Assembly: GCA_035479875.1 (NCBI GenBank) | Contig: DATIIH010000013.1 | Coordinates: forward strand, 37,089-101,088 | Source of the DNA: Patescibacteria group bacterium | Lineage (GTDB): Bacteria; Patescibacteriota; Saccharimonadia; Saccharimonadales; UBA4665 | DNA: 64,000 bases | Direction of reading: 5' to 3' | In this document: positions 1 through 64,000 of the stretch, one piece after another | Position numbering within the stretch: position 1 is the stretch's first letter | How the letters are laid out: each line of letters starts with the position of its first letter | Notes under the pieces: model-generated | What the model was told of the DNA's origin: nothing | Databases searched by the model: none | The model's input: the letters and a program-made list of their open reading frames with translations, nothing else | Position numbers and translations under genes: made by a program

Positions 1-89
1 TTCTTAACTTCAAAACTGATACCCTTGACTACCTCTCGGTCGTCATACTTCTTACGAAGCTTGTCTACTTTTAAAATTGTATGTGTCAT
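1..89 (-). CDS. ABC transporter ATP-binding protein, N-terminal fragment (runs off window start)
   Basis: Manual translation from ATG at 89: MTHTILKVDKLRKKYDDREVVKGISFEVK, a typical ABC ATPase N-terminus (L.K.Y....V.GISF.V). Not in the ORF track. Confidence 0.8.
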   Translation of the reverse strand, partial: MTHTILKVDKLRKKYDDREVVKGISFEVK

Positions 90-137
90 ACTTTTTACTA
101 TACCAGAATTTAACACTGTTAAATAAACCACAAAATA

Positions 138-174
138 AAACACCTGGGCACGGAATGCGTGGACCCAGGTGTTT
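138..174 (-). terminator. Intrinsic terminator
   Basis: 11-bp inverted repeat AAACACCTGGG/CCCAGGTGTTT with an inner CACG/CGTG stem, followed by TATTTT on the minus strand just downstream of the 188..385 gene. Confidence 0.75.
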
Positions 175-187
175 GTATAAAGCGTTG

Positions 188-385
188 TTACTTGTCGCGC
201 TTGACGGTCAAGAAGCCGTTCTTGACGTTCTCGCCGACGCTCATACCCTCAGGTAGGTCGGTAGCTTCAGGGCGCTCGTCCTTGCTGAAGTAGTAAATGG
301 TTTGTTCTTTACCGCCACGGAGGACGACCTTTTTCGAGTTCAGGTAGTAAGTTACGCCTTTAGAGTTTGTGTGCTTGTAGCCCAT
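188..385 (-). CDS. Small conserved-type hypothetical protein (65 aa, MGYKHTNSKGVTYYL...)
   Basis: ATG at 385 is preceded by an AGAGGGG SD-like sequence and the gene is followed by a terminator. Start trimmed from the ORF track. Confidence 0.8.
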   Translation of the reverse strand: MGYKHTNSKGVTYYLNSKKVVLRGGKEQTIYYFSKDERPEATDLPEGMSVGENVKNGFLTVKRDK

Positions 386-593
386 TGCTAGATATTCCCC
401 TCTTCTTAGCATTAGTAATGGTACCCCTACCATACTCTGATAGAATTTTGTTTGTCAACTGGTTTTTATACCGTAGACGCTGCAAAGACACTCTAAAAGG
501 CGCCAAAACATGGACATTTAACTCTTGCGCGCCATCGTGCTTATGTATTACACTGGGTCGTATACTAATAGCATGTAAATAGGGGGTTTTCCA

Positions 594-1205
594 ATGGAGT
601 TTAATCAAAGCATGCGGGCAGCCGCACCGGCTCACTCACCTTCTGGCGCTGCAGCCTCAGGTTCAGTGGGTGGCGGTAAGGCGTCAAGGTCATGGAAGGG
701 CAATCCAATGTGGCTCCGCGTGGCGCTTATCGTCTTGCTATTTGCTGCAACTGCAGTCGTTGTTGTCATGGTAGTACTGGTTTACCTCGGTGGTAATAAC
801 GAACAGACGTTTGTTAACAAGAGCCAAGAGCAAGCCGTATTCCTTACTAACGGACAGGTCTACTTTGGCCACGTTAAGTCAGTAAACAAGCAATACGTTG
901 ACCTCGAAGGCATCTACTACCTCAACGTCAACCAGCAAGTCCAGCCAAACCAAAGCGGTTCATCTGCAAATGCGGCTTCTAACCAGAGCGTTTCGCTTGT
1001 GAAGCTTGGTTGTGAACTCCATGGTCCGACCGATCAGATGCTCATCAACCGCGACCAAGTCACCTTCTGGGAGAACCTGAAGAGCGACGGTCAGGTAACC
1101 ACTGCGATTACCCAATGGGTCAAGCAGAACCCGACTGGTCAGAAGTGTACGACGAGCAACTCGACCTCTAACTCGAGCAGCACATCCAACACGACTAAGC
1201 CCTAA
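594..1205 (+). CDS. Single-pass membrane protein of a CPR-type family (VFLTNGQVYFG...LGCELHGP motif)
   Basis: One hydrophobic segment, SD-like GGGGG upstream, terminator downstream. Confidence 0.8.
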   Translation: MEFNQSMRAAAPAHSPSGAAASGSVGGGKASRSWKGNPMWLRVALIVLLFAATAVVVVMVVLVYLGGNNEQTFVNKSQEQAVFLTNGQVYFGHVKSVNKQYVDLEGIYYLNVNQQVQPNQSGSSANAASNQSVSLVKLGCELHGPTDQMLINRDQVTFWENLKSDGQVTTAITQWVKQNPTGQKCTTSNSTSNSSSTSNTTKP

Positions 1206-1227
1206 GTCGACGGATAGGCTACCAACG

Positions 1228-1260
1228 ACTAACCCCTTCCAAGCGAAGGGGTTAGTTCTT
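1228..1260 (+). terminator. Intrinsic terminator
   Basis: ACTAACCCCTTC-caagc-GAAGGGGTTAGT 12-bp stem followed by TCTTT. Confidence 0.8.
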
Positions 1261-1303
1261 TACCGGGGCAAGTGCGTTACAATAAATGTAAGAAATAATC
1301 ATC

Positions 1304-1906
1304 ATGGACAAGCGACAATTGCACCACATATGGACGCGCATCCGTCCGGTTAAAGTCTGGTATCTACTAGTTGCTGGTGGCTTTTTTGGGCTGGTGGCCG
1401 TGGTGGCGTTGCGAGACAACTATGTGACCATGACACAGCTGCGCGCCCACGTATACACGGCTGACCAAAACAATGGCGACGTGGAGGGTGCACTACAGGA
1501 TTTGCGAGCGTTCGTAGGCATGCACATGAACACAACGCTTGCGAGCACCGATGGCGTGTACCCACCTATCCAACTCAAATACACCTATGCCCGGCTGCAA
1601 GCCACCGAGCAAAAACGAGTAAACGACGTAAACGCAGCAGTATACACCGACGCCCAACATTACTGTGAGGCCCTCTATCCCAAGAGTTTTTCTGGCGGCC
1701 CCCGGGTGCCGTGCGTCGAACAGTACGTCGACAGTCACAGAACTTCGCCTGTTGCAATCCCAGAAGCGATGTACAAATTCGATTTTGTGTCGCCCACATG
1801 GTCGCCCGATGTTGCCGGCTGGTCGCTGGTGGCGGCTATTGTTCTGGCAGGCTTGTCGATCTTACGTTTCACAGTCGGCTATGTTCTGCGTCGGTTCATC
1901 CGCTAG
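1304..1906 (+). CDS. Hypothetical membrane protein (N- and C-terminal TM segments)
   Basis: 200-aa ORF with two hydrophobic segments and an upstream TACAAT -10-like element. Confidence 0.75.
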   Translation: MDKRQLHHIWTRIRPVKVWYLLVAGGFFGLVAVVALRDNYVTMTQLRAHVYTADQNNGDVEGALQDLRAFVGMHMNTTLASTDGVYPPIQLKYTYARLQATEQKRVNDVNAAVYTDAQHYCEALYPKSFSGGPRVPCVEQYVDSHRTSPVAIPEAMYKFDFVSPTWSPDVAGWSLVAAIVLAGLSILRFTVGYVLRRFIR

Positions 1907-1923
1907 CGTGCTAAACTTGATCT

Positions 1924-3216
1924 ATGCATATCTTTTTCTCTGGCATTGGCGGCGCTGGCATCGGACCTATGGCGCTCATTGCCCATCAAGCTGGCTACGA
2001 CGTTTCTGGATCCGACAAGCAAGAAGGCAGCTATCTGCGCTATCTTAAAGAGCATGGCGTTACCGACATTCATATTGGGCAGAGTTACGACCAAATTGCT
2101 GAGGCCCACGCCGTCGCCCCAATTGACTGGTTTGTGTACACTTCGGCCCTACCTATGGAACAGCCAGACGCCCCGGAGCTACGCTTTTGTGCCGACCACA
2201 ACATTAAGGCCACCAAACGCGACGAATTTTTAAGCCAATTTTTAGCCGACAATAAGCTCAAAATGATCGCCGTTGCCGGCACTCATGGCAAGACCACCAC
2301 CACGGCCATGGCTACCTGGACCGCCCAACAAATCGGCCTGCCAGAGAGTCATTTGGTGCCGGCCAAGCTCAGTTTTGCTGATATGGGCACCTTTACACCG
2401 GGCAGTGAATACTTCATCTACGAAGCCGACGAATTTGACCGTAACTTTTTGAGCTACCATCCATATGTCAGCCTGATTACCGGGATCGACTGGGACCATC
2501 CCGACATTTACCCAACGCGCGAAGAATACAACGAGGCCTTCCGCACCTTTCTCGGCCAAAGCGAGCGGACCATCCTATGGCAGGCCGACGTAGCGCGCCT
2601 AGGCATCACGCCCAACGACAGCCAACACATTATCGACGAGGATGACCCCGCAATTAATGAACAACTGCACTTGGCTGGTTTAGTGAACCGCCAAAATGCC
2701 TGGCAGGTTGCACATGCTCTGCACATGGTAACTGATAAGCCGCTCGACGAGCTTATTGGCCACCTCAACCAATTCCCGGGTGTGGCCCGCCGCTTCGAAA
2801 AGATCGCCGACAACATTTATACCGACTACGCTCATACACCGCCTAAGATCCGTGGCGCCTTACAGAACGCTGGTGAAGTCGCACCCGGTCGCGTCGTTGT
2901 GGTGTATGAGGGTCTGCACAACACCCGCCAGCACTTTATCAAAGACGAGCTCAAAACCCTGTTTGAGGGCGTTAAGCACCTGTACATCGTGCCTAGCTAT
3001 CTGGCGCGTGAAGACAAGAACTTGCCCCTGCTCTCACCCGCTGACCTCAAGAACTTGATGAATGAGACGGTGCGGGCGTATACCGACACAGCCGAGCTAA
3101 ACGACGCACTCAAAGACATGATTGCCACGCACGCTCAAGCAGGCGATCTCGTATTGTGCATCAGCGCTGGTGGCGGCGGCAGCTTAGACGAATGGCTGCG
3201 CAAGCAAACATTTTAA
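1924..3216 (+). CDS. murC: UDP-N-acetylmuramate--L-alanine ligase (Mur ligase)
   Basis: GIGGAG N-terminal motif, VSGSD, AGTHGKTTT P-loop, EADE, IDWDHPD, GVARRFE, DYAHTP. Confidence 0.88.
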   Translation: MHIFFSGIGGAGIGPMALIAHQAGYDVSGSDKQEGSYLRYLKEHGVTDIHIGQSYDQIAEAHAVAPIDWFVYTSALPMEQPDAPELRFCADHNIKATKRDEFLSQFLADNKLKMIAVAGTHGKTTTTAMATWTAQQIGLPESHLVPAKLSFADMGTFTPGSEYFIYEADEFDRNFLSYHPYVSLITGIDWDHPDIYPTREEYNEAFRTFLGQSERTILWQADVARLGITPNDSQHIIDEDDPAINEQLHLAGLVNRQNAWQVAHALHMVTDKPLDELIGHLNQFPGVARRFEKIADNIYTDYAHTPPKIRGALQNAGEVAPGRVVVVYEGLHNTRQHFIKDELKTLFEGVKHLYIVPSYLAREDKNLPLLSPADLKNLMNETVRAYTDTAELNDALKDMIATHAQAGDLVLCISAGGGGSLDEWLRKQTF

Positions 3217-3218
3217 GA

Positions 3219-4955
3219 TTATAAGAACGCGGCGGCTAGGAAAGCGACGATCAAAAGACCGACGCCGAGCCATAGCCATGGGCTGGTGAACGTGGATTGT
3301 ATTTGACCTGTGGGGTGAGCCGACAGGCGGTGCTTGAGGTCGGACTGGCGTGACGTGCCAGTGGTCAACTCGTGGTCGGCTGGTACTTGACCACTCGACA
3401 GGCCTGGGAATGGACTGATAGGTGCCGGGAACGCAGGTTGGCCGAAATCGTCGGCTGCCTGCGGCGCAGCGGCACCGGCGCCAGAATCTACAGGCATTTG
3501 CTCGCTGCGGCGCTCGCGCTGGAAAGCTTCGCCGTAAGCAATCGCACCTTGCACTTCGTGTCCTTCTTTATCGACCACGATATTGTGCCAGGTGCTGTGC
3601 TCCACGCGTTGGCCGGACGCGAGATCTGGCTGCTGGGCGGCTGTTTGTTCTTGGGCGGCGATCTGCTCAGCGGGTGCGGTAACCGAACGAACCTCACCTG
3701 GCTGCACCGGGCGAAGCTCGGCGGCGGCAGTCGCGGCTGCCGGTGCTGCCGCAAACCTGCTGGCCTCAAAACGTGGTGCACTAGAGGCGTCGGTTTGCAG
3801 TACGTTTGCCTGGGTAAGCTGAGCGACCTCACGGCGACTTTGCTCTGCGCCTTGAGTCAATTGGGTAATGGCGCTGGCCTGCTCTCTATTTTGCCCGCGC
3901 AGTTCGGCAAATTGCTTTTCGGCAGTCTTTGCGCGGCGCTTATCCATGCGGTGTGCAATGTAGGCACTTAGGCCCACGGCGAGCAAAAAGTTGCCTGCTA
4001 TACGGCGACGGTTGTCGTAATTCTCGAAGGATGGGTCGGGGCGCGGCTTTTCGGCGTAGGCCGGCGGCGCTGTGCCTTGTACCCAAGGATGCGGATCAAA
4101 GTCACGGGTTAAGAGCGCAGGGTTATTGCGAATCGGTGGGCGATAGCCGTGGGCAACCACACTAGGTGCATCGTCTGGCACTTCAGCATCATCGGACGCG
4201 TCGTGCTCGGGCACATATGAAACATAAGGCGGATCCCATTCAGTGCTCGCCGACGGCTCATGCTCGGCGGCATCGGCCGCAAATTCGGACTCGGCTTCGT
4301 CTGATCCGGCCCCGGCGGGTACAGCTTCGGCAGGGTCAGCCGCAAAATGCCACTCGGCTGGCGGTTCTATAATTTCGTCCAAGCTTGGGCCGGACTCGGC
4401 AGGCGCCGCGTTGGGAGTGTGCTCGACGGTGGCTTCGGCCGCAACAGGCACTTCGGCGGAACGCTCAACTTCTTCTTCCGGCTCGGCCTGAGTACTAGCG
4501 CGTTCAGCCCGCCGAATAGTTGGAATTACTGGCCGGGGCCATGCTGGTCGGGCAGTGGTCGGCGCGGGGCTGTCTTCGTCGTCCTCCTCGTCATCATCGT
4601 CATCTTCTTCGACTTCGGCTACGGGTGGACGACTTGCGGGCTCGGACTCATGTTCGGGCGGCAAGACGTCGGGCATCCTCCATACGGGGCTCTCGGCATC
4701 AGCACGCTCGCCGCCAGCCTGTTCGGGCGTGGGCGCTGGACGCTCTTTGGCTTCCTTGGCTTTTATTTCTTCGTAACGGTTAAAAGCGGCCAAGATTTGG
4801 CTTTGTAAGTCCTCGATAGCACTGCGGCGTGCCTGATCGGGATGCGTACTAAACATACCCTCCTCAAGTGGTTGGGTAGGCGGCAGCTCGTGGCCATCGG
4901 ACGACGATTTTTTGCCGCTTTCGTCGTCCTCATTCTTTTTAGGACTGCGTTCCAT
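3219..4955 (-). CDS. Acidic, Pro/Ala-rich hypothetical membrane protein
   Basis: 578-aa ORF with a low-complexity acidic N-half, central hydrophobic stretch, coiled coil and C-terminal TM helix. Confidence 0.75.
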   Translation of the reverse strand: MERSPKKNEDDESGKKSSSDGHELPPTQPLEEGMFSTHPDQARRSAIEDLQSQILAAFNRYEEIKAKEAKERPAPTPEQAGGERADAESPVWRMPDVLPPEHESEPASRPPVAEVEEDDDDDEEDDEDSPAPTTARPAWPRPVIPTIRRAERASTQAEPEEEVERSAEVPVAAEATVEHTPNAAPAESGPSLDEIIEPPAEWHFAADPAEAVPAGAGSDEAESEFAADAAEHEPSASTEWDPPYVSYVPEHDASDDAEVPDDAPSVVAHGYRPPIRNNPALLTRDFDPHPWVQGTAPPAYAEKPRPDPSFENYDNRRRIAGNFLLAVGLSAYIAHRMDKRRAKTAEKQFAELRGQNREQASAITQLTQGAEQSRREVAQLTQANVLQTDASSAPRFEASRFAAAPAAATAAAELRPVQPGEVRSVTAPAEQIAAQEQTAAQQPDLASGQRVEHSTWHNIVVDKEGHEVQGAIAYGEAFQRERRSEQMPVDSGAGAAAPQAADDFGQPAFPAPISPFPGLSSGQVPADHELTTGTSRQSDLKHRLSAHPTGQIQSTFTSPWLWLGVGLLIVAFLAAAFL

Positions 4956-5065
4956 AGGTTTCGACGTTTATAGTACCATCTTTTGCCTCTTTTGCCCAGA
5001 GGTAGCTTAACTGCACTACGGTAAAGGCAATCCTGCCAATGACTTGGGCTGAAAAAGCATGCAGG

Positions 5066-5527
5066 CTAGCGTGATTTGAGATAAATCATAGTAGTGATGC
5101 CGCCGAGCACAAGCATGAACAACACGGTTACCGTAATGAGCATTGCTGGCGTCTGCGATTGGCCGGGCGCTTTCTTGGGGTGCTCGGGCATAGGCGCCGG
5201 GGTGGTTGGTATATCGGCAGGTTGTGCGTCACCAGGAGTTGCTTCTTCCGGTGCGGATGTGTGCTCGTCAGGTGGCTCGGGCGCTTCCTCTTTGGGTGGC
5301 TCGACTACGGGGGTTGGTTCAACGGGCGGAGCTTCTCTAACCGCATCAGCATCATGGGTAACGGGTTCTGGTTCGGTCTTAGGCTCCGGGGTTGGTGGGG
5401 TATGAACCACCGAGGGATGAGGCGTATCACTAGCAGCTGCTGGTGCTGGATGTGCAGCCGCAGGCGTGGACGGGTGATGTGGGGCGGTCACATCCATAAC
5501 TGGTTTTGGCGTGTGTTCTGGTTGCAT
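5066..5527 (-). CDS. Pro-rich protein with C-terminal membrane anchor
   Basis: 153 aa, P/E/T-rich, TM helix followed by KSR; upstream TATACT. Confidence 0.7.
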   Translation of the reverse strand: MQPEHTPKPVMDVTAPHHPSTPAAAHPAPAAASDTPHPSVVHTPPTPEPKTEPEPVTHDADAVREAPPVEPTPVVEPPKEEAPEPPDEHTSAPEEATPGDAQPADIPTTPAPMPEHPKKAPGQSQTPAMLITVTVLFMLVLGGITTMIYLKSR

Positions 5528-5557
5528 AAATCGTTGTTAATAGTATATCACGCGGCA

Positions 5558-6373
5558 CTACAGCGTGTATCGACCGCGGGTCTCGCTAATCAACGATTCT
5601 TGCACTAAATCCGTCAGCACGCTTGGCAAGCGATCGTCGTCGATTACTAGGCCGAGTTGCGCATGAGTGTACGCCTTTTGACCCAAAAGTTTGAGCACTT
5701 GTCCGCGGATCTGCCGCCGCGAACCGTTAAATGTCGACTGTTTGGCATACTGCTTGCTCCTACTGTTGAGGTTGCCGATATCCTGTTTTAGGAACGTGCC
5801 GTAGTCCATGAGCGCCCAGTACCATTCACGGACATTGTCTGGCACGGTTGCCGCCACCAGGTCAAGGACCGCGCGATCGGAAATGTCACGCTGGCCGGCA
5901 AAGAAATGATGAATATACACGGTGCGGATATTGGTCTCGATGAATACTGCTGGCCGATTGTAGGCATAGGCCAGCAGCGCTCCTGCAGTATTAGGGCCAA
6001 CGCCCGGTAGGTTAGTTAACTCGTTAAGTGTGTTTGGCAGACGACCTTTGTGTTGTGCCTTGATGATTCTCGCTGCCTGCCATAAAAACTTGGCTCGGCG
6101 GTTATAGCCAAGCCCGCTCCACGATCTTAGTACCGCGGCTAACGGTGCGGTAGCTAACACAGTAAAGCTTGGAAACTGTTCTATAAACGGGCCAAACTTG
6201 GCCAGCACCCGACTCACCTGGGTTTGCTGGAGCATCAGCTCAGAGACCAGAATCTTGTACGCGTCAAAAGTGCCGTCAGCCTCGGGACGACGCCATGGTA
6301 AATCATGTCGGCCAGCCCGGGCATAATGCGCCCAAACGACCGCTACAAACTCTTTGCGCTGGCTTGCATTCAC
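5558..6373 (-). CDS. mutY: A/G-specific adenine glycosylase, short Fe-S-free form
   Basis: RHDLPWR, VSELMLQQTQV, WSGLGYNRRA, HhH motif LPGVGPNTAGA. No Cys4 cluster motif and no C-terminal MutT-like domain. Confidence 0.85.
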   Translation of the reverse strand: MNASQRKEFVAVVWAHYARAGRHDLPWRRPEADGTFDAYKILVSELMLQQTQVSRVLAKFGPFIEQFPSFTVLATAPLAAVLRSWSGLGYNRRAKFLWQAARIIKAQHKGRLPNTLNELTNLPGVGPNTAGALLAYAYNRPAVFIETNIRTVYIHHFFAGQRDISDRAVLDLVAATVPDNVREWYWALMDYGTFLKQDIGNLNSRSKQYAKQSTFNGSRRQIRGQVLKLLGQKAYTHAQLGLVIDDDRLPSVLTDLVQESLISETRGRYTL

Positions 6374-6387
6374 CCGTCCAGCATAAC

Positions 6388-8121
6388 CTACTGGCCTTGG
6401 CTAAAGCCAGCGGTGTTGAGCGCGTCCGCAACCTTGCGGGGCGTGCCGCCGTTAACGCCAACGGCGTAGTCGGCTGACTCGCTCTCGGTTGCCAAGCGGT
6501 ACACTAAGGCATCTGGGCCAACCCATGTCACCACCTGCGTCGCACCACCCGGCGCGCTCACCGTCACGTCGCTGCCGCCGCTTACCGTATGCGTGATCAC
6601 GTTGCCATTCTTAATCGACGCGCTCACGCCACTGCGGTTGGCATTGTCGAGGTATAGACGGCTGGCACCGGCGGCCGGGCTGGTGGTGAGCCCAGCGTTA
6701 TCGTTACTAACAGTGTATGCGTACCAGCCGTCGGCCGCGTTGAGGTCAAATGTCGAGAAGTCGGCACGTACTGCAGACGTCACCTCCTTGGTAAACGTCT
6801 GCTGTCTACCGTTACCGTCGGGATTAACCTTGTAGAACCCGGGCTGTACTGCGGGGTTGCTGGCGTCTGCCCCAACACTGTAATACACCGTGCCTTGGGC
6901 GCTCAAGACACCGCCAATGGTCGTACCGCTGGCCAACTGTGCGCGGCTGTTAGTTACAAAGTCATAACTAATGATGCTCGTGCCGGCCGCCCCGCTGTCC
7001 GGGTTAGTCTGCTCAAAAATGAGTTTAGGCCCGATCCAGTCGATGAGTCGGATCGTTTCGGCATGCGCCAGCGTGAGTGGCGTGCTATCGGCCACTGATA
7101 TGAGCGTGAGGGTATTAAGTGGCTGTCCGTCGGCGGCTTTTTGGCTGTCGCGTATCGAAACGAGTGCAGCGTGGGTGGCGTCCGGGCTCAATACCAAGCT
7201 GGTGTGTGTAGTTTCGGTGCCAGTGCCGGGTAATAATTGTTGGCGATTCTTGCCGTCCATGTCGGCTTTGAACAGATTGTATGTGCCGTCGGTTTGCGCT
7301 ACATAGACTTCTTTTTGGGTTGTTACTAACTCGGCGTCGGTTGTCTGGCCGGACGGCTGGAGCGCAAATTGGTCGGTACGATAGCCGGCTTTGGCAATGC
7401 TCACACTACCCGCAGAGCTATTGCCAGGCAATGTCAAAATCATCTTGCCCGTGTTGTCGGACGTTGCCGAGGACTGGCCGACGCTCGCTTCGGCACCAGT
7501 AATGGGCTGGTTAGTGAGATAATCTCGGACGGTAATGGTGTAACGCAAACCCACGCTGGTAAGCGAAACCTGCCCAAGTGCATTGCTGCCCCAGCCGATG
7601 ATGACGTGCTTTTTAACGGTGGCGAAGCCGAGCTGGGCAATGGTCAAATCGGCCGGGCCAAGTTTGAGACCGCTAAAGTGCGCAGTGCCTTTGACATCAG
7701 TCTCGATCTTTTTGCCTTCGAGCGTCACTTGTACATTTTTGAGCGGCGTACCCAATACGTTATCGAGCACGGTCACCGACGCCGTGCTCTGCACGCCCGC
7801 AGCATTCAGGCAAAAATAGCGAGCCGTTGGCACACCAGCGCCGACGCCTAAAGCTGCCAACAGCACAAAAAATGTAATCCACCTGCCCCATGCCGTGCCC
7901 AGCCAAAGGCTAAACACCCGGCCCACTCTATGCCAAAACCCGTGTTTGGACGGCGAGAAATTCTGGCGGCCAGCGCGGCGGTCGCTGTCTTGCCAGTCGT
8001 TTTGGCGGCCTTTGCCGGCAATCTCTTCTACTGCTTTTTCGGTGGTGGGGTCATCGAGCTCGGCATTAACCGGCTCGGCCCCGTTATATGGGAATGGCCG
8101 CCGGGGTGGAGTGTCCGCCAT
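6388..8121 (-). CDS. Membrane-anchored surface protein: carboxypeptidase-regulatory-like Ig repeats plus beta-propeller-like C-terminus
   Basis: N-terminal TM, repeated V.D.....P...A.V.......TD..G units, TolB-like region (LFKADMDGKNRQQLL). Paralogue of 8135..9934. Confidence 0.65.
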   Translation of the reverse strand: MADTPPRRPFPYNGAEPVNAELDDPTTEKAVEEIAGKGRQNDWQDSDRRAGRQNFSPSKHGFWHRVGRVFSLWLGTAWGRWITFFVLLAALGVGAGVPTARYFCLNAAGVQSTASVTVLDNVLGTPLKNVQVTLEGKKIETDVKGTAHFSGLKLGPADLTIAQLGFATVKKHVIIGWGSNALGQVSLTSVGLRYTITVRDYLTNQPITGAEASVGQSSATSDNTGKMILTLPGNSSAGSVSIAKAGYRTDQFALQPSGQTTDAELVTTQKEVYVAQTDGTYNLFKADMDGKNRQQLLPGTGTETTHTSLVLSPDATHAALVSIRDSQKAADGQPLNTLTLISVADSTPLTLAHAETIRLIDWIGPKLIFEQTNPDSGAAGTSIISYDFVTNSRAQLASGTTIGGVLSAQGTVYYSVGADASNPAVQPGFYKVNPDGNGRQQTFTKEVTSAVRADFSTFDLNAADGWYAYTVSNDNAGLTTSPAAGASRLYLDNANRSGVSASIKNGNVITHTVSGGSDVTVSAPGGATQVVTWVGPDALVYRLATESESADYAVGVNGGTPRKVADALNTAGFSQGQ

Positions 8122-8134
8122 GGCCGCCTACTGG

Positions 8135-9934
8135 CTAATAGCCCCCATGGTAGCCATAGTAATTCTGAGAAGGACGGAAGTCAGTTACCTTAAATGCTTG
8201 GCTGTCGCTGGTTATGCCGCTGGCAGGCATAATATACAGCTCGCTGCCATTTTTAGAAACCAGCAGGTATTGATCGGTGTACCAGCCATCAACTGCGTAA
8301 TCGCTGAGTGTTGCCACCTGCTTGGAATTCTTAGCGTCTTGGTCGCCGACGAACAGGACGTTCTTGCCGTCGCGGGACTCGCTCCAGAAGGTCAGGTTAC
8401 CCGACGGTGAGTATAGGTAATTCTTGTAGGACGGATTGTTGTAGAACTGGTCCGAGGTGATAGTTAGGTCCTTAACGGCGCCATCATCATACTCATAATA
8501 GTTAACGTCTGCGCCGGAGTTGTTGTAATGCTGATAGTAAATGACGTTAACCTCACTTGGTAAAGCATACCAACCACCGCTACTGGCCGCCGGGAACGTC
8601 TTTAGGTCCTTCTTGTTCTGGCCATCAACCTGAACGGCGCGAATGGCGTCTGTTTTGACTGTCATGTCTACTGGCGTGTAGAAGAAAGCGTTGGCCAAAT
8701 AGTTATACCAGCGCTCTACGTATACCAGTTTGTTACCAACGATAAACGGATAATCGAAGTACTGGTAGGCGTAGCTATTAGCGTCGCCCTGTGCCTGTGA
8801 CTGGTCGAGCACAGCGATCTGACCAGCCTCAGCGTTATAACTCTTAATGGCAAAACGGTTATTCTGCCAGTATTGCACCGTTGTGCCTCGATCAACCGTA
8901 TACACGAAATAGTGGCCGGACCAGCCAATCACCGAGAACGTGGCGTTGCCTTCGTCCATCGTCGTCAACTGGTCGTTACTGGTGTTGATAAGGAAGAGCT
9001 TGGGGTTGGTGCCGCCATCACGCTGGGAGAGCAGCGCCAGGTACTTCCAGTCGGTGGAAGCCAATAGTGTCGTATTACTTGGGCTTTCGCTACCCGTGCC
9101 AGCGAGTACGGTCTGGCGGGCCGTGCCGTCGAGGTTGGTTTTAACAACATCTATTTTGCCGCTGAGATTCGAGAGGAAGTACACTTTGCCGGCGGGCGTA
9201 ACTTTAAACGTGTTGGCTGGATCGACGCCGGCAGTTACCTTGAGCTTGACGTTCGCCTCGTTGTAGCCGCTCAGTGATACAGTGGTAGCTAGATTTTGGG
9301 CATTGGCCGCTACGACGATAGTTGCCTCACCTTTGGTGTCGGTTTTAGCCTCACTCTTACCTGCCGTAACGAGTGCGTTGGCCACTGGCTTGCCGCTGAT
9401 CGTGTTGAGTACCACCACAGGCACTTGGCGGCCCGTGGCTACCAAGCTCACCTGCGCAGCTTGTTTTTGCTTACCGAGCGGCACGGTTACTGAGCTGTCG
9501 GACGTTTTGTAATATGTCTTGGAGACTTCTAATGTGGTGGTGCCCACTTTGACGTGCAACGTAGCATGGCCCTTACTGTCGGTGCTTACCGTTTTGCCGC
9601 CGAGCATAACCGTAGCGCTCGTCACCGGCTTACTAGTTTGCGAGTCGATAACGGTGACGGCAAAGTTTTGCTTGAGCACCAGCCCAGCTAACTCGTAGCG
9701 GGTAAACGGCACGGCTGCAAGTAATCCCACGAGTACGACGATAGCCACCGGAATTGAAATCTTTTTATGAGCGAGTGCCCACGTCCACCACTGTTTATGT
9801 TTGGCGAACTTGGGGGCCTTGGACTCTTCATCCTTGGTGCCTTCCATCACGCGGTCATGCTTTGTTTCGGCGTGTTCGGGCGCGTGATGACCGCGCGGAT
9901 TTTCCTCTTGATCGGAACTATCTTCTTGTGCCAT
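8135..9934 (-). CDS. Membrane-anchored surface protein: carboxypeptidase-regulatory-like Ig repeats plus beta-propeller-like C-terminus
   Basis: Start trimmed to MAQEDSS (ATG 9934). TM helix, three TD.KG.A repeats, IDVVKTNLDGTARQTVL. Confidence 0.7.
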   Translation of the reverse strand: MAQEDSSDQEENPRGHHAPEHAETKHDRVMEGTKDEESKAPKFAKHKQWWTWALAHKKISIPVAIVVLVGLLAAVPFTRYELAGLVLKQNFAVTVIDSQTSKPVTSATVMLGGKTVSTDSKGHATLHVKVGTTTLEVSKTYYKTSDSSVTVPLGKQKQAAQVSLVATGRQVPVVVLNTISGKPVANALVTAGKSEAKTDTKGEATIVVAANAQNLATTVSLSGYNEANVKLKVTAGVDPANTFKVTPAGKVYFLSNLSGKIDVVKTNLDGTARQTVLAGTGSESPSNTTLLASTDWKYLALLSQRDGGTNPKLFLINTSNDQLTTMDEGNATFSVIGWSGHYFVYTVDRGTTVQYWQNNRFAIKSYNAEAGQIAVLDQSQAQGDANSYAYQYFDYPFIVGNKLVYVERWYNYLANAFFYTPVDMTVKTDAIRAVQVDGQNKKDLKTFPAASSGGWYALPSEVNVIYYQHYNNSGADVNYYEYDDGAVKDLTITSDQFYNNPSYKNYLYSPSGNLTFWSESRDGKNVLFVGDQDAKNSKQVATLSDYAVDGWYTDQYLLVSKNGSELYIMPASGITSDSQAFKVTDFRPSQNYYGYHGGY

Positions 9935-10016
9935 AGTTGTTACCCTTACTTTTGATTTAAGTCTAGCACAGCGCAAGGCTAGCGTGATAGCACTAATATT
10001 GGTATACAATGCCTGT

Positions 10017-10652
10017 ATGATTGCATCTGATAAAACTGTGGAAGAAGCCGCCAAACACCTTGCCGCGCACGACCCCATTTTGGCACCGATTATTGCACGC
10101 GCCGGCCTCAGCACCGTCCGCCCACACAAAGATTACTACCGGGAATTAGTTGATAGCATTATCAGCCAGCAGCTCAGTGTGAAGGCCGCGGCCAGCATCG
10201 AAAAGCGTTTTTGCGCGCTGTTCGGCAGCGATAATTTTCCGACGCCCGAGGCCATACTAACTAAGGATGTTGAGGCGTTACGCGGCGTCGGTTTAAGTTA
10301 CGGTAAGGCGGCGTATGTGCACGACTTGGCGCAGCATGTGATAGACGGCAAAGTAAGATTCGACCATTTGGATGGGCTTAGCAACGAAGAGGTCATTAAA
10401 GAACTCACCGCCGTCAAGGGTATCGGCGAATGGACCGCCCATATGTTTTTGATGTTTTGCATGGGCCGCCTCGACATTCTAGCCATCGGCGACTTAGGCA
10501 TTAAAAATGGCGTTCAAAAACTATACGGATTCGACCACTCGACCACCCCGGCCGAGATTACTGAGCTCGCGGCGAAGAACCACTGGCACCCGTATGAGTC
10601 AATCGCCTGCTGGTATATTTGGCACTCGCTCGACAATAAGCCGGCGGTGTAG
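10017..10652 (+). CDS. DNA-3-methyladenine glycosylase II (AlkA-like HhH-GPD)
   Basis: IISQQLSVKAA, LRGVGLSYGKA, VKGIGEWTAHMFLMF, DLGIKNG, WHPYES. Start trimmed to ATG 10017. Confidence 0.88.
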   Translation: MIASDKTVEEAAKHLAAHDPILAPIIARAGLSTVRPHKDYYRELVDSIISQQLSVKAAASIEKRFCALFGSDNFPTPEAILTKDVEALRGVGLSYGKAAYVHDLAQHVIDGKVRFDHLDGLSNEEVIKELTAVKGIGEWTAHMFLMFCMGRLDILAIGDLGIKNGVQKLYGFDHSTTPAEITELAAKNHWHPYESIACWYIWHSLDNKPAV

Positions 10653-10654
10653 GT

Positions 10655-11299
10655 CTAGTCTTTGTCTTCGGGCTTAACGCCAGTAATTTTCCACTCATCG
10701 GCACCGTTGACCACCCACGCCTGGTTGTCATTGAGCAGCACCATTGTCGGATCGTCGGTTCGGCTGTCGATAGCTTCTTGCACCAACGGCCCAAAGTCGG
10801 GATTATCGACATGGGGCATAAAATAATGAGCGCTCAGGTTGAGGCCCTTCCAAAGTACTCTTTCGGCAAACTCGGGATCGTCGGCCAGTTCGACACCGTG
10901 CAAGTCGGTGCCCGCCACGCAGGCGCCGGCACTTTCACCGGCGTACGTCACGCCAGCGTCCAAGACGTCATGAATAACCCTATCGAAGCCGCTGCGCGCC
11001 ATGGCCTCACGCAAGCAAAAGGTGTTACCTCCCATGACCCAGATCAGGTTAAAGGTCTTAAGCTCTTCGGCTAGCGCTGCGGGAGTACGATCATCGTTGA
11101 GGTCGACAACTTTGACGGTAAAATCCAATGCGCGCAAGTACTCCTCGACAAAGCGAATCTTTACCCGCCGCGCCCGGAACGCATAGTAATCTTTGGCGTT
11201 CGGTATCAGCGCCACGCGGACTTTGGCCGCGGGCTTACCGATAAGGTCGGTGAGCACCTTGAGGTCGGCAATTCGGTATGAGGCGAGGTACAGTTTCAC
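10655..11299 (-). CDS. Peptidase S51 (dipeptidase E-like, class I glutamine amidotransferase fold)
   Basis: VMGGNTFCL, nucleophile motif GESAGA, PH motif. GTG start at 11299, 2 nt after the doc stop. Confidence 0.82.
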   Translation of the reverse strand: MKLYLASYRIADLKVLTDLIGKPAAKVRVALIPNAKDYYAFRARRVKIRFVEEYLRALDFTVKVVDLNDDRTPAALAEELKTFNLIWVMGGNTFCLREAMARSGFDRVIHDVLDAGVTYAGESAGACVAGTDLHGVELADDPEFAERVLWKGLNLSAHYFMPHVDNPDFGPLVQEAIDSRTDDPTMVLLNDNQAWVVNGADEWKITGVKPEDKD

Positions 11300-11301
11300 G
11301 G

Positions 11302-11682
11302 CTACTGCTCCACCCGTTCCGCGAGCCATGCGGCGATGTCGGTCACCGTAAGATGATTGGTGGCAACCTGCACCGCAAGGTCTTCCAGCTCACCTTGCTT
11401 CGCCTTAAAAACGACTCCATTAATACTAAGAAAGGTCAGGCCGGCAAGCATTCCGGAACGCTTATTGCCATCAACAAAGGCGTGGTCTGCAATTATTCCA
11501 CGAATAAGTGCGGCCGCCTTCTCGCAGGGCGTCGCGTACAACTCCTCGCCAAATACCACTTGCGTTTGCGTGGCCAGCGCAGCCTCCAGCCGACCCAAAT
11601 CTCTCAGGCCGGCAGAACCGCCGGTTTCTTGGAGTACAAGAGCATGGATTTCGAGCAGTTGTTCTAGCGATAGATTAATCAT
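11302..11682 (-). CDS. doc: Death-on-curing (Fic/Doc) family toxin
   Basis: GLRDLGRLEAAL and Doc motif HAFVDGNKRSG; overlaps the upstream antitoxin by 4 nt. Confidence 0.88.
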   Translation of the reverse strand: MINLSLEQLLEIHALVLQETGGSAGLRDLGRLEAALATQTQVVFGEELYATPCEKAAALIRGIIADHAFVDGNKRSGMLAGLTFLSINGVVFKAKQGELEDLAVQVATNHLTVTDIAAWLAERVEQ

Positions 11683-11900
11683 CGATCGGCGAGATTTTTG
11701 AAGTCTTTTTTGTAATCGGTAAGAATCTTGCGGGCTGCGCGGATGACTTGTTCGTCGTTAGGCTGCGTCTTGCTAACGGGCCGCACGATAAATTCTACTT
11801 CGTCTCCGGTGCCCAAACCTTCGCGGCGTAAATCCTTAACGGGAAGTGTGAGACCTTCGCTCGAACCGATTCTGATAATTTTTTGGATACCTTGAATCAT
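11679..11900 (-). CDS. AbrB/MazE-like antitoxin
   Basis: IIRIGSSEGLTLP...GLGTGDEVEF swapped-hairpin signature; ATGA-type overlap with doc. Confidence 0.8.
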   Translation of the reverse strand: MIQGIQKIIRIGSSEGLTLPVKDLRREGLGTGDEVEFIVRPVSKTQPNDEQVIRAARKILTDYKKDFKNLADR

Positions 11901-11906
11901 ACGAAC

Positions 11907-11925
11907 ATTATAACGTTATTATAAT
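11907..11925. promoter_or_regulatory. TA promoter -10 with overlapping inverted repeat (putative autoregulatory operator)
   Basis: ATTATAA-cgtta-TTATAAT, containing the palindrome ATAACGTTAT. TATAAT on the minus strand lies 6 nt before the antitoxin ATG. Confidence 0.5.
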
Positions 11926-11932
11926 AGAATGT

Positions 11933-12535
11933 CTACTGCCGTTTGGCTTGTGCGGCCGCAACGTGGGAGCGACGGTAGATAATGATTGATACCATCAGCC
12001 AGTTGCCCGTCATTATATAGAGCGGGTAGAGCAACTGCGTGGCGTTAAGCGCGCCTACCGCCAGCGCGCCGAGGGTGCCGGAAACAGCAGATATTGCCCA
12101 CGTAGCAAGCGTCTCGGTTTGTGGCGCTTTCCAAGTTTTTTCAATCGTCAGCCAAAACCCAGTGAGATCGACGAGCACAACAACAATCAATGCCGCTAGC
12201 GGACTCTTGAGCAACCACCATAGCCCAACGCCAACGATCGCCACACCGACTGCCGCCATATCCTTACGATGAAACTTGCCGTAGCCGTGACGCAACGACA
12301 ATACTGCAACAGCAGCGGTAACTATCGTCTGCCCTGCCGTCAGCAACAGCGACCAGCGGGCATGCGCCCCTACCTGAGCCCCGAGTGACACGAGGTTAAG
12401 CAATAACCAAATCCACCAGGTAGCTCGCTCTGGCTTAGTCTTGCCACGAAAAATATCAACCAAGTACGGGACAATACTAATAAACTGGAGCATGCCAGCG
12501 AGTGCACCCAGCGTTGCAAGCAGCGTCGTATGCAT
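11933..12535 (-). CDS. Multi-pass membrane protein (PQ-loop-like repeat, CPR-type)
   Basis: About 7 TM helices and two internal repeats (KTKPERATW / KAPQTETLATW); abuts aspS. Confidence 0.7.
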   Translation of the reverse strand: MHTTLLATLGALAGMLQFISIVPYLVDIFRGKTKPERATWWIWLLLNLVSLGAQVGAHARWSLLLTAGQTIVTAAVAVLSLRHGYGKFHRKDMAAVGVAIVGVGLWWLLKSPLAALIVVVLVDLTGFWLTIEKTWKAPQTETLATWAISAVSGTLGALAVGALNATQLLYPLYIMTGNWLMVSIIIYRRSHVAAAQAKRQ

Positions 12536-13840
12536 CTAAGGCGCCAGGCGGTTGATGTCGCGCGGGAACAAAATGGCTTCTTTGATGTTGGCCAGGCCAA
12601 TCACCTTTTCGGTGAGGCGGTCGATGCCAAAGCCGCAACCGCCGTGGGGCGGGAGGCCGTGCTTAAAGGCCAGCAAAAAGTGGCTGAAGCCGGGGTGAGT
12701 GGGGTCGATGCCAGCTTTCTTCATCTGTTCTACAACGTTATCGTGGCGGTGTTCGCGCTGGGGGGCGGTGCTGATTTCGACGCCGCGGAACAGCAGGTCG
12801 GCCGAGCGCGCCGTGTCGTCGTCGTTAGCCATGTGGTAAAACTTCATTTTGGATTTAGGCAAATTGGTGGCAAAGACCGCTTCGCAGCCGTTGTGCTGCT
12901 TGGAGTATTCGCAAATCCACTTTTCTTCTTCCGGTGTGAGGTCGATTTCTTTGCTGGTGTCTTTGCCGGTTTCTTTGGTAAAAAGCTGGTGGATTTCGGC
13001 CATGGTGTAGCGCGGGAACTCGGGTTTGAGTACCAGCTCTGGTGCATGCAGCGTCTTAAGCTCTTCGCCGTGTTCTTGGTAGGCGCGGGTTACCACGCTA
13101 AATACCAAATCTTGGAGCATGTTGAGCACGTCGTTGTGGTCTGTAATAAAGCCCATCTCGATGTCCAGCATAGTTACTTCGGATACGTGGCGGGTGGTGG
13201 CGCTCAGTTCGGCACGGAAGGCCGGCGCAATTTCGAACACCCGCTCAAACACGCCTACCATAATCTGCTTGTACAGCTGCGGGCTTTGGGCAAGCGTTGC
13301 CTCCTGGCCAAAATAGTCCAGCTTAAACACTTCGGCGCCGCCTTCGGCCGCACCAGACACCAGTTTAGGTGTGTTGATTTCTACAAAGTCATTCTTATAT
13401 AAGAACTCACGGATGTAGCGGGTGAGCTCGGAGCGAATCTTGAAGATGGCGGTTTCTTGCAGGTTGCGCAGGCCGACCACGCGGTTGTCGAGCAGGGTGT
13501 CGAGGTTCTCGGACTTGTGGCTGAGTGGCTTGTCGATTTCTATCGGCGGCTCGGCGGTTACCGGCACCATGACGGTGAGTTTAGCGTCGTGGATTTCTAC
13601 GCCGCCGGGGGCGCGTGGTTCGTCCACAGCTGTACCTGTTACTTCGAGTACCGTGCCAATTTGTAGCCCACGTAGCTTTTCGACTTCGTCTTTTTCTTTA
13701 ATAACAATCTGAGTCAGGCCAGAACGGTCGCGGACGTTGATAAATGTCAGCCCGCCCAATAAACGTTTTTTGTGCAGCCAGCCTTGCACAAGCACTTGCT
13801 CGCCAAGGTGACCTTTTAACTCTTTACTTAAAATGCGCAT
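12536..13840 (-). CDS. aspS: Aspartate--tRNA(Asp/Asn) ligase, short archaeal-type, probably non-discriminating
   Basis: OB-fold N-terminus (QGWLHKKR..GGLTFINVRDRSG), EGGAEVF, LAQSPQLYKQ, FRAE, PPHGGCGFGIDR, LFPRD. AGGAG SD. Confidence 0.88.
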   Translation of the reverse strand: MRILSKELKGHLGEQVLVQGWLHKKRLLGGLTFINVRDRSGLTQIVIKEKDEVEKLRGLQIGTVLEVTGTAVDEPRAPGGVEIHDAKLTVMVPVTAEPPIEIDKPLSHKSENLDTLLDNRVVGLRNLQETAIFKIRSELTRYIREFLYKNDFVEINTPKLVSGAAEGGAEVFKLDYFGQEATLAQSPQLYKQIMVGVFERVFEIAPAFRAELSATTRHVSEVTMLDIEMGFITDHNDVLNMLQDLVFSVVTRAYQEHGEELKTLHAPELVLKPEFPRYTMAEIHQLFTKETGKDTSKEIDLTPEEEKWICEYSKQHNGCEAVFATNLPKSKMKFYHMANDDDTARSADLLFRGVEISTAPQREHRHDNVVEQMKKAGIDPTHPGFSHFLLAFKHGLPPHGGCGFGIDRLTEKVIGLANIKEAILFPRDINRLAP

Positions 13841-13874
13841 CGCTGTCTCCTGGGGTTAATGTTGCGGCTTAGTG

Positions 13875-13922
13875 GGGTCGCATGGCACAGCCCGCTCTCG
13901 CCTTAGGAGCGGCTGCCGACCC
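13875..13922 (-). promoter_or_regulatory. GC-rich hairpin in the aspS leader
   Basis: GGGUCG-GCAGCCGCUC-loop-GAGCGGGCUGUGC-CGACCC; no U-tract. Confidence 0.4.
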
Positions 13923-13958
13923 GGAGATTCATATTAGATTGCGCCGTGTTCATTATGG

Positions 13959-15074
13959 CTATTCTACCATCTCTGTTGCTTCAGGGGAAGATGACTCGGC
14001 TTGGGACCCTTCGGAAGCTTCCTCGGTCTCGGCCGCTTCGACGGGCTCAGTCACCTCTGGCACTTCAGGCTTCACGGCTACCGGCTTTGGCTTAAAAGCG
14101 GCGACTGACGTGCGGTTGTCGTACGCCGTAAAATCGTCAGCGTCATCATGGCTGCCTATCAGCTGAACCATAAAGTGGCTGAGGCTAATGACGCCCAGCG
14201 CTTCTTCGAACGGGTTGACGACCACCAGCATAAACTGGCCGGTGCGCACAAAAGCGTTGAGTACTTGTCGCAAACTAAAATCCTCGTGCACAAAACAGAG
14301 TTGTGCGCGCATCACGTCGCCTACCTTGCCACCCTCTTTGGCGGCCAGCGCATCACGCAAAAAGAGAGTGCCTACCACGTTGTCGGCAGTACCTTGGTAT
14401 ACCAAAAAACTGTCTTGCTTACTCTTATGGAGGTCGGCTAGTAGTATCGGCCCGAGGTGCTCATCGACGTTTACCAGATGCAAGCGCGACATCGGCTGGG
14501 CGAGGTCGGCAGCGCGATGATCGTCAAACTGCACCACGCGCTCGAGCAGTGCCAGGTCGCGCTTTGCAATACGGTTGTCGAGCTGGTCCTGCTGCTGGCG
14601 GAGCAAGGCTACAAAATCTTCTTTTTCGTATAGACCACTGTGGGCATCTTGGTCGCGACGGCTGTTGACAAGCTGGGCCAAGATAGCAAAAGGTCGGTGC
14701 ACGTAATTGAGCAGCCAGGTAAGCGCCGGAGCGGCCGTGACCGCCAAACGAGCACTGCGCACGGTGAGCCTCAATGACTGAATGGCGATAACTGCGGCCA
14801 GGCTCAGGCCAATCATAATGAATGCCGGCACGCCGACGAGTGAATTAGCGAACAGTACAAAACCGAGCGTCGTACTGACGCCAAACAGGAGCCACAGCAG
14901 CAGCCGCATGCTCTCGCCGTAAGCCACCGGCCGGTATAAGGCCTCTGCCAAGTGATCGCCGCGAGCAGCCAAACGCTTAAGCTCTTTTACTGGTACGCAA
15001 CTATAAAAACGCTGCAATGCTAAACAGAATAAACCAAAGGCGACTAATACAAGGGCAAAGATTGATGCTACCAT
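13959..15074 (-). CDS. CNNM (DUF21)/CBS-domain membrane protein, hemolysin/CorC-like
   Basis: N-terminal TM bundle, tandem CBS-like repeats (V.NVVGTLFLRD; VVVNPFEEALGVISL). Confidence 0.8.
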   Translation of the reverse strand: MVASIFALVLVAFGLFCLALQRFYSCVPVKELKRLAARGDHLAEALYRPVAYGESMRLLLWLLFGVSTTLGFVLFANSLVGVPAFIMIGLSLAAVIAIQSLRLTVRSARLAVTAAPALTWLLNYVHRPFAILAQLVNSRRDQDAHSGLYEKEDFVALLRQQQDQLDNRIAKRDLALLERVVQFDDHRAADLAQPMSRLHLVNVDEHLGPILLADLHKSKQDSFLVYQGTADNVVGTLFLRDALAAKEGGKVGDVMRAQLCFVHEDFSLRQVLNAFVRTGQFMLVVVNPFEEALGVISLSHFMVQLIGSHDDADDFTAYDNRTSVAAFKPKPVAVKPEVPEVTEPVEAAETEEASEGSQAESSSPEATEMVE

Positions 15075-15119
15075 GCACTCATCTTACGCCATCCGGCCGC
15101 TGTTTTTCAAAATGATTAC

Positions 15120-16454
15120 TCATCGGTGCCTCGCGCGTGCACCCGGCCGGGCGTGGGCAACTTTGCGCGTCGTGAGTAAACGGTATTCTTCGCGCTCACC
15201 TAAGTAATAGCCAACCATCATCAGGAGTACCACGATGTAACCTGACCAAATGAGCCAGAGCGTATTCTTAGCGCCTCCCATAAGTTGACTGAGTAGGTTT
15301 CCGCCCTTTACGACGTTGGTCGTAGTGGCGACCGTCTGGCCGATGGTCGCCACCAGCTGCGTAACACTTAGACCTCCCTTGGCGTCGGTGACCGTGACCG
15401 AGATCAAATAGGTCCGCGACGTATGGTAGCTATGCACCAGTGTGAACGGAGCGCCGCTGCTGTATTCCTGACCATTGCCATTGCCATCATCCCAGTCTAC
15501 GTTTACGGTGTACGGCGCTGTGCCGCCGGCGATGCTCATCACCCAGGTGGTATCCTGTCCGGGCGTACGCGCTTCGTAAGCATGGTCGACACTCAGCCGC
15601 GGCACCGAAGCAGTTGAACTCAGCAAGTTAGATAAGTAGGCGACAACATCGATGGTAATCGTAGGGAACACAAGCACCTTGCCATCCGGTGTAACTGCCG
15701 TGATATCTACGTGGTGCACACCCAGAGGCAAAGGTTGGTCGAGGGTGCAGCTCCAAAAACCGCGAGAGTTAGCTACCGTCTGACAGACAGCAAGCACCGA
15801 ATGAAACGTAACGGTAATGCGCGAAAACGGCGGCGCGAAACCGCTAATCGTCGGGCGATCACTTGTCAGCCACACAGTGTCAGAGCCCGAAGAGTAAGAA
15901 TTGCCGTCGAGGCCCGTCACTACTAGTGTGGTAGGTGGGGGGGTGTTGTCTGACGGCGGGGTGGACGTAACGTGGTCATAATATACCGTAATAGGTGGTG
16001 TGGGCGGACCCGCGTCGTCGGTAAGGTTGTAGTCTTGCACCACGATTACGTTGGCGCCTTCCGACAGCGTTACTGGCAACGAGTACTTCTGGCTGCTGGT
16101 ACACGGTGCCGAACCAGCAAAGACATGATTCACCGTAGCCGTCACATATGTCTGCAGAGGACAGCTGCCGCTCACCGCTTGGATAGCAGTTTGGACATGC
16201 AGATTATCGGTGGGCGATTCGATGGTTGCTGGCTCGGTCGGCGGCGCGGCCGAAACTTTGGCAGACACAATAATCGAATCGGCCATCGTCCGGACAGTCA
16301 TGCCCACAATCAAAACACCGACACACAAAAGCACCATCACCGTAAAGGGATGGAGTAAAAAGCGCTTGTGTAGCGGTCTGGCTTTTTTGATCGTCTGTTT
16401 GGCTTTGAGGTGAACGCTGCGGCTCACCGGCCGTTTGGTTTTTGTTGTTTTCAT
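15120..16454 (-). CDS. Membrane-anchored protein with bacterial Ig-like and PKD-like domains
   Basis: TM helices at both ends; RPTISGFAPP..FWSCT Ig-like unit; GGTAPYTVNVDWDDG PKD-like unit. Confidence 0.7.
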   Translation of the reverse strand: MKTTKTKRPVSRSVHLKAKQTIKKARPLHKRFLLHPFTVMVLLCVGVLIVGMTVRTMADSIIVSAKVSAAPPTEPATIESPTDNLHVQTAIQAVSGSCPLQTYVTATVNHVFAGSAPCTSSQKYSLPVTLSEGANVIVVQDYNLTDDAGPPTPPITVYYDHVTSTPPSDNTPPPTTLVVTGLDGNSYSSGSDTVWLTSDRPTISGFAPPFSRITVTFHSVLAVCQTVANSRGFWSCTLDQPLPLGVHHVDITAVTPDGKVLVFPTITIDVVAYLSNLLSSTASVPRLSVDHAYEARTPGQDTTWVMSIAGGTAPYTVNVDWDDGNGNGQEYSSGAPFTLVHSYHTSRTYLISVTVTDAKGGLSVTQLVATIGQTVATTTNVVKGGNLLSQLMGGAKNTLWLIWSGYIVVLLMMVGYYLGEREEYRLLTTRKVAHARPGARARHR

Positions 16455-16528
16455 TACGCGCAGCTATTGCGTTATTTCACGTAAATATATAGTACCATAC
16501 TCCAGCATCTGGCGTGTATACTAGGGGC

Positions 16529-17167
16529 ATGAGTAAACCATTTTGGGCGGTTATCGCTATTATCATCGTACTGTTTGGTGGGATTTTACTACTTAACAAT
16601 CACAAGGCCAGCGCGCCGAGTAGCCATGGTGCGGTGGCCACCAATCACGTAGAGGGCAGTACCAAGACGGGCGTTACACTCGTTGAGTACGGCGATTACG
16701 AATGTCCGTACTGTGGCGTTTTTTACCCCGTCGCTAAGCAAGTAGCTGCTAAATACAGCGACAAAATCACCTTCCAGTTCCGCAACCTGCCGCTGCTCCA
16801 AGTACACAAAAACGCCCTTGCCGCAGCTCGGGCTGCCGAAGCAGCAAGCCTGCAGAGTAAATTCTGGCAAATGCACGACCTGTTATACCAGAACCAGGAC
16901 AGTTGGAGTCAAAGCAGCAACGCCCAAGATATATTTAACCAATATGCGACAACATTGAAATTAAACCTTACAAAATTCAAGGCCGACTACGCCAGCTCAT
17001 CTGTTAACGACGCGATTAACGCCGATATCAGCGCCTTCCTAAAAACAGGCAACCAAGAGTCAACGCCCACCTTCTTTTTAGACGGCAAAAAGATCCAGCC
17101 AGTCAACACTGTAGACTCGTTCAGCAAACTGATCGACGCCGAGATCGCCCAAAAAGCCAAAGCCTAG
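16529..17167 (+). CDS. dsbA: DsbA-family thiol-disulfide oxidoreductase
   Basis: EYGDYECPYC, FRNLPL, FWQMHDLLY, cis-Pro loop STPTFFLDG; N-terminal TM. Start trimmed to ATG 16529. Confidence 0.9.
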   Translation: MSKPFWAVIAIIIVLFGGILLLNNHKASAPSSHGAVATNHVEGSTKTGVTLVEYGDYECPYCGVFYPVAKQVAAKYSDKITFQFRNLPLLQVHKNALAAARAAEAASLQSKFWQMHDLLYQNQDSWSQSSNAQDIFNQYATTLKLNLTKFKADYASSSVNDAINADISAFLKTGNQESTPTFFLDGKKIQPVNTVDSFSKLIDAEIAQKAKA

Positions 17168-17215
17168 GCGGATTACACCGTTGACCTACTACTTAAAGCT
17201 AGCTCTCCCGAACGC

Positions 17216-17308
17216 TTAGTACGTCAAGAACTCTTGCCACGACGGACGGAGGATTACCACCGGCACCCGACTGGCGCGTGAAGACACCGTTCTTACTTTG
17301 ACGGACAT
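17216..17308 (-). CDS. Putative 30-aa small protein MSVKVRTVSSRASRVPVVILRPSWQEFLTY
   Basis: AAGGAG SD shortly upstream of the ATG and a consensus sigma70 promoter ~110 nt upstream. Below the ORF-track cutoff. Confidence 0.6.
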   Translation of the reverse strand: MSVKVRTVSSRASRVPVVILRPSWQEFLTY

Positions 17309-17419
17309 ATATACTCCTTTGCGATGCGTTGATTCCTCACACAAATCACAGAATCGCGCTATTTTATTTTTTGTACTCACTTTTTTGTCTTTCAGCGGTA
17401 TTTCCGCGGAAGTGCTGGG

Positions 17420-17449
17420 ATAATATCAAACACCGCTTGTGCTTGTCAA
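17420..17449 (-). promoter_or_regulatory. Sigma70-type promoter
   Basis: TTGACA (17449-17444), 18-nt spacer ending in TGa, TATTAT (17425-17420). Confidence 0.65.
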
Positions 17450-17543
17450 GTTTCTCTCAGATCTATCTCCCAAAATCTGCGGACAGGATTCAGTATATCG
17501 CACGCCGCAACACCAAGGCGGTGTAATTTTGTACTAAGGGCAG

Positions 17544-19100
17544 CTACTTGCCTTTAGTAGTAAATTCGGTGGCGCCGCAGGTGCAGCCCTTGTTTAACTT
17601 TTTGGAGTTATAGACGTAATAGATGTTGCCCGTCTTGCCGCAGGAGGTGCATGAACGCTCGACGTCGTGCACCATATCATCACCTTCCTCAAATCCCAGC
17701 AGAACCTTCATGGCATCGGCCTCAGGGCCGACGGCCTCTACTAAGCCACAACTGCCGGCGCCGCAGAATACAACCGGCGGGGCGTCGGCTTCGATATCCC
17801 GTTCGATTGCGCGGATAGCATCTTCGGTGTGCTGCCCGCGGGTTTCGGCCAACTCACGCAGACGCTTGGCAGTCTGGACGTTAAACGCCACTTCGGCTTG
17901 ATCGGGATTGTGCTTGACCAGGCCAAACACAATCTTTTTAACCTGTCGCTCAACGAGACCCATAGCCGACCAGTGGTCAATACCGGACTGTTCGAGCGTC
18001 ATCAAGAAGTCGGCGAGATCTTCGCTGCTCGCGTCGAGCTTCTCTTGACGGGCAACGGCCTCGGCTTCGATAGCGGCGTAGTCCATGGGGTGGTCGTCGG
18101 CCACAATCTCGCCCATAAAGATGCGTTTGCCGGTGCGCTTGCTGGCGATCGCATCCAGCCTCTTGCCAACAGCCACGACACCCTCGCCGGTGACGTTAAT
18201 AACCTGCTTCTCGCGGACTTCGGCTTTGCTAAGCATTTCGCCCTGCTGGGCAACGCCCACCTCCCTAAGGAACTCAACAATATCGTCATGAGTAATGTTT
18301 TCGCCCGAGAGGCCAAGCTGTTCTTGGTAACGGGCATCTTTGCCATAACGCACACCGCGAATCATAAACTTGTCGTTCTCCGGCACATAGCCACCTAGGC
18401 CCAGCTCGGAGCCTCTGGCGTGCGCTGCTTTTGCCCAGTCAGCACATTCCGAAATGGTAGTGACGCGCGTATCGGGCAACGTCGAATTGGCTTCTGGCTG
18501 GCCAGGGCGGAGCACGGTCAAGTTGCCAACCGCCAAATGGCCTAATTTGCGAACGGCGATGTAGGTGGCCTCTTCTACGTACTCGCCTAAGCGGTAGCCC
18601 AGCTCTTCGTCCTCAGCTATCGGCGTAATGCCATCGCTTACCATGTCGATGAGGCAACGCCCTAAGAAGTGGTAGGCATTGGCAGCGGAGTCGAAGGTCT
18701 GTCTGGTCTCTGGGAAAAACTCCCACGTGCGTTTGCGCATTGCTTCGGCAAGCAGACGCTTGGTGTCTGTGGTCAGGCTCTGGCGGGCTTCGGCGGCCTG
18801 AGAGCTTTCTTTGCCGTGTGTTCGGCGCGCCTGGTTAGCGCGGGCCGCAGTAGTAAGTGGGTCAACTGCGTAAGGGACTTGCTGCTCGCTGTCGCCCTCG
18901 TTAAGTAAACGCCTGCGCCCGTCAAGGATAGCCCGGGCGCGGACACGGGCCGCTTCGCGTTCTTCACGTAAGCCGCGGATGCTGTCGGCGTCAACCCACC
19001 CCAAAAACTCCGGCCCGTTTTCAAAAACGGGGGCGGCGCTTGATGCAAATTCTGGCGCATGGGCTACGGCGGTTATAAAAATACCCTCTTTCCAGAGCAA
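17544..19100 (-). CDS. Soluble hypothetical protein with C-terminal Cys cluster; true start uncertain
   Basis: 518-codon ORF with no TM or signal peptide; CGAGSC, CTSC and CTC near the C-terminus. The TTG start lies inside the riboswitch terminator. Confidence 0.75.
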   Translation of the reverse strand: MLWKEGIFITAVAHAPEFASSAAPVFENGPEFLGWVDADSIRGLREEREAARVRARAILDGRRRLLNEGDSEQQVPYAVDPLTTAARANQARRTHGKESSQAAEARQSLTTDTKRLLAEAMRKRTWEFFPETRQTFDSAANAYHFLGRCLIDMVSDGITPIAEDEELGYRLGEYVEEATYIAVRKLGHLAVGNLTVLRPGQPEANSTLPDTRVTTISECADWAKAAHARGSELGLGGYVPENDKFMIRGVRYGKDARYQEQLGLSGENITHDDIVEFLREVGVAQQGEMLSKAEVREKQVINVTGEGVVAVGKRLDAIASKRTGKRIFMGEIVADDHPMDYAAIEAEAVARQEKLDASSEDLADFLMTLEQSGIDHWSAMGLVERQVKKIVFGLVKHNPDQAEVAFNVQTAKRLRELAETRGQHTEDAIRAIERDIEADAPPVVFCGAGSCGLVEAVGPEADAMKVLLGFEEGDDMVHDVERSCTSCGKTGNIYYVYNSKKLNKGCTCGATEFTTKGK

Positions 19101-19232
19101 GGTAGAGGGTGAGGTAGGCGCTTTCCTGCTCGGGAATGTCGTTACAAGCTGTATCGGACTCGACCCTATGGGGCATCACCGTTGCGGCACAGTACAGGAT
19201 TCTCACCTGCTTCCAGCAATATGTTGTTAAGT
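19074..19232 (-). ncRNA. Cobalamin riboswitch, short class-II-like (AdoCbl-variant-like), with terminator/antiterminator platform
   Basis: GCUG-GAAG-CAGG UGAGAAU CCUG-U-ACUGU GCCGCA ACGGU-GA-hairpin-GAGUCCGAUA-CAGC, an outer stem, a downstream UUCC-CGAGCA-GGAA hairpin, then ACCCUCU/AGAGGGU followed by AUUUUU. Confidence 0.82.
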
Positions 19233-19238
19233 ACATCT

Positions 19239-19247
19239 ATCATAGCA
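19239..19247 (-). promoter_or_regulatory. Extended -10 promoter for the riboswitch leader
   Basis: TGCTATGAT; predicted start site ~19232, at the 5' edge of the aptamer. Confidence 0.6.
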
Positions 19248-19295
19248 AACTAGACACTACATACGTGGTGTAGTTTTACCAACAAAGCACTACGA

Positions 19296-19757
19296 TTACT
19301 GCTCGGCGGCAGTCGTCTTTTGCTTGAGGGCGCTGAGGCGCGGAATAAAGCTCTGAGCGGCGCCATCGAGGCCTAGAACCTTAAGCGCACCTACCAATAC
19401 ATATAAATGGTCGAGATTATCGGTTGCCACTTGGCCGGCCTGCTCCAGCTCGGCAAACAAATACTCTACCTTTTCGACCAACCACTTTTCTTCAGACGGT
19501 TTTATTTGATTGGTGGGAATCTTGCTTGGTTCGCTAGGCTCGACAACTTCGAGCGAGCGCGCCGAGTGGTCGCGCTTGCGCAAATGCCCGCGCCGGATGA
19601 GATTATTAATATGCAACGCCACAGTCGCCACCGATGTGTAATTAAGCCCTGTCATTATTTCTCGGTAACTCGGGCTATACCCGTGCTCGGCAATAAACTG
19701 CTCGATAAAGGTTAGTAGCTCGCGTTGCTTTTTGGTTGGTCGTACGGTGTCGCTCAT
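19296..19757 (-). CDS. LexA-like repressor: N-terminal winged HTH only, no S24 peptidase domain
   Basis: TKKQRELLTFIEQFIAEHGYSPSYREI...SVATVALHINNLIRRGHLRKRDHSARSLEV. The C-terminus is helical, with no Ala-Gly site or Ser/Lys dyad. SD AAGGAGG. Confidence 0.82.
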   Translation of the reverse strand: MSDTVRPTKKQRELLTFIEQFIAEHGYSPSYREIMTGLNYTSVATVALHINNLIRRGHLRKRDHSARSLEVVEPSEPSKIPTNQIKPSEEKWLVEKVEYLFAELEQAGQVATDNLDHLYVLVGALKVLGLDGAAQSFIPRLSALKQKTTAAEQ

Positions 19758-19773
19758 GCCCCCTCCTTTGCAA

Positions 19774-19963
19774 AGACCCGCCGTGCGGGGTACTGTGCCC
19801 CGAGGCGATACCAAAAGTGATTACTCAAGGTAAACCAAGCCGCCGCAAGAGAGAATTTACGCTCCGTGCCCACGTCGCGAGCAAACAGAGCAATCCCACC
19901 CCAGTGATAGCAGGTTCCGCCAATCATACACTCATTTTGTTGGATAAGATCGGCGCGGGTCTC
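19774..19963 (-). ncRNA. Candidate ~190-nt rod-like structured RNA (6S-like or cis-regulatory leader)
   Basis: The ends pair (AGACCCGC/GCGGGUCU) and a nested series of helices with many G-U pairs forms on the minus strand only. Extended -10 TGGTATACT at 20006-19998. Confidence 0.45.
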
Positions 19964-20069
19964 ACAAAAACGGTCTGTACTACCCATACCTCATACCAGT
20001 ATACCAACAAATGCTAGTACTTGTCGGTGCCCGGGCAACGACTAATCCAAAGTGGTACAATCTAATCAC

Positions 20070-21509
20070 ATGAAGAACAACGCCTCACTTGTGTATAACC
20101 TGTGCTTAATGGTGGGAGACTTTTTGGCATTAGTGGCGGCATTTGTGGCAGCGTACGTGCTGCGCATTAAGTTGGAGGTGGGCATTAGTAGCGGACCGAT
20201 TGGACCCAGTAACGGTCGAGCCTTTTTGGCCGTTTTTTTGAGCGTCTTGCCGTTTTGGATTCTGATTTTTGCCCTGCTTGGCTTATATAACAGCAACATC
20301 TATGAGTACCGGTTTAAAGAACTCGGGCGGCTGCTTGTCGGCTCGTTTATTGGCCTGTTGTTTGTTATCTTTTGGAACTTTGTGGCCAGCAAGCCAATCT
20401 TCCCTGCCCGGCTGGTGCCGATTTACGGCTTTGCCTTTGGCTTTATCTTTTTAGTAGTCTTTAGAAACTTAGCACGCTTTATCCGGGTACAACTCTTTAG
20501 AAGCGGGACCGGACTAACTCGCGTACTTCTGGTAGGCAACACGTCGATGACACTCGACCTGTTGGGCTGGCTTAATAGCCCGCGCTCCGGCTACAAGGTG
20601 GTAGGCGTGGTGGGCGGCAAACGAGCCGTGGGCAAGCATCTGGTACCGCTATTCCAAACCTTTGGCCAGTTTTTGCTCACTCCGCACGGTGAGCTGCACG
20701 GCATTATCCAGACCGAACTGTATGCAGATGAGGCGCAAAACGCCAAAATCCTCTCCTATGCCCAAGAAAGTCATGTTGGCTACCGGTTTGTCCCGGGCAA
20801 CAGTGAATTGTTTGTGGGCAATATAGAAGTAGAGCTGTTTCGCAACAGCGTGCCGGTAATTACCGTGCATCAAACAGCGTTGTTCGGGTGGGGGCGTGTG
20901 GTAAAACGGCTGTTCGACCTCACGGTCGGGCTGTTCTTGCTGCTGCTTGCTTCGCCGCTGATGCTCCTAATCATACTGGTCCTAAAAATTACTGAGCCGC
21001 ATTCACCAGTATTTTATAAGCCCAAACGTCTGGGGCGTTTTGGCAGCACCTTTAGCTTTTACAAATTCCGTAATATGTATCAAAAGTATTGCATGAGCCC
21101 AGAAGAAGGCTTTGCCAAAATGGGCCGGCTAGACTTGCTCAAAGAATACCGTGCTAATGGCGACTGGCTGGCAAACGACCCTCGGGTGACACCCTTCGGC
21201 CGCATCCTGCGCAAAACGAGCCTCGACGAATTACCGCAGCTGATCAACATCGTAAAGGGCGACATGAGTCTGGTTGGTCCTCGGGCGCTCGACCCCATCG
21301 ACCTCGTTAAATATGACAAGAAGAATCTGATTCTGGCGGTTAAAACTGGGCTGACCGGCCTAGCTGTAGTCTCTGGACGGCGGGGCATCAGCTTTGAGGA
21401 ACGCCGCAAGCTCGACTTGTACTATGTGCAAAACTGGAGTTTTTGGCTTGATATAACGATCCTGCTTAAAACTGTCCGGGTCGCCCTGGGGGGCCGAGGG
21501 AACACCTAA
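20070..21509 (+). CDS. Priming polyprenyl-phosphate sugar phosphotransferase (WcaJ/WbaP family)
   Basis: N-terminal TMs, KRLFDL, FYKFRNM, DPRVTPFGRILRKTSLDELPQLINIVKGDMSLVGPR, DLYYVQNWSFWLD. Confidence 0.92.
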   Translation: MKNNASLVYNLCLMVGDFLALVAAFVAAYVLRIKLEVGISSGPIGPSNGRAFLAVFLSVLPFWILIFALLGLYNSNIYEYRFKELGRLLVGSFIGLLFVIFWNFVASKPIFPARLVPIYGFAFGFIFLVVFRNLARFIRVQLFRSGTGLTRVLLVGNTSMTLDLLGWLNSPRSGYKVVGVVGGKRAVGKHLVPLFQTFGQFLLTPHGELHGIIQTELYADEAQNAKILSYAQESHVGYRFVPGNSELFVGNIEVELFRNSVPVITVHQTALFGWGRVVKRLFDLTVGLFLLLLASPLMLLIILVLKITEPHSPVFYKPKRLGRFGSTFSFYKFRNMYQKYCMSPEEGFAKMGRLDLLKEYRANGDWLANDPRVTPFGRILRKTSLDELPQLINIVKGDMSLVGPRALDPIDLVKYDKKNLILAVKTGLTGLAVVSGRRGISFEERRKLDLYYVQNWSFWLDITILLKTVRVALGGRGNT

Positions 21510-21510
21510 C

Positions 21511-22617
21511 ATGGGCGCGACCAGGACAGCGCCAAAAGTAGCGATTGTACACGACTGGCTGATTGGCGGTGGTGCCGAGCGTGTAGTTTTTGAAATGCAC
21601 CGTCTGTTCCCCGACGCGCCTATATACACCTCGTACGCCACTGAGAAGTGGCGAGCCGATCTAGACAATAAAGTGGTGACTGGCTGGCTGCAACACCTTG
21701 GCACAATACGCAAGTTTATTCCTTTTTTGCGAATCTGGTGGTTTACACATCTTGACCTCAGCAGATACGACTTGGTCATAAGCAGCTCCGGCGCCGAAGC
21801 TAAGGGCATTAAGGTACCCAAAGGCGTAGTGCACGTTAATTACTGCCACGCGCCAACGCACTACTACTGGAGCCGTTACGACGAGTACATGGCGCATCCC
21901 GGTTTTGGGGTGTTCGACCCGTTGGCGCGAGCAGGACTTAAGTTGCTCGTGGGCCCTTTACGCAAGTGGGACTACCGCGCCGCGCAACGCCCGGATTACA
22001 TGATTGCTAATTCTAACTTCACTAGAGCCGAGATCAAAAAGTATTACGGTCGCGAAGCAACCGTAATACATCCACCTGTCCTTATTGACCGCTTTGAACG
22101 CGCCGACACCAACGGCGCACGCAACGGATTCTTGGTTGGCGGCCGCCTCACGCCGTATAAACGAGCCGACTTGGCCGTTATGGCTTGCGCCAAGCTTGGC
22201 CTGCCCCTCACCGTGTTTGGCGATGGCCCCGATCTTGAGCGGCTCAAAGGCTTGAGCGGCCCCACCATTACCTTCACTGGCTATATCTCCGACGAAGCGG
22301 TAGTGCAGTGTTTTGCCCATGCCCAAGCATACATCTTCCCGCTGGTTGACGACTTTGGGGTGGTAGGTATCGAATCGTTGGCCGCCGGCACACCGGTTAT
22401 TAGCCCGCGCGCTGGCGGTGCGCTCGACTATATTCAGGAAGGCAAAACCGGCTTGTTCTTCGAGCAACAAACGGTGGAATCGCTCGGTCAGGCTCTCCAA
22501 GAGTTCAACCTCAAAGACTTTAAATCGGCTGACATTAAAGTGTTTGCGCGCCAGTTCTCGCCAGAGACCTTTAGGAAAACACTCAAACAATATCTCGATA
22601 AGATATTTGACAAATAA
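21511..22617 (+). CDS. GT4 glycosyltransferase
   Basis: VAIVHDWLIGGGAERV, DDFGVVGIESLAAGTPVI. Confidence 0.9.
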   Translation: MGATRTAPKVAIVHDWLIGGGAERVVFEMHRLFPDAPIYTSYATEKWRADLDNKVVTGWLQHLGTIRKFIPFLRIWWFTHLDLSRYDLVISSSGAEAKGIKVPKGVVHVNYCHAPTHYYWSRYDEYMAHPGFGVFDPLARAGLKLLVGPLRKWDYRAAQRPDYMIANSNFTRAEIKKYYGREATVIHPPVLIDRFERADTNGARNGFLVGGRLTPYKRADLAVMACAKLGLPLTVFGDGPDLERLKGLSGPTITFTGYISDEAVVQCFAHAQAYIFPLVDDFGVVGIESLAAGTPVISPRAGGALDYIQEGKTGLFFEQQTVESLGQALQEFNLKDFKSADIKVFARQFSPETFRKTLKQYLDKIFDK

Positions 22618-22641
22618 CCAAAAAGGAGTAGTTTAGACAAT

Positions 22642-24474
22642 ATGTGTGGAATTGTTGGCTATATCGGAAATAAAAACGGCACCGACGTTGTATTGGCCGG
22701 CCTAAGAGGCTTGGAATATCGCGGTTACGACTCAGCAGGCATTGCCCTGCTTACTAACGAAGGCAAAGCCAAACTACTAAAGCAAGTGGGGCGCGTTGAA
22801 GGCCTGGAGAAACTGATTGACGAAGACGGCGACACCGACGCACGTCTGGCCATCGGGCATACCCGTTGGGCGACGCATGGCAAGCCTTCAATTACGAATG
22901 CCCACCCGCATTGCAACACCGAGCGTACCATTTTTGTGGTGCATAACGGCATTATCGAGAACTATGTTGAGCTGCGCGATTGGCTCACCAAAGAGGGATA
23001 CGTGTTTGCATCGGAAACTGACACCGAAACCGTGCCGCACCTTTTAGACTACTACGTTAAAAAGACTGGGTCGTTCGAGGAAGCGTTTGTTAAAACGCTC
23101 AAAGAAATTCGTGGCGCATACGCCATCTTGGCGATGTACGCTGGCGAACCAGACAAACTATACGCTGCCCGTTTGAGCAGTCCAATGGTTATTGGTGTGG
23201 GCAAGGATGAATGCATCGTAGCGTCCGACCCATCGGCCATTTTGGAGCACACTAAAGAAGTGATCTATGTGCACGACAACGAGATGGTGATTGTCGACAA
23301 AGGCTCTTACAAAATTACCGACCTCATGCACGATGCAGAAGTGCAGCGCGAAACCGAAACACTCGACTTTGACATCAACCAAGCCGTGCTCGGTGATTAC
23401 CCACACTTTATGCTCAAAGAAATCTTTGAAACACCTGGCACCATCCGTTTAGCCTCGCTGGGACGCAGCAATGCCGCCACCAACATGATTAAGCTCGGCG
23501 GACTGGACAGTGTCCGCGGCCAACTGCAATATATCGATCGCATCGTCATTGTAGCCTGCGGAACATCCTCCTACGCCAGTATGGTAGGGGAGTACTTACT
23601 GGAAGAAATTGCCGGCATTCCGGTGGAAGTCCAGTTAGCTAGCGAATTTAAATACCGCAAGGAGCCGTTCTCGCGCTCCACCGCTATGATTGTCGTGTCG
23701 CAATCCGGCGAAACCGCCGACACCATCGCCGCGCTCAAAAAGGTTGAAGATTACGGCGTCCTGCGCCTCGGCATCGTCAACGCCGTAGGCAGCACTATTG
23801 CTCGCATGACCGACGCCGGGGTCTATTGCCACGCCGGGCCAGAGCAGGCCGTGGCTAGCACCAAAGCGTTTATCGCCCAGGTGATGGTGCTCCTACTGAT
23901 CGCCCTCAATCTTTCCAAAGAAAGTAATGAACTCTACAAGCCACTGCTGGAAGAAATTGAAGCGTTGCCGGCCAAAGCCGAACAGATCTTGGCCCAGGCC
24001 GAAAAGATTAAGGAAGTTGCCGAAAAATACAAAGACCACCGCGACTTTCTGTTTATCGGCCGGCGCTACAGCTACCCGGCCGCACTCGAAGGCGCGCTCA
24101 AACTTAAAGAGGTCAGCTACATTCATGCCGAAGGCTACGCCGCCGGCGAGATGAAGCATGGCCCGCTAGCTATGATCGACGAGAACTTCCCCACTTTTGC
24201 CCTAGCCTGCGACGACTCGATGCTGGAAAAAACAATTTCCAACATGCAGGAAATCCGTGCCCGCAGCGGCAAAATCGTAGCGATCGCTACTGAAGGCAAT
24301 AAAACGGTTGCCGCCCACGCCGATGACGTCATATATATCCCTGGGACTATGGAGCAGACCGGCCCCATCCTCCAGGCTATCGTCATGCAACTCTTTGCTT
24401 ACTACATCGCTACTGCCAAAGGCTTAAACGTAGACCGTCCGCGCAACTTGGCCAAATCGGTTACTGTTGAATAG
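22642..24474 (+). CDS. glmS: Glutamine--fructose-6-phosphate aminotransferase
   Basis: MCGIVG, EYRGYDSAG, GHTRWATHG, SQSGETADT, PRNLAKSVTVE. Confidence 0.97.
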   Translation: MCGIVGYIGNKNGTDVVLAGLRGLEYRGYDSAGIALLTNEGKAKLLKQVGRVEGLEKLIDEDGDTDARLAIGHTRWATHGKPSITNAHPHCNTERTIFVVHNGIIENYVELRDWLTKEGYVFASETDTETVPHLLDYYVKKTGSFEEAFVKTLKEIRGAYAILAMYAGEPDKLYAARLSSPMVIGVGKDECIVASDPSAILEHTKEVIYVHDNEMVIVDKGSYKITDLMHDAEVQRETETLDFDINQAVLGDYPHFMLKEIFETPGTIRLASLGRSNAATNMIKLGGLDSVRGQLQYIDRIVIVACGTSSYASMVGEYLLEEIAGIPVEVQLASEFKYRKEPFSRSTAMIVVSQSGETADTIAALKKVEDYGVLRLGIVNAVGSTIARMTDAGVYCHAGPEQAVASTKAFIAQVMVLLLIALNLSKESNELYKPLLEEIEALPAKAEQILAQAEKIKEVAEKYKDHRDFLFIGRRYSYPAALEGALKLKEVSYIHAEGYAAGEMKHGPLAMIDENFPTFALACDDSMLEKTISNMQEIRARSGKIVAIATEGNKTVAAHADDVIYIPGTMEQTGPILQAIVMQLFAYYIATAKGLNVDRPRNLAKSVTVE

Positions 24475-25558
24475 ACAACGCAGCCGGCAACGGCAACGGG
24501 CGACCTAAATCTTCGAATAGGTCGGCGAATAGCTGCAGACCTCGGAGATACAGCGCCTTGGTTTCTGGCTCAACCGCAGCGTGCGAAACGCGCGTGAGAT
24601 ACTGCATGACCGCCGAATACATAACACGGTGATATTGCTGGTCTGTAAAATAAGCCCGGAACCTCGGCATGCCGTCCATATACTGCTGACGGCGCCGGAC
24701 TTCCAGGTGGTAACCGTTGTCTATTTCGACCAGCTCAAACTCTCCGCGCACAATGGCGTTCCAACCGTGCAAGCTCCACAGCAAGCGCCCCTGATCAACT
24801 TCGATCGGATAAGGTTCAATGCGTTGAGGGTCGATCATATAAATGACTCCGTCTTCTACCAACAAGTTGTCGGTGTGGGTGTCGCCATGGACAAAGCCAA
24901 TAGCGTCCGGCGACAAATAATTGCGCAACTCGTCATCTTCTTGCACAGCGGCTACGAAACGATTCGGCCCCGGCAGTAACTTGCCGTTAACCAACACTGC
25001 CTCAGACTCCAAAAGCTTCTGCAGATACAGGAAATCTTTGGCCTTCGCATTGTACGAATTGTATTTATCAAAAAAGAAACTGTGTTCCCTAGAATTATGC
25101 AACGGGATCTTGGGGCTGCTATCAAAGAGTGCTTGGTTCTGATCGAGCGCCTTAATAATAAGATCCATCGTTTCTTGCGTCTCTTTGCCTTCGTTGGCGA
25201 TGGCGATTTGCTCAATGCTGCGCGCATGCCGTAGCCAGCGGAGCAGTACAAAAGCATACGCTTCGCCAAGATGGGACGTAATATAGTGCGGCCGTACGCT
25301 GGGTAGTGCTTTCTCATACCAGCGGGCCTCGTCGCGCGTTACCTTGGCCTCGCCAAACTCAACTTTAAGGCCATAGCGCACATCATCGGCGGTAAATACG
25401 AATATCATTGAGTGGGTGTTATGGCTGTCGTGCACCACAACGCGACGCGTGCTAAGCAGCCGCAGTAACTGGGCCTTAAGATCGTCCCGCGACCGACACT
25501 GGAGCGTGGTAAGACGCTCTAATAAAGTTTTGAGTTCTTCGCCGATGTTCGCTGCCAC
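24461..25558 (-). CDS. APH/choline-kinase-like phosphotransferase
   Basis: Kinase Lys/Glu region (YGLKVE...RDEARWY), Brenner motif HGDTHTDN, YMIDP. Confidence 0.72.
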   Translation of the reverse strand: MAANIGEELKTLLERLTTLQCRSRDDLKAQLLRLLSTRRVVVHDSHNTHSMIFVFTADDVRYGLKVEFGEAKVTRDEARWYEKALPSVRPHYITSHLGEAYAFVLLRWLRHARSIEQIAIANEGKETQETMDLIIKALDQNQALFDSSPKIPLHNSREHSFFFDKYNSYNAKAKDFLYLQKLLESEAVLVNGKLLPGPNRFVAAVQEDDELRNYLSPDAIGFVHGDTHTDNLLVEDGVIYMIDPQRIEPYPIEVDQGRLLWSLHGWNAIVRGEFELVEIDNGYHLEVRRRQQYMDGMPRFRAYFTDQQYHRVMYSAVMQYLTRVSHAAVEPETKALYLRGLQLFADLFEDLGRPLPLPAALSIQQ

Positions 25559-25560
25559 CC

Positions 25561-26319
25561 CTAACCTCCTGCTACGCCCAACATGCCTCTGACCACCATG
25601 GCTGTGTCTTCCCAGCGAGCGACAGCGATGGTGTCGATGCCCAATGCCTTAACAGGATAGTCGTTGCCGCCTTCTTCGAGTTGGTCGCCAATAAATAGTA
25701 AGTCTGATTCCTTAAGTCCGGTTGTCTCTAGCAGCTTCTTCATGCCATAGCCTTTGTCGATGCCGGGTCGGAGAATATTGAGCGATGTAGTGGCGTCGAT
25801 GTTAACTTCAAAGTCCGGGATCATAGCGGCCACAACTTCACGCAACTTCTTGCGCTTGGTACGGTCCGGGTCCCACGCATATTTATCTTCTGGCTTAGCC
25901 TTCTGGCCGAGGGCAGAAAACGCGATTAGGCTCTCGCGGTCGTCGATGACCGGGCCGGCAGGGTTGGCCGGCCACATGCCTAGACTTTTAGCGCCTTTCT
26001 CGAGGGCATCAATGATGCGTTTTTTGTCTTCGTCGGGGAGCGCTTCGATATATTGGCGCACCCATTCATTCTTCGCTAAGTCGTAGCGGTAATACTGCGT
26101 ACCTGCCGTAGGCATCAAATGAAAATGCGTAAATGCTGCGGCGTCGAGCGGCAAACGCTCAATAGCGTTCGCTATGATTTGCTCATACCGCCCGCCGGTT
26201 ATGATGCAAATGTCATAATATTTGGTAAGCTCGACGAGCAGCTCACCCATAGTGTCAGTAATCGGTGATTTGGTGACGGCCAGTGTGTCGTCCAAGTCAA
26301 AAACGATAATTTTCTTCAT
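25561..26319 (-). CDS. HAD-IIB hydrolase, eukaryote-type phosphomannomutase-like
   Basis: FDLDDTL, ITGG, FSALGQKA, GIDKGYG, FIGDQLEEGGNDYPV. Confidence 0.8.
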   Translation of the reverse strand: MKKIIVFDLDDTLAVTKSPITDTMGELLVELTKYYDICIITGGRYEQIIANAIERLPLDAAAFTHFHLMPTAGTQYYRYDLAKNEWVRQYIEALPDEDKKRIIDALEKGAKSLGMWPANPAGPVIDDRESLIAFSALGQKAKPEDKYAWDPDRTKRKKLREVVAAMIPDFEVNIDATTSLNILRPGIDKGYGMKKLLETTGLKESDLLFIGDQLEEGGNDYPVKALGIDTIAVARWEDTAMVVRGMLGVAGG

Positions 26320-27377
26320 ATTACTTTTCCCTCATGCTCATTAGAAAGCTCTTTAACGGCATCCTTTACCAGATGCCCTAGGTCCTTACGAGCAACGACG
26401 GTGCCAGCTGGGGTAGATACGGCAATAACGTTGTCCAGACCTATAACTACCAGTGGGCGGTCGCTTTCATTACGAACGTAGGAGTTAGACGTATGCAGCA
26501 CAACATTGTGCTCACCAAGGATACAGTTGCCGTTATCGTCCTTGGGCGTAACGTCATACAGGTCCCGGAAAACGCCGATGTCAGTCCAGTCGAAGCTACC
26601 TGATAGCGTTAGGAAATTCTTGAGCAGCTCATTAAAAACATAATCTAACTGGATGCCTTTAAAACCCAGGTACACTGCCTCGTATTGCTTGCGACTTTTG
26701 GTAGCCGCGAGGGCCCGATAATCACGCCATAGGTCCGGGCAATCGGCTTTGAGGGCATCGATAAAGGCGTTGAGGGTTCCAACCAAATATCCACAGTTCA
26801 GCAGATACTCGCCGCTATCAAAAAACTTTTGGGCCAGCTCGCGGTCTGGCTTTTCTTTGAACCCGGCAGCACGGTAGACCATATCTTCGCCCGGCATCAG
26901 CTCGGCCTTGTGGATGTAACCAAGCACCGTAGTTGGATGGGTCGGCTCAACGCCGATAAACACCGGCAGGCGATACTTTTCCGTTGCCCTGCCTGCCACC
27001 TTAAAGGCGTGAGCAAACGCTCTGGTGTCTTTGACGGCATGATCGGCCCAGGTGATGGCAATAGGCTCATCAGAATTACCCTCTTTGGCTACTCGCTCCA
27101 ACACCGCCAGCAAGCAGCCGGAAGTGTTACGGCGGCCCGGCTCGACAATAAAATTCGTATCGCTAAGCTCCGATATTTGCTCTTTTACCCGGTGGGCGTG
27201 GCTTATCTCGGTAACAATATAAATTTTGTCTGGTGTTGTTAATAGCAGCGCCCTGTCGTAAGCCAGCTGGACGAGGGAGCGCTTGCCAGAAGGGGTTAGT
27301 AAATGCTTAGGGTATTCAGGCGTGGAAAGCGGCCACAAATGAGTGCCTGCGCCACCTGCGATAATAGCTACTATCAT
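26316..27377 (-). CDS. Mannose-1-phosphate guanylyltransferase-like nucleotidyltransferase (divergent copy)
   Basis: AGGAGTHLWPLS..PKHL, EPGRRNT, FKEKP, FDWTDIG. Confidence 0.82.
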   Translation of the reverse strand: MIVAIIAGGAGTHLWPLSTPEYPKHLLTPSGKRSLVQLAYDRALLLTTPDKIYIVTEISHAHRVKEQISELSDTNFIVEPGRRNTSGCLLAVLERVAKEGNSDEPIAITWADHAVKDTRAFAHAFKVAGRATEKYRLPVFIGVEPTHPTTVLGYIHKAELMPGEDMVYRAAGFKEKPDRELAQKFFDSGEYLLNCGYLVGTLNAFIDALKADCPDLWRDYRALAATKSRKQYEAVYLGFKGIQLDYVFNELLKNFLTLSGSFDWTDIGVFRDLYDVTPKDDNGNCILGEHNVVLHTSNSYVRNESDRPLVVIGLDNVIAVSTPAGTVVARKDLGHLVKDAVKELSNEHEGKVI

Positions 27378-27471
27378 TGTCCCATCATAACAAAAGCCCC
27401 AGATACGGGCATAGTGTGGAGATTACACCGACGGGGCGAGCGCCCAGCGCCCTGTGCTACAATTGGTTCTT

Positions 27472-28548
27472 ATGAAGTTGGTCATCTTTTGTGGGGGTAG
27501 CGGGACTCGGTTGTGGCCCCTGTCCCGACATACGTTCCCCAAACAATTCATTAAAATGTTTGATGGCAAATCGACGTTTCAGCTAGCGATTGAACGCATC
27601 GCGCCAGCGTTTGGCCTCGAAAACATAATCATAAGCACCACCAAGGCATACCGCAATTATATTACAGAGCAGATGCCAGAGCTCCCTCTCGGCAACATCA
27701 TCGAAGAGCCCGAAAAACGTGACCTTGGCCCGGCTGTCGGCTTAAACTTAATCCATCTTAAAAAACTTGGCTACAGTGGCCCGGTTGCGCTACTCTGGGC
27801 CGACCACCTCATGGACAATGTACCGGAGTTCATCAACAGCCTTAAGACTGCTGAAGTCATTTGCACCGACGACCCTAAAAAGGTAGTTCTCATATCCGAA
27901 AAACCACGCTTCCCCAACAATAACCTGGGCTGGATTCATTTTGGCAAAAAGAACCTGGGCGGCAGCTATACATTCGTTGGCTTTAAGTACAAGCCCGAAT
28001 TCACCACCTGCGAGGAGATGTTTAAGTCCGGGGAATGGGACTGGAACCCGGGATATATGGTGTACGATGTCGACCATGCCCTAAGCCTATACAAAACCTT
28101 TGTGCCCGAAGTCTACAGCAGTCTAATGAAGATATACGAAGCCATTGGCACCGTGCGCGAAGCGAGCGTAATTTCGGAGGTCTACCCCACCATACCCAAA
28201 ATTCATCATGACCACGTCATCCCCGAAAATCTGAGCAGTGATGATGCCGTCGTAGTGCGCAGCAATATGGGCTGGTCGGACCCAGGTACACTCTACGCGC
28301 TTAAAGAGGCACTCGTAAAAAAAGAGGCCGACAACCTTGCAATGGGCACCGTCGAAACGCTCGACACATCCGATACGATGATTATTAACCAAGAGAAGAA
28401 TAAGATCGTTACAACAGTAGGGCTGTCGGGCATGGTAATTGTTAACACCGACGATGTTCTCATTGTTGTGCCCAAAACCGAGATTCTTAAAGTTACCGAA
28501 TTGGTTAATCGGCTGGCTTCAGACGCCAAGACCAAAAAATACACCTAG
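27472..28548 (+). CDS. manC: Mannose-1-phosphate guanylyltransferase
   Basis: CGGSGTRLWPLSR..PKQF, EPEKRDLGPA, WNPG, GWSDPG. Start trimmed to ATG 27472. Confidence 0.85.
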   Translation: MKLVIFCGGSGTRLWPLSRHTFPKQFIKMFDGKSTFQLAIERIAPAFGLENIIISTTKAYRNYITEQMPELPLGNIIEEPEKRDLGPAVGLNLIHLKKLGYSGPVALLWADHLMDNVPEFINSLKTAEVICTDDPKKVVLISEKPRFPNNNLGWIHFGKKNLGGSYTFVGFKYKPEFTTCEEMFKSGEWDWNPGYMVYDVDHALSLYKTFVPEVYSSLMKIYEAIGTVREASVISEVYPTIPKIHHDHVIPENLSSDDAVVVRSNMGWSDPGTLYALKEALVKKEADNLAMGTVETLDTSDTMIINQEKNKIVTTVGLSGMVIVNTDDVLIVVPKTEILKVTELVNRLASDAKTKKYT

Positions 28549-28627
28549 GCGGAAATTACACCGCTACGCTGTTGTACATCTATATACTCGCATGGTACTA
28601 TAAGCAATAGAGTTATAAAATAAACAT

Positions 28628-29230
28628 ATGGTCTACAATCGTTCACAACCAGCTGCGCGCAAGCGGCCCTCACATCGTCCCAAAAAGTTGGTGGTGGTGG
28701 CTGTGCTTGTGTCGCTAGCCGGTATTGTCGCCATACTGGAGCTGACCAATACCACGCATTGGTTCCATCACAAGAGCGCAAAGTTTACGCCGTCGCCGAC
28801 CGCCAATGCTAATACCAAGGGGGCGGGGGCAGTCTCACAGCCGGGGGACGGCTCGTCATCTTCAAGCAATAGTTCGTCACAGACCACGACGGGGACCTCT
28901 AAAGACCAGCAATCTGGTGTAGACCCAAACACACCATTGCAAGCGCCGACTGGCGTATTCGTAAGTAGCCACCACGTTGACCCAGGCAGCAGTATGCAAT
29001 CGGTGTGCAACACCACTTCCGGCGCAAAGTGTAGCATCAGCTTCACAAAAGATGGCGTAACCAAGTCGCTCGCCGCTCAAACCACCGACGCAGGCGGCTC
29101 CACCTACTGGCCCTGGCAGCCAAAAGACATTGGCCTCACGCCCGGCAGCTGGACAATTACCGCCACCGCCACACTGGGTAGCCAGACAAAAACGGCAAGC
29201 GACGCCTCGCCGTTGGAGGTTTCGCAGTGA
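28628..29230 (+). CDS. Membrane-anchored secreted protein with Ser/Thr linker and small Ig-like domain
   Basis: TM helix, S/T-rich linker, two Cys; 4-nt overlap with the next gene. Confidence 0.7.
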   Translation: MVYNRSQPAARKRPSHRPKKLVVVAVLVSLAGIVAILELTNTTHWFHHKSAKFTPSPTANANTKGAGAVSQPGDGSSSSSNSSSQTTTGTSKDQQSGVDPNTPLQAPTGVFVSSHHVDPGSSMQSVCNTTSGAKCSISFTKDGVTKSLAAQTTDAGGSTYWPWQPKDIGLTPGSWTITATATLGSQTKTASDASPLEVSQ

Positions 29231-31341
29231 CGTTAACCCGCAAACGAGTCATTTTTGGAAGTATCGTAAGCGTTGCGTGCACACTGCTGTTTGGTGCTCA
29301 AGCGTTTGCCTTTACGGCCAGTCGAGTCGCCGACGACACCGTGTTTGATGACGTCGCGAGTATGAATGCGGCAAGCGTCGACGCCTTTCTCAATACATTC
29401 CCGAGCAGCTGCATAAGCACCAACAACGGCTTTGCCGCACCCGACGTCACCGGCTACACACCAACCGGGGGCTACACTTATGGCGGCAACGTCAGCGCCG
29501 GCACTGTGATCGACCACACCGCCGAAGCCTACGGCATTAGCCCGCGCGCACTGCTTACTACCCTCCAAAAAGAGCAAAGCTTAGTGACTGGTGGCGGCGG
29601 TTGTGGCGCCCTGGCCTACACAGGCGCTATGGGTTACGGCTGCCCGGACGGCGGCACTACCTACAGTTATTCAGGCCTCAATCTGTACACCCTGCACGGC
29701 AACACTGCTAGCTCGGTAAGCGGTACATGTGTCAACACCGCAGCTAAGGCCGGATTCTCACAGCAACTCATCCACGGTGCTTGGCTTTTGAAGTTCGGCG
29801 AGGAACGCTCCGAAGGCAATATGAGCTGGGCGATAATCAAAACGACCACGGTTGATCGGAGCGGCAACCCCTGGCACAGTAACTGGGACAACTCCGACGA
29901 CCCCCAAAGCTGCTACAGCGGCCCGATGACTCAAGGCACGTTCCAGACCTGCCCCAGCGGCCCTACCGTATCGTACGACGGCCTCATCACTATCGACGGG
30001 CAAGCCACGCACATGGATACTGGCGCCACCGCCTCGTTGTACTGGTACACACCGCACTTCCATGGCAACCAATCGTTCGACACGATTTACGAAGGCTGGT
30101 TTGGCTCACCGATCATCCCCAACTATAGCTGGCAAGAGGTTGGCCAGTACGCGTATACCGACCAGACCAAAACAACTGGGGCCAGTACTATGAACATGCT
30201 GCCCGGCACCCGTGTATATGTTGGCTTTAAGGTAAAAAACACCAGCAACTACACATGGAGTAACACCGGCTTTAATCCCATTTACGCTGGCACGTCGCAG
30301 CCGCTCGACCGCTCCAGTGGATTCTGTGACACTACCTGGGTCAGTTGCAACCGGCCAGCCGTGATGCAAGAATCGAGCGTCGCGCCGGGCGGGATTGCCA
30401 CCTTTGAGTTCTGGTACCAAGCCCCGAACACGGTGGGCACCTACAATGAGCATTTTGACCTGCTGGCTGCCGGCCAAGCCTGGTTCCCGGACATCGGTCT
30501 CACCTTCCCTAGCAGCGTCACGCCGCCTACCTATAGCTGGCAAGAGGTTGGCCAGTACGCGTATACCGACCAGAACAAAACGACGGGTGCAGGAACAACT
30601 AACCTGCAACCAGGTGATCGTGTGTATGTTGGCCTCAAGGTCCGCAATACCGGCAATGTCACCTGGAAAAACAGCGGCGCCAATCCCGTAGACCTCGGCA
30701 CCGTACGCGGCGTCGACCGCACGAGCACGTACTACGATGGCAGTTGGCTGGGCGTGAACCGGCCGGCGCGCATGCAAGAAGCTACCGTAGCTCCGGGTGG
30801 GATTGCCACCTTTGAATTCTGGATGAACGCCAAAAACAACCCCGGCGCCCACGTGGAGTACTTTGCACCGGTCGTGGAAGGCGTCACGTGGATGAACGAC
30901 CTGGGGGTCAACTTTTACATGAGCAACATCAACCCGATCTATTCGTGGCAGTTTATGGGTGAATACGCTTACGCCGACCAAACTAAAGCCACCGGCAAAG
31001 GTACCACCGGCCTCGCCGCTGGCGACCGCGTATACGTTGGCTTTGTAGCTAAAAACACTGGCAACGTTACCTGGCACAACTCTGGCATAAATACGGTGAA
31101 CGTAGGCATGACCCACCCGCTCGACCGCCTCAGCGCATTCTTTGACGGCTCCTGGCTCGGCCAAAACCGCCCAGCGCACATGATTGAACCGTCGGTCGCT
31201 CCCGGCCAAAACGGCACCTTTGAATTCTGGATGAAAACTCCAGCGCAGTCCGGTATCTATCGTGAATACTTTAGCCTAGTGGCCGAAGGCACGGCCTGGA
31301 TGAACGACCCCGGCATGAACTTCTATATGAGCGTTAACTAG
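29227..31341 (+). CDS. Secreted protein: Cys-containing N-terminal domain plus three NBR1-type Ig-like repeats
   Basis: Signal peptide (AQAFA). Three ~136-aa repeats YSWQ..G.YAY.DQ.K...RVYVG..V.NT.N.TW...RPA.M.E..V.PG...TFEFW. Confidence 0.8.
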   Translation: MTLTRKRVIFGSIVSVACTLLFGAQAFAFTASRVADDTVFDDVASMNAASVDAFLNTFPSSCISTNNGFAAPDVTGYTPTGGYTYGGNVSAGTVIDHTAEAYGISPRALLTTLQKEQSLVTGGGGCGALAYTGAMGYGCPDGGTTYSYSGLNLYTLHGNTASSVSGTCVNTAAKAGFSQQLIHGAWLLKFGEERSEGNMSWAIIKTTTVDRSGNPWHSNWDNSDDPQSCYSGPMTQGTFQTCPSGPTVSYDGLITIDGQATHMDTGATASLYWYTPHFHGNQSFDTIYEGWFGSPIIPNYSWQEVGQYAYTDQTKTTGASTMNMLPGTRVYVGFKVKNTSNYTWSNTGFNPIYAGTSQPLDRSSGFCDTTWVSCNRPAVMQESSVAPGGIATFEFWYQAPNTVGTYNEHFDLLAAGQAWFPDIGLTFPSSVTPPTYSWQEVGQYAYTDQNKTTGAGTTNLQPGDRVYVGLKVRNTGNVTWKNSGANPVDLGTVRGVDRTSTYYDGSWLGVNRPARMQEATVAPGGIATFEFWMNAKNNPGAHVEYFAPVVEGVTWMNDLGVNFYMSNINPIYSWQFMGEYAYADQTKATGKGTTGLAAGDRVYVGFVAKNTGNVTWHNSGINTVNVGMTHPLDRLSAFFDGSWLGQNRPAHMIEPSVAPGQNGTFEFWMKTPAQSGIYREYFSLVAEGTAWMNDPGMNFYMSVN
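30123..30574 (+). repeat. Exact 44-nt intragenic direct repeat (30123-30166 and 30531-30574)
   Basis: CTATAGCTGGCAAGAGGTTGGCCAGTACGCGTATACCGACCAGA twice, period 408 nt. Confidence 0.9.
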
Positions 31342-31342
31342 C

Positions 31343-32110
31343 CTACTCGACAGCAGGCTCGGTTGCCTTGCGCTCGCCTTTTTTGGCGACCGCAATGATG
31401 TTTGATGCCATCGACGGACGGATGTTAAAAGCCCGGTCAATAAATTGCACCGGCCGCGGCAGCGAGTGGAACTGCGCGCCGAGCGTATCTAAAATCTCGA
31501 AGCCTTCGGCGCGCAGCATGTCGAGCAGCCCGGCTTTGTTAAATACGTGCACATGGCCCACCGGCGCCTCGCCTTTTTTAATGCGGCCCAGCGCGCCGCT
31601 GCCAATTTTGGGCGAACGGGTAGAGACCTCGTAGAATATTGGCTGGATGCCGAGCGCAAACAACGCCCGGTTATACCAAGCCTGGAGGTTGGGGGTAGAA
31701 ACGATGATCGTACCCTTGGGTTTGAGCACACGGTGACATTCTTCGAGCAAAAAGTCAGGGTTAAACAAGTGCTCAATGAGCTCGGCGGCGTACACCACGT
31801 CAAACGTCGCGTCTGGGAAGGGAAGGCCCTGCTCCAGGTCGCACCACTTGGTACTAAAACCCTGCTTTTTGGCCTGGCGCAGTTTGGATTTGGAGTAATC
31901 TACGCCCCATAGCTCAACTTTACGCCTGGCCGGCAGCGCATCACGCAGGCCCTTTAAAAAATAGCCGTCGCCGCAGCCAATGTCTAAAATCTTTTTAGCG
32001 CCCGGCAGCTTTTTAATGTAGTCGATGGATTTTTGCTCACGCTCAAATAAAAAGCGTTGCTCGTAATGCAATTCCCATTCTTTATCATCATAGTAATCTT
32101 TAATTGGCAC
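31343..32110 (-). CDS. Class I SAM-dependent methyltransferase
   Basis: ILDIGCGDG, GVDYS, LPFPDATFDVV, RVLKPKG. Confidence 0.88.
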   Translation of the reverse strand: MPIKDYYDDKEWELHYEQRFLFEREQKSIDYIKKLPGAKKILDIGCGDGYFLKGLRDALPARRKVELWGVDYSKSKLRQAKKQGFSTKWCDLEQGLPFPDATFDVVYAAELIEHLFNPDFLLEECHRVLKPKGTIIVSTPNLQAWYNRALFALGIQPIFYEVSTRSPKIGSGALGRIKKGEAPVGHVHVFNKAGLLDMLRAEGFEILDTLGAQFHSLPRPVQFIDRAFNIRPSMASNIIAVAKKGERKATEPAVE

Positions 32111-32266
32111 CGCTTCCCCTCCGGTAGTCGTTTTGTCTTCCTATTGTAGCGTACGACTTACGCACAATCCACCGAGCGCGCAACTCCGCTAAGAAAGACC
32201 GTAGACGGCTGGGCGTTAAGTAGCTATAGTGTAGGGATTGTGTCCTAAAACATCTGAGTGGAAAAT

Positions 32267-33148
32267 ATGAAAACAACCTACCTATTAAAAAACTTGATGC
32301 TCGTAAGCCGCAACCGCGAGTGGCTAGTAAGTAATATTCCGTTAGGCGAAAAGGTGGCGTACTACCGCGCCTTTTTAGCGGCCTACGCACGGCTGGCGGT
32401 TAAAAAAGACAAGCGCATCCGCTACTTTGGTCATGACTTTTACTACGACAACCCGGCTACGCCGTTTAACCTGCAAAACTATCCGTTCGAGATCACGCAC
32501 AAAATCTTGCGCCACATGAAGATTACCCCCAAGCATGTGATCGACATTGGCGGCAACATTGGGCAGTTCCCGATCACTATGGCGGCCATTGTGCCAGACG
32601 CTAAAGTCGATGCCTTGGAACCCAACGGTGATATTTATAAGATTCTTAAAAAGAACGCTTCGGCCTACAACAATGTAAAGACATACAACGTAGGCGTCGG
32701 CGCTAGCAAAGCCAGCGCTAAAATGTTTTATGAGCCGACGCGTTCTGGCGTAGGTTCGCTGCTACAGGAAAACGCCGGCGACAAGGCTCGACTCAAAGAA
32801 ATCCCCATTACCCTCGTAGACGATGTGCCTAAGCTGACCAAGCGCGACCACTACGACCTCGTAACAATCGACGTTGAAGGCTACGAAATGGAAGTGGTTA
32901 AGTGCCTGAGCGGACTCAAGACGCGCTACTTGTTTATGGAAGTTTCTACCCAGGGTCGTTCCAAAACATACCGCCATGCTACGCTGTTCGAGAACATCAA
33001 AAAGGCGCTTGGCAACTTTGACATTGTGTATGCCACCGGCTACTCGTCTACCTCAGCGCCAACGTTCGATATTTTGTTTGAATTTTTAGATGACGAACTG
33101 GCTGCCACAAAGCCGGAAAAACGACAGCCAAAACCTACTCTACGGTAA
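32267..33148 (+). CDS. FkbM-family methyltransferase
   Basis: VIDIGGNIG, ALEPN, IDVEGYEMEVV. The start could be GTG 32258. Confidence 0.88.
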   Translation: MKTTYLLKNLMLVSRNREWLVSNIPLGEKVAYYRAFLAAYARLAVKKDKRIRYFGHDFYYDNPATPFNLQNYPFEITHKILRHMKITPKHVIDIGGNIGQFPITMAAIVPDAKVDALEPNGDIYKILKKNASAYNNVKTYNVGVGASKASAKMFYEPTRSGVGSLLQENAGDKARLKEIPITLVDDVPKLTKRDHYDLVTIDVEGYEMEVVKCLSGLKTRYLFMEVSTQGRSKTYRHATLFENIKKALGNFDIVYATGYSSTSAPTFDILFEFLDDELAATKPEKRQPKPTLR

Positions 33149-36100
33149 TTTGCGATAGCCAGAGGGTGGCGTCGGTGGTGGGTTTGATGGGCATAATATG
33201 CACATCCTGCGACGGATCAACCGCGAACTCGATGCTCTGGTAGGTGGCGGGGATAACGCCCTGCCATACGACGGTGTTTCCCTGGCGAATGCTCACCAAC
33301 TGGCCGGCCGGAACGAGCGCTTTGGCGGTAATGCCGAGTGTTACCGATTGCTCGACTGGACTAGTGTGCAGCAGACGTTTAACTTGCAAAACGCCGTCGT
33401 GCCCCACTTCTTGCGTCTGCATAATAACGCTATTTTTGATGGGCGCATGGAAGCCGGCAGCGGGCGCCGCTACATAGCCAGACATCGGACCCGGCAGCAC
33501 GCGGTAGCCCCACGCGGTGTCTTGCAGTACAGGTTCGGGGCTGCTGTGCATGAGTTGCAAGCCAGCAATTGGGCCAGGGTTTTTGACTGCGTGGACTACG
33601 ACAAAGTCGATACCCAATGTGCGCAGGCCAGGCACCGCCTGCGGGCTCGCCAAATTCAATACGGCGTGGCGCGCGAACAGTGGCTGTGGGTTGCTGACTA
33701 TGCCGTTGAGCAGGTGTTTGCCATCTACGCGCTGGTACGTGTTGTAGTACACCGAATATGCGCTAGTACCGGGCTCGTCGAGCGGGTACTCGGCCATATC
33801 TTGGTAAGCTTGCTGGGTGCTGAGCCAGGTGTACAGTTCGGGCACTTGGTTGTAGCCAGCCACCGGGCGCGGTGGCACAAATGTCAGGTATTCGGTGAAC
33901 ACCAGGGCAAACACTAGAACTGCTACGGCCACGCGGTGCCATCTCACTTTTATGCGCTCGAGTAGCAGCGCCAGGCCATAGCTGGCCAGCACCACCAGGG
34001 CGATATTGACGATCACGCTCAGCCGGGCAAAAACGCGCCACAGCTGCACTGCACGAATTAATACGTCACTGGGCATAACCAGCGAGCCGAGGCGCGGCGG
34101 GAAGCTCATGAGTACGGCCGCGACAAACACGACGCCAAAAATCCACGCTATGGCACGTGGTTGCAAGCGAGCGCGCTCAAGCACTAGCGGCTTTTTGCGC
34201 CTCAATCCAACGAACGAACGCACTACCAAAAACGCCGCCAGCGCCATGAGCGTAATACTCAGGCTCAAAATATTCTCGGCTGGGTTGGAACCGTGATTAT
34301 CACGCTTGGCGTACGCGCCAAACACATGATTGGTGAGCGGATTAAGTGCATTAGGCACAAGATATTCGAGCGGCCGGGCGCCATACACTTCGGCTTCTTG
34401 GTAGATGCTGTCGCGTGTGGCCGCCAACAAGCCACTTATCTGGCTTGAAGCATGCAAGTCCACATACAGCACGGGCGCCACACACACTACTGCCGCACCA
34501 AATGTCAGAAGCAATAGTTTGAAACGGCGAACCAGTCCGGATTTGAGCCGCCAACCGTCCCGCGCAAGCGTAGACAGCACCATGGCTGCCAATAATGCGG
34601 CAACCAGCACGCCGCCAAGCAGAATAAAGTAGCCGTCGATATATGCGAACAGAGCAACGGGCAGCGCCAGAAGCAACGCCTTCTTAAGGCTCGGCTCACG
34701 CCAAAACCACAAAAACAACCACGCTGCGGCAATAAATACCGCCTCAAATACATACGAAATGTGCACGCCCGTCTTGTTCTGTAAGTAAGGCGTAAAGGCT
34801 ACCGCAAAGCCTGCTAGCAAGGCAACGAGCGTGCGGCCGCCAAGTAGCCACCGCACGAACGCAAACATCGCGAGCGCCGCCGACATGAAACCAATCATCG
34901 ACAAGACGTTAAAGCTGCACACCGGGCCAACGACCTTAGCTATCAGCCAAAATGGAATAAAAATAGCTTGGGCAGTAATTTGAGTTGGCTGCCACAACGA
35001 CTCGCCGTAAGGATAGCTAAAGTCGATGCTTTGACCAAGCCATGGCGAATGGCTATCGGCGCTGTAGTAGGCGATCATGCCAGCGGTGTTGTCGCCAGGA
35101 AAACTTAAAAGCGATTGGGTGCAGTGCGTAGCGGCACCGCCCATGTAATACAGTGTGCATGCAGCATACAGCACAAAGGCCGCGCTATATGCCATGCCGC
35201 GTGGATAACGAGCGGCAACGCGTTGCAACCTTTGCCACATAATCATCAGCACGCCGCGCCAGATGCCCGCGCCGTACAGAACGGCGAACACCGGTGTCAG
35301 CAGCCACAAACTCAGCGCGCTGGCAGCCGGAACGCCGCGCAGTAGCACGGCCAGTAGCTCCAAAAGCCAGAACACAGCAAATGCTATGAGTGCCAAAATC
35401 GGACGCACAGCCAGCACGGCCAACGCCAACGGTGTGGCTATCAAAAACCCGATGAGCGGTATAAAAAACCGGTTGCCCGGCTTAAAAAATCCGTCTGCAA
35501 AAAACGTACCGCGCTTAAAGGTGTGCCGTGTAAACGCCGAGAATCGGTCGCGTGAATGGTACAAACACGAAAACTCTGGTGCAATAGTGAGTTTGACCTC
35601 TCGGGTAAGATTGCGCAGTAGGGCGGTGTCGTCGCTCACAAACTGGTAGTTGGCGTTCTGCGGCTTAAACTCCTCTATGTAGCGCATAAACACTGCGCGC
35701 GGGCCTAACAAAAAACCAGTGCCTTTGGGATAATAATCGAACTCGTCAATGCCAAATTGGGTAAGCTTGGGGTTCTGGTAGTAGCGCCGCCACGCCAAGT
35801 GAGTAACCGCATCCCAAAAACGGGCAAAGATATTCCAGCCCAGTTTAATGCGCACGTGGCCGTTCCAGGCTACCAGCTTGGGGTTCTTGGCCATTTGTTT
35901 GGTCACATAGGCCAACGAATTTTCGTCGGCATATACTCGGCTGTCCAAAAATAAGACGAACTCGTGCTTAGTGCGCTCGATGCCGGCCTTACGGGCCAAA
36001 AAGCGGCCCTTGTTCTTGGGGTAGCTTACCAGATCGATGTGCTTATTCTTGCGCTGCAGATCCTTAATGATAGCCTCGGTGTCGTCGGTGCTGCCATCAT

Positions 36101-36224
36101 TTACTACAACAATTTGATAGCTTTTGAGCTTTGCTTTTTGGATCGCACGCTCAACGCGGGCGATGGTTTCGGGCAGCCAGCTGCCTTCGTTATAACAGGG
36201 TATAATAACCGATAGGGCGTGCAT
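33135..36224 (-). CDS. Fusion of GT2 glycosyltransferase and GT-C/YfhO-like polytopic membrane protein
   Basis: N-terminal SVIIPCYNE, VVVNDGSTDD, LFLDS. Then >10 TM helices with PGDNTAG, YGARPLEY, RVFARL and EYPL motifs shared with 39707..41878. Confidence 0.8.
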   Translation of the reverse strand: MHALSVIIPCYNEGSWLPETIARVERAIQKAKLKSYQIVVVNDGSTDDTEAIIKDLQRKNKHIDLVSYPKNKGRFLARKAGIERTKHEFVLFLDSRVYADENSLAYVTKQMAKNPKLVAWNGHVRIKLGWNIFARFWDAVTHLAWRRYYQNPKLTQFGIDEFDYYPKGTGFLLGPRAVFMRYIEEFKPQNANYQFVSDDTALLRNLTREVKLTIAPEFSCLYHSRDRFSAFTRHTFKRGTFFADGFFKPGNRFFIPLIGFLIATPLALAVLAVRPILALIAFAVFWLLELLAVLLRGVPAASALSLWLLTPVFAVLYGAGIWRGVLMIMWQRLQRVAARYPRGMAYSAAFVLYAACTLYYMGGAATHCTQSLLSFPGDNTAGMIAYYSADSHSPWLGQSIDFSYPYGESLWQPTQITAQAIFIPFWLIAKVVGPVCSFNVLSMIGFMSAALAMFAFVRWLLGGRTLVALLAGFAVAFTPYLQNKTGVHISYVFEAVFIAAAWLFLWFWREPSLKKALLLALPVALFAYIDGYFILLGGVLVAALLAAMVLSTLARDGWRLKSGLVRRFKLLLLTFGAAVVCVAPVLYVDLHASSQISGLLAATRDSIYQEAEVYGARPLEYLVPNALNPLTNHVFGAYAKRDNHGSNPAENILSLSITLMALAAFLVVRSFVGLRRKKPLVLERARLQPRAIAWIFGVVFVAAVLMSFPPRLGSLVMPSDVLIRAVQLWRVFARLSVIVNIALVVLASYGLALLLERIKVRWHRVAVAVLVFALVFTEYLTFVPPRPVAGYNQVPELYTWLSTQQAYQDMAEYPLDEPGTSAYSVYYNTYQRVDGKHLLNGIVSNPQPLFARHAVLNLASPQAVPGLRTLGIDFVVVHAVKNPGPIAGLQLMHSSPEPVLQDTAWGYRVLPGPMSGYVAAPAAGFHAPIKNSVIMQTQEVGHDGVLQVKRLLHTSPVEQSVTLGITAKALVPAGQLVSIRQGNTVVWQGVIPATYQSIEFAVDPSQDVHIMPIKPTTDATLWLSQITVE

Positions 36225-36284
36225 TATGGTCCACTTTTACTTACTATAGTAACGATAGCACACCCCTCGGGCTACCTCCAATCT

Positions 36285-37592
36285 ATGCAAAATATCCAAT
36301 ACGTCAAAAATATGATTAAAGGTATCGGCAGCTTTACGGCGCTGAGCCTGGTAGCTTCGTTTTGCAACTTTTTGTTTAACTTTGCACTGATTCGTTTATT
36401 GAGCGTTCAAGAGTTCCGCGACCTCACATTGGCCAACAACATGATTAACGTATTCGGCAACTTATTTGTGGCGCTTAACATTATTAGCATCGCCGTCTTC
36501 TACGTTTCTAAGGAGCGTCAGGCCGATATCATCCGCGCCTGCCAAAAGATTATTTATGTGCTGTACATCTTGTTGCTGGCTGGCTGTGTTATTTTTAGCG
36601 GGCAGCTCGAGCGGCGCACAGGGCTACACGACCGCGTGGTGCTCGACCTTACCCTGGCGGTCATCTTTTGCAGCATCCCGGTGATGGTCTTAAACGCCAT
36701 TTACCTGGGCACGGGGCGGTTTACCAAATCTGCGGTGCTCAACGTAAGTTTGGCATTTGGGCGGCTAGTGCTTGGTGCTATCGGCGCGGCGCTACTTACT
36801 ACACACAAAGATTTGGCAGCGGTGGGCGGCATTCTCCTAGTATTTGTGGTGGTGTTTGGATTGTTCTCGCTGTTTGAGGATAGCGAGCGGCGGCGCAAAA
36901 ACTTAGAGATGTTTAAACGCATTTGGGCGGCGCCGGTGCATGTTTTGGGACGCCAGCGGCTGCTTTTGACTTCGAGCGTGATGTACGCCATAACGATTAA
37001 CTTTTTGCTCGGCATGGACCTCTTTATGTTTGGCCAGTTCTTTACTAACCAACAGTCGGCCGATTACGCCGCCGTGTCGGTGATTGGCAAGCTAATTTTC
37101 TTTGCCCTGGCGCCGGTGTCGATTTATTTAGCCGCCAAGCAACAAGAACTCATCCACAAAAAACCGCGCCTGGCGCTTAAAGCTTCACTGGCCGTCGACG
37201 TAGCGATTGTAGTTGCAGCTGGAGTGCTGTGGCTGGTACCGCACGGCTTTATTAGCCTGCTCGTGCACCGGCCAGCGGGCATTAACGTGGGGTATCTGGA
37301 CTTATCAATTCTGTTTAATGCCGCGGTAGTGCTTACCAACCACCAGATTATCGAAGGTATCGTTGGCAAGCGGCAGCGCCTGGTGATCGTCACGGCTTTG
37401 GGATTACTGATAGTCAACGGCGGGCTGTTCTTTTTCTTTCGCACCATTGCCCACGGTGTTCATGGCCACTCCACTGCCAGCTTAGCTTTAGGCATACCAG
37501 CAGTAGCAATGGCGCTCGCCTCGCTGGTGCTCTTTGTATCGACACATCTTCAAAAACGAGCTAGCGTAGCCACTGCTTCACCCGGTGCATAG
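36285..37592 (+). CDS. Oligosaccharide flippase-like (Wzx/MATE-type) membrane protein
   Basis: About 12 TM helices, LGMDLFM..QFF...SADYAAVSVIGKLIFF. Start trimmed. Confidence 0.7.
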   Translation: MQNIQYVKNMIKGIGSFTALSLVASFCNFLFNFALIRLLSVQEFRDLTLANNMINVFGNLFVALNIISIAVFYVSKERQADIIRACQKIIYVLYILLLAGCVIFSGQLERRTGLHDRVVLDLTLAVIFCSIPVMVLNAIYLGTGRFTKSAVLNVSLAFGRLVLGAIGAALLTTHKDLAAVGGILLVFVVVFGLFSLFEDSERRRKNLEMFKRIWAAPVHVLGRQRLLLTSSVMYAITINFLLGMDLFMFGQFFTNQQSADYAAVSVIGKLIFFALAPVSIYLAAKQQELIHKKPRLALKASLAVDVAIVVAAGVLWLVPHGFISLLVHRPAGINVGYLDLSILFNAAVVLTNHQIIEGIVGKRQRLVIVTALGLLIVNGGLFFFFRTIAHGVHGHSTASLALGIPAVAMALASLVLFVSTHLQKRASVATASPGA

Positions 37593-38529
37593 CCGGTGTG
37601 CCGGTGTAGAGTGAACGATCGATGGCGGCCGTGAGCATCAAGCCGGTAACAAGTAGCGCATAGGCGCTCACGGCAATGCCGTAGTCACCAAGGCCAAAGC
37701 TATAAATCTGCTGCAGGGCACCTGGCAAGAAGATACTCGTGGCGTAGCGGTGCACTAGGAACACGACGGCTAAAAGGCCAACACCCAAAAACGTATAAAA
37801 GATGCGCAGGCCACGGAACTGTGGGCTGCGCTCGGTGCGCAGTAGCATCGTAGCCCATAGTCCGCGCAACACAACCAGGCCAACAACAACGACTACCCAA
37901 ACGCTGACGGTTGGCGCTCCCAAAACCTCAGGCAAGCCAAACGAATACGGCAGCGCATGCATCACGCCGTAGGTGAATAGCGGCGTTGCCACCACCAATA
38001 CCAGCACCTTAGCAGTAAAGAGCACGAACACACGCCGCGAAACGCGCTCCAATATGGCGTGCCACAGTACGCGTGCCACCAACGCTAGGCCAAACACCAG
38101 TAGCACCGGCTTTGCATTATCGCCTACACCAGCCAGCAGGCCCACAGTAATCACCACGGCCGCAATGGCCGCTAGCTTGCCTTTGGTAAGGAAGTATTCT
38201 TGCACCGCAGCCAACACGGCGGCATATATGCTCACCAGCCACAGCCCACGTAACGAGAATGTCGAACACAGAGCAAGCGCCAAAGCCACCGTAAACAGCG
38301 AGGCTACACGCGAGGCGCCGGCGCTTAGAAGCAGCTTGAGCGCCAAACCAACAAACACCAACGCAGCCAGCAATCGCCAACCGTAATCACCGGCCGTCGT
38401 CGCGCCATTGGCCGACCAACACACCGCAACTACTATCGCAACCAGGCCAGCAGTCGGCATCGACAAATCTACCCGGGCGTGCGCTTGGTCCAGTTCGAAG
38501 AACGATGACAGTACCTTTGTGAACTTCAT
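37561..38529 (-). CDS. Hypothetical polytopic membrane protein
   Basis: About 10 hydrophobic segments. Confidence 0.65.
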   Translation of the reverse strand: MKFTKVLSSFFELDQAHARVDLSMPTAGLVAIVVAVCWSANGATTAGDYGWRLLAALVFVGLALKLLLSAGASRVASLFTVALALALCSTFSLRGLWLVSIYAAVLAAVQEYFLTKGKLAAIAAVVITVGLLAGVGDNAKPVLLVFGLALVARVLWHAILERVSRRVFVLFTAKVLVLVVATPLFTYGVMHALPYSFGLPEVLGAPTVSVWVVVVVGLVVLRGLWATMLLRTERSPQFRGLRIFYTFLGVGLLAVVFLVHRYATSIFLPGALQQIYSFGLGDYGIAVSAYALLVTGLMLTAAIDRSLYTGTPAMHRVKQWLR

Positions 38530-38567
38530 AATAGTCTATAAATATTCTATACTAACAACCGTACCGT

Positions 38568-39704
38568 ATGAAAATATTTGTAGAAGCGCACACTTTATTA
38601 CAGAACCGCAGCGGCGTAGGTTGGTTTGCCTACGGATTAAGCGAAGGACTGCAAGCTCACCTTAAAGCCGGTGACAGCCTGAGTCTCCTCACCCATCCAC
38701 GCGAGCCCATCGACCTCGGCACGCTCCTGGATAACGATCAGACATATCACAAGCCCATCGACTGGCTACCGGCGCGTGCTTACCACAGTCTCAAGTTTCA
38801 TAACCTGATGCCACCGCTCGACCTCCTGTACGGCAAAGGCGTATATATCTTCCCTAACTTTATCCGCTGGCCGTTGGCTCAGGCGCCATCAGTTATCGCT
38901 ATTCACGACCTCAGCATGTACGATTACCCGGAATATTCCTCACCGCAAAACCTGGCCTTTATGACGCGCCACTTTAAGCGCTCGGCCGAACAAGCTGACC
39001 TTATCATGGCCGTATCCGAATTCAGCAAGCGCACGCTCTGCGACCGCCTTAACATCCCCAAAGAGAAAGTAATTGTTACCTACCCAGCCGTGCCCGCTCA
39101 TTACTACGCACGCACCGATGACGAGGTTAGAGCTGCCAAAGCCAAGTACAGCATCTTTGGCAAATATATGATTTTTGTGAGCAACCTGGAGCCGCGCAAA
39201 AACCTGGAGGGCATCATCGCCGCGTACCGTATGCTGCCGGCTAAGCTTAAGCAAGAGGTCAGTCTGGTGCTCGTCGGCGGGCATGGCTGGCGCGACGACG
39301 ACATTCGCAACGCAATTACTGAGGCACGACTGGCCGGCGACCGCGTAATCCAGCCTGGCTACGTTGATGAAGATGATTTGCCCGCGCTATACACGGGAGC
39401 CGAAGCATCAACATATGTCAGCCACTACGAAGGCTTCGGCATTCCGATCCTCGAAGCCATGGCCTGCGGCACGCCAGTGATTGGCGGTGACAACACCGGC
39501 ATGCCGGAATCAGCCGGCAAAGCAGCCATACTGGTTGACTCGCAAGACTTTGACCAAATCAGCCATGCCATGCACGAGCTGCTCACCAAGCCAGCACTGC
39601 GCAACAAACACATCGAAGCCGGTCTTAAGCAAGTCAAAAAATTCGACTGGCAAAAAAGCGCCGGTAAATTGATAGCTGCCCTGCACGAGCAGCACTTAGT
39701 ATAG
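38568..39704 (+). CDS. GT4 glycosyltransferase (WbaZ/MtfB-like)
   Basis: IHDLS, VSNLEPRKN, YEGFGIPILEAMACGTPVI. Confidence 0.9.
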   Translation: MKIFVEAHTLLQNRSGVGWFAYGLSEGLQAHLKAGDSLSLLTHPREPIDLGTLLDNDQTYHKPIDWLPARAYHSLKFHNLMPPLDLLYGKGVYIFPNFIRWPLAQAPSVIAIHDLSMYDYPEYSSPQNLAFMTRHFKRSAEQADLIMAVSEFSKRTLCDRLNIPKEKVIVTYPAVPAHYYARTDDEVRAAKAKYSIFGKYMIFVSNLEPRKNLEGIIAAYRMLPAKLKQEVSLVLVGGHGWRDDDIRNAITEARLAGDRVIQPGYVDEDDLPALYTGAEASTYVSHYEGFGIPILEAMACGTPVIGGDNTGMPESAGKAAILVDSQDFDQISHAMHELLTKPALRNKHIEAGLKQVKKFDWQKSAGKLIAALHEQHLV

Positions 39705-39706
39705 AT

Positions 39707-41878
39707 TTACTCGTCGGCGGGCTGCGCGCCCAGCCCAGTAATATACACGCTGCCGGATGGCGTGCTGCCGATAATCTGCATGCGGACATCATCGCTGCTG
39801 TTCACGTTGTAGATAGCTGCCAGTTGTTGGCCAGGAGTTAGATGGATGGTGTCGATGACATGCCCGCTCTGGCTGAGCACGATGTCGTTGCCCGCGAATG
39901 TAGGCAAACTAGTAATAACAAACGAGATGGTTTTGAGACTACCTTGCTGGTCGCTTACGCCGGGCATTGGCAAAACCCGCAGCAAGCCGAGGCCACTGGT
40001 ATCAAAAGCGAAATTGGTTGTTAAATTGGGCTGAGGCAGGCTGGTGAACCCTGCTTGTGCCACGAGTGCGTACTTGGCGGCCGGAATGTCGCCAGCAATC
40101 TTAAATACATTGACGTCATGCGCATAGCCAGCGTCGCCCACACTCGCGCTGTAGGCCAGCACCAAGCCGGGAGTGCCCACATCGTTAGGGATTTCGTGCG
40201 TCATGATCGCCTGCACGCCAAGCGCTTTGAGCACCGGCAATGTTTGCGGGTCATTAAGTCCCATAATACTGGCGCGCAGCGGCGCTCCAACGGCTGTAAT
40301 GCTGCCGGCATTGATCATCTGTTTGTGATTAACCTGCTGCTCGGTAGTATACAGCGAAGCCTCGCCGGCCGGCTCGTCTACCAACGGGTAATCGGCAATC
40401 ACGGACACATCACGCTGCTGCGCCAGCCAGGTGTTGGCCGACGACAAATTGCCGTAATACCAGATATCATGGCGATGAAACGGATTGAATGACAAATACT
40501 CAAAGAGAGTCACAAAAATGACGAGCGCTAGCAGGCCCCACTGTTTTGCCCGCCCATGCACTGACTTGAGCAAGATCGCCAAGCCGGTGGCTGCTACTGG
40601 CAAAAGCACTACGTCAATCAGCAGCACCAGCCGTGAGTACACCCTCCAGTACTGCACTAGCTTAGACAGCACGCCGGTTGGTAACGGCAGCCGATGGCCG
40701 TGCAGTCGGACATACGGCGGCAATGTCATCACAAAGGCTACGCCGGCAATCAGTAGCAGGATGCCAATGGTCAGCTTGTTTACTCGCGTCTCTTTAAGCT
40801 TTTTAACACCTCGCCGCTTCCAAAAGTAGTACATCGTGTAGATCACCAGCCCCACAAGCACTAGGCCGAGATACATGGTGTACTCCGACGGATTAGAGCC
40901 GTGGGTGTGCGTCGCTCTAAAATTAGTCACCCATGCACCAAATACCGGATGGGTCAGTATCGGCAGCACGTAGTCGTACCAGCGTGCCGTGTAGGCAATC
41001 ACATTGCCAATAAAGTCACCGCGGGCCAACGCCAGCTCGGCGGCAATCTGCGCACCATATACCAGCTTGACGTAGATAATCGGTAGCAGTAAAACCACGG
41101 TTGTGCCGAGCAGCAAGCTCAAGTTAATCAGCAGCGCCTTAAACTCGGCGGCCGTCTGCTTACTGAGCTGCCACAGGCCTTTGCCCATTAAGAACACCAG
41201 TGGCGGGCCCACTAAGATCATGGTAAAGAGTACGTAGTAACCATCGACGTAAAAAGGCACTGCGGTGGCCAGCCCCAAAAGCAACGCGTGTTTGCGTGTG
41301 GGCCGCTCCCAAAAATTAATCAGCTGCCACAGCACATACACAAACACAAAGGTCATCACGTAGCCAATCTGGCCAAAGGCTTTGTACTGGTGCATGGGCA
41401 AGTAGGCAAAGGCCACACCGGCCCACAGCGCCGCCTGACGGCTGTGCGTTACCCGCTTGGCTAAGTAGTACATGCCAACGCCGCAGAGGTAAAACGAAAC
41501 GAGCACCATAAAGTTCCACGCGGCAACTGCGCCCATAATCTTGGTGAATACCCAGAACGGCACTACCAAGAAGAATGACGTAACAAGGTCTGGCCGGAAC
41601 AAGTTCTCGCCGTAAGGATACAGCACCGCATGCGTGGTGCCGCCGAATGGCCCGAGATGCAACGTGCCCAACCAAATCAGCCCGCCAGTGCCATCGCCCC
41701 AAAAACCGTGCACTGCACTGCCAAAATGGAACAAGATTGGGCCCATAAATAGGGCGGCTAGCGCACCAAAGAAGAGGCTGACTACTGCGAACTCGCTGCG
41801 CCGTGGATGGCGCTTGAGCAGTGCCGCCATTTTACTTTTGGTTAACTTTTCAGTATAATATGTAATCTGCTGTTTCAT
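39707..41878 (-). CDS. GT-C/YfhO-like polytopic membrane glycosyltransferase
   Basis: More than 10 TM helices; WGDGTGG, YTARWYDY, RVYSRL, DYPL; extracellular C-terminal domain. Start trimmed to ATG 41878. Confidence 0.7.
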   Translation of the reverse strand: MKQQITYYTEKLTKSKMAALLKRHPRRSEFAVVSLFFGALAALFMGPILFHFGSAVHGFWGDGTGGLIWLGTLHLGPFGGTTHAVLYPYGENLFRPDLVTSFFLVVPFWVFTKIMGAVAAWNFMVLVSFYLCGVGMYYLAKRVTHSRQAALWAGVAFAYLPMHQYKAFGQIGYVMTFVFVYVLWQLINFWERPTRKHALLLGLATAVPFYVDGYYVLFTMILVGPPLVFLMGKGLWQLSKQTAAEFKALLINLSLLLGTTVVLLLPIIYVKLVYGAQIAAELALARGDFIGNVIAYTARWYDYVLPILTHPVFGAWVTNFRATHTHGSNPSEYTMYLGLVLVGLVIYTMYYFWKRRGVKKLKETRVNKLTIGILLLIAGVAFVMTLPPYVRLHGHRLPLPTGVLSKLVQYWRVYSRLVLLIDVVLLPVAATGLAILLKSVHGRAKQWGLLALVIFVTLFEYLSFNPFHRHDIWYYGNLSSANTWLAQQRDVSVIADYPLVDEPAGEASLYTTEQQVNHKQMINAGSITAVGAPLRASIMGLNDPQTLPVLKALGVQAIMTHEIPNDVGTPGLVLAYSASVGDAGYAHDVNVFKIAGDIPAAKYALVAQAGFTSLPQPNLTTNFAFDTSGLGLLRVLPMPGVSDQQGSLKTISFVITSLPTFAGNDIVLSQSGHVIDTIHLTPGQQLAAIYNVNSSDDVRMQIIGSTPSGSVYITGLGAQPADE

Positions 41879-41897
41879 GCTATAATTCACAGGACGT

Positions 41898-42848
41898 ATG
41901 CACAAGAATCACACACTATCGATTGTTATTCCAGTTTACAACGAAAGCGCTAACATTGCTGCACTTTATGACGACCTAGTTGGTGCCATCGGCGACCACG
42001 TTAGTGAATTCATCATGATTAACGACGGCAGCACCGACAATTCCGGAGAGCGCATCAAAGAACTGCAAGCCCGCGACAAACGCGTCCGCATCATCGACTT
42101 TACCCGCAACTTCGGCAAAGAAGCCGCCACCACCGCCGGTTTGTTAGAGGCCACAGGCGAGGCAGTTATTGTCCTCGACGGCGACGGCCAACACCCGGCG
42201 CGTCTGCTGCCACAGTTTATCGACAAATGGCACGAGGGCTACGAAGTGGTTGCCGGACGGCGCATCAGCAACGAAAAAGCCGGCTTTGTTAAGAACACCG
42301 GCTCTGCTTTGTATCACGCGCTGATTCACTTTATCCACGGCCAGGATGCCGAGCCGGGAGACACTGACTTCCGCTTGCTCGACCGCAAAGTTGTGACAGC
42401 CTTTAATGAGCTGCACGACCACAACCGCATGACGCGCTCGCTCGTCAACTGGCTCGGCTTTAAGCAAACCTACGTCGACTTTAAAGCCGACCCCCGTACA
42501 AACGGCCCGGCTGGCTACAGCCTGCGCAAACTCACCCGCCTGGCGCTCGACGGGCTTACCACCACGTCGATGCGACCGCTCCTGTTTTCGTCCCTATTTG
42601 GCGCGGTGGCGTTTATGGTCGGCGTACTGCTCGGCGCTTTTATGATCATCGAGCAGTTTGCCTTTAACGACCCCCTGCACCTCGGCTTTAGCGGCAGCGC
42701 TTACCTGGCCGTATTCATCTTAGTAATGACCAGCCTAATGCTCATGGGCCAAGGCATCCAGGGCATTTACCTGGCCAACATTTACGGCGAGGCGCGTAAC
42801 CGCCCGCTGTATGTGGTGCGCGAAATCACCAAGCCACACGGCAAATAA
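41898..42848 (+). CDS. GT2 polyprenol-phosphate glycosyltransferase (GtrB/DPM-synthase-like)
   Basis: SIVIPVYNE, NDGSTD, RNFGKEAA, DGDGQHP, DFRLLDR; two C-terminal TMs. Confidence 0.92.
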   Translation: MHKNHTLSIVIPVYNESANIAALYDDLVGAIGDHVSEFIMINDGSTDNSGERIKELQARDKRVRIIDFTRNFGKEAATTAGLLEATGEAVIVLDGDGQHPARLLPQFIDKWHEGYEVVAGRRISNEKAGFVKNTGSALYHALIHFIHGQDAEPGDTDFRLLDRKVVTAFNELHDHNRMTRSLVNWLGFKQTYVDFKADPRTNGPAGYSLRKLTRLALDGLTTTSMRPLLFSSLFGAVAFMVGVLLGAFMIIEQFAFNDPLHLGFSGSAYLAVFILVMTSLMLMGQGIQGIYLANIYGEARNRPLYVVREITKPHGK

Positions 42849-42851
42849 TTA

Positions 42852-43223
42852 CTATCCCTGAGGTTCTTCTGTCTGTGGTAGGGGCGGAATCTGCACCGGC
42901 TCTATGCCTATAGCTGCGCTGCGTTCCGCGTCAAAAGGAACACTAGGGTCTAGGTAAGGATTACCGCTATAACCGAGCGCGGCCTTGAGCGCATCTACGG
43001 GGCCAGGGTCGGTGATGCCTGCGTTTACATCGGCAAGGCATTCGCCGTCGACTACCGCTATTCGATGTTGACCGTCCTCACCTGCAATCTCGCGCTGCCT
43101 ATCCTTCCAGCATGCCCCTTTCCCCATAATGCGACAGTACAACATCATATGCGATGTACTCGTGTCACCGGTTCTCGTCAGCACTCTTGCGGTGCATTCT
43201 GCAGTGGATATTTGTCTTGCCAT
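42852..43223 (-). CDS. Small hypothetical protein with four Cys
   Basis: 123-aa ORF with an AAGGA SD. Confidence 0.5.
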   Translation of the reverse strand: MARQISTAECTARVLTRTGDTSTSHMMLYCRIMGKGACWKDRQREIAGEDGQHRIAVVDGECLADVNAGITDPGPVDALKAALGYSGNPYLDPSVPFDAERSAAIGIEPVQIPPLPQTEEPQG

Positions 43224-43242
43224 AGATTCCTTATATCATTTT

Positions 43243-43671
43243 CTACGCTCGATTGCCAGCAACGTAGCCAATGAGAATGTCATAGGTAATGGGTGCCGTT
43301 TCGGCTTCCGCGATTTCGTTGGGCGATTTGAGTCGGTAGCCTTGGCCTTGGCGCACGGTGATCTTGGTTGGGTCGACGGGCACCGTGGCCACAAACACGT
43401 GCGAGCCGCCGGCGTCGGTGTGCCGCGCCGGGTCTTTTATAAAATGCGTGTAAAACGTGAGGTTTTCTTTGGGCCGTACGAGCGTTGTTTCTTCGCGCAG
43501 GGTACGCACCGCAGCATCAAGAGGTTCTTCGCCGTCCTGGATACGCGAGGCAAAAAGCGACAATTTGCCGGGGTCAACAATCTCCGGCTTATCGTCGCGC
43601 AGCTGCAAAATAAACCGGCCGTCCAGCGACTTTAAGATGACGCTCGCGAATTCTTTGGGTTGGTCTGCCAT
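43243..43671 (-). CDS. NUDIX hydrolase with degenerate Nudix box
   Basis: ILQLRDDKP..PG...FASRIQDGEEPLDAAVRTLREETTL. Confidence 0.75.
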   Translation of the reverse strand: MADQPKEFASVILKSLDGRFILQLRDDKPEIVDPGKLSLFASRIQDGEEPLDAAVRTLREETTLVRPKENLTFYTHFIKDPARHTDAGGSHVFVATVPVDPTKITVRQGQGYRLKSPNEIAEAETAPITYDILIGYVAGNRA

Positions 43672-44807
43672 TTGTCTAGCTTCCTGTCGATATATTTGTG
43701 CTCTAAAAAGTAGTCGACGACGATTTGCGAGGGCGAAACGTCATGCCTAAGCGCTGCAAACTCGCTCTTATCGGGATGGTGCTCTAGGAACTTTACAACT
43801 TTTTTGGTGTCCATGCGCGATATGTCGGCGTTGTGACCCAAGCCCTCGTCGCGCTCGGTTGTGCGGCGGTGGATCATAGTAGGGATGCCAAAAAAGTAAG
43901 CGTCTTCTTGCAGGCCGCCGCCGTCGGTCACGATGTAGTCGGCGTTGCCCACGACGACCATAAAGTCAAAATAGGGCTGCTTAGGAATAACCGTCAGGCC
44001 CGGTTTTTCTAAATAGTGCTGAAATCCGTAGCTATTTATCTTCTGGAGTGTGGTGCTGTGCTCAACAAAGACGACGGGCGTTTTGGGTGAGGCATGGTCG
44101 CGAACTACTTTGAGGATGGCCTCCAGATTGGCTTTGTTTTCGATGAGTTCGGTGCGGTGCAAAAGCACGAGGCAGTACTTTTTGGGCAGCACCAACTTGT
44201 GGAAGTCCTCGCTCACAAACTCGCCGGACATCTCGATGGCGTCTTTGGCGGTATTAAACTGGGTGTTTACGATGTCGCCCTTTACACGCTCGCTGCGCAA
44301 GCTTTGCTCAGCCGTGTTGTTGGGCGGAAAGTGAATGCGGGCAAACTTGGCGGCAATGCGGCGGTCGAGCTCCTCGGGGAAGGGGTTGTTCCAGATGCCG
44401 CTGCGTAGGCCGGCTTCTACGTGCGCGATAGGCAAGCCAAGGAATCGGCCGAGGTATGAGCCCGCCACAGTTGTAAGCGTATCACCATGCACCACGGCCA
44501 CACTTTTGGTGCCGTGCTTGGCGTCGTGGGCCTTAATCTGCCGTTTAATCTTCCAGAATTTGCGAGCAAATCGGGTGTGGGCCACGAGCATCATGACGAG
44601 CATTTGCTTCATCGTTACCACGTCGCCACCACGCCAGCCGTCAGACAAATACACGTCCGGCTCAATACCAATTTGTGGGTGCAATCTAATGAGACCTTTG
44701 CGGTGCTGAGCGGTGCAGATAAAAAACAGCTCGGAGCGAGGAATGCGGCGCACGATGCCAAGCATTTTAATAAGTTCTGCGCTGGTGCCGTAAAAGATAA
44801 CTACCAT
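43632..44807 (-). CDS. wecB: UDP-N-acetylglucosamine 2-epimerase
   Basis: GTSAELIK, TAQH, VHGDT, AHVEAGLRS, FPEE, TDGGGLQEDA. Confidence 0.88.
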   Translation of the reverse strand: MVVIFYGTSAELIKMLGIVRRIPRSELFFICTAQHRKGLIRLHPQIGIEPDVYLSDGWRGGDVVTMKQMLVMMLVAHTRFARKFWKIKRQIKAHDAKHGTKSVAVVHGDTLTTVAGSYLGRFLGLPIAHVEAGLRSGIWNNPFPEELDRRIAAKFARIHFPPNNTAEQSLRSERVKGDIVNTQFNTAKDAIEMSGEFVSEDFHKLVLPKKYCLVLLHRTELIENKANLEAILKVVRDHASPKTPVVFVEHSTTLQKINSYGFQHYLEKPGLTVIPKQPYFDFMVVVGNADYIVTDGGGLQEDAYFFGIPTMIHRRTTERDEGLGHNADISRMDTKKVVKFLEHHPDKSEFAALRHDVSPSQIVVDYFLEHKYIDRKLDKWQTNPKNSRASS

Positions 44808-44809
44808 TA

Positions 44810-46033
44810 TTACTTTGAACCCTTGCGCTCCACGGTCAGTTCGATTGGTGGTGTAATCGGGTACGCGGTCTCTTCGCTTTTACGCACCATTAACAGTTCG
44901 GCTTCGGCCCACCAATCGCAGACGGTGACGCCGTCGCTGCGCTCCACAGTAGCGTTCACAAAGTGCTTGCCGTCGGCCAGAATATTGGGCATTGTCCAGC
45001 GTACGGTGCACGATTCACCCGCCTTTAGACTGTCTAACTTTTGCTTTTTGATAGAAGAGTTGGTACCAAACAGAATGTTATCGGCAGCGTCGCTAATCGA
45101 AAAGCCAGCTACGGGGTTCTCTAGGTCGGTCTCGGCTTTAAAGGTTATGGCGAGGCCGATAGTTTTGTCCTCATCTTTCACGGTCTTTTTGTCGAGCACC
45201 ACTTTGGTAATCGTGGCACTGCCATCGCCCCAGCGTTTTTGCTCGGTGGACTCGGCGCGGGCGGTGAATTCTTCTTCGATAAACAGGCGGGTGTATTCTT
45301 CGGCTACTTGGTCGGCACCGGCGTCGGTTACCAACTTGCCTTTATTGATCAAGATGGCGCGGTCGCAGTATTCGCGTACGGCGGCCATGTCGTGGGTTAC
45401 AAAAATCACTGTCTTCTTTTGCTTTTTAAGTGACTTAAAATAGTCGTAACATTTGCGTTTAAAGTCAGCGTCGCCCACAGCTAATACTTCGTCTACCAGC
45501 AAAATGTCGGCTTTGGCAGTGATCGCCACCGCGAACGCTAAACGCACCTGCATGCCCGACGAATAGTTTTTGAGTTTTTGATCCATAAAACGCTCCAGCT
45601 CGGCAAAGGCCACAATGTCGTCGTACATGGCGCGGACTTCTTTGGTAGAAAAACCCATAAGCGCCCCATTAAGATAGACGTTTTCGCGCCCTGTGAGCTC
45701 CGGTTTAAAGCCTACGCCCAGCTCAATAAACGGTACTAGTTTGCCTTCAATCCGCACCGTGCCTTTACTGGGCTGATAAATACTAGCGAGCATTTTGAGC
45801 ATAGTGCTCTTGCCGCTACCGTTGCGGCCCACAATGCCCACAAACTCGCCGGACTTAATACTAAAATTGACGTCGTGCAGCACGTGCTGCACCTCGACAG
45901 AGTGTTTGCCGGCGGCCCGGCGCACTAGGCTCGTGAACGCTTGCTTAACCGAACCGGCGCGCTGGTGCGGCAATAAAAAGTCTTTGCTGACGTGCTTAAC
46001 GTCGATCACAACCGGCGCAGACATATCGGCCAT
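44810..46033 (-). CDS. wzt: Polysaccharide ABC exporter ATPase with C-terminal Wzt_C domain
   Basis: GRNGSGKST, YSSGMQVRLAF, LVDEVLAVGD, plus a C-terminal Ig-like domain. Confidence 0.92.
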   Translation of the reverse strand: MADMSAPVVIDVKHVSKDFLLPHQRAGSVKQAFTSLVRRAAGKHSVEVQHVLHDVNFSIKSGEFVGIVGRNGSGKSTMLKMLASIYQPSKGTVRIEGKLVPFIELGVGFKPELTGRENVYLNGALMGFSTKEVRAMYDDIVAFAELERFMDQKLKNYSSGMQVRLAFAVAITAKADILLVDEVLAVGDADFKRKCYDYFKSLKKQKKTVIFVTHDMAAVREYCDRAILINKGKLVTDAGADQVAEEYTRLFIEEEFTARAESTEQKRWGDGSATITKVVLDKKTVKDEDKTIGLAITFKAETDLENPVAGFSISDAADNILFGTNSSIKKQKLDSLKAGESCTVRWTMPNILADGKHFVNATVERSDGVTVCDWWAEAELLMVRKSEETAYPITPPIELTVERKGSK

Positions 46034-46034
46034 G

Positions 46035-46859
46035 CTACACCTCCTCCGCAAACGACGGCGCGCGCTTCTTAAACAAACGGATTGCGACTAACAAGGTGAG
46101 CAATACAACCGCAAATGGCAGAGCAGTGATATACCAGTGGTGTGTGATTCCGCTGAGCGTCAATGTTTGCTGTTTAGTCACGACGTCGTAACGGACATCC
46201 TGCATGGCCTGGGCAATTGGGTTAACCAGTAACATTTTAGCCACCACTGGCCAGCGGTCAAACACCAAAGATACCGGATAAATAATGGGCGTGGCGTAAA
46301 ACAGCGCCTGGGCAATCACCTCCCAGATGTAATTAATGTCGCGCAGACGCACAAACACTGTGCCCAATATAGTGCCAATCGATATGCCAAATACAAAAAT
46401 CTCTAGTGCAAACGCCGGTAACCAGAGCATGCTGAGCGTAAACGGCACGTGATTAAACATCAAGAAAATAGTAATGACCACCAGGTTGAGCAGCAAATTG
46501 ATGAGCCCCGCCACAGCCACAGCCAACAAAATGACATATTTAGGGAAGTTGAGCTTACGGATAAGGTCGCGCTGCATCACGATGGAGCTAATCGAGTTCG
46601 ACGTAATCTCCGCAAAAAAGTTCCACAACACAATGCCCATCAACAGATACACCGGATAGTGGGGGATATCGCCGCCGATGCGCAAAAACTTAACAAACAC
46701 GATGTACATGATCACAAACAGGAACAGCGGGCGCAGCAAAGACCACACGTAGCCGAGCACCGACCCCTGGTAGCGCAGCTTAAAATCGGTGAGCACCATC
46801 TGTTTGAGCAGGATCACCGCATAACGGTACCGAGCCTTGATTTTGTGTGCGTAATCCAT
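46035..46859 (-). CDS. wzm: Polysaccharide ABC exporter permease
   Basis: DFKLRYQGSVLGYVWSLLRPL, YATPIIYP, NP. Confidence 0.92.
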   Translation of the reverse strand: MDYAHKIKARYRYAVILLKQMVLTDFKLRYQGSVLGYVWSLLRPLFLFVIMYIVFVKFLRIGGDIPHYPVYLLMGIVLWNFFAEITSNSISSIVMQRDLIRKLNFPKYVILLAVAVAGLINLLLNLVVITIFLMFNHVPFTLSMLWLPAFALEIFVFGISIGTILGTVFVRLRDINYIWEVIAQALFYATPIIYPVSLVFDRWPVVAKMLLVNPIAQAMQDVRYDVVTKQQTLTLSGITHHWYITALPFAVVLLTLLVAIRLFKKRAPSFAEEV

Positions 46860-46883
46860 TGTTGCTACCATTATACTATTACT

Positions 46884-48053
46884 GTGACTAAGAAGACCCA
46901 AAAACCAATTCGCATCATCTTCGATGCTAGCCCGCTGCTGGTCAACAAGACCGGAGTGGCTTATTACACCGAGCGCCTTGTAGAAGCGCTAGCTAAGCAA
47001 TATCCAAACGAAATTGAGCTGATAGGATTTTATTACAACTTTTTAGGCAAACGACCTACCGCGCATTTTCCCAAGGCACCCAACTTGCGTTTCCGCGGCG
47101 TACACTTGTTCCCTAGCCAGATTTTATTCCAGCTCCGGCGGTGGGGGATAGAAGTGCCTATAGAGCTTTTGGCCAAAACCCGCGGCGACTTTTTGCTGTT
47201 CCCTAACTTTTTGTCGTACCCCAGCCTGTTTAAAACGCCGAGCGCGCCGGTGGTGCACGACCTCGCGTACATCGACCTGCCGCAATACGTCTCGCCTAAA
47301 AACGGTAGCGATCTCCGCCGCTTTGTGCCGGTGGCAATTAAACGATCGCAGTTTGTGATTACGGTGTCGGAGTTTTGTAAAAAGCGAATTGGGGAGCAGT
47401 ACAACGTGGCGCCCGATAAAGTTCTGGTAACACCGATACCGCCGCCATCCTTGGGCATGAGCGAGGCCAAGGCTGCACAAATGATCAAAGATGCCGGCTT
47501 CACTAAGCCTTACATTTTGTACGTTGGCACGATAGATCCACGCAAAAACCTCATCGGGCTTATTGATGGTTACTGTGCGCTACCTAAGGAGCTGCGCGAG
47601 CGCTTCAGCCTGGTATTAGTGGGCAGAATCGAGCGTTTTGCCGGCAAAGAGGCCGAAAGAATTGAGGCGGCGCGTGCCGCCGGTTACGACGTTATCCACC
47701 CAGGCTATATCAGCGACGAACTTAAAGAAGCATTGTTTATGGGCGCCAGCGTGTTCACCTACGCCAGCAACTACGAAGGCTTTGGCATGCCGCCGCTCGA
47801 GGCGATGCACTACGGTCTGCCGTGCGCCCTCAGCAATATCGACGTCTTCCGCGAGGTTGCCGGCGACACCGCCCTCTATTACGACACCACCAAAACCGCT
47901 TCGATAGCCAAAACACTCGCAGAACTCCTGAACGACCCTAAAAAAGCACACGCCCTGGGCGAAGCCGGGCGCAAACGCGCGGCTGGCTATAGCTGGGAAA
48001 AGGTAGCGCGCAGCCTGCACGAACGGATTGCGGCTTCAACGGGCCGCGACTAA
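46884..48053 (+). CDS. GT4 glycosyltransferase
   Basis: GTG start at 46884 (the ORF-track extension is antisense to wzm). VHDL, VGTIDPRKN, YEGFGMPPLEAM. Confidence 0.88.
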   Translation: MTKKTQKPIRIIFDASPLLVNKTGVAYYTERLVEALAKQYPNEIELIGFYYNFLGKRPTAHFPKAPNLRFRGVHLFPSQILFQLRRWGIEVPIELLAKTRGDFLLFPNFLSYPSLFKTPSAPVVHDLAYIDLPQYVSPKNGSDLRRFVPVAIKRSQFVITVSEFCKKRIGEQYNVAPDKVLVTPIPPPSLGMSEAKAAQMIKDAGFTKPYILYVGTIDPRKNLIGLIDGYCALPKELRERFSLVLVGRIERFAGKEAERIEAARAAGYDVIHPGYISDELKEALFMGASVFTYASNYEGFGMPPLEAMHYGLPCALSNIDVFREVAGDTALYYDTTKTASIAKTLAELLNDPKKAHALGEAGRKRAAGYSWEKVARSLHERIAASTGRD

Positions 48054-49373
48054 ACGCTTCTTGCTTTTGGGGTTACCTGGTGTGCGCAGGGCCGCGAGCA
48101 CCAGTCCGGTGGTAATCCACCACTGTGCAGCCACAGCCTCGTTGCTCCACATCTGCAGCAGCATATTACATACCACGTAGCCCCAAAAACTGGCCAAGAG
48201 GACTTGAGCCATCACCAGTTCACGCCGCTGCCAAAGCGCACGATAGAGCACAACGTTAATCGCAATAAATACCAGCAGACCGAGCACGCCAACCTCGTAG
48301 CCAATCTGAATGTAGTAATTCTCGGTGAGGAAGCTCCCGTGAGGATTTTGGATAGAGGCTAGTCCCGCTGTGCCCGGGCCGTGACCAAACGGATTACGAA
48401 CAATACCCTCGAGGCCGCGCTCGGCGAATGCCAAGTGAAACCCGTTGGAGTCGTGTGCCGCCTTGGGCACGCCAGTGCTGTGCGTGACTACACTTTTGGC
48501 AATAAAGCTGTTGCGGAAGGCAAAAGCGCCCACGCCAATGATCGCCAGCGCTACGACTAACACTGGCCAATAACGCTTTGTTGTTCGTGCAATAACCGCT
48601 CGGTACTGCCAAAAAACCACCAGCCCAACCGACAGCAGGGCAGCCAGCCAGGCGCTGCGCGCAAAGGTAAGGAATAGCGCTGCCCAGTGGATCGCGGACA
48701 GCCCAACGAGCTGCGATAGGCGCCGCTTATTAGTCCAGGCCTTAAGCATCAGGGCAGTGAGCGCGGTGAGCGGAAGGATCAAGTAGGCGCCGAGTGAATT
48801 GGGGTCGCGTAGCGTCGACATAACCCGCGGAAATTCGGTGTTACTGTCGATGTAAAAAGCCGGCACCGTGCCGCGCTGTACGCTATAGCCCACGTGCGTT
48901 AAGATGTCGTGCGGCAAAAAATACTGCACAACACCTAGGGCTGCCACCAGCGTGCTGATGCCTAATAACACCTTGAGCAACGTCTCTGGGCGGAGTTTGT
49001 CTCTGTTATCAAGGAGTAACCCGGCGCAAAGTCCCAGCACCACGTACGCCAGCAGCCGATTGTTGTAAATAATGCCCAGCTCGGCGCTAGGGCGGTAGAT
49101 AGTAGGGTAGAACGCCCACAGTATAAAATGCAGCGCTATATATATCGCGGTCAGCACCAGCGTGATGTTGAGCAGCTTACTCCCCTTGCGATTTCGCATA
49201 ACCAAACAAACTGCGAACAGGGTCACTGCTGCAGCGAGTAGGTCTTTGGCTATCTTCCACGCACTGAGTCCACCAGTTAGCAGGCTAAGTGATTGTGCCA
49301 AGAACACGTGCAGCGGCATATATATAAGAAGCGCGAGAGCACCCCAGAGCGGAACTTTGCGTGTTTGCTGCAT
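48036..49373 (-). CDS. O-antigen ligase/polymerase-like (Wzy_C/WaaL) membrane protein
   Basis: RVMSTLRDPNSLG, TFARSAW, periplasmic loop PFGHGPG, ENYYIQIGYEVG. Start trimmed. Confidence 0.85.
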   Translation of the reverse strand: MQQTRKVPLWGALALLIYMPLHVFLAQSLSLLTGGLSAWKIAKDLLAAAVTLFAVCLVMRNRKGSKLLNITLVLTAIYIALHFILWAFYPTIYRPSAELGIIYNNRLLAYVVLGLCAGLLLDNRDKLRPETLLKVLLGISTLVAALGVVQYFLPHDILTHVGYSVQRGTVPAFYIDSNTEFPRVMSTLRDPNSLGAYLILPLTALTALMLKAWTNKRRLSQLVGLSAIHWAALFLTFARSAWLAALLSVGLVVFWQYRAVIARTTKRYWPVLVVALAIIGVGAFAFRNSFIAKSVVTHSTGVPKAAHDSNGFHLAFAERGLEGIVRNPFGHGPGTAGLASIQNPHGSFLTENYYIQIGYEVGVLGLLVFIAINVVLYRALWQRRELVMAQVLLASFWGYVVCNMLLQMWSNEAVAAQWWITTGLVLAALRTPGNPKSKKRLVAAR

Positions 49374-49394
49374 GATAGCTACAATTATACCTAA

Positions 49395-50528
49395 ATGAAA
49401 CGCCATATCGTCATCGACGCCCGAGTACGGCGCAGTAGCACCGGCCGTTATGCGGATGAGCTCGTCAACCATCTGCAAGATGTAGATAATTACAACAACT
49501 ATACAGTCTTAGTAGCGCCCGATGATGACTGGAAGATGCGAGCAGGGAATTTCCGCACAGTCCCCTCCCCTTTCCCGCAGTTTTCGTTTAACCCCTTAAA
49601 CGAGCTGCGCTTTGCCTGGCAGCTATACTGCCTAAAGCCAGACCTTGTGCATTTTACGATGACGCAGCAGCCCCTGCTCTACTTCGGTAAGATAGTTACC
49701 ACCACGCACGACCTCACCATGTTCCAGTACGCCCATCCCAAGGGAACACACCCGGCAATCTTTTGGATAAAGATGCGCTTGTACCACTTCTTAATGTGGC
49801 TCGCCCACCGTAAATCGAGGCGCATTATCGTGCCCACACACCACGCAGCAGGAGAGGTGGCCGAGTTCCAACCGTTCACCAAAGACAAGCTGGTGGTGAC
49901 CTATGAATCAGTTGGCGTGCCGCTCAATGTCACACCCAAGAGGCCAGAGGTGGTGCCGGACAATTACATCATGTACCAAGGCACCGGCTTTCCGCACAAA
50001 AACCTTCCCAAGCTGGTAGAAGCGTTCGACATTCTGCACCCCCACTATCCAGACCTATACCTGGTGTTCGTAGGTAAGAAAGAAAAACACTACAACGACC
50101 TCGAGCGAGAGATCAAGCGTCATCCATCGGCGTCACACATCATTGTGGCCGGCTTCTTGCCCGACCCGGAATCTAAATGGACATTCCAGCACGCCCGAGT
50201 GTATGCCACGCCGTCCCTAGCCGAGGGCTGGGGCATGACACCGCTCGAAGCAATGGCCAACGGCGCGCCGGTAGTGTCGAGTAACGCTAGCGCTATGCCC
50301 GAGGTGTACGGTGAAGGCGCGCTCTACTGCGACCCGCACAGCGCACAAGACATTGCCGACAAGATTGCTATGGTGCTCGACGACGCTCAGCTTCGCAAAG
50401 ACCTCATCCAAAAAGGCACGGCCCAATACCAAAAATACTCATGGGCCACCATGGCCAAACAAACGCTCGACATATACGAAGATGTGCTCGCCCCCGAAAA
50501 TGGTCAGCACAAGCCAAAAGCTATTTAG
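49395..50528 (+). CDS. GT4 glycosyltransferase
   Basis: TTHDL, PHKNL, EGWGMTPLEAMANGAPVV. Confidence 0.9.
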   Translation: MKRHIVIDARVRRSSTGRYADELVNHLQDVDNYNNYTVLVAPDDDWKMRAGNFRTVPSPFPQFSFNPLNELRFAWQLYCLKPDLVHFTMTQQPLLYFGKIVTTTHDLTMFQYAHPKGTHPAIFWIKMRLYHFLMWLAHRKSRRIIVPTHHAAGEVAEFQPFTKDKLVVTYESVGVPLNVTPKRPEVVPDNYIMYQGTGFPHKNLPKLVEAFDILHPHYPDLYLVFVGKKEKHYNDLEREIKRHPSASHIIVAGFLPDPESKWTFQHARVYATPSLAEGWGMTPLEAMANGAPVVSSNASAMPEVYGEGALYCDPHSAQDIADKIAMVLDDAQLRKDLIQKGTAQYQKYSWATMAKQTLDIYEDVLAPENGQHKPKAI

Positions 50529-50530
50529 AA

Positions 50531-51034
50531 CTACTTGGCTTCTTCGGTGGGTTCGGCGTCTTTAGACTGCTCAGTTTCGGCTTCGACAGCTGGTTTGAGC
50601 ACAATGTGGCGGTCGCGACCATCGCCGGCGGAATCGCTCAGTAGGCCCCATTCCTGGGCAAGTTTGTGAATAGTACGGCGGTCGGCAGCGTTCATTGGCT
50701 GCAGGTCCATCGGTTCCCCGCTGTCTTTCACCTGCTTCATCCACGATTCGGCGTGTTCACTCAAGCGCTGGGCGCGCTGCTTCTTGTAGTCAGCAACATC
50801 GATGTTTACACGCGTGTATTCAAAACCCTGATTCTTAAGTGCGTTGCTGGTTAAAAATTGCATGGCGCGCATGTTATCGCCTTTTTGGCCAATTAGAAAG
50901 CCATTGAGGTGGGTCGAGGGGATATCGAGCTCGATCACGTCGTCTTCGGCGGTGGCGTGAACGTCGGTGTTCAGCCCAAAAAAGGATAGTAAGTCTTCGA
51001 GGTACTTTTTGGCGTAACGAATTGCTTCTTCCAT
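50531..51034 (-). CDS. jag: Jag/KhpB-like KH-R3H RNA-binding protein
   Basis: LIGQKG KH motif; PMNAADRRTIH R3H motif. Confidence 0.88.
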   Translation of the reverse strand: MEEAIRYAKKYLEDLLSFFGLNTDVHATAEDDVIELDIPSTHLNGFLIGQKGDNMRAMQFLTSNALKNQGFEYTRVNIDVADYKKQRAQRLSEHAESWMKQVKDSGEPMDLQPMNAADRRTIHKLAQEWGLLSDSAGDGRDRHIVLKPAVEAETEQSKDAEPTEEAK

Positions 51035-51996
51035 TATTTTTTCCTCCGATTACCGCTCTTCTTGCCCGACTTTTTCTTCGGCTTGCGGGCGGCCGGGGTG
51101 GACGCTGGTGTAGTGGATACGACTTCGGCTTCGGTGGCTTTTTGGGCCTTGGCTTTAATGGTGGCGACTGCGGGTGTGACTTCGGCTTCCATTTCGGTAA
51201 CGTCCTCGCGGAGCAGCCAAGTTTGCTGGGCGAGCGCAACTGCGCCGCTCACTAGCCAGTAGAGACCCAGGGCCGAGGGCAAACTCACCGTGAACAGGAA
51301 CACCATCACCGGCAACAAGTAGCGTGTGCTGCGGCCCACTGCGGCGTTGACCTCGGTTTGGTCGGCCTGTTTACCACTGTTGGCGTCCTTAAGAATAGCG
51401 CGCAGCGAGCGTGAGTCGCTCGTGGTGGGCGTGAGTTGTTTGCCCTGGTAATACTGCACGACGGCGCTGCTGAGCACGATGATCATCGCCGGCCAGTACA
51501 ATCCTTGGGGTCCGAGCGCGGCGCGGTTAAGGTTGACAACGTGGAATAGCGTGGCGTCAAAGGCATGGATATTGCCAGCCAGGTGCTGCATCCAAGACAG
51601 ATGCTGCAACGATGGATACGCAAATGTAATCAGTTGGTGCGGGTCGTCGAGCACGCGACGCAAGCCGCTGTAGAGGCCGATTAAGATCGGTACTTGCAGT
51701 AGCATCACACCAATAGAGCCGAGCGGATTGATGCCGCGCTCTTTGTAGAGCTGCATCATGAGCAGCTGTTCTTGTCGCTTGTCGCCTTTGGTGCTGGCTT
51801 TAATGCGCTTGAGCTCCGGCTGGAGCTTACGCATCAGCTTAACTTGGTGCAGCTGCTTTTTCACCAGCGGATACAGCACAATACGTATCACCACCGTGAA
51901 CAAAATAATACTCAGGCCAAAGTTGTGGCCGGGCAGCAACGCGTAAATTAGCACTAGTAGGTTAAAAATTGGCTGGACTATCAGCGTGGTAAACAT
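51034..51996 (-). CDS. yidC: Membrane protein insertase
   Basis: LQPELKRIK, YKERGINPL, LPSALGLYW; basic C-terminal tail. Confidence 0.92.
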   Translation of the reverse strand: MFTTLIVQPIFNLLVLIYALLPGHNFGLSIILFTVVIRIVLYPLVKKQLHQVKLMRKLQPELKRIKASTKGDKRQEQLLMMQLYKERGINPLGSIGVMLLQVPILIGLYSGLRRVLDDPHQLITFAYPSLQHLSWMQHLAGNIHAFDATLFHVVNLNRAALGPQGLYWPAMIIVLSSAVVQYYQGKQLTPTTSDSRSLRAILKDANSGKQADQTEVNAAVGRSTRYLLPVMVFLFTVSLPSALGLYWLVSGAVALAQQTWLLREDVTEMEAEVTPAVATIKAKAQKATEAEVVSTTPASTPAARKPKKKSGKKSGNRRKK

Positions 51997-52400
51997 TAAG
52001 CAATCGTCTCCTCTTGGTTTACTATATCATGATTTGCGCCTGCACGCTGACGTTCAAGCACACCCGCTCTCTCGAGTTGCTGCAGTACAGCGCGCTCCAG
52101 AGTGGCGTGGTCCATCTCGGCAATAGCCGGGTCATATGCGGTGAATACGATATCGATCGGTGGCTTGAGGCGACTGGCGTCTTTACGCACAATTTCGAAT
52201 ATGCGGCGGCGGATACGATTACGTACCACGGCCGCTTTGCTTACTTTGCGGCTCACCACCACCGCCACACGCCAGGTTTGGCTGCGCGGGTTAACGGCAT
52301 AGCGCATAGCCAACGGCAACTCACCGCGGGCTGTAGAACCTTTTTGGTACACAAAGCGCAGCGAGCTGCGCCCGTGGAATCGATGTGTTGAGTGGATCAT
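51996..52400 (-). CDS. rnpA: Ribonuclease P protein component
   Basis: RVAVVVSRKVSKAAVVRNRIRRR. Confidence 0.92.
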   Translation of the reverse strand: MIHSTHRFHGRSSLRFVYQKGSTARGELPLAMRYAVNPRSQTWRVAVVVSRKVSKAAVVRNRIRRRIFEIVRKDASRLKPPIDIVFTAYDPAIAEMDHATLERAVLQQLERAGVLERQRAGANHDIVNQEETIA

Positions 52401-52458
52401 CGGCTTCGTCAGCTCCCTTGCCTGCTTCTCGGCGCATTACTTGCGCCCGTTGCCTACT

Positions 52459-52596
52459 TTACTTAGACAGCTGCTTGCGGCCCTTAAGGCGGCGGCGCCT
52501 AAGAACCAGGCGGCCGGCGCGGGTGGCCATGCGCTTCATAAAACCATGCACATGTGCGCGGTGGCGTTTTTTAGGTTGGTACGTTCGTTTTGGCAT
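52459..52596 (-). CDS. rpmH: 50S ribosomal protein L34 (45 aa)
   Basis: Manual translation [45 protein letters not shown]. Not in the ORF track. Confidence 0.95.
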
Positions 52597-52727
52597 ATGC
52601 TCTCACTTTAACAGGAAGGCCCCTTCCTGGGCAACCATTGGTTGCACCGGGGGCCTTACCCTTGCTTATATTCTCACTTGCCGACTTTTGTAAAATTGGC
52701 AATGTTTACCCCACCAATACTAGCAAG

Positions 52728-52852
52728 TTTTCCACACTTAGCCAAGTACTTTCCACAGTTTTTACAGAGATGGCAAACTGCTGTGTATAACTTACCACCT
52801 AACGACCACAATCGTTTTGCAAATCTGTTAACGCTTACAAAGGTGTGGAAAA
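52728..52852. promoter_or_regulatory. DnaA-box cluster upstream of dnaA
   Basis: TTTTCCACA 52728, CTTTCCACA 52749, TGTGTATAA 52782, TGTGGAAAA 52844. Confidence 0.75.
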
Positions 52853-52904
52853 GTCGCCTGTGCTGGCGTATAGTCAGGTTCATAAAGGCTAGTGAGCGAG
52901 GGTT

Positions 52905-54272
52905 ATGGACTTTGGACTTTGGCAAACAGTTTTGGGGGAGATTGAATTAACCGTTTCGCGCGGCAACTTTGTCACATGGTTTAAGAACACGGTGCTGCTC
53001 AAGCAGGACGATGAACGGATCGTAATTGGTGTGCCGAACGTCTTTATTAAGCAGCAGCTGGAGCGCAAATATAACGACCTAGTGGTTGAGACGCTGCGCA
53101 AAAACGGTGCCACGCCCGAGCGCGTAGAATACAAGATCCACTCCTCGCTCACTCCAGCCCAGCGTGACGAAGCTCCCATCGTACTCGACAGTAGCCCGGC
53201 TGCCAGCCCGGCCGTAGCGCCAAAAGCACAGACTACCGGCCTTACGCACGCATATCGCCAGGGCCTCAACGAAAAATACACCTTCGACAACTTTATTGTC
53301 GGCAGCGGCAACGAGCTCGCCTATGCCGCATGCCAAGCCATAGCCGCCCAACCCGGCACCAAATACAACCCGCTATTCTTATATGGTGGGGTTGGTATTG
53401 GTAAAACACACCTCATACAGGCTGTGGGCAACATGGTACTAGCCAACAACCCAAAGGCGCGGGTAGTGTACGTCAGTAGCGAACAATTCTTGCAAGAATT
53501 TGTAGATGCACTGCGTTTTAGGAAAAACACCGACTTTGCCGACTTCTACCGCGGTGCCGACGTATTAATTGTCGACGACGTGCAGTTTATCGCCGGCAAA
53601 GAAAAGGTCCAAGAAGAGTTCTTCCATACCTTTAATGCCCTGCACCAAGCCAGCAAGCAGATTATTATAAGTAGCGATAAGCCCCCACGTGATATCCCTA
53701 CACTCGAAGAGCGACTGCGCAGCCGCTTTGTGTGGGGGATGAGCATCGACATGCAAACGCCCGATTTTGAAACGCGCTGCGCAATTTTGCAGACCAAGGC
53801 TCAAGTCCAGGGGGTCCCACTCGACACCGATGTGACCGAATACTTAGCAACTAATGTGCAGACTAACATCCGTGAACTCGAGGGTGCCCTAAACCAGCTG
53901 CTAGCCTTCTGTGAAATGCGCGGGCTGGAACCAAGCATGGGCATCGCCAGTAGCTTACTCGGCAGCAGTAGTGCGCGGCCCAAGCATATTAGTGCGCGAC
54001 AAATCATTGAGCGCACGGCGCGGCACTTCCAAATCCCTATCGAAGACATGCTCGGCCCTAAGCGCGACAAAGACATCGTCGTACCACGCCAAGTAGCTAT
54101 GTACATGCTGCGCAGTGAGCTGCACCTCAGCTTCCCTAAGATTGCCCGCGAGCTTGGCCGTAAAGACCACACCACTGCTATTCACTCCATAGAAAAGATT
54201 ACTAAAGAGTCGCGTTTGGACGCCGACATCCGCGAAGCAATCAGTGCTATAAAGGATAAATTACATGCGTAA
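52905..54272 (+). CDS. dnaA: Chromosomal replication initiator
   Basis: YTFDNFIVG, YNPLFLYGGVGIGKTHL, QEEFFHTFN, NIRELEGAL, RKDHTT. Confidence 0.98.
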   Translation: MDFGLWQTVLGEIELTVSRGNFVTWFKNTVLLKQDDERIVIGVPNVFIKQQLERKYNDLVVETLRKNGATPERVEYKIHSSLTPAQRDEAPIVLDSSPAASPAVAPKAQTTGLTHAYRQGLNEKYTFDNFIVGSGNELAYAACQAIAAQPGTKYNPLFLYGGVGIGKTHLIQAVGNMVLANNPKARVVYVSSEQFLQEFVDALRFRKNTDFADFYRGADVLIVDDVQFIAGKEKVQEEFFHTFNALHQASKQIIISSDKPPRDIPTLEERLRSRFVWGMSIDMQTPDFETRCAILQTKAQVQGVPLDTDVTEYLATNVQTNIRELEGALNQLLAFCEMRGLEPSMGIASSLLGSSSARPKHISARQIIERTARHFQIPIEDMLGPKRDKDIVVPRQVAMYMLRSELHLSFPKIARELGRKDHTTAIHSIEKITKESRLDADIREAISAIKDKLHA

Positions 54273-54535
54273 AAGCTGTGCACAAGGTGTGAAAATGCTG
54301 TGTGCTCAGGCCTTTGTTGCACACATTTTGTGCGCAACCCGAGCGCTTGCTCGTATAGCAGCCCGTGTACAAATGGCAGTTGTACCCACACTTAGTCGCC
54401 TTGTTACCCAGACTTCTTCACAGGGCAAAACACTCATTTTACCGCTGTTGCTTAGCCGTTTATCCCCACTATCCACAGTGCCTATAATAACCATAACTAT
54501 ATAAATATATTATTACTTAGTAAGGTAGGAAGCTT
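54273..54535. other. oriC (dnaA-dnaN intergenic) with tandem DnaA boxes, DnaA-trio-like run and AT-rich tract
   Basis: TTATCCCCA-CTATCCACA (54460-54477), GTGCC, six NAN triplets (54483-54500), then an AT-rich stretch. Confidence 0.78.
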
Positions 54536-55627
54536 ATGAAACTGCAGGTCACTCAGGAAAATCTAAACAAAGCACTCGGCACAGTCGCGCGGGTTGCCAA
54601 TGCTCGCGGCACACTGCCTGTACTAGCTAATGTGCTTATCAAGACGGTCAGTGGCCGACTGAGCATTGCCGCTACCAATCTCGACATCGCCATCACGCAT
54701 TATATTGGCGCCAAGGTAGCCAATGAGGGCGCTATCACGGTCCCCGCCCGCCTAATGCAAGACTTTGTGAATAGTCTGCCTGGCGGTGTTATCGACCTTA
54801 GTCTCGACGACTACAAGCTCAATATTGCTACTGAGCAGTACCAGTCGGTGATTAATGGCGTGAGCGCCGAAGAGTTTCCGGTGATGCCAGCGATTACTGA
54901 GGGCAAAACTTGGACGGTTCCTTCCGAAGTGCTCAAAAAGAGCTTACAGCAAGTAGTAATTGCCGCCAGTACCGACGAAGCCCGCCCTGTGCTCACTGGC
55001 GTGTACCTACACACCAATAGCGGCAAATTATACATGGCTGCCACCGACAGTTACCGCCTAGCCGAAAAGCAATTGATCGGCAGCAAAGAAGATGTTCAGC
55101 TGCTTGTGCCGGTGTCGGCAATGCAGGACCTTCTTAGGATTGTGGGCGACGCCGAAGACGACGTGCGCGTCACCAGCGACGACCAGCAGGTGCTGTTCCA
55201 GGTTGGCGATATTGAGCTCGTGGCTCGCTTAATCGACGGCAAATATCCCGACTACCGTAAGCTGATTCCCGAAAAATTTGCGGTGACCGCTACAATGAAG
55301 CGTTCCGACCTACTAAATGCGGCCAAGATTTCTGCCCTGTTTGCACGTGAGAGTGCCGGTAGTATCACGCTTAATATCGACGAGGGCACGCAGGAACTCA
55401 GCATCCGTTCGATTGCCTCACAGCTAGGTGAGAACACGGCTAATACTGATGCTAAGGTTGTGGGTACGGGTGCCATAACGCTTAATTCGCGGTATTTGTT
55501 GGATGCGTTGCATGCGCTCGGTGGAGATGAAGTTAGTTTTTGCTTTAATGGCAAGCTTGAGGCTTCGGTGCTTCGGGATCCTGCAACGAACGACTATGTG
55601 CACATCATCATGCCTCTAAAGAGTTAA
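54536..55627 (+). CDS. dnaN: DNA polymerase III beta clamp
   Basis: PVLANVLI, ATNLD, RPVLTGV, ATDSYRLA, RLIDGKYPDY, IMPL. Confidence 0.97.
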   Translation: MKLQVTQENLNKALGTVARVANARGTLPVLANVLIKTVSGRLSIAATNLDIAITHYIGAKVANEGAITVPARLMQDFVNSLPGGVIDLSLDDYKLNIATEQYQSVINGVSAEEFPVMPAITEGKTWTVPSEVLKKSLQQVVIAASTDEARPVLTGVYLHTNSGKLYMAATDSYRLAEKQLIGSKEDVQLLVPVSAMQDLLRIVGDAEDDVRVTSDDQQVLFQVGDIELVARLIDGKYPDYRKLIPEKFAVTATMKRSDLLNAAKISALFARESAGSITLNIDEGTQELSIRSIASQLGENTANTDAKVVGTGAITLNSRYLLDALHALGGDEVSFCFNGKLEASVLRDPATNDYVHIIMPLKS

Positions 55628-55634
55628 ATAGGAA

Positions 55635-55741
55635 GGCACAAAACGTACAAATCCAAGAAGGTGTGCGTTTCACGCAGAGAACATATGTTCTCTGGTTGCA
55701 CTACGCTGGACCCACCTTCTTGGATTTGTACGTTTTGTGCC
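55635..55741. repeat. Perfect 29-bp inverted repeat enclosing a 20-bp palindrome
   Basis: GGCACAAAACGTACAAATCCAAGAAGGTG (55635-55663) and its exact reverse complement (55713-55741); CAGAGAACATATGTTCTCTG at 55675-55694. Confidence 0.92.
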
Positions 55742-55756
55742 ACACTATAATTAATT

Positions 55757-56815
55757 ATGATTACAGATCTGCGTCTTCAAAACTTTCGTTCGTACAATGA
55801 TGCGTCGTTTGAGCTCTCGTCCGGGGTGAATATTATTGTCGGGCCGAATGCCAGCGGGAAGACGAATTTGTTGGAGGCGGTGTTGGTGTTGGCACGCGGT
55901 GGGTCGTACCGAGCGAGCGATAGTGAGTTGGTGCAGTTTAACGCGTCCTGGAGCCGCCTGGACGCCGATACGCCGCACGGCAAGCGCACGGTCAAGTTGG
56001 AGCAGATGGCGCACGATAAGTACCTCAAAAGCTTTGAGATTGACGGCCAGACACTCAGCCGTCTTACCTCAGCGCGCACGATGCCCGTAGCATTGTTTGA
56101 ACCGAATCATTTACTGCTTTTGAGTGGCTCACCCGAACTTCGTCGTACCTTTATTGATGACCTCATAGAACAGACTATTCCGGGCTACGGTGCCACACGC
56201 CGGCACTTCAAGCGCGTGTTGGCTCAGCGCAATGCACTGCTTAAAAAGCAGCCGCGCAATCTGGCGGAGCAACTCTTTGTGTGGAATATCCGTTTGAGTG
56301 AGTTAGGCGGCAAGATAGCCAGTGAGCGTCAAAAGCTCACTGAACGTTTTAATGAGCGGATCGATGAGTTGTACGCCGGCATCAGCAATCAAAAGAATAG
56401 GATCGAGCTGGGCTACAGCGCCCAATTTCCGCTGCATAGTTACGAGACCGCCCTGCTTAGTAAACTTGAGACCGGGCTGGAGCACGACATCGCCCGCGGC
56501 TTTACTGCCTATGGTCCACACCGCGACGACCTGCTGGTGACTATCGACGGTCATCCGGCTCAAAACACTGCCTCGCGCGGGGAAGCGCGCACGCTCGTGT
56601 TGGCGCTTAAAATCCTCGAACTCTATCTACTAGAAGATATGCGCGGTCAAAAGCCCTTGCTGCTCCTTGACGACGTATTTAGTGAGCTCGACGGCAAACG
56701 TCGCCAAGCACTCACTCATTTTGTAGCCGATTATCAGACGTTTATTACTACCACCGACGCGGATTTAGTGGTACAGCATTTTACCAGCAGCAATATTATT
56801 CCACTTGGCAGCTAA
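55757..56815 (+). CDS. recF: DNA replication and repair protein RecF
   Basis: LQNFRSY, GPNASGKTNLLEAV, GPHRDDL, SRGE, LLLDDVFSELD. Confidence 0.95.
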   Translation: MITDLRLQNFRSYNDASFELSSGVNIIVGPNASGKTNLLEAVLVLARGGSYRASDSELVQFNASWSRLDADTPHGKRTVKLEQMAHDKYLKSFEIDGQTLSRLTSARTMPVALFEPNHLLLLSGSPELRRTFIDDLIEQTIPGYGATRRHFKRVLAQRNALLKKQPRNLAEQLFVWNIRLSELGGKIASERQKLTERFNERIDELYAGISNQKNRIELGYSAQFPLHSYETALLSKLETGLEHDIARGFTAYGPHRDDLLVTIDGHPAQNTASRGEARTLVLALKILELYLLEDMRGQKPLLLLDDVFSELDGKRRQALTHFVADYQTFITTTDADLVVQHFTSSNIIPLGS

Positions 56816-56818
56816 GCG

Positions 56819-57478
56819 TTAGTCGTTAGGATCGCTGCTCGCCGTGTAGGTGATTTGCGTGGTTGTGATGTTCACCTTGTTGCTCTGGATAAATTGGAGT
56901 GCCTCGGCCTTGTAGCCGTTATACTGCTGGGTATAGTCGGTGCGGTCGGTCGTTGGGTCGGCGATGGGATACACAGTGACCAGGAGGCTTAACGTATTTT
57001 TACTATCAAGCGAATAGTCAACCTTAAAGTCGGTGGTTTGGTACGGCAGATAGCCGATAATAGGGTATGTAGCGGTAAGATTCTGGGAGGTCTGCGCGGC
57101 GTCAGCGCCGGCAGCGGCTTCGCGCTGCTGCTGCACGGCCGGATGGTTCAACAGGTAGTTCATCGCCGCCGATGAGTTTGGTATCGGCATCAGATAGATC
57201 ACCCGGGACTTGTTTAGGCCTTTGGTGTCTACGGTTTTAGTCACTGGGTCAAAGTATTGCCTCGTAGCTTCGAAGACATGAGTGCCCGGACTCAACTGTA
57301 CATGGCCCGCTTTAATCGGCTTACCATCGAGTGTAATGGCCGAATCTGCTGGCAGGGCTTGCACCTGCACCTGCACACCTGTGCCGCTCTTGCCAAGCAA
57401 TAACGCTGCAACGACGAGCGCAAGCACCAGGAAGCCGCCAACGATGAGAAGCAACTTCTGTTTACTAGTCATATGCAT
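56819..57478 (-). CDS. Membrane-anchored protein with PEGA-like domain (T4SS-like cluster)
   Basis: N-terminal TM; PADSAITLDGK...LSPGTH. Confidence 0.65.
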   Translation of the reverse strand: MHMTSKQKLLLIVGGFLVLALVVAALLLGKSGTGVQVQVQALPADSAITLDGKPIKAGHVQLSPGTHVFEATRQYFDPVTKTVDTKGLNKSRVIYLMPIPNSSAAMNYLLNHPAVQQQREAAAGADAAQTSQNLTATYPIIGYLPYQTTDFKVDYSLDSKNTLSLLVTVYPIADPTTDRTDYTQQYNGYKAEALQFIQSNKVNITTTQITYTASSDPND

Positions 57479-57486
57479 ACCCCCGT

Positions 57487-58908
57487 TTATACTTTTGTCA
57501 GATCAGTTAATGGGCGAACCCAGTGGTCGGTAGTAAAACCGTAGGTTTTGCTGGCCATTGGCGTACGCCAAGAGTGCCCGGTAGTGCTGAATGACGCCGA
57601 CGCCGCTGTGTAGTTCGTGAATAGTCCCGGGCCAACATAGATATAAGTGTGCCCCAGTCCGGACTCGAAGTATATATCGCCGGGTTGGAGGTCCTTTGAG
57701 CTTTTGACCCCCGATAGGATCTTATATTTACTTGGATGGCTTCTCACGTAATCATATTGTGCAACCACGTTGCTAGCCTGATCATTATAGTTTGGGTCGG
57801 CTCCGCTATTGCGGAAGACTTGGGTGACAAAACCGCCACAGTCTACGCCTGGGTGCGCACCGCCGCCAACATAGCCATTGTGAGCGGCTACCGCCGCCGC
57901 ATAGGCCGGTGTCATTGTGAAGTAGTTCGGCGGGACATAGACTGGGTGTGAATAGGCACAAATAGTACTAAAGAACTTGCCAATAGCCGGGTTATTGCAG
58001 CCGCCGGATAGTGACGATGTCGTGTCATTAAACGCGGCGCAACCAGTGTCGCTGCTTGTGCTCGATGTTGAGGCAGGAACGCTATCATAGCCAATTGGGA
58101 GCGTTGTTACCACGTTAGGAGAAGCATAATATGCGTCGAGAATCGCTTGTGCCGTGATCTGCCATTTGGAGTACGCTAGGGGGAAGGCCGATACTTGGAC
58201 AGTTTGTGCCGCGACACCCGGGTCGATGGTCTGGTAATTAGGCACCCTGTTCTGTAGGCCCTTCTTCACCGCCCCGGGGTTTTTGGTGTCGGGTGGGTAG
58301 GTGATGTTGGCGCCTTTGGGTATGCCAAAGAATGCTTCGGCAGCGTAAGACACGTCGAGTATTTGTTTGACGCCGCGTATGTCGTGCGTCGAATCCCCCT
58401 CGTATGTGCTCCAGCCGGTGGATGTTTGCTGTTGCATGACGCCTAAGGAGGTGTGGTCGCCACCGTTACCTTCATTTGCCAGGCCAGTGGATAGTGGCAC
58501 GTTCGAGGTATTCGTGAGGTTGTATATGTGGCTTTCTTGCAATGAAGTCATGAGGCCAATCAGCGCGCCACGCTCGCTTAATCCCATCAACTTGGATACG
58601 GAAATGATGGTTTTGGCATTGGCAATTTGTGTAGCGGTTAGGTGCAGACTTTTGTTCCCGCCTACGACAACAGGGCTGGCTGGTGGCGGCACTGTGGTGC
58701 CACTGTCGGCAGTACCGTCTGCGCCGCATCCCTCCTCGGTGTTAAAGTACAACACACCGTGGTCGAGTGCGCTCTTTTGGGCCGAGGTCATGGCAAACAC
58801 ATTGGTCTGGCTGCTTGTAAGCAAACACACTACCATACTGAGGTTGCCAGTAACGAGCAGCCCTTTTTTGAGGTAACGCCTACTAAATTGCTGCAATCGT
58901 CTGCGCAT
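57487..58908 (-). CDS. Secreted peptidoglycan hydrolase: lysozyme-like domain plus NlpC/P60
   Basis: LMTSLQES...SLGVMQQ lysozyme-like motif; GVDCGGFV...GHTYIY NlpC/P60 Cys-His. Confidence 0.8.
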   Translation of the reverse strand: MRRRLQQFSRRYLKKGLLVTGNLSMVVCLLTSSQTNVFAMTSAQKSALDHGVLYFNTEEGCGADGTADSGTTVPPPASPVVVGGNKSLHLTATQIANAKTIISVSKLMGLSERGALIGLMTSLQESHIYNLTNTSNVPLSTGLANEGNGGDHTSLGVMQQQTSTGWSTYEGDSTHDIRGVKQILDVSYAAEAFFGIPKGANITYPPDTKNPGAVKKGLQNRVPNYQTIDPGVAAQTVQVSAFPLAYSKWQITAQAILDAYYASPNVVTTLPIGYDSVPASTSSTSSDTGCAAFNDTTSSLSGGCNNPAIGKFFSTICAYSHPVYVPPNYFTMTPAYAAAVAAHNGYVGGGAHPGVDCGGFVTQVFRNSGADPNYNDQASNVVAQYDYVRSHPSKYKILSGVKSSKDLQPGDIYFESGLGHTYIYVGPGLFTNYTAASASFSTTGHSWRTPMASKTYGFTTDHWVRPLTDLTKV

Positions 58909-61520
58909 TACATCCCCAGTGCCGCCATAGCGGCTGTATTAGAACTATAACCAGATGGTGGATTGGCAAAAGCTGCTGCGCCCGCCCTGGGGTCACTCAG
59001 TGTGCCCGTTGGGAAGCCGAGGTCGTCGCAAGATTGGGGGTCGTTTTCGGCGTAGCAAGCGTAACTCTCTATGGCAACGGTCGACCTAATGTAGGCACTA
59101 ACTTGCGCCCACTCGGTAGTGTCTTCGGCACAGTGGTTTTCTGGCTTAGCTTGGTCGTACGCCGAGGGCACTTCGCCGGTGCTCGTAACCGTGCCGTCGA
59201 GGCCTACATTCATGCCGTTGCAAGCTTTGGCGCGGTCGATGAGCGCTTGGCCGTCTGGGCCCGGCAAGATTTTATTAATTACGTCGTCAGCGTTTTTGAA
59301 TGGGTTTTTAGTGAGGGGGTTATTTAGGTCTGCCAGCGACACACCAATGTGGGGAGCGCCATAGTTGAAGTCTACTGGTCCAATGGCGGAGGTGCGGGCA
59401 CTCAATAGGCTGCCAAACAGTGACGCCAGGTGTGGCAACATACTCAGCAGGTTGGAAGTAAGAGTGCTGATGTTGTACATAATGCCAGGGTTAATCTTGT
59501 CATACAGGATTGATGCTAGTGTGTGTGGGTTGTAGAGATTAAATAGTCGGTAGGCGATGTTGTGCGAGGCGAACTCTGCTTTGTCATCGGCGGCCTGGAC
59601 GGTTTGCAGCTGCCCAACCTCTTGCGGGGTTAATACGTGGCCGCCGGTAGATGCTTCGATGTCATTCTCGGCGAAGAAACCCCCATAGTTTGTGAAGCTA
59701 CCGTAGTCCGCGCCGTGCGGTACAGTTGGCACAGGGTGCCCGGCTAGCCAGCCCAAGAGCTGTGGTATGAGCGGCTGGACGGCGACGCCGATTGCCGAGG
59801 TGGCGATGGCTGATATCGGACCGCCAATAAAGCTAATGCCAAAGCTTATGACTTGGCCGACGGCTGAGTCTGCCGCTTTACAGACCGTACCAAGACCCGG
59901 AATTGAATTAAGGAATTTGGTAACGGTGTTTCCCTCTACGCTCACCCTGGCATTGTCCGGAATATCTGGCCCATTTTGTGGTTGATGTAGTTCGGCCTGG
60001 ATGCTGCGGGCATCTGCCCAGCTGGTATTAGTCTTGTCGTCGTGGTACATTGCTGTGTAAAAGCCTAGCTGCTCCAGGTCCATGTCTGGACCGCCATTTT
60101 CGGCCTCGCTTCCGACGGATTCAGCCTCCCCCGCCAAGCGTATTTGCGGCAGTATGGCCGCTTTTTCTTGGATGCTATCGAATTGTGCAGCCAACGCCTG
60201 GGCCAGACAGGCGATGCTAATCAGGCCGACCCCACCGGCCGTAATTTTAAATCCGGTACTCTTAATGAAACTATCGAGCGGTGCGGGGTCGCCGGATTTT
60301 ACGCCATCTCCAGCCTGTTGGAGCTGTTGCAGTTCGGCTTCGGTAGCAGCTTGAGCGTCAGCGGCATTCGCCGTTGCTGCCTTGTCCTTGGGGTCCGTCT
60401 CCGATTCAGCAGTGACGACGATATTCTCCCCATCCTGGATATTGGCGGCACGTTTTTTTAACCAAGCCGACAGTTTTTGATCGACTGTCTTAAATAGTGC
60501 CGCATCGAGCTTTTTAATTGGATGCCAGGTAACGCCTGCGCGTTTGCCCATAATCCGGGCCGACAGCGCACCCGTAATACCCTTTAGGCCGGCCTCTCTA
60601 ACCATTGTTTTAATGAGTGGTTTTTCGGAGTACGTCATGCTAACGGCGGGGGCAAACAGCTTACCCTTGGGTATATGGGGGTTGTCGGCGTGCGTCTGCA
60701 AGTTGACGTGAAATACTTCTTTATAGTATTCGATTATTGCATCATCAAGAGTTTTGAACGGGATTCCCTGTTCTTTCAGATAGGCTTCTATTCTTGCCGC
60801 AGATTTGAGGTCGGTATCGCTCACATCCGCCAGTTTGATAGGATCGATCATATAGCCGTCTAAAAAGCCAAACAATGGTGTGTACGCCGTCGCAATACCG
60901 TTGACGTTAAAACGAGCTTCAATTTTATTGGCGAATTTGTTGCCCAGGATGCCCATGCGGGTGTTCTCCGGCTTGCGGTCATTGATGTAGCGCGCGATTT
61001 TACTCATCGTGTCGTCGCTTTGGTTCTGACCCTCAGAAAAGTGAAATTGGTTGAGCAGTTGGGCAATGTGAATGGCCTCGAACGGGCTCGACGAAATGAG
61101 CGTGATGATACCGCCACCGAGCAGCGTAATAATTGACGCGGCAAGATAGACCTTGCGTTTTTTTAGGTATTTGTTTACAAAGCCGTCGCCCTTTTTGCCC
61201 TGTGCTCCGCCCTTGCCCTCGCCACCTTTTTTTACAAAGCCGCCGGATGGCGCGTCGCTGCTAGAGCTCTCGGCTTCGCTTTTGGACGACGTGCTGCCTT
61301 TGTTGCCTTTGCCTTCGGTTTCGCCTTCTGACTCTGAATCGGCAGCAGACGATTCGCGTTCGCCAAGCGGATGGTCAGCCGACTCTTTGTAGTTCTCCGG
61401 GTCGGTCATTTGACTGAACTCGCGGTTGTAGTGTTGCTGGGCGGCGTCTTGCTCCGCAGCCTTTAGATCTTCTTTGTGGTCTGGGGGGAGTAAGTCGGAG
61501 TCATAGTCTGTTTTTGCCAT
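58908..61520 (-). CDS. Large membrane-associated protein of the T4SS-like cluster
   Basis: 870 aa with several hydrophobic segments; coupled to virB4 and the hydrolase. Confidence 0.7.
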   Translation of the reverse strand: MAKTDYDSDLLPPDHKEDLKAAEQDAAQQHYNREFSQMTDPENYKESADHPLGERESSAADSESEGETEGKGNKGSTSSKSEAESSSSDAPSGGFVKKGGEGKGGAQGKKGDGFVNKYLKKRKVYLAASIITLLGGGIITLISSSPFEAIHIAQLLNQFHFSEGQNQSDDTMSKIARYINDRKPENTRMGILGNKFANKIEARFNVNGIATAYTPLFGFLDGYMIDPIKLADVSDTDLKSAARIEAYLKEQGIPFKTLDDAIIEYYKEVFHVNLQTHADNPHIPKGKLFAPAVSMTYSEKPLIKTMVREAGLKGITGALSARIMGKRAGVTWHPIKKLDAALFKTVDQKLSAWLKKRAANIQDGENIVVTAESETDPKDKAATANAADAQAATEAELQQLQQAGDGVKSGDPAPLDSFIKSTGFKITAGGVGLISIACLAQALAAQFDSIQEKAAILPQIRLAGEAESVGSEAENGGPDMDLEQLGFYTAMYHDDKTNTSWADARSIQAELHQPQNGPDIPDNARVSVEGNTVTKFLNSIPGLGTVCKAADSAVGQVISFGISFIGGPISAIATSAIGVAVQPLIPQLLGWLAGHPVPTVPHGADYGSFTNYGGFFAENDIEASTGGHVLTPQEVGQLQTVQAADDKAEFASHNIAYRLFNLYNPHTLASILYDKINPGIMYNISTLTSNLLSMLPHLASLFGSLLSARTSAIGPVDFNYGAPHIGVSLADLNNPLTKNPFKNADDVINKILPGPDGQALIDRAKACNGMNVGLDGTVTSTGEVPSAYDQAKPENHCAEDTTEWAQVSAYIRSTVAIESYACYAENDPQSCDDLGFPTGTLSDPRAGAAAFANPPSGYSSNTAAMAALGM

Positions 61521-61523
61521 CGC

Positions 61524-63443
61524 CTACCTCGCAAGATTATTAGTGCTTCCCGGATACAATTGGTTTTTCAAATCAATAGTGCCTTGCGGCTGGTTAAACT
61601 CCCCGCCCTGCTCCATTTGTTGGACTTGGTTGGGGTTGGTAGTAATTAAGCTGGATTCGGTGGGACTAGCCACAACTTGAAGGTGGACGTGGTTTTGGCC
61701 AGCAAAGAATAGGCCTTGGCCTACCGGGAACTGACTCAGACGTTTCTTCTCCTCACTCGTGAGTTTAAAGACATCCGACAAAACATCGACCGCCGACGGC
61801 GACTGCTTGAGTAAGAATTGCATACTGGCGTTGGCCACGATTGCCCGCCCCATGCGTGAGCCCATAAAGTCTTCCACGTCTTGGGTGATCGTGGTGATGC
61901 CCAGGTTGTACTTACGGGCACGCTTGGCGAGGCTGAACATAAAGTTGGCTGAGTCCTCGTACTTCATAAGCTGCCAGGCTTCGTCGACGATTAGCATACG
62001 GCGCCTACGGTCGGATTTGGTCTTGTTCCAGATGTAGTTAAGGACGATGTACATGGCCACCGGGCGGAGTTCGTCCTCGAGGTCGCGGATGTTAAACACT
62101 ACGAGCGGGTTGTTAATGTCGACGTTACTCTGCTGCGAGAAGATGCCGGCAAACGTGCCTGTGGTGTACTTGCGCAGGCGCTGCGACAGCTGCGGGCCGG
62201 TGCCGCCCATGTGCAGTAACGTGTCATATAGGTCGGCGATTGTAGGTGGCAGCCCTTGGTGAGTAAGCGGGTCGTTGGTGATGCCGGCCTTAGCGTAAGT
62301 TTCGATTAAAGCTGCGTCGAGGTCAGATTCTTCCACTGGACTCAGCGCCGGAGCCATCACTGCCGTGCCACCCATCATCTGAGCCTGGGCGCCGCCCATC
62401 ATTAGGCGTAAGAGACCATGCAGCGTAATCAGGTTAGAACGTAGCGCATTGTCTGCTTCTTCGCTATCGACGACTTTTGGTAGGTCAAATGGGTTAATGC
62501 GCGTGGCCGAACTCAGGCTCAGGCGCACATATGCACCGCCGACAGCGTCGCACATCCGCTCGTATTCGTTTTCGGGGTCAATAATGAACACTTCGGTGCC
62601 CATCATCATCGATCGTAAAGCTTCGAGCTTAACAGTAAACGATTTACCGGCACCGGACTTAGCAAAGACTACTGAGTTGCCATTTTCCAGGCTGAAACGG
62701 TCAAAGATTACCAGGCCGGAGTTGTGCATGTTGATACCATACAAAATGCCATTTTCTTGCGTTAAGTCGGCGCTCGTGAACGGGAAGCTGGTGCTTATGT
62801 CGCCGGTGCTCATGTTGCGCCTAATTTGTAGTTGGTCGCTAAACTGCGGCACCGTGCTGTTTAAGCCTTGCTCTTGCTGCGAAGTAGCGGCCTTGCTGTA
62901 CACCAGCTGTTGGCCGAGCAATGACTCGACTTTGTGGCTTACAAACTCCATCTCTTCATCGCTGCCGGTGTAAATCGTAAAGTAAAAGCCAAAGCGGAAG
63001 AAGCGTTCTTCGCCCACCTGCAATTTGTCGCGCATTTCTTCGGCGTCCAAAATGGCGGCTTGCTTGCCCGGGTCGCGGACGCGGCCTTTTTCGGCATCGA
63101 TTTGGATGCCGGCCTCTAGCTGTGTCACTTTTTTGCGCAGGTTGTCGAGGACCACTTGGCTCTCTACCGGGTAAATAAACAGCGAGATATCAATAACTTC
63201 ATCGAGGTTAATCATGCTGCTGAGCCAGCCGGTGTACAGTTGGCGTGGGTAGCCGTAGACGTAGTACGTGCGCGCTTGGCGTGTGCCGAGGCGGAAGCGG
63301 TCGCTGGCGAACTCAATAGAGCTGGGCGCAATAAAGTCGCGCAGCGCCGTAATGCCCTTTTGGAACGCGGCGGCTACCTCTTGCTGTTCGCGCAACTGCT
63401 GTTGTTGAGCAAGCGCTACGGCGTCGAGTTTTTGCTTAGCCAT
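61524..63443 (-). CDS. virB4: VirB4/TraE-like type IV secretion ATPase
   Basis: Walker A AKSGAGKS, IDPENEY, INPFD, Walker B IVDEAW, RARKY, ITQD. Confidence 0.88.
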   Translation of the reverse strand: MAKQKLDAVALAQQQQLREQQEVAAAFQKGITALRDFIAPSSIEFASDRFRLGTRQARTYYVYGYPRQLYTGWLSSMINLDEVIDISLFIYPVESQVVLDNLRKKVTQLEAGIQIDAEKGRVRDPGKQAAILDAEEMRDKLQVGEERFFRFGFYFTIYTGSDEEMEFVSHKVESLLGQQLVYSKAATSQQEQGLNSTVPQFSDQLQIRRNMSTGDISTSFPFTSADLTQENGILYGINMHNSGLVIFDRFSLENGNSVVFAKSGAGKSFTVKLEALRSMMMGTEVFIIDPENEYERMCDAVGGAYVRLSLSSATRINPFDLPKVVDSEEADNALRSNLITLHGLLRLMMGGAQAQMMGGTAVMAPALSPVEESDLDAALIETYAKAGITNDPLTHQGLPPTIADLYDTLLHMGGTGPQLSQRLRKYTTGTFAGIFSQQSNVDINNPLVVFNIRDLEDELRPVAMYIVLNYIWNKTKSDRRRRMLIVDEAWQLMKYEDSANFMFSLAKRARKYNLGITTITQDVEDFMGSRMGRAIVANASMQFLLKQSPSAVDVLSDVFKLTSEEKKRLSQFPVGQGLFFAGQNHVHLQVVASPTESSLITTNPNQVQQMEQGGEFNQPQGTIDLKNQLYPGSTNNLAR

Positions 63444-64000
63444 TATTGCATCTCCCGTTGTAGGTGCGCCTGCGGAGCGGTGCCCTCGCCCTTAGTGACT
63501 ATGTCGGCGTCCATCTTGCCAAAGTTTTTAAGCGGTTGGCGGGTGGCGGTGTCGGGATTGTAAGAGTCGTAGTACAGTTCAATTAATTCTTGAGTGTCTA
63601 GCGGCAGCCCTTGGATGCCGGCTTGGAGGAGCCCCTGCAGCACTGACTGTACGCGGTTGCGCAGCTCGGTTTTAGCTTTTTCGAGATCGGCTTCGTTAAT
63701 AGTAACGTGCTGCTCTTGCTTGCTGAGCAGCGACATAAAGCCGGTAACAAAGTTTTTGCTCTGGCTAATAGCCTTTTGGACATCCACGTGCGGAAAGTAC
63801 GGCACCACGACATAAAAACGCTTGTCCATGATGTTGGTCTGCTGGCTCAGTTGGTCGATGTACTGGATGTAATCATCCATGAGCACGGCAAGCAGCATGT
63901 TTTCGTGCTCAGTGCGGATTTTGTCGAGCCGTTCGATGTACGGCTGGAGGTCAACCTTCTGAGAACGAATAAAGATTTGCACTGGGAAGTACAATGAGTT
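63443..64000 (-). CDS. T4SS-cluster accessory protein upstream of virB4, 5' end beyond the window
   Basis: The frame stays open to the window edge (NSLYFPVQIFIRSQ). TTG 63994 is probably not the true start. 1-nt overlap with virB4. Confidence 0.7.
   Translation of the reverse strand, partial: NSLYFPVQIFIRSQKVDLQPYIERLDKIRTEHENMLLAVLMDDYIQYIDQLSQQTNIMDKRFYVVVPYFPHVDVQKAISQSKNFVTGFMSLLSKQEQHVTINEADLEKAKTELRNRVQSVLQGLLQAGIQGLPLDTQELIELYYDSYNPDTATRQPLKNFGKMDADIVTKGEGTAPQAHLQREMQ

What the first reader, a model, noticed from the sequence alone, without database searches (positions are those of the whole stretch)
17544..19100. Riboswitch-controlled 518-aa protein of unknown function with a Cys-rich tail and an anomalous start
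The protein is soluble with no family motif I recognise. The tail has six Cys (CGAGSC, CTSC, CTC), suggesting Zn or Fe binding. Genes under cobalamin riboswitches are normally B12 uptake/salvage genes or B12-independent isoenzymes, so this protein is a candidate new member of either class. The start is odd. No in-frame ATG lies near the leader. The SD-like AGAGGG in the terminator 3' arm sits 7 nt before an in-frame ATA (19076). An out-of-frame ATG at 19060 would give MAPEF... if one G were added. The options are a non-canonical start, a frameshift, or an assembly error.
Basis: partly seen in the sequence, partly recalled or inferred. Interest (0 to 1): 0.65.

Follow-up and report, generated by a model that had tools for sequence, protein, structure and literature searches.

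The report
B12 riboswitch controlling an orphan Saccharibacteria protein
A genuine vitamin-B12-sensing RNA switch controls a conserved, cysteine-tailed protein of candidate-phyla bacteria that has no known relatives or fold, and in this genome the protein starts at a rare ATA codon rather than through a sequencing error.

Summary
A cobalamin riboswitch aptamer lies at 19125-19269(-). It scores 30.9 bits in Rfam, just under the 31.5 threshold. An equivalent element sits directly upstream of every homologue checked (30/30 loci, plus 2/2 very distant ones) and shows strong covariation. After it come a P13-like hairpin with an invariant CGAGCA loop and a hairpin that buries the Shine-Dalgarno sequence and ends in a U-run. 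This predicts an OFF switch.

The start is most likely ATA 19076. It lies 7 nt after GAGGG, exactly where homologues have ATG (24), TTG (5) or GTG (1). Four independent metagenome assemblies reproduce the sequence with no indel, so frameshift and assembly error are unlikely.

The protein (510 aa) belongs to a family of about 246 clusters. It has no match in Pfam, NCBIfam, PHROGs, PADLOC, PDB or BFVD, despite confident AlphaFold models. All six tail cysteines are invariant (CGAGSC plus a Zn-ribbon).

The same riboswitch subtype in metagenomes controls B12-binding, transporter and PduO genes. It also controls proteins that share this Cys module and sit next to nrdJ-pduO.

The biochemical function is unresolved. 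My best guess is intracellular cobamide handling, with a B12-independent backup enzyme as the close rival.

The parts
19125..19269 (-). Cobalamin riboswitch aptamer. It is a short form with almost no P6 extension.
   Evidence: RF00174 scores 30.9 bits (GA 31.5), E = 3.9e-6, over the full model 1-189. My own model R1 scores 128 bits. On 30 orthologous aptamers, 96.6% of cells are paired and 13 of 19 pairs show compensatory changes; the covariation score is 0.53 against at most 0.08 for slid controls.
19185..19189 (-). L5 loop core UGCCG, within the invariant CUGUGCCGCAAC. It is the proposed kissing-loop partner of L13.
   Evidence: Invariant in alignment A2. Its complementarity to CG(A)GCA with one bulged A is read from the sequence and is an inference. 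The kissing-loop mechanism and the bulged nucleotides are described in PMC5028336.
19123..19136 (-). P13-like regulatory hairpin UUCC-CGAGCA-GGAA.
   Evidence: The loop CGAGCA is invariant in 31 of 31 aligned loci. All 4 stem pairs covary, 97.4% of cells are paired, and the covariation score is 0.77 against at most 0.15 for slid controls.
19089..19102 (-). CCUUGCUCUGGAAA. This segment can pair with the P13 strand as an anti-sequestor or antiterminator.
   Evidence: RNAduplex gives dG -16.5 kcal/mol, z = -3.8 against shuffled P13. Across 27 loci the median z is -1.85. This is an inferred alternative structure.
19083..19110 (-). SD-sequestering, terminator-like hairpin ACCCUCU...AGAGGGU. The SD is GAGGG at 19084-19088, followed by the U-run 19077-19081.
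   Evidence: strand folding gives dG -12.1 kcal/mol, z = -2.2. All 27 loci analysed have an equivalent hairpin with the SD in the 3' arm.
19074..19076 (-). Most likely start codon, ATA.
   Evidence: GAGGG plus 7 nt is the same geometry as ATG in L014, L015, L012 and L017 and as TTG in L009, L025 and L010. The sequence was reproduced with 0 differences and 0 gaps by contigs of 4 independent runs.
17544..19076 (-). CDS of the orphan protein: 510 aa from ATA, or 518 aa if counted from TTG 19100.
   Evidence: 28 homologues at 33-57% identity, all hypothetical proteins of Saccharimonadales. 246 representative clusters in the profile search. AF2 gives pLDDT 84, pTM 0.80. No fold match in PDB or BFVD.
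17577..17765 (-). C-terminal Cys module: a flexible CGAGSC loop (C446/C451 in the 518-aa numbering) plus a Zn-ribbon (C484, C487, C506, C508).
   Evidence: All six Cys are invariant. Weak Zn-ribbon matches to TFIIB, S27ae and S27e. pLDDT is below 50 at residues 447-452. It is the only part shared (hhalign 86%, E = 5.5e-6) with the riboswitch-controlled proteins next to nrdJ-pduO.
19296..19814 (-). Upstream neighbour: a LexA_DNA_bind-only protein. It lies before the riboswitch and so is not under it.
   Evidence: Pfam PF01726. Conserved synteny.

Best explanation
Regulation. The leader of this Saccharibacteria gene is a functional cobalamin riboswitch of the kissing-loop type that switches the gene off.
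1. When a cobamide is bound, loop L5 of the aptamer (UGCCG) docks on the invariant CGAGCA loop of the P13 hairpin.
2. P13 is then held closed, so the next hairpin forms.
3. That hairpin buries the Shine-Dalgarno GAGGG in its 3' arm and ends in a U-run. Both transcription read-through and ribosome loading are therefore blocked.
4. Without cobamide, the P13 strand pairs instead with the 5' half or loop of that hairpin and frees the SD.

Start codon. Translation begins at ATA 19076, a weak near-cognate start in the position where relatives use ATG, TTG or GTG.

Product. It is a cytoplasmic 510-aa protein of a Patescibacteria-restricted orphan family with a new fold. Its tail carries a mobile CxxxxC loop and a four-Cys zinc ribbon.

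Shown versus inferred.
- Shown: the aptamer, its universal linkage to the family, the covarying helices, the start-codon geometry, and the absence of any known relatives.
- Inferred: the L5-L13 pairing, the OFF logic, and the function.

Committed functional guess (about 0.35). The protein acts in intracellular cobamide handling when B12 is scarce. It would capture, reduce or hand over incoming corrinoid to the PduO-type adenosyltransferase and NrdJ, using the Cys module. The near-equal alternative (about 0.3) is a B12-independent backup for the NrdJ-dependent supply of deoxyribonucleotides.
For: Riboswitch:
- Rfam hit just below threshold in the window.
- Hits above threshold upstream of 9 orthologues.
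- Own model hits 30/30 loci, and 2/2 very distant members that sit in a different synteny.
- Aptamer covariation and P13 covariation with an invariant loop.
- SD hairpin and antiterminator complementarity.
- The kissing-loop mechanism is described in the literature (PMC5028336).

Cobalamin as the ligand: the same L5/L13 subtype precedes DUF4430 (transcobalamin-like), DUF6580 (ECF-S-like) and PduO adenosyltransferase genes.

Start codon.

Orphan status.

Handling hypothesis:
- Proteins sharing only the C-terminal Cys module sit directly after nrdR-nrdJ-pduO(-DUF4430-DUF6580) behind their own riboswitch.
- In L069 and L155 such a protein lies in one riboswitch-controlled operon with pduO.
- The module, not the N-terminal body, is the conserved element.
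Against: - The window's Rfam score is 0.6 bit under the curated threshold.
- No ligand binding, transcript or protein data exist. No RNA-seq run holds the locus.
- ATA is a very poor initiator in the model bacteria where this has been measured (my own knowledge). The gene could therefore be weakly expressed or recently damaged.
- The antiterminator is supported only by thermodynamic prediction. Its z-score is below -2 in just 11 of 27 loci.
- The nrdJ-pduO linkage concerns proteins that share only the 60-residue tail with the window's family. No B12 gene is seen near the gene in the Saccharibacteria-type loci.
- No corrinoid-binding motif (DxHxxG), flavin motif or nucleotide motif is present, and there is no invariant His.
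Confidence: 0.7

Rival explanations
1. The protein is a cobalamin-independent backup. When B12 is lacking and the AdoCbl-dependent ribonucleotide reductase NrdJ is idle, it would secure deoxyribonucleotide supply, as a new kind of reductase or as a salvage enzyme. It would be re-reduced through its mobile Cys pair in the way RNR tails are.
For: - An OFF riboswitch fits the isozyme class.
- NrdJ is the only B12-dependent enzyme seen in these contigs, and it lies next to riboswitch-controlled proteins that carry the same Cys module.
- Uptake and adenosylation are already covered by known families in the same clusters.
- A flexible CxxxxC next to a Zn finger resembles the C-terminal tails of class I and class II RNRs. 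This is from my own knowledge and was not tested.
Against: - There is no RNR barrel or any other known fold.
- No internal Cys is conserved across the wider family; C219 is lost in distant members.
- No radical-generating partner gene recurs.
- The bodies of the module-sharing proteins are not detectably homologous to each other. That argues against one conserved catalytic core.
Confidence: 0.3
2. The start is not ATA. Either a G is missing, through a frameshift or an assembly error, so that ATG 19060 starts MAPEF..., or translation starts at TTG 19100 or at TTG 19004 (MGWVDAD...).
For: - ATA is rare as a start codon.
- MAPEF would resemble the MA..AE N-termini of homologues.
- The N-terminal 31 residues are disordered and variable, so a shorter protein from TTG 19004 would keep every conserved block.
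Against: - Contigs from four separate runs match 18900-19350 with 0 differences and 0 gaps.
- ATG 19060 lies 23 nt from the only SD and has no purine-rich tract before it.
- TTG 19100 sits in the hairpin loop behind a pyrimidine tract.
- TTG 19004 has GGAG only 3 nt away and would escape the conserved SD-sequestering design.
- ATA occupies exactly the slot of the ATG or TTG starts in 30 other loci.
Confidence: 0.12
3. In this particular genome the gene is decaying. ATG mutated to ATA, the gene is effectively silent, and the riboswitch is a relic.
For: It is the only one of 31 loci with ATA. The window's clade has also lost the downstream nadD linkage.
Against: - The 1.5-kb frame is intact.
- The window protein keeps every residue that is invariant in the family.
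- The aptamer, P13 and the SD hairpin are all intact.
- The allele is the same in four samples.
- Weak starts (TTG or GTG) are common in this family, at 6 of 31 loci.
Confidence: 0.1
4. The protein works in NAD metabolism together with NadD, and the B12 riboswitch link is secondary.
For: - nadD (TIGR00482) follows directly on the same strand, often overlapping, in about 24 of 31 loci. This includes the divergent L041.
- A NUDIX gene lies upstream in the distant members.
Against: - In L048 and L096 the same riboswitch-nadD-kef-dsbA synteny holds DUF4430-DUF6580 in place of the family gene. nadD is therefore a syntenic anchor and is not specific to the family.
- nadD is absent next to the gene in the window's clade and in the nrdJ-linked loci.
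- The riboswitch is universal but nadD is not.
Confidence: 0.08

Closest known systems
Cobalamin riboswitches (Rfam clan CL00101: RF00174 Cobalamin, RF01689 AdoCbl-II; the env8HyCbl type with an L5-L13 kissing loop)
   Same: - Conserved core GGAA...GGUG...CUGUGCCGCAAC.GU...AGUC.GAUAC.
- Covarying junction helices.
- A separate P13 hairpin whose loop is complementary to L5 with a bulged purine.
- Repression of genes needed when B12 is scarce.
   Different: - The window's copy scores just under the curated threshold.
- The P6 extension is almost absent.
- The SD is not in L13. It lies in a second terminator-like hairpin that competes with P13.
- In four relatives the AUG abuts P13, so the hairpin lies inside codons 2-6.
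- The controlled gene is not a known B12 gene.
Classical B12-regulon proteins (BtuB/BtuFCD/ECF-CbrT/BtuM uptake; BtuR/PduO adenosyltransferases; MetE, NrdAB/NrdDG isozymes)
   Same: The same kind of regulation and the same expected logic: expressed at low B12. The same riboswitch subtype controls DUF4430, DUF6580 and PduO genes in related contigs.
   Different: No sequence or fold relation to any of them. The protein is soluble, with no TM segment and no P-loop.
Corrinoid-handling proteins that use thiols or Fe-S (PduS cobalamin reductase, CblC/CblD, BtuM with a Cys ligand to Co). This comparison comes from my own knowledge.
   Same: Cys-based chemistry close to an adenosyltransferase. In L069 and L155 a module-sharing protein is co-transcribed with pduO.
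   Different: No homology is detectable. No flavin or 4Fe-4S signature motif is present. Binding is untested.
C-terminal Cys-rich zinc-finger tails of class II ribonucleotide reductases. This comparison comes from my own knowledge. The NrdJ proteins in the neighbouring clusters end in CPSCG...CKKCYSCG.
   Same: A flexible Cys pair next to a four-Cys zinc module at the extreme C-terminus, found in genomes where NrdJ is the visible B12 enzyme.
   Different: The body of the protein is not an RNR. The tails are not demonstrably homologous.
Non-AUG initiation in bacteria (GUG, UUG; AUU of infC; rare AUA)
   Same: A near-cognate codon at optimal spacing behind a strong SD.
   Different: ATA is far rarer than GTG or TTG. 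Here it is a single-base variant of the ATG used by the closest relatives.

Membership tests
Cobalamin riboswitch (RF00174 / clan CL00101) | The covariance-model score reaches the curated gathering threshold. | tested here: inconclusive
   The window scores 30.9 against 31.5 bits, E = 3.9e-6. Nine orthologous leaders pass the threshold for RF00174 or RF01689.
Cobalamin riboswitch (RF00174 / clan CL00101) | Junction helices supported by covariation. | tested here: met
   96.6% of cells are paired, 13 of 19 pairs show compensatory changes, and no shuffle out of 500 reaches the observed score. The alignment was fitted to the model, which favours it; the slid controls stay at or below 0.08.
Cobalamin riboswitch (RF00174 / clan CL00101) | Regulatory P13 hairpin whose loop pairs with L5 (kissing loop). 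| tested here: met
   The hairpin has an invariant CGAGCA loop and 4 of 4 covarying pairs. Complementarity to the invariant UGCCG is read from the sequence. The docking itself is not testable here.
Cobalamin riboswitch (RF00174 / clan CL00101) | Association with B12-related genes. | tested here: met
   The same subtype precedes DUF4430 (22 instances), DUF6580 (3) and PduO (3) genes in 120 metagenome loci.
Cobalamin riboswitch (RF00174 / clan CL00101) | Binds a cobamide and changes gene expression. | not testable with these tools
   Needs in-line probing, ITC or reporter assays.
Known B12-independent isozymes (MetE, NrdAB/EF, NrdDG) and known B12 salvage enzymes (PduO/CobA/EutT, CobT/U/S/C, CbiZ) | Sequence or fold homology to the family. 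| tested here: not met
   No Pfam or NCBIfam hit. No PDB sequence hit. No Foldseek hit with E below 0.08 for the full model or the core domain.
Zinc-ribbon proteins | Two CxxC-type knuckles on beta-hairpins. | tested here: met
   - C484/C487 and C506/C508 are invariant.
- The model predicts beta-strands at 475-479, 493-497 and 502-506.
- Weak profile hits to the TFIIB, S27ae and S27e ribbons, E = 0.3-1.4.
- Metal content is not testable here.
Phage or defence proteins | Match to PHROGs or PADLOC models. | tested here: not met

The most novel reading that the evidence does not exclude
The family, and the wider set of riboswitch-controlled proteins that share its CGxGS(C)-plus-zinc-ribbon tail, would define a previously unrecognised component of B12 physiology in Patescibacteria. 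It could be a new corrinoid reductase or chaperone feeding PduO and NrdJ. It could instead be a new cobalamin-independent way to keep DNA precursor supply going when the only ribonucleotide reductase is B12-dependent. In either case it would be built on a fold not yet seen in the PDB.
Probability: 0.3. Interest if true: 0.85.

Novelty: new variant of a known kind. Interest (0 to 1): 0.66.

Why it matters
Riboswitches are among the most reliable signposts to function for unknown genes. Here a cobalamin riboswitch is linked, without exception, to a widespread orphan protein family of ultra-small episymbiotic bacteria. Their metabolism is largely unknown, and they must obtain cofactors from hosts.

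The data also show that these organisms carry a compact B12 regulon: a transcobalamin-like binder, an ECF-S-like transporter, the PduO adenosyltransferase and NrdJ. That regulon still has an unexplained, strongly regulated member with a new fold.

Working out what the protein does would fill a gap in B12 biology. It would also bear on how Patescibacteria cope with cofactor supply from the host.

The locus further gives a clean natural case of an ATA start codon placed behind a riboswitch-gated Shine-Dalgarno sequence.

Tried and rejected
1. **Frameshift or assembly error at 19055-19062.** Rejected, because four independent Logan assemblies are identical and ATG 19060 has no SD.
2. **TTG 19100, the mechanical ORF start.** Rejected. 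It lies in the hairpin loop behind a pyrimidine tract.
3. **Homology searches.** All empty: Pfam, NCBIfam, PHROGs, PADLOC, PDB sequences by phmmer and by profile, Foldseek against PDB and BFVD with the full model, and Foldseek against PDB with a separate core-domain model. A second database search with a profile of the most divergent members added no annotated relatives.
4. **C219 (TISEC) as a catalytic nucleophile.** Weakened, because it is not conserved in distant members.
5. **Transglutaminase-like C..WA/His, PD-(D/E)xK and glycyl-radical motifs.** Considered by eye and dropped, because the partner residues are not conserved.
6. **Functional link to NadD.** Downgraded to synteny. L048 and L096 keep nadD behind the same riboswitch with uptake genes in place of the family gene.
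7. **A further group of 526-684-aa proteins in the same riboswitch-controlled slot (L064, L066, L093, L097, L116).** No relation to the family by hhalign.
8. **The broad 'superfamily' suggested by single-linkage BLAST.** Profile comparison shows that many members share only the C-terminal module.
9. **Transcript evidence.** No RNA runs hold the locus.
10. **Literature.** No paper links Saccharibacteria or Patescibacteria with cobalamin riboswitches.
11. **The simple terminator scan.** It does not list the leader hairpin because its loop is longer than 8 nt.
Full report
**1. What is in the sequence.** On the minus strand, the LexA_DNA_bind gene (19296..19814) is followed by a 220-nt leader and then a long open frame ending at 17544. 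The mechanical ORF starts at TTG 19100 (518 codons). There is no in-frame ATG before about residue 121. ATA 19076 is in frame, and ATG 19060 is out of frame.

**2. The riboswitch is real.**
- At gathering thresholds Rfam reports nothing in the 64-kb window.
- A local search gives RF00174 at 19130..19269(-). It covers the full model at 30.9 bits against a threshold of 31.5, with E = 3.9e-6.
- I fetched the genomic contexts of homologues. Nine of their leaders pass Rfam's threshold for Cobalamin or AdoCbl-II, always immediately upstream on the gene's strand.
- A covariance model built from six leaders then found exactly one full-length match in each of 30 loci, always in that position. It found nothing else in 334 kb.
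- Two of the most divergent family members lie in a different neighbourhood, with NUDIX upstream. They also carry the riboswitch.
- On the 30 aptamers, 96.6% of cells are base-paired and 13 of 19 pairs show compensatory changes. The covariation score is 0.53 against at most 0.08 when partners are slid.
- In the four soil metagenomes that hold this locus, many other contigs share the 43-nt aptamer core. This is expected for a widespread riboswitch class.

**3. Expression platform.**
- Fourteen nucleotides after the aptamer lies a small hairpin, UUCC-CGAGCA-GGAA (19136..19123).
- Across 31 loci the loop CGAGCA never changes, while all four stem pairs covary: CUCC/GGAG, CUCU/AGAG, CUUC/GAAG, UAGC/GCUA and AUCC/GGAU. 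97.4% of cells are paired, and the covariation score is 0.77 against at most 0.15 for controls.
- The loop is complementary to the invariant L5 sequence UGCCG (19189..19185) if one A bulges out.
- That is the architecture described for the L5-L13 kissing loop of cobalamin riboswitches, where unpaired nucleotides in the kissing loop are required (PMC5028336). I therefore call this hairpin P13. The docking itself is an inference.
- Next comes the hairpin ACCCUCU...AGAGGGU (19110..19083, dG -12.1 kcal/mol), followed by AUUUUUAUA. Its 3' arm holds the SD GAGGG.
- All 27 loci analysed have an equivalent hairpin.
- The P13 strand can alternatively pair with the 5' half or loop of this hairpin. In the window, AUUCCCGAGCAGGAAA pairs with CCUUGCUCUGGAAA at dG -16.5, z = -3.8. 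The median z over 27 loci is -1.85.
- Predicted logic: ligand stabilises P13 through the kissing loop, the SD/terminator hairpin forms, and the gene is off. Without ligand the anti-sequestor forms and the gene is on.
- In four low-GC relatives (L023, L024, L028, L029) there is no second hairpin. The AUG directly abuts P13 (ATG-TTA-GC|CGAGCA|GCTAA), so P13 lies within codons 2-6 (M-L-A-E-Q-L). This is a purely translational version of the same switch.

**4. The start codon.**
- In 30 other loci, the in-frame codon that follows the SD hairpin at 3-11 nt is ATG (24), TTG (5) or GTG (1).
- L014 reads GAGGGTATTTTT-ATG and the window reads GAGGGTATTTTT-ATA. L009, L010 and L025 have TTG in the same place.
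- The resulting N-terminus, MTAVAHAPEF, aligns with MVGVAE and MAVAAE of relatives.
- ATG 19060 is 23 nt from the SD.
- Contigs assembled independently from four sequencing runs reproduce 18900-19350 with no difference and no gap. Contigs can hide rare variants.
- I conclude that ATA is the start, at about 0.75. A frameshift or assembly error is unlikely.
- TTG 19004 remains a minor alternative. The first 31 residues are disordered and variable anyway.
- Weak start codons are frequent in this family, at 6 of 31 loci. ATA is an extreme case and may reduce expression. The ORF keeps every family-invariant residue, so it does not look like a pseudogene.

**5. The protein.**
- Twenty-eight homologues (33-57% identity) were found. 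All are 'hypothetical' proteins from Candidatus Saccharimonadales MAGs, and none has a Pfam domain.
- A profile search of 1.84 billion representatives finds 246 clusters.
- Thirty species genomes of GTDB carry it, and all are Saccharibacteria or Patescibacteria.
- AlphaFold2 gives confident models: the whole protein at pLDDT 84 and pTM 0.80, and the core residues 32-340 at pLDDT 85 and pTM 0.83.
- Foldseek finds nothing in the PDB or BFVD. The best E-value is 0.08-0.2 and TM-scores stay at or below 0.15.
- Profile-versus-PDB sequence search finds only weak zinc-ribbon hits at the tail. PHROGs and PADLOC are empty.
- In the core family the invariant residues include R48, D80, E119, E127, E166, T179, C219, K244, R257, K292, D316, Y341, R351 and all six tail Cys.
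- In the widest alignment only E, E, S, (K), G, D, Y and the Cys module remain, and C219 is lost.
- The CGAGSC loop is predicted to be flexible (pLDDT below 50). The four later Cys sit on beta-hairpins as a zinc ribbon.

**6. Context and regulon.**

*Saccharibacteria synteny.*
- The synteny is gtrA - lexA-like - riboswitch - gene - (nadD) - kef - dsbA - CBS.
- nadD (TIGR00482) follows in about 24 of 31 loci, but not in the window's clade.

*Metagenome pattern scan.*
- I scanned metagenome contigs with a pattern spanning L5, the B12 box and L13.
- By BLAST clustering, the first gene after the riboswitch was a protein linked to this family in 51 of 122 cases.
- It was a DUF4430 protein in 22 cases. 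DUF4430 is the transcobalamin-like B12-binding domain, and one of these proteins also has the alpha-toroid domain.
- It was DUF6580 (ECF-S-like) in 3 cases and the PduO adenosyltransferase in 3 cases. The rest were unclustered or cut.

*Recurrent clusters.*
- These read nrdR - nrdJ - pduO - (DUF4430 - DUF6580) - riboswitch - X.
- nrdJ was confirmed by Pfam (Ribonuc_red_lgC plus TSCPD) and by TIGR02504.
- This shows that these organisms import and adenosylate B12 for a class II ribonucleotide reductase, and that the riboswitch subtype senses a cobamide.

*Caution on the nrdJ link.*
- Profile comparison shows that only 16 of the 51 are bona fide members of the window's family (hhalign 99-100%).
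- The ten proteins in the nrdJ-pduO clusters share only the 61-residue Cys module (86%, E = 5.5e-6). Other groups are not detectably related.
- The conserved common element of these B12-repressed proteins is therefore the C-terminal module.
- In L048 and L096 the Saccharibacteria-type slot (riboswitch - - nadD - kef - dsbA) holds DUF4430-DUF6580 instead of the family gene. This makes nadD a syntenic anchor rather than a functional partner.

**7. Function.**
- Shown: the gene is wired to be expressed when cobamide is low, and the protein is cytoplasmic, metal-binding in type and unlike anything known.
- Inferred, ranked:
  - (a) Intracellular cobamide handling, that is capture, reduction or hand-over to PduO and NrdJ, about 0.35. 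It is favoured by co-location with uptake and adenosylation genes, by co-transcription with pduO in L069 and L155, and by conservation of a Cys module rather than of a catalytic body.
  - (b) A B12-independent backup for NrdJ-dependent dNTP supply, about 0.30. It is favoured by the OFF logic, by NrdJ being the only visible B12 enzyme, and by uptake and adenosylation already being covered by known families. It is disfavoured by the lack of any RNR-like fold or conserved internal Cys.
  - (c) NAD-linked or other roles, about 0.1-0.15.
  - (d) No function in this genome, about 0.1.

**8. Novelty.**
- The riboswitch is a new member of a known class, with an unusual two-hairpin platform.
- The controlled protein family is uncharacterised. 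It has no Pfam model or descriptive name, and it has a fold with no match in the PDB.
- I found no paper linking Patescibacteria to cobalamin riboswitches.
- Overall I rate this as a new variant of a known kind of system, a B12 regulon with an unexplained effector. It is of solid interest, and clearly testable.

Noticed in passing
window 17216..17308 (-), with a promoter-like site at 17420..17449 (-): The 375-nt spacer between the gene and dsbA holds two conserved features. One is a near-consensus promoter (TTGACA-18-TGnTATTAT). The other is an SD plus a 30-codon ORF (MSVKVRTVSSRASRVPVVILRPSWQEFLTY). The promoter box and the ORF (ATGTCCGTCAAA...TGGCAAGAATT) are conserved in L001, L002 and L006. 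This may be an unannotated small protein gene.
   Followed up: partly
L023, L024, L028, L029 (start regions); L015:2682-2710; L030:3905-3935: The riboswitch P13 hairpin (GC-CGAGCA-GC) lies inside codons 2-6 of the gene in four relatives. A second copy of GCCGAGCAG encodes the conserved N-terminal A-E-Q in others. The 'MAxAAEQL' N-terminus therefore looks RNA-constrained or left over from a leader duplication.
   Followed up: partly
L047, L051, L055, L066, L076, L081, L109, L116, L126 (metagenome contigs): Compact B12 gene clusters nrdR-nrdJ-pduO-DUF4430-DUF6580 carry one or two cobalamin riboswitches. L047 and L119 have two riboswitches within about 1.2 kb.
   Followed up: partly
L064:1511-3091, L066:5541-7337, L093:1989-3587, L097:481-2481, L116:9569-11365: A second group of unknown proteins (526-684 aa, no Pfam hit) occupies the same riboswitch-controlled slot after DUF4430-DUF6580. 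hhalign shows no relation to the window's family.
   Followed up: partly
L041, L133, L135, L148: In the exact Saccharibacteria slot (gtrA - lexA-like - riboswitch - gene - nadD/dsbA), four contigs carry a 465-547-aa protein that hhalign cannot relate to the family (probability 2%). It again ends in a Gly-Cys loop plus CxxC motifs. This is either extreme divergence or a non-orthologous replacement.
   Followed up: partly
window 19296..19814 (-): The upstream neighbour has only the LexA DNA-binding domain (PF01726) and no S24 peptidase domain. It is conserved in this position in most Saccharibacteria loci.
   Followed up: no
window 52905..56815 (+): Three consecutive ORFs have N-termini that look like DnaA, DnaN and RecF. 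Further ORFs lie upstream on the minus strand at 51034-52400. The window probably spans the replication origin region. This was judged by eye only.
   Followed up: no
P0090 (JGI protein, family member): One family member is named 'imidazoleglycerol phosphate dehydratase HisB' by its source. It aligns over 83% of the query with the family and has no HisB domain on record, so the name is probably an annotation error.
   Followed up: no

Follow-up and report, generated by a model that had tools for sequence, protein, structure and literature searches.

Does a gene in a soil Saccharibacteria genome stand under the control of vitamin B12, and through what kind of RNA? The question is raised by the minus strand of the window (the whole stretch of DNA analysed, 64,000 nucleotides), where a first-pass annotation, made from the letters alone, had proposed a complete cobalamin riboswitch in front of a gene of unnamed function. 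Like other CPR bacteria, Saccharibacteria live on host bacteria, have very small genomes and produce few cofactors. Genes behind cobalamin riboswitches are almost always those of transporters, of biosynthesis or salvage enzymes, or of B12-independent substitutes, and an unannotated family behind such a switch is therefore a direct lead to missing B12 biology in these organisms. A search of one literature library returned no paper linking cobalamin riboswitches to Saccharibacteria or Patescibacteria, or to zinc-ribbon proteins.

Positions 19233..19119 (-) of the window very probably form a class-II cobalamin riboswitch aptamer with its P13 hairpin, placed at the 5' end of a conserved gene's mRNA; ligand binding should turn that gene off. 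The kind of RNA is already known; the lineage is new, and the controlled gene is of unassigned function. The main interest of the locus lies in an order-conserved switch standing before a protein family that is nameless in all databases searched. An order-wide B12 switch would imply that Saccharimonadales cells import corrinoids, sense them and tune at least one gene.

Identity and architecture of the leader RNA

All strings quoted in the first-pass annotation were confirmed on the minus strand, from 19247 to 19074. A whole-window Rfam scan at gathering thresholds returned no match. This empty scan is not evidence of absence, because a local scan gave RF00174 (Cobalamin) at 19269..19130 (-) with 30.9 bits (E = 3.9e-6), together with two weaker matches to other families of its clan; the cobalamin riboswitches make up Rfam clan CL00101. 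The gathering score of RF00174 is 31.5, a curation cut-off that marks no structural feature, and the window falls 0.6 bit short of it.

The gene behind this leader has 28 close homologues, all from Saccharimonadales, in line with the CPR host that had been proposed. When 30 genome loci were scanned, Rfam matches lay directly 5' of the homologue at or above gathering in eight (RF00174 or RF01689; L006, L010, L011, L016, L022, L025, L026 and L030) and below it in three. The standard Rfam threshold misses part of this riboswitch subgroup. A separate covariance model, built from 18 of the orthologous-locus RNAs, found a single match in the window, 19233..19119 (-), with 98.7 bits (E = 4.6e-20), which is mid-range for the RNA family. 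The same model gave one match per locus in 27/27 loci with upstream DNA and no others in 268 kb, and in all 27 of these Saccharimonadales loci the RNA lies directly upstream of the orthologous gene. The RF00174 score, the orthologous loci, the match to the new model and the covariation described below together uphold the cobalamin riboswitch, and this comparative evidence outweighs the narrow shortfall in the Rfam check that the first-pass annotation had suggested. This analysis established the RNA family with its helices and conserved position, as well as two competing pairings. The parts of the aptamer are the following.

19224..19230 (-), P1 5' strand UUAACAA, with the conserved motif (A)CUUAACAA
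19218..19223 (-), J1/3 CAUAUU, single-stranded, with no predicted helix and no P2, a class-II feature
19214..19217 (-), P3 5' strand GCUG, partner CAGC, 3/4 pairs compensatory, 97.3% of cells paired
19194..19210 (-), P4 hairpin GCAGG-UGAGAAU-CCUGU, with L4 a conserved T-loop and 4/5 pairs compensatory
19183..19191 (-), P5/L5 UGU-GCC-GCA, with P5 of 3 bp and L5 UGCCG the predicted kissing-loop partner of L13
19179..19181 (-), P6 5' strand CGG, partner CCG at 19155..19157
19162..19174 (-), L6 insert hairpin GCCCC-AUA-GGGUC, earlier called a short P6, variable in relatives
19152..19161 (-), B12-box region GAGUCCGAUA, holding the P6 3' strand CCG (19155..19157) and J6/3 AUA
19148..19151 (-), P3 3' strand CAGC, covariation helix 1
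19142..19147 (-), P1 3' strand UUGUAA, complementary to UUAACAA with one bulged A, read from the sequence

Paired cells make up 97.3% in the genome set, and compensatory changes occur in 13/19 pairs. The covariation score is 0.524; shuffles gave 0.162 (0/500 reached 0.524) and slid controls at most 0.09. Similarly, a separate metagenome set of 46 sequences gave 93.8% paired, 14/19 compensatory pairs and a score of 0.532. The P3-P4-P5-P6 four-way junction is backed by covariation in both sets. Single-sequence folding of the leader is uninformative here: the minimum free energy of the whole leader (z = +0.20) is no more stable than that of shuffles, and the aptamer was not recovered.

Covariation also corrected one helix. 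P5 had been drawn with five pairs, ACUGU/ACGGU, and this was rejected in favour of the 3-bp UGU/GCA, in which U-A changes to A-U in L013 and L018. The CGG of the supposed P5 3' strand pairs instead with CCG of the B12 box to form P6, with the variants CGG/CCG, CUG/CAG and CAG/CUG. The middle pair of P6 is G-C in 18, U-A in 8 and A-U in 1 of the genome set, and U-A in 23 and G-C in 19 of the metagenome set. In the B12 box, A-G-x-C-x-G are invariant in alignment A2; the box aligns with that of RF00174, and its U19158 covaries with A19193 of J4/5. The L4 loop fits the GUGaAAuUCC consensus of RF00174 and RF01689. The core sequences are all present, namely the GGAA junction, the L4 T-loop GUGaaAuUCC and the B12 box pairing back as P6.

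The outer stem UUAACAA/UUGUAA of the earlier reading is complementary with one bulged A, but it is thermodynamically weak (-1.6 kcal/mol in the window; mean z over all sequences, -0.37), and P1 was rejected as a solid helix, being significant in only 3/28 sequences. Its 5' region has U7, U8, A9, A10 and A12 invariant in alignment A2, and CUUAAC is the P1 5' strand in the RF01689 alignment. J1/3 is 4-9 nt long, A-rich and unpaired in 28/28 sequences, with P2 absent, and the J1/3 of RF01689 aligns to the equivalent A-rich stretch.

P6 in the window carries no P7-P11 extension, as class II requires. Most members have a hairpin insert of 0-13 nt in L6 (13 nt in the window), and L017, L021 and L027 have non-conserved inserts of 100-230 nt. 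The insert is absent from L006, L022 and L026, in which L6 reads UUAAAGU, as in the RF01689 consensus (UaAaAGU). Compact relatives score 36.6-45.1 bits against RF01689, the class-IIa family (AdoCbl-II), with env8HyCbl (PDB 4FRN/4FRG) as its type member. The compact class-II layout that had been proposed is thus supported by the lack of P2, the short P6 insert and the RF01689 matches of compact relatives, with class II as defined previously (PMC7367189).

The RNA shares with class-IIa the P3-P6 four-way junction, the L4 T-loop, the lack of P2, the single-stranded J1/3, the 3-bp P6, the loop UaAaAGU in compact relatives, and, as predictions here, a bulge-containing L5-L13 kissing loop and translation repression (PMC7367189; PMC10327014). 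It differs in that L5 reads UGCCG for UCCCG, a change mirrored in L13, that J6/3 is one nt shorter, and that P13 mostly does not hold the ribosome-binding site (RBS) and works through a second hairpin. In addition, most members, the window included, carry the L6 hairpin insert, and RF00174 therefore outscores RF01689 for those members.

Expression platform and start of the gene

Before and after the aptamer, the following features were placed.

19239..19247 (-), extended -10 element TGCTATGAT, ending 8 nt before UUAA of P1
19123..19136 (-), P13 hairpin UUCC-CGAGCA-GGAA, 4/4 stem pairs covarying
19083..19110 (-), sequestor/terminator hairpin ACCCUCU-(14-nt loop)-AGAGGGU, followed by UAUUUUUAU, with MFE -12.1 kcal/mol and the SD paired
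19090..19102 (-), switching sequence CCUUGCUCUGGAA, complementary to P13/L13 (UUCCCGAGCAGG), the anti-sequestor/antiterminator
19084..19088 (-), Shine-Dalgarno (SD) GAGGG; GAGG(G) lies about 8 nt before ATG, TTG or GTG in most relatives
19074..19076 (-), ATA at the relatives' start-codon position, in the reading frame of the gene
19002..19004 (-), TTG, another possible start in the same frame, with GGAG 3 nt before it and ATA 72 nt upstream
17544..19076 (-), the regulated gene, whose product of about 510 aa is conserved in Saccharimonadales and has 28 homologues

The extended -10 element ends 8 nt before UUAA, and the transcript should therefore start at or just before ACUUAACAA. In 18/27 orthologous loci the pattern TGnTAnnnT occurs 6-18 nt before P1, mostly at 8 nt, against a background of 2.4% of random 30-nt windows. 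For lack of a canonical -35, a strict sigma-70 scan called no complete promoter. A CTACA..TGTAG repeat occurs once in the window (0.34 expected); as a general promoter motif it was rejected, AAWACTAYA, a pattern drawn from its conserved 5' part, occurring at only 4 sites in 64 kb.

Five base pairs are possible between L13 and UGCCG of L5, with A19130 bulged, so that the kissing loop with one bulge proposed in the first-pass annotation stands as a predicted pairing. L13 is CGAGCA in 26/27 genome-locus relatives (CGAAGCA in L003) and in 30/47 metagenome matches. The two loops are complementary and co-conserved, yet near-invariant and without internal covariation. The published L5 consensus is UCCCG (PMC10327014); position 2 is G here, with a matching C in L13, and the change from that consensus is compensated.

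Two mutually exclusive pairings were found, P13 together with the downstream hairpin on the one hand and P13 with the 5' part of that hairpin on the other. The 11-bp alternative helix between P13 and CCUUGCUCUGGAA is worth -13.2 kcal/mol. The duplex of P13 with the 5' arm reaches -16.5 kcal/mol in the window (z = -4.25 against shuffles), and over 24 loci its mean z is -2.0, with 14/24 below -1.64. These values agree with the antiterminator of about 11 bp that had been read between P13 and a sequence inside the terminator. In the window the ON state is worth -13.2, the OFF state -11.8 to -16.4 and P13 alone -2.5 kcal/mol. In 23/24 loci the MFE structure is a hairpin in which the SD is at least partly paired, and in 19 all three AGG positions are paired.

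The 3' arm of the element described earlier as a terminator, ACCCUCU/AGAGGGU, is the SD, with the start codon 8 nt later, and the conserved device is therefore ribosome-site sequestration. The hairpin and the U-tract of that description are present, and termination is likely a second layer beside translational sequestration. Control may instead be purely translational, the U-tract being an A/U-rich spacer between SD and start rather than part of a terminator, a reading that is possible rather than probable. It agrees with the identity of SD and 3' arm and with the spacing of the start codon in most relatives; moreover, the U-run is missing in L009, L016, L017, L018 and L030, and the hairpin was not called in the terminator scan because its 14-nt loop is longer than 8 nt. 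However, the 7-bp stem in the window is G+C-rich and is followed directly by UAUUUUUAU, a run of at least 4 U follows the hairpin in most of the 24 loci, and dual-acting riboswitches are established. With an ATA start here, a transcriptional layer would also keep the switch useful. Sequestration with a likely second layer of termination is thus the preferred reading.

The proposed mechanism has two states. With a corrinoid bound, the P3-P6 four-way junction would fold and L5 (UGCCG) would kiss L13 (CG-A-GCA). The kissing contact would lock the weak P13 hairpin and leave the anti-SD arm ACCCUCU free to pair with AGAGGGU; this pairing would hide the SD GAGGG and, with the U-tract, would probably also end transcription, the gene being OFF. 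Without ligand, P13/L13 (UUCCCGAGCAGG) would pair with CCUUGCUCUGGAA in the loop of the sequestor hairpin and, since CCUUGCUCUGGAA is transcribed before the 3' arm, the sequestor could not close and the gene would be ON. Ligand binding should switch the gene off, the direction that had been predicted at the outset; the competing pairings are conserved and follow the same logic as in Priestia megaterium metE.

[quoted passage not shown] That aptamer comes from a different phylum and belongs to a transcriptional switch before a known B12-independent isozyme, whereas in the window the SD itself makes up the 3' arm of the hairpin, and P13 competes for a sequence in the loop, not in the arm. In Escherichia coli btuB, the L5-L13 kissing loop promotes an RBS-sequestering hairpin (PMC10327014), as the predicted kissing loop would do here. 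Unlike the window RNA, the btuB switch is class-I, with P2 and a large P6 extension, and serves a known outer-membrane B12 transporter.

At the position of the relatives' start codon the window reads ATA, in a near-identical context (ggaaagagggtatttttATA in the window, ggaaacgagggtatttttATG in L010), and the ATA base is identical, with 0 differences, in contigs of four independent soil runs. Therefore SD sequestration may matter less here than termination, or the gene may start at TTG 19004, just after which the conserved protein core (W-x-DAD) begins. AUA is an allowed but weak bacterial start. The ATA found in four independent assemblies and the RF00174 score of 30.9 against 31.5 could also be signs of decay in this genome, the start having mutated and the sub-threshold aptamer being a relic without regulatory function. 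This is very unlikely, given that the 510-codon frame is open, with every family-invariant residue kept and 55-57% identity to the nearest relative. The aptamer helices, P13 and the competing pairings are likewise all intact, the mid-range 98.7 bits do not set the window apart from its family, and beside the permitted though weak AUA there is the in-frame TTG with GGAG 72 nt downstream.

The ligand and the regulated protein

Metagenomes were scanned with the L5 core pattern, and RNAs that also matched the new covariance model were counted. These RNAs precede genes for a PduO-type adenosyltransferase, NrdD (metagenome locus L080), CbiX, a BtuF-like binding protein, a CobG-like protein, DUF4430 (five times) and the ECF-S-like DUF6580, of which the literature search gave no mention. 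Several other unannotated zinc-ribbon proteins also lie behind them. In three metagenome loci the zinc-ribbon protein genes adjoin PduO adenosyltransferase genes, and two of these three also have a class II ribonucleotide reductase gene close by. Family membership and the genes behind RNAs with the same L5 core point to a corrinoid as the ligand.

Ligand-variant riboswitch classes have precedents in the ykkC and guanine riboswitch variants, and the cobalamin-riboswitch fold could likewise have drifted here into a variant class that senses a different ligand. Such drift would fit an L5 of UGCCG in place of the UCCCG consensus (PMC10327014), a J6/3 (AUA) that is one nt short of the AGcG in the RF01689 consensus, and the many controlled genes without a known B12 link. 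It is most unlikely, as RNAs with the same L5 core and a match to the new model precede pduO, nrdD, cbiX, DUF4430 and a BtuF-like gene, some of these loci sit in islands beside class II ribonucleotide reductase, the L5 change is matched in L13, and the core residues of the B12 box and the T-loop are kept. For the corrinoid favoured here, the selectivity of class-II aptamers (AdoCbl versus MeCbl/OHCbl) hangs on a variable J1/3-J6/3 contact and is unreadable from sequence (PMC6158498).

The regulated protein contains an invariant CGAGSCG and a C-terminal zinc ribbon, CxxC...CxC. Its family comprises 246 clusters at 50% identity in a search of 1.84 billion representatives, and its AF2 model has a pLDDT of 84 and a pTM of 0.80. 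The protein had no match in Pfam or NCBIfam, and a profile search of the PDB gave weak zinc-ribbon matches only (E >= 0.06). Foldseek with the AF2 model gave best E values of 0.08 (PDB) and 0.13 (BFVD), with TM <= 0.11. The gene is thus as nameless as had been stated, without a Pfam, NCBIfam, PDB-sequence, PDB-fold or BFVD match. Of the undescribed B12-responsive system that had been suggested, the RNA mechanism proved to be known, and the nameless protein remains a lead.

The B12-independent isozymes metE, nrdDG and nrdAB are under B12-riboswitch control. Like those switches, the window RNA would govern a single gene repressed when B12 is available; unlike their products, the window protein has no similarity to any ribonucleotide reductase, MetE or other known isozyme in Pfam, NCBIfam, PDB sequences or PDB folds. 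Over 10-kb neighbourhoods synteny is conserved, the neighbours being envelope glycosyltransferases, a LexA-DBD gene, DsbA and AspRS, and no B12 genes were seen; similarly, 15 ORFs of the window, the 10 largest included, gave no B12 enzyme against Pfam. The riboswitch is the one demonstrable link of this protein to B12. Two roles are the likeliest: the protein may stand in, without B12, for a B12-dependent step, or it may handle corrinoids.

A single superfamily of riboswitch-linked zinc-ribbon proteins was considered and rejected, homology not being demonstrated by HMM or hhalign. Among these proteins the HMM of the window family matched only L107 and L050, and L098 weakly, and hhalign against the L062 family gave a probability of 45% with 7 sequences, covering the ribbon alone, and of 13.5% with 27 sequences.

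Other Pfam-less proteins, encoded behind RNAs with the L5 core and a match to the new model, have GxC(G/P) and then a zinc ribbon at their end. It is tentatively suggested that they and the protein of about 510 aa carry out a new B12-related function in small-genome bacteria, an idea rather less than probable at present. If it were true, one candidate would be a B12-independent enzyme, recycled by thiols, that takes the place of a B12-dependent step such as ribonucleotide reduction, and another a cytosolic enzyme that prepares scavenged corrinoids for adenosylation. Inducible expression tools are being sought for this phylum (PMC11665869), and the switch itself is a natural regulatory part of compact size.

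Identity and conservation of the RNA

The cobalamin riboswitch proposed by the first-pass annotation was not reported by Rfam at gathering thresholds anywhere in the 64-kb window, but a local Rfam scan did recover it with RF00174 (30.9 bits, 0.6 under the gathering score, E = 3.9e-6); two other clan members matched more weakly. Scanning one genome per species for homologues of the regulated gene gave 30 loci, and in 11 of these a cobalamin-clan Rfam match lies directly 5' of the homologue and on its strand, eight of them at or above gathering. Compact relatives score up to 45.1 bits with RF01689. Automated annotation based on Rfam flags some orthologous RNAs already and would miss the one in the window. 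Of the 27 loci for which upstream DNA exists, 25 have the octamer GCCGCAAC followed by CGAGCA ahead of the gene, and the other two have GCCGCUAC.

Eighteen of these RNAs were aligned, a consensus was derived by RNAalifold, and a covariance model (R1) was built from the alignment (A2). When both strands of the window and the 30 loci were searched (268 kb in all), R1 gave 28 matches and no others: a single one in the window (19233..19119, minus strand, 98.7 bits) and one before the gene in each of 27 loci. In the 28-sequence alignment, 97.3% of cells are standard pairs and 13 of 19 pairs carry compensatory changes. The covariation score was 0.524, against 0.162 +/- 0.015 in shuffles (0 of 500 reached 0.524) and at most 0.09 in slid controls. 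An independent set was obtained by using the L5 core CTGTGCCGCAACKGT to scan metagenome contigs, which yielded 47 further R1 matches with 93.8% pairing, compensatory changes in 14 of 19 pairs and a covariation score of 0.532. The comparative evidence is decisive: the RNA is real, beyond chance. As an RNA it forms a new subgroup of a known riboswitch class, with a known switching logic; the literature searched did not describe any natural B12 riboswitch from Saccharibacteria or Patescibacteria.

When window positions 19174..19218 were used as a query, each of the four soil metagenomes that carry the leader also gave 4-13 further contigs in which the match is confined to the 40-45-nt aptamer core, with 2-4 differences. 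Riboswitches related to this one are therefore common in that soil.

Leader layout and aptamer anatomy

All strings quoted in the first-pass annotation were found on the minus-strand leader, which reads as follows.

Layout of the leader in the window, read from the sequence (all minus strand)
19247..19239: extended -10 element, TGCTATGAT
P1 5' strand ACUUAACAA, then J1/3 CAUAUU
P3 5' strand: GCUG, then junction GAA
P4/L4: GCAGG-UGAGAAU-CCUGU
P5/L5: AC-UGUGCCGCA
P6 5' strand: A-CGG
L6 with inserted hairpin: UGAU-GCCCCAUAGGGUC
B12 box: GAGU-CCG-AUA
P3 3' strand: CAGC
P1 3' strand: UUGUAA
P13: CGACA-UUCC-CGAGCA-GGAA
Second hairpin, separated from P13 by a 12-nt linker: ACCCUCU-ACCUUGCUCUGGAA-AGAGGGU
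U-tract and start position, ending at 19074: AUUUUU-AUA

Since TGnTAnnnT sits upstream of the P1 UUAA, the transcript would start at about ACUUAACAA, making the aptamer the 5' end of the mRNA. Both the window and 18 of 27 loci have the strict motif 6-18 nt (mostly 8) 5' of this UUAA, against a background of 2.4% of random 30-nt windows, and most loci lacking it have near-variants. An inverted repeat, CTACA-N7-TGTAG (window 19257..19273), preceded by an A-rich stretch, begins about 38 nt 5' of the riboswitch segment used and about 40 nt before P1. It occupies the same position in most of the 30 loci, where CTA(C)...(G)TAG is kept with a spacing of 2 to 9 nt; the motif is not common within the window and could be an operator or promoter element.

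Covariation backs P3 (GCUG/CAGC), P4 with its T-loop, and P13. The 5-bp P5 first suggested (ACUGU/ACGGU) finds no such support; P5 is U-G-U/G-C-A, with U-A replaced by A-U in two loci. The hairpin originally labelled a short P6 is present, but as an insert in L6, and P6 itself, as in the Rfam models, is formed by the CGG after P5 and the CCG inside the B12 box, its middle pair occurring as G-C, U-A and A-U. In relatives lacking the hairpin, L6 is UUAAAGU, the RF01689 consensus, while three relatives (L017, L021 and L027) carry L6 inserts of 100-230 nt. Insertions of about 25 nt also occur in the P4 loop region of L002-L004 and L018. These large L4/L6 insertions are lineage-specific, and the aptamer core stays intact. 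The P1 5' strand corresponds to CUUAAC in the RF01689 alignment. In most loci its pairing with the 3' segment is worth close to 0 kcal/mol, and only 3 of 28 sequences do better than shuffles (mean z -0.37); the motif (A)CUUAACAA at P1 is kept as sequence.

Outside the stored 19-pair consensus structure of R1, covariation also links A19193 of J4/5 to U19158, which directly precedes the P6 3' strand. The combinations are A-U 18, G-C 7, G-U 2 and A-C 1 in the genome set and A-U 19, G-C 18, G-U 5 and A-C 1 in the metagenome set (Fisher p 2e-4 and 1e-6 respectively, uncorrected for phylogeny), which suggests a tertiary or junction base pair. Because the RNA has neither P2 nor a P7-P11 extension, its architecture is class II by published definitions (PMC7367189). 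A preference for AdoCbl over MeCbl/OHCbl, or the reverse, is not readable from sequence (PMC6158498).

Expression platform and start codon

The second hairpin, first annotated as a terminator, is indeed followed by a U-tract, but its 3' arm is the Shine-Dalgarno sequence, because in most relatives ATG, TTG or GTG in the homologue frame lies about 8 nt 3' of GAGG(G). The resulting N-termini match database proteins; in L006, for example, a TTG start gives MNETTELTHLPL, as in P0017. In minimum-free-energy folds of the region after P13, the Shine-Dalgarno sequence is at least partly paired in 23 of the 24 loci with a leader-type P13, and 19 have the AGG paired at all three positions. The sequestering hairpins range from -11 to -27 kcal/mol, and most are followed by at least four U, with the U-run missing from five loci.

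The 5' arm or loop of the sequestering hairpin is complementary to the P13 segment. The antiterminator proposed earlier from this complementarity holds up: in the window the duplex reaches -16.5 kcal/mol (z = -4.25), across the 24 loci the mean z is -2.0 with 14 below -1.64, and changes in the closing pairs of P13 are matched in the partner sequence (GAGCAGA with UCUGCUC, GAGCAAG with CUUGCUC). The window P13 alone is worth -2.5 kcal/mol, and P13 plus sequestor -11.8 kcal/mol in idealised form or -15.5 to -16.4 kcal/mol with extra pairs; the 11-bp alternative helix is worth -13.2 kcal/mol. A kinetic choice between the pairings is plausible, since the competing sequence (19102..19090, minus strand) is transcribed ahead of the 3' arm (19089..19083).

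L5 (UGCCG) and L13 (CGAGCA) can pair over 5 bp with A19130 bulged, and kissing loops with a bulge have precedents in env8 and A. halodurans cobT. Unlike the UCCCG consensus (PMC10327014), L5 has a C-to-G change, which is matched in L13. In P. megaterium metE, mutagenesis has shown the same logic, with the kissing loop stabilising P13 (PMC10327014), and the mechanism in the window would on this ground be a known one. By analogy, ligand binding would let the kissing loop stabilise P13 and turn the gene OFF, the direction of control the first reading had also proposed.

A variant layout occurs in L019, L020, L024 and L025 (about 2740..2990), where P1 is followed by the Shine-Dalgarno sequence and AUG, and codons 2-7 (M-x-A-E-Q-L) then form P13. 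Many other family members have GCC-GAR codons at that place in addition to the leader P13. This pattern suggests that the leader hairpin arose from the coding one, or gave rise to it.

In the window, ATA (19076..19074, minus strand) stands at the start-codon position of the relatives, in near-identical context. It is not an assembly slip, because contigs from four independent soil-metagenome runs show zero differences over 18950..19330. An in-frame TTG (19002..19004, minus strand) follows 72 nt 3' of the ATA and 3 nt after GGAG. Either AUA is a weak initiation codon or ribosomes start at this TTG; the second option would leave the U-tract terminator as the effective control layer. Decay of the switch-gene unit in this genome is unlikely, as the protein keeps every invariant residue of its family. 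Between ATA and TTG lies a perfect hairpin, CCCGUUUU-UG-AAAACGGG (19014..19031, minus strand), followed by GGAGUUUUU, with GGAG and a U-run.

The regulated protein and genes behind related RNAs

The downstream ORF (17544..19100, minus strand) has 28 close homologues, all from Candidatus Saccharimonadales and all, where named by a source, called hypothetical. The family comprises 246 clusters at 50% identity, 132 of them with E <= 1e-30, and its full-length members (about 450-600 aa) share one architecture. C219 (SEC-x-DW), K244, R257, C446-GAGS-C451 and a C-terminal ribbon, C484-x2-C487...C506-x-C508, are invariant. The AF2 model is confident (pLDDT 84.2, pTM 0.80), with residues 1-31 and the CGAGSC loop disordered. 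Searches of Pfam, NCBIfam, PDB sequences, PDB folds and BFVD turned up nothing similar, and the literature searched held no description of its function, which is a more interesting question than the RNA.

In the window, the regulated gene is monocistronic. Its neighbourhood shows conserved synteny, with a DsbA-like gene on the downstream side in 16 loci. No B12 genes were found within 10 kb, and a Pfam scan of 15 window ORFs, the 10 largest included, gave none either. In 23 of 30 loci a gene with a LexA DNA-binding domain precedes the regulated gene on the same strand; in the window (19296..19814, minus strand) this upstream gene encodes 172 aa without a peptidase domain. This protein is 55-78% identical across Saccharimonadales and better conserved than the riboswitch-controlled one. 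In one relative, L033, a CTP_transf_like (NadD/CoaD-type nucleotidyltransferase) gene at 11464..12051 overlaps the regulated gene's stop codon by 4 nt and is probably co-transcribed with it.

The genes downstream of the 47 metagenome R1 matches include several of known identity.

Genes downstream of metagenome R1 matches
PduO-type cobalamin adenosyltransferase
NrdD
Peripla_BP_2 (BtuF-like) protein
CbiX
CobG-like protein
DUF4430 (cluster of five)
DUF6580, ECF-S-like membrane protein

Their position behind these RNAs supports a corrinoid as the probable ligand. The largest group (about 19 of 47) consists of Pfam-less proteins of 300-550 aa whose C-terminal end has a small-G-x-C-(G/P) motif joined by a linker of 30-50 residues to a CxxC...CxxC ribbon. 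The L107 protein is a true member of the window family, and L050 (E = 4e-8) and L098 are distant members. Homology of the other Pfam-less ribbon proteins was not demonstrable (hhalign against the L062 family, 13.5% probability). At least nine mutually unalignable Pfam-less groups stand behind RNAs that have the same L5 core and match R1 (L040, L051, L053, L055, L060, L067, L081, L088 and the L062 cluster); all have this C-terminal arrangement, which may reflect either convergence or very fast divergence. Three metagenome contigs hold B12 islands.

Gene order in the B12 islands
L072, 5458..10495: class II RNR, riboswitch, pduO, riboswitch, L062-type protein
L108, 529..5088: class II RNR, riboswitch, pduO, DUF4430, DUF6580, riboswitch, L062-type protein
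L097, 265..2125: riboswitch, DUF6580, pduO, riboswitch, L062-type protein (the contig is short and has no RNR gene)

The class II RNR C-terminus, PSCGAGSFAYEEGCKKCYACGYSEC, resembles the CGAGSCG-plus-ribbon tail of the window protein, a likeness that may be taken as a lead only.

Among the window ORFs scanned, those with a Pfam match are mostly cell-envelope glycosyltransferases or surface proteins, and a TraG-like ATPase lies at 61524..63443; the 64 kb hold no tRNA gene and no Rfam match of any family at gathering level. In the Saccharimonadales MAG of L027, 6415..6469 (plus strand) matches the type III hammerhead ribozyme (E = 7.7e-7; 45.7 bits against a gathering score of 48.5).

What the first reader, a model, noticed from the sequence alone, without database searches (positions are those of the whole stretch)
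19754..20006. ~190-nt rod-shaped RNA (6S-like?) or coupled 77-aa ORF in the leader of the LexA-like gene
Manual folding of 19963-19774 (minus) gives nested helices from end to apex: AGACCCGC/GCGGGUCU, CCAA/UUGG, GAGUG/CACUU, AUUG/UAAU, GAACC/GGUUU, CUGCU/GGCGG, GGGAUU/AAUUCU, GCUCUGU/ACGGAGC, UGCUCGC/GUGGGCA, with a side hairpin CGGGG/CCCCG. The many G-U pairs favour the minus strand. Length and rod shape recall 6S RNA, which in E. coli is processed from a transcript shared with a downstream gene. The closing stem ends just before the lexA-like SD, so translational control is an alternative. The same stretch also holds an ORF (19987-19754) whose TGA overlaps the lexA-like ATG, so a coupled peptide cannot be excluded.
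Basis: inference. Interest (0 to 1): 0.62.

Follow-up and report, generated by a model that had tools for sequence, protein, structure and literature searches.

The report
Decayed gtrA relic before lexA-like gene
The supposed 6S-like RNA is the shrunken, decaying remains of a membrane-protein gene (gtrA) that related Saccharibacteria keep intact in front of the same regulator gene; this is ordinary gene decay, with one mildly interesting point, that the leftover reading frame still runs exactly into the regulator's start codon.

Summary
The listed helices, the 77-codon ORF (19987-19754, minus) and its ATGA overlap with the lexA-like start are all present. The RNA reading fails. There is no 6S match in the region or anywhere in the genome. 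The fold ranks only about 27th of 672 equal-sized windows here. No relative shares the structure, and the sequence has no second copy in the genome.

The ORF is a relic of a GtrA-family gene. In 32 of 60 genomes of the order, an intact gene of about 137-235 aa (145-157 aa within the genus) lies immediately upstream of the lexA-like gene, usually overlapping its start or ending within about 30 nt of it. The window copy keeps about 36 N-terminal codons (TM1) and about 33 C-terminal codons (TM4). It has lost about 70 codons in frame and keeps only 9 of 18 invariant residues. Its divergence is nearly flat across codon positions, and it has no Pfam hit.

A conserved extended -10 box (TGgTATACT, 20006-19998) lies 10 nt before its ATG. 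The relic therefore forms the near-leaderless 5' part of the lexA-like mRNA. Whether its translation is still needed for coupling is inferred, not shown. Interest is low.

The parts
19998..20027 (-). Promoter of the gtrA-relic/lexA-like transcript. -35-like CCGACA at 20027-20022, an 18-nt spacer, and an extended -10 TGgTATACT at 20006-19998.
   Evidence: Consensus scan. A TGnTATACT box sits 3-14 nt (8-14 nt for the intact genes) upstream of the gtrA or relic ATG in nearly all genus members.
19754..19987 (-). 77-codon ORF, an internally deleted and decaying GtrA-family gene relic. It makes up the 5' part of the lexA-like mRNA.
   Evidence: Six-frame matches to GtrA genes upstream of lexA-like in relatives, protein alignment, Pfam PF04138 on the G002 orthologue but not on this ORF, and relaxed constraint.
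19881..19987 (-). 5' homologous block (ORF nt 1-107, N-terminus plus TM1 of GtrA).
   Evidence: Collinear 65-67% nucleotide identity to nt 1-107 of the G002 and G017 gtrA genes.
19856..19880 (-). Deletion junction (ORF nt 108-132, peptide RDVGTERK) with no clear homologue. It forms the tip of the central hairpin.
   Evidence: No aligned counterpart. The hairpin apex is GCUCGCGACGUGGGC.
19757..19855 (-). 3' homologous block (ORF nt 133-231, TM4 and C-terminus of GtrA).
   Evidence: 61-70% identity to nt 340-438 of the G004 and G003 gtrA genes and protein alignment.
19832..19917 (-). Central imperfect hairpin of the predicted fold, centred on the deletion junction.
   Evidence: -32.5 kcal/mol, z -2.57. 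Its 54-nt core (19848-19901) gives z -3.17. No other copy exists in the genome.
19762..19768 (-). Shine-Dalgarno AAGGAGG of the lexA-like gene, inside the relic's last codons. It is predicted to be mostly paired with the U-rich codons 5-8 of the relic.
   Evidence: Sequence. Unpaired probabilities are 0.15-0.54.
19754..19757 (-). ATGA stop/start overlap between the relic ORF and the lexA-like gene.
   Evidence: Sequence. The same junction is present in 16 of the 30 loci examined first.
19296..19757 (-). lexA-like gene, 153 aa. It has only the LexA DNA-binding domain and no peptidase domain.
   Evidence: Pfam PF01726, E 1.7e-15, residues 8-67, no other family. Present in 60 of 61 genomes of the order.

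Best explanation
The stretch is not an RNA gene. It is the relic of a GtrA-family membrane-protein gene. In this order of Saccharibacteria, gtrA ancestrally forms a two-gene unit with the lexA-like regulator: gtrA comes first, starting about 10 nt after an extended -10 promoter, and its stop overlaps the lexA-like start.

In this genome an in-frame loss of about 70 codons removed TM2 and TM3. What remains has since drifted under relaxed selection on the protein. The two ends survive because they carry what the lexA-like gene needs: the promoter and 5' start at one end, and the Shine-Dalgarno site plus the ATGA junction at the other.

Shown here: the homology, the deletion, the relaxed constraint, the conserved promoter box, and the absence of any RNA-family or repeat signal.

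Inferred: the transcript starts around 19992-19989. The relic is still translated as a near-leaderless 77-codon ORF. Ribosomes finishing at UGA open the partly occluded SD and reinitiate at the overlapping AUG. The predicted RNA fold is a by-product with no selected function.
For: Homology. The N-terminal residues (about 3-37) and the C-terminal residues (about 44-76) of the ORF hit separate parts of a 145-160-aa open frame directly upstream of lexA-like in same-genus genomes. Those frames are GtrA (PF04138, 55.6 bits for the G002 copy). The window ORF gets no Pfam hit even at E<=10. The alignment shows a gap of about 70 residues spanning TM2-TM3. At nucleotide level, ORF nt 1-107 and nt 133-231 are collinear with the two ends of intact genes.

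Synteny. An intact gtrA lies upstream of lexA-like in 32 of 60 genomes across many families.

Decay. The relic keeps 9 of 18 invariant columns and 19 of 32 near-invariant columns, where intact genus members keep 30-32 of about 33. Its identity to intact copies is 34-43% within the genus (21% to the out-of-family G026) against 51-63% predicted from lexA-like divergence, z -2.4 to -4.6. Divergence by codon position is 0.38-0.42 / 0.35-0.39 / 0.49-0.58, against 0.18-0.27 / 0.20-0.27 / 0.53-0.67 for intact pairs. Hydropathy of the TM segments has dropped.

Uniqueness and reality. There is no other 42-135-aa relative in 5.8e9 proteins. No PF04138 hit above cut-off exists anywhere in this genome. 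Contigs from 4 soil metagenomes cover 19500-20078 with zero differences, so the deletion is not an assembly artefact.

Promoter and coupling. The extended -10 box is conserved. The SD is predicted to be mostly paired, here and in relatives.

Against the RNA reading.
Against: No transcript or ribosome data exist: only DNA soil metagenomes hold the sequence. Transcription start, translation of the relic and coupling are therefore unproven.

The frame has stayed open through heavy divergence, P about 0.05 if all of that divergence were neutral. This could mean some function of the peptide rather than mere read-through.

The minus-strand fold is somewhat better than shuffles (z -2.69; central hairpin z -3.2), so a local structural role cannot be excluded.

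Four genus members (G014, G009, G018, G022) express lexA-like without any upstream ORF, so coupling is not obligatory.
Confidence: 0.85

Rival explanations
1. The about 190-nt segment is a functional structured RNA. It would be either a 6S-like RNA polymerase-binding RNA processed from the lexA-like transcript, or a cis-acting leader whose fold gates the lexA-like SD.
For: The minus-strand MFE is -74.5 kcal/mol, z -2.69, and the strand asymmetry is real. The central hairpin gives z -3.2. In the full leader, the extended closing stem covers part of the SD. No 6S gene is detectable elsewhere in the genome, so that role is unfilled.
Against: There is no RF00013 or other relevant Rfam hit, even at E<=10. 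The rod model scores -47.5 against an MFE of -74.5, and the MFE is a four-way junction without a central bubble. The fold ranks about 27th of 672 windows. The sequence is alignable to a protein gene in relatives, and the closing stem is absent there. Independent relics in G012, G005, G015 and G011 give z +1.5, +1.1, +1.9 and -1.1. No terminator was found on this strand. There is no second copy in the genome.
Confidence: 0.05
2. The 77-aa ORF encodes a functional small protein, a neo-functionalised two-helix mini-GtrA, maintained by selection on its product.
For: The frame is open over 77 codons despite 43-45% nucleotide divergence from intact copies (P about 0.05 under full neutrality). The deletion is in frame. 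The motifs RADLIQ, MIGG and WYR are retained. Gene callers predicted it (P0001).
Against: Half of the invariant residues are replaced, mostly aromatic or hydrophobic residues becoming polar or small ones (Y>C, F>H, W>S, W>G, F>Q). Hydropathy of the two helices fell to 0.55 and 0.24, against 0.8-1.2 in intact copies. Divergence across codon positions is almost flat. No similar short protein exists anywhere else. The retained motifs lie next to the promoter and SD ends, which are constrained at the DNA level.
Confidence: 0.08
3. It is a purely neutral relic. The DNA between the promoter and the SD is junk that merely has not yet acquired a stop codon. The lexA-like gene is translated independently from its own strong SD, and translation of the relic is irrelevant.
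For: The lexA-like gene has a consensus AAGGAGG 4 nt before its ATG. G014, G009, G018 and G022 have no upstream ORF at all. The open-frame probability of about 0.05 is a lower bound, because part of the divergence predates the loss of constraint.
Against: Every other gtrA-less genus member still has an ATG-initiated ORF running from the promoter-proximal start to the ATGA: G011 59 aa, G016 27 aa (itself ATGA-coupled to the upstream ligase-like gene), G012/G005/G015 38-39 aa, and G020 23 aa. The SD is predicted to be mostly base-paired in the free leader. About 42 of 60 genomes of the order have an upstream ORF ending within 14 nt of the lexA-like start.
Confidence: 0.35

Closest known systems
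GtrA family (Pfam PF04138, GtrA/DPMS transmembrane domain): small four-helix membrane proteins of glycan-modification loci, such as GtrA of Shigella serotype-converting phages (from my own knowledge)
   Same: The N-terminal (TM1) and C-terminal (TM4) segments align with GtrA orthologues of relatives. The genomic position is the same, between a divergent WbaP-type sugar transferase and the lexA-like gene. The promoter and the ATGA junction are also the same.
   Different: It lacks about 70 residues (TM2-TM3) and has lost 9 of 18 invariant residues. It gets no Pfam hit, and selection on the protein is relaxed. It is a relic, not a member in working order.
Translational coupling through overlapping stop/start codons (AUGA/UGAUG), as in the E. 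coli trp operon junctions (from my own knowledge)
   Same: It has the AUGA overlap, an SD inside the upstream ORF's last codons, and an SD predicted to be paired in the free mRNA.
   Different: The upstream partner here is a decayed gene with no evident product function, so it would act only as a ribosome-delivering uORF. Dependence of the downstream gene on it is untested.
6S RNA (Rfam RF00013)
   Same: The length is about 190 nt, it lies upstream of a protein gene on the same strand, and some long-range 5'-3' pairing is present.
   Different: There is no covariance-model match. The best fold is a four-way junction without a central bubble. It is not conserved, and the homologous DNA in relatives is coding.
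Hairpin-rod / MITE-like repeat families noted near GtrA and lexA-like genes in other Saccharibacteria (earlier notes e1-2122376, e1-2030538, e1-1075275)
   Same: The neighbourhood is the same, and a long imperfect hairpin sits at a gene-disruption junction.
   Different: There is no second copy of the hairpin, the leader or the promoter palindrome anywhere in this 1.17-Mb genome. No look-alike exists in the scan's index.

Membership tests
6S RNA (RF00013) | Match to the family covariance model | tested here: not met
   No hit at E<=10 in 19000-20400. No hit at E<=1 in the whole genome, while the control genomes do give hits.
6S RNA (RF00013) | Rod-like fold with a large central bubble between a closing stem and a terminal stem | tested here: not met
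The MFE is a four-way junction at -74.5 kcal/mol.
6S RNA (RF00013) | Conservation of the structure in relatives | tested here: not met
   The homologous locus in relatives is an intact gtrA gene or a different relic. The closing stem is absent from G002 and G017. Other relics give z +1.9 to -1.1.
6S RNA (RF00013) | Binds the RNA polymerase holoenzyme and templates pRNA | not testable with these tools
   No RNA data are available; only DNA metagenome runs hold the locus.
GtrA family (PF04138) | Profile match above the Pfam gathering score | tested here: not met
   The 77-aa ORF matches no family at E<=10. The G002 orthologue scores 55.6 bits against a cut-off of 26.1.
GtrA family (PF04138) | Four transmembrane helices | tested here: not met
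   The alignment shows TM2-TM3 deleted. Hydropathy of the remaining two segments is reduced.
GtrA family (PF04138) | Descent from a GtrA gene (orthologous position and alignable ends) | tested here: met
Gene relic / pseudogene | Full-length orthologues in relatives, truncation here, and relaxed constraint | tested here: met
   There are 32 of 60 intact orthologues and a deletion of about 70 codons. The identity deficit is z -2.4 to -4.6. Invariant residues are lost and the codon-position profile is flat.
Translationally coupled gene pair | Stop/start overlap with an SD inside the upstream ORF | tested here: met
   ATGA at 19757-19754 and AAGGAGG at 19768-19762.
Translationally coupled gene pair | Downstream translation depends on upstream translation | not testable with these tools
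   Only indirect evidence exists: the SD is predicted to be paired, and the open frame is retained in other relics.

The most novel reading that the evidence does not exclude
Coupling lock-in. In this genus the lexA-like regulator may depend on ribosomes delivered by a leaderless upstream ORF. When gtrA is lost, selection would then keep an open, promoter-proximal reading frame ending in AUGA, whatever it encodes.

At least three or four separate decay routes would fit this pattern: G000 with 77 codons, G011 with 59, G016 with 27 (coupled at both ends), and the G012/G005/G015/G020 group with 23-39.

This would be a natural series showing that translational coupling constrains how genes can be deleted from compact CPR genomes.
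Probability: 0.3. Interest if true: 0.45.

Novelty: new member of a known kind. Interest (0 to 1): 0.15.

Why it matters
The main value is as a correction. An apparently structured intergenic 'RNA' in a CPR genome turns out to be the remains of a protein gene, so it should not be counted as a candidate 6S or riboregulator. It also documents that gtrA plus the lexA-like gene form an ancestral, promoter-proximal and tightly joined unit in this order of Saccharibacteria. Within one genus, gtrA is found at every stage from intact to gone. If the open relic frames are indeed selected, the series would be a small, clean natural experiment on translational coupling and leaderless initiation in ultrasmall bacteria.

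Tried and rejected
Fold background. I replaced them with a composition-regressed MFE ranking.

RNA expression. No RNA runs are available; only 6 DNA metagenome runs hold the locus.

Covariation. R-scape-type testing was impossible. No other genome has the same short form, and a MAFFT alignment of the different relics was uninformative beyond the promoter and SD ends.

dN/dS. Synonymous sites are saturated, so I used dN, loss of invariant residues and codon-position profiles instead.

Mobile hairpin or repeat element, suggested by earlier notes on other genomes. Rejected: there is no second copy in the genome. A 13-mer seen five times (GGCGATACCAAAA) has unrelated flanks each time.

SOS-box autoregulation. 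There is no GAAC-N4-GTTC near the promoter, and window-wide counts are at chance level.

Intrinsic terminator or attenuator on the minus strand. None was found.

Literature. Searches on leaderless Saccharibacteria promoters and on relic uORFs returned nothing pertinent.

Full report
SETTING

The window lies in a 1.17-Mb, 99%-complete genome. Earlier notes of this scan call it a soil Saccharibacteria, and the only public runs holding the locus are soil metagenomes.

On the minus strand, the lexA-like gene runs from 19757 to 19296. It encodes 153 aa with only the Pfam LexA DNA-binding domain at residues 8-67. Upstream and divergent on the plus strand is a WbaP-type sugar transferase (Bac_transf). 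The finding occupies the roughly 300 nt between these two genes.

CHECK OF THE OBSERVATION

The 77-codon ORF (19987-19754) and its ATGA overlap with the lexA-like start are present.

The 8-nt closing inverted repeat is exact.

RNAfold gives -74.5 kcal/mol for 19963-19774 on the minus strand, z -2.69, with 2 of 200 shuffles as good. The plus strand gives z -1.05. The strand asymmetry is therefore real.

The MFE, however, is a four-way junction, not a rod.

I compared the target with 672 non-overlapping 190-nt windows of the same 64 kb on both strands. Twenty-eight have an MFE at least as low. After regression on G+C and G+U content, the target ranks about 27th, even though its ends were hand-picked. 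With the whole leader included, z is -1.77. Only the central hairpin is mildly unusual: z -2.6 for 86 nt and -3.2 for its 54-nt core.

TESTS OF THE RNA READING

- A permissive Rfam scan (E<=10) of 19000-20400 finds no 6S or other relevant family over the region.
- RF00013 finds nothing at E<=1 in the whole genome, although it does give hits in control genomes.
- No intrinsic terminator is predicted on the minus strand.
- The sequence has no second copy in the genome and no look-alike in the scan's index. It therefore does not belong to the hairpin-repeat families noted near gtrA and lexA-like genes in other Saccharibacteria.

WHAT IT IS

A six-frame search with the 77-aa product in 60 relatives was decisive. 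Residues about 3-37 and about 44-76 hit two separate parts of a 145-160-aa open frame lying directly upstream of the lexA-like gene in same-genus genomes.

These frames are GtrA-family proteins. The G002 copy scores 55.6 bits on PF04138 against a cut-off of 26.1. The window ORF matches nothing even at E<=10.

The alignment shows that the window ORF keeps the N-terminus with TM1 and then TM4 with the C-terminus. It lacks about 70 residues, covering TM2-TM3.

At the nucleotide level:
- ORF nt 1-107 are collinear with nt 1-107 of the G002 and G017 genes (65-67% identity).
- ORF nt 133-231 are collinear with nt 340-438 of the G004 and G003 genes.
- About 25 nt of junction (19880-19856) have no counterpart. 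The tip of the central hairpin sits exactly on this junction.

An intact gtrA lies immediately upstream of the lexA-like gene in 32 of 60 genomes of the order, spread over many families. The stop/start codons usually overlap or nearly abut, and in three genomes the gap is about 20-30 nt. The two-gene unit is therefore ancestral and the window state is derived.

The deletion is not an assembly artefact. Contigs from four soil metagenomes cover 19500-20078 with no difference and no gap. The genome has no other PF04138 gene above cut-off.

DECAY

The relic keeps 9 of 18 columns that are invariant among 14 intact copies, and 19 of 32 near-invariant columns. Intact genus members keep 30-32 of about 33. 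The replacements are mostly radical: Y>C, F>H, W>S, W>G and F>Q.

Its identity to intact copies is 34-43% within the genus (21% to the out-of-family G026), where lexA-like divergence predicts 51-63% (z -2.4 to -4.6).

Synonymous sites are saturated, so dN/dS is unusable. dN is roughly doubled.

Divergence by codon position is almost flat, at 0.38-0.42 / 0.35-0.39 / 0.49-0.58. Intact pairs show 0.18-0.27 / 0.20-0.27 / 0.53-0.67.

Mean hydropathy of the two surviving helices fell to 0.55 and 0.24, from 0.8-1.2 in intact copies. No protein of 42-135 aa in 5.8 billion sequences resembles the ORF apart from itself.

HOW IT MOST LIKELY WORKS

An extended -10 box, TGnTATACT, lies 3-14 nt upstream of the gtrA or relic ATG in nearly all genus members (8-14 nt for the intact genes). 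Here it is TGgTATACT at 20006-19998, 10 nt before the ATG at 19987. From this I infer a transcript that starts around 19992-19989 and is practically leaderless.

The relic thus forms the first roughly 230 nt of the lexA-like mRNA. The lexA-like SD, AAGGAGG at 19768-19762, lies in the relic's last codons. In the free leader it is predicted to be mostly paired with the U-rich codons 5-8 (unpaired probability 0.15-0.54). The SDs of relatives are likewise predicted to be paired.

The simplest mechanism is classical translational coupling. Ribosomes that load at the 5' end translate the relic, melt the structure, stop at UGA, and restart at the overlapping AUG. This step is inferred, not shown.

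A SERIES OF RELICS

Within the genus, gtrA is found at every stage of loss.
- Intact in 12 genomes.
- G000: a 77-codon relic.
- G011: a 59-codon relic made by a different deletion. Each of G000 and G011 keeps alignment columns that the other lacks.
- G016: 27 codons, ATGA-coupled at both ends between an O-antigen-ligase-like gene and the lexA-like gene.
- G012, G005 and G015: 38-39 codons, reading MRM...IVQKEVV.
- G020: 23 codons.
- G014: the -10 box is followed by ATG-TAA and then the SD.
- G009, G018 and G022: no upstream ORF.

Every relic that still has an ORF ends in the ATGA. For the window relic, the chance that the frame stayed open if all its divergence were neutral is about 0.05. That figure is a lower bound.

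This hints that translation through to the junction is selected. The events are few, however, some are not independent, and four genomes manage without any upstream ORF. The other relics fold no better than shuffles (z +1.5, +1.1, +1.9 and -1.1), which argues against a selected RNA structure.

COMPARISON WITH KNOWN SYSTEMS

The region works like a translated leader or uORF joined to its downstream gene by an AUGA overlap, as at the E. coli trp operon junctions (from my own knowledge). By descent it comes from the GtrA family, but it fails that family's profile and topology tests. It fails every testable 6S criterion.

VERDICT

This is an ordinary gene relic wrongly suspected of being an RNA.

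Confidence in the relic identity is high (about 0.85-0.9). Confidence that its translation is functionally required is moderate (about 0.3-0.5). Interest is low, at 0.15.

Noticed in passing
window 19130-19269 (-): There is a cobalamin riboswitch match (RF00174, 30.9 bits against a gathering score of 31.5, E 1.1e-05) between the lexA-like gene and the 518-aa orphan ORF at 17544-19100. Its core is visibly conserved downstream of the lexA-like gene in many relatives. Earlier agents have already followed it up (e1-5204228, e1-5204229).
   Followed up: partly
window 20049-20072 (+): The divergent sugar-transferase gene has its own extended -10 box, TGGTACAAT at 20053-20061, 8 nt before ATG 20070. 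Its real start is therefore probably ATG 20070 (MKNNASL...), near-leaderless, and not the GTG at 20052 listed by the ORF finder. The motif AGATTGTACCAC is conserved at this position in many genus members.
   Followed up: partly
window 20023-20042: A 20-bp imperfect palindrome, GTCGTTGCCC|GGGCACCGAC (9 of 10 positions), overlaps the -35 region between the two divergent promoters. It is single-copy in the genome. G002 has a different perfect palindrome (CCAGCCAG-gtag-CTGGCTGG) at the equivalent place. It could be an operator or a hairpin-repeat scar; this is untested.
   Followed up: partly
window 20049, and L053 (G020) around 1381: In all four soil metagenomes the assembly graph branches at 20049. 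The alternative left flank is identical to the congener G020, which carries only a 23-codon gtrA relic. Two species of this genus with different decay states therefore co-occur in the same soils.
   Followed up: yes
L035-L093 (relatives): gtrA followed by the lexA-like gene is an order-wide unit (32 of 60 genomes). In several other genomes an O-antigen-ligase/Wzy_C-like gene sits directly upstream of the lexA-like gene instead, again often with an ATGA overlap (G040, G057, G016). The lexA-like protein has no peptidase domain, so it looks like a regulator tied to the surface-glycan locus rather than an SOS repressor.
   Followed up: partly
whole genome G000: No 6S RNA (RF00013) is detectable at E<=1, and no GtrA-family gene (PF04138) scores above cut-off anywhere in this 99%-complete genome.
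   Followed up: partly
L039 (G016), oriented coordinates 1421-1504: The 27-codon gtrA relic in G016 starts with an ATGA overlap on the stop of the upstream 473-aa ligase-like gene and ends with an ATGA overlap on the lexA-like gene. The ligase-like gene's last codons and SD (…KEAA*, GGAGGctgcATGA) resemble the usual gtrA/lexA-like junction, which suggests recombination between junction-like sequences.
   Followed up: no
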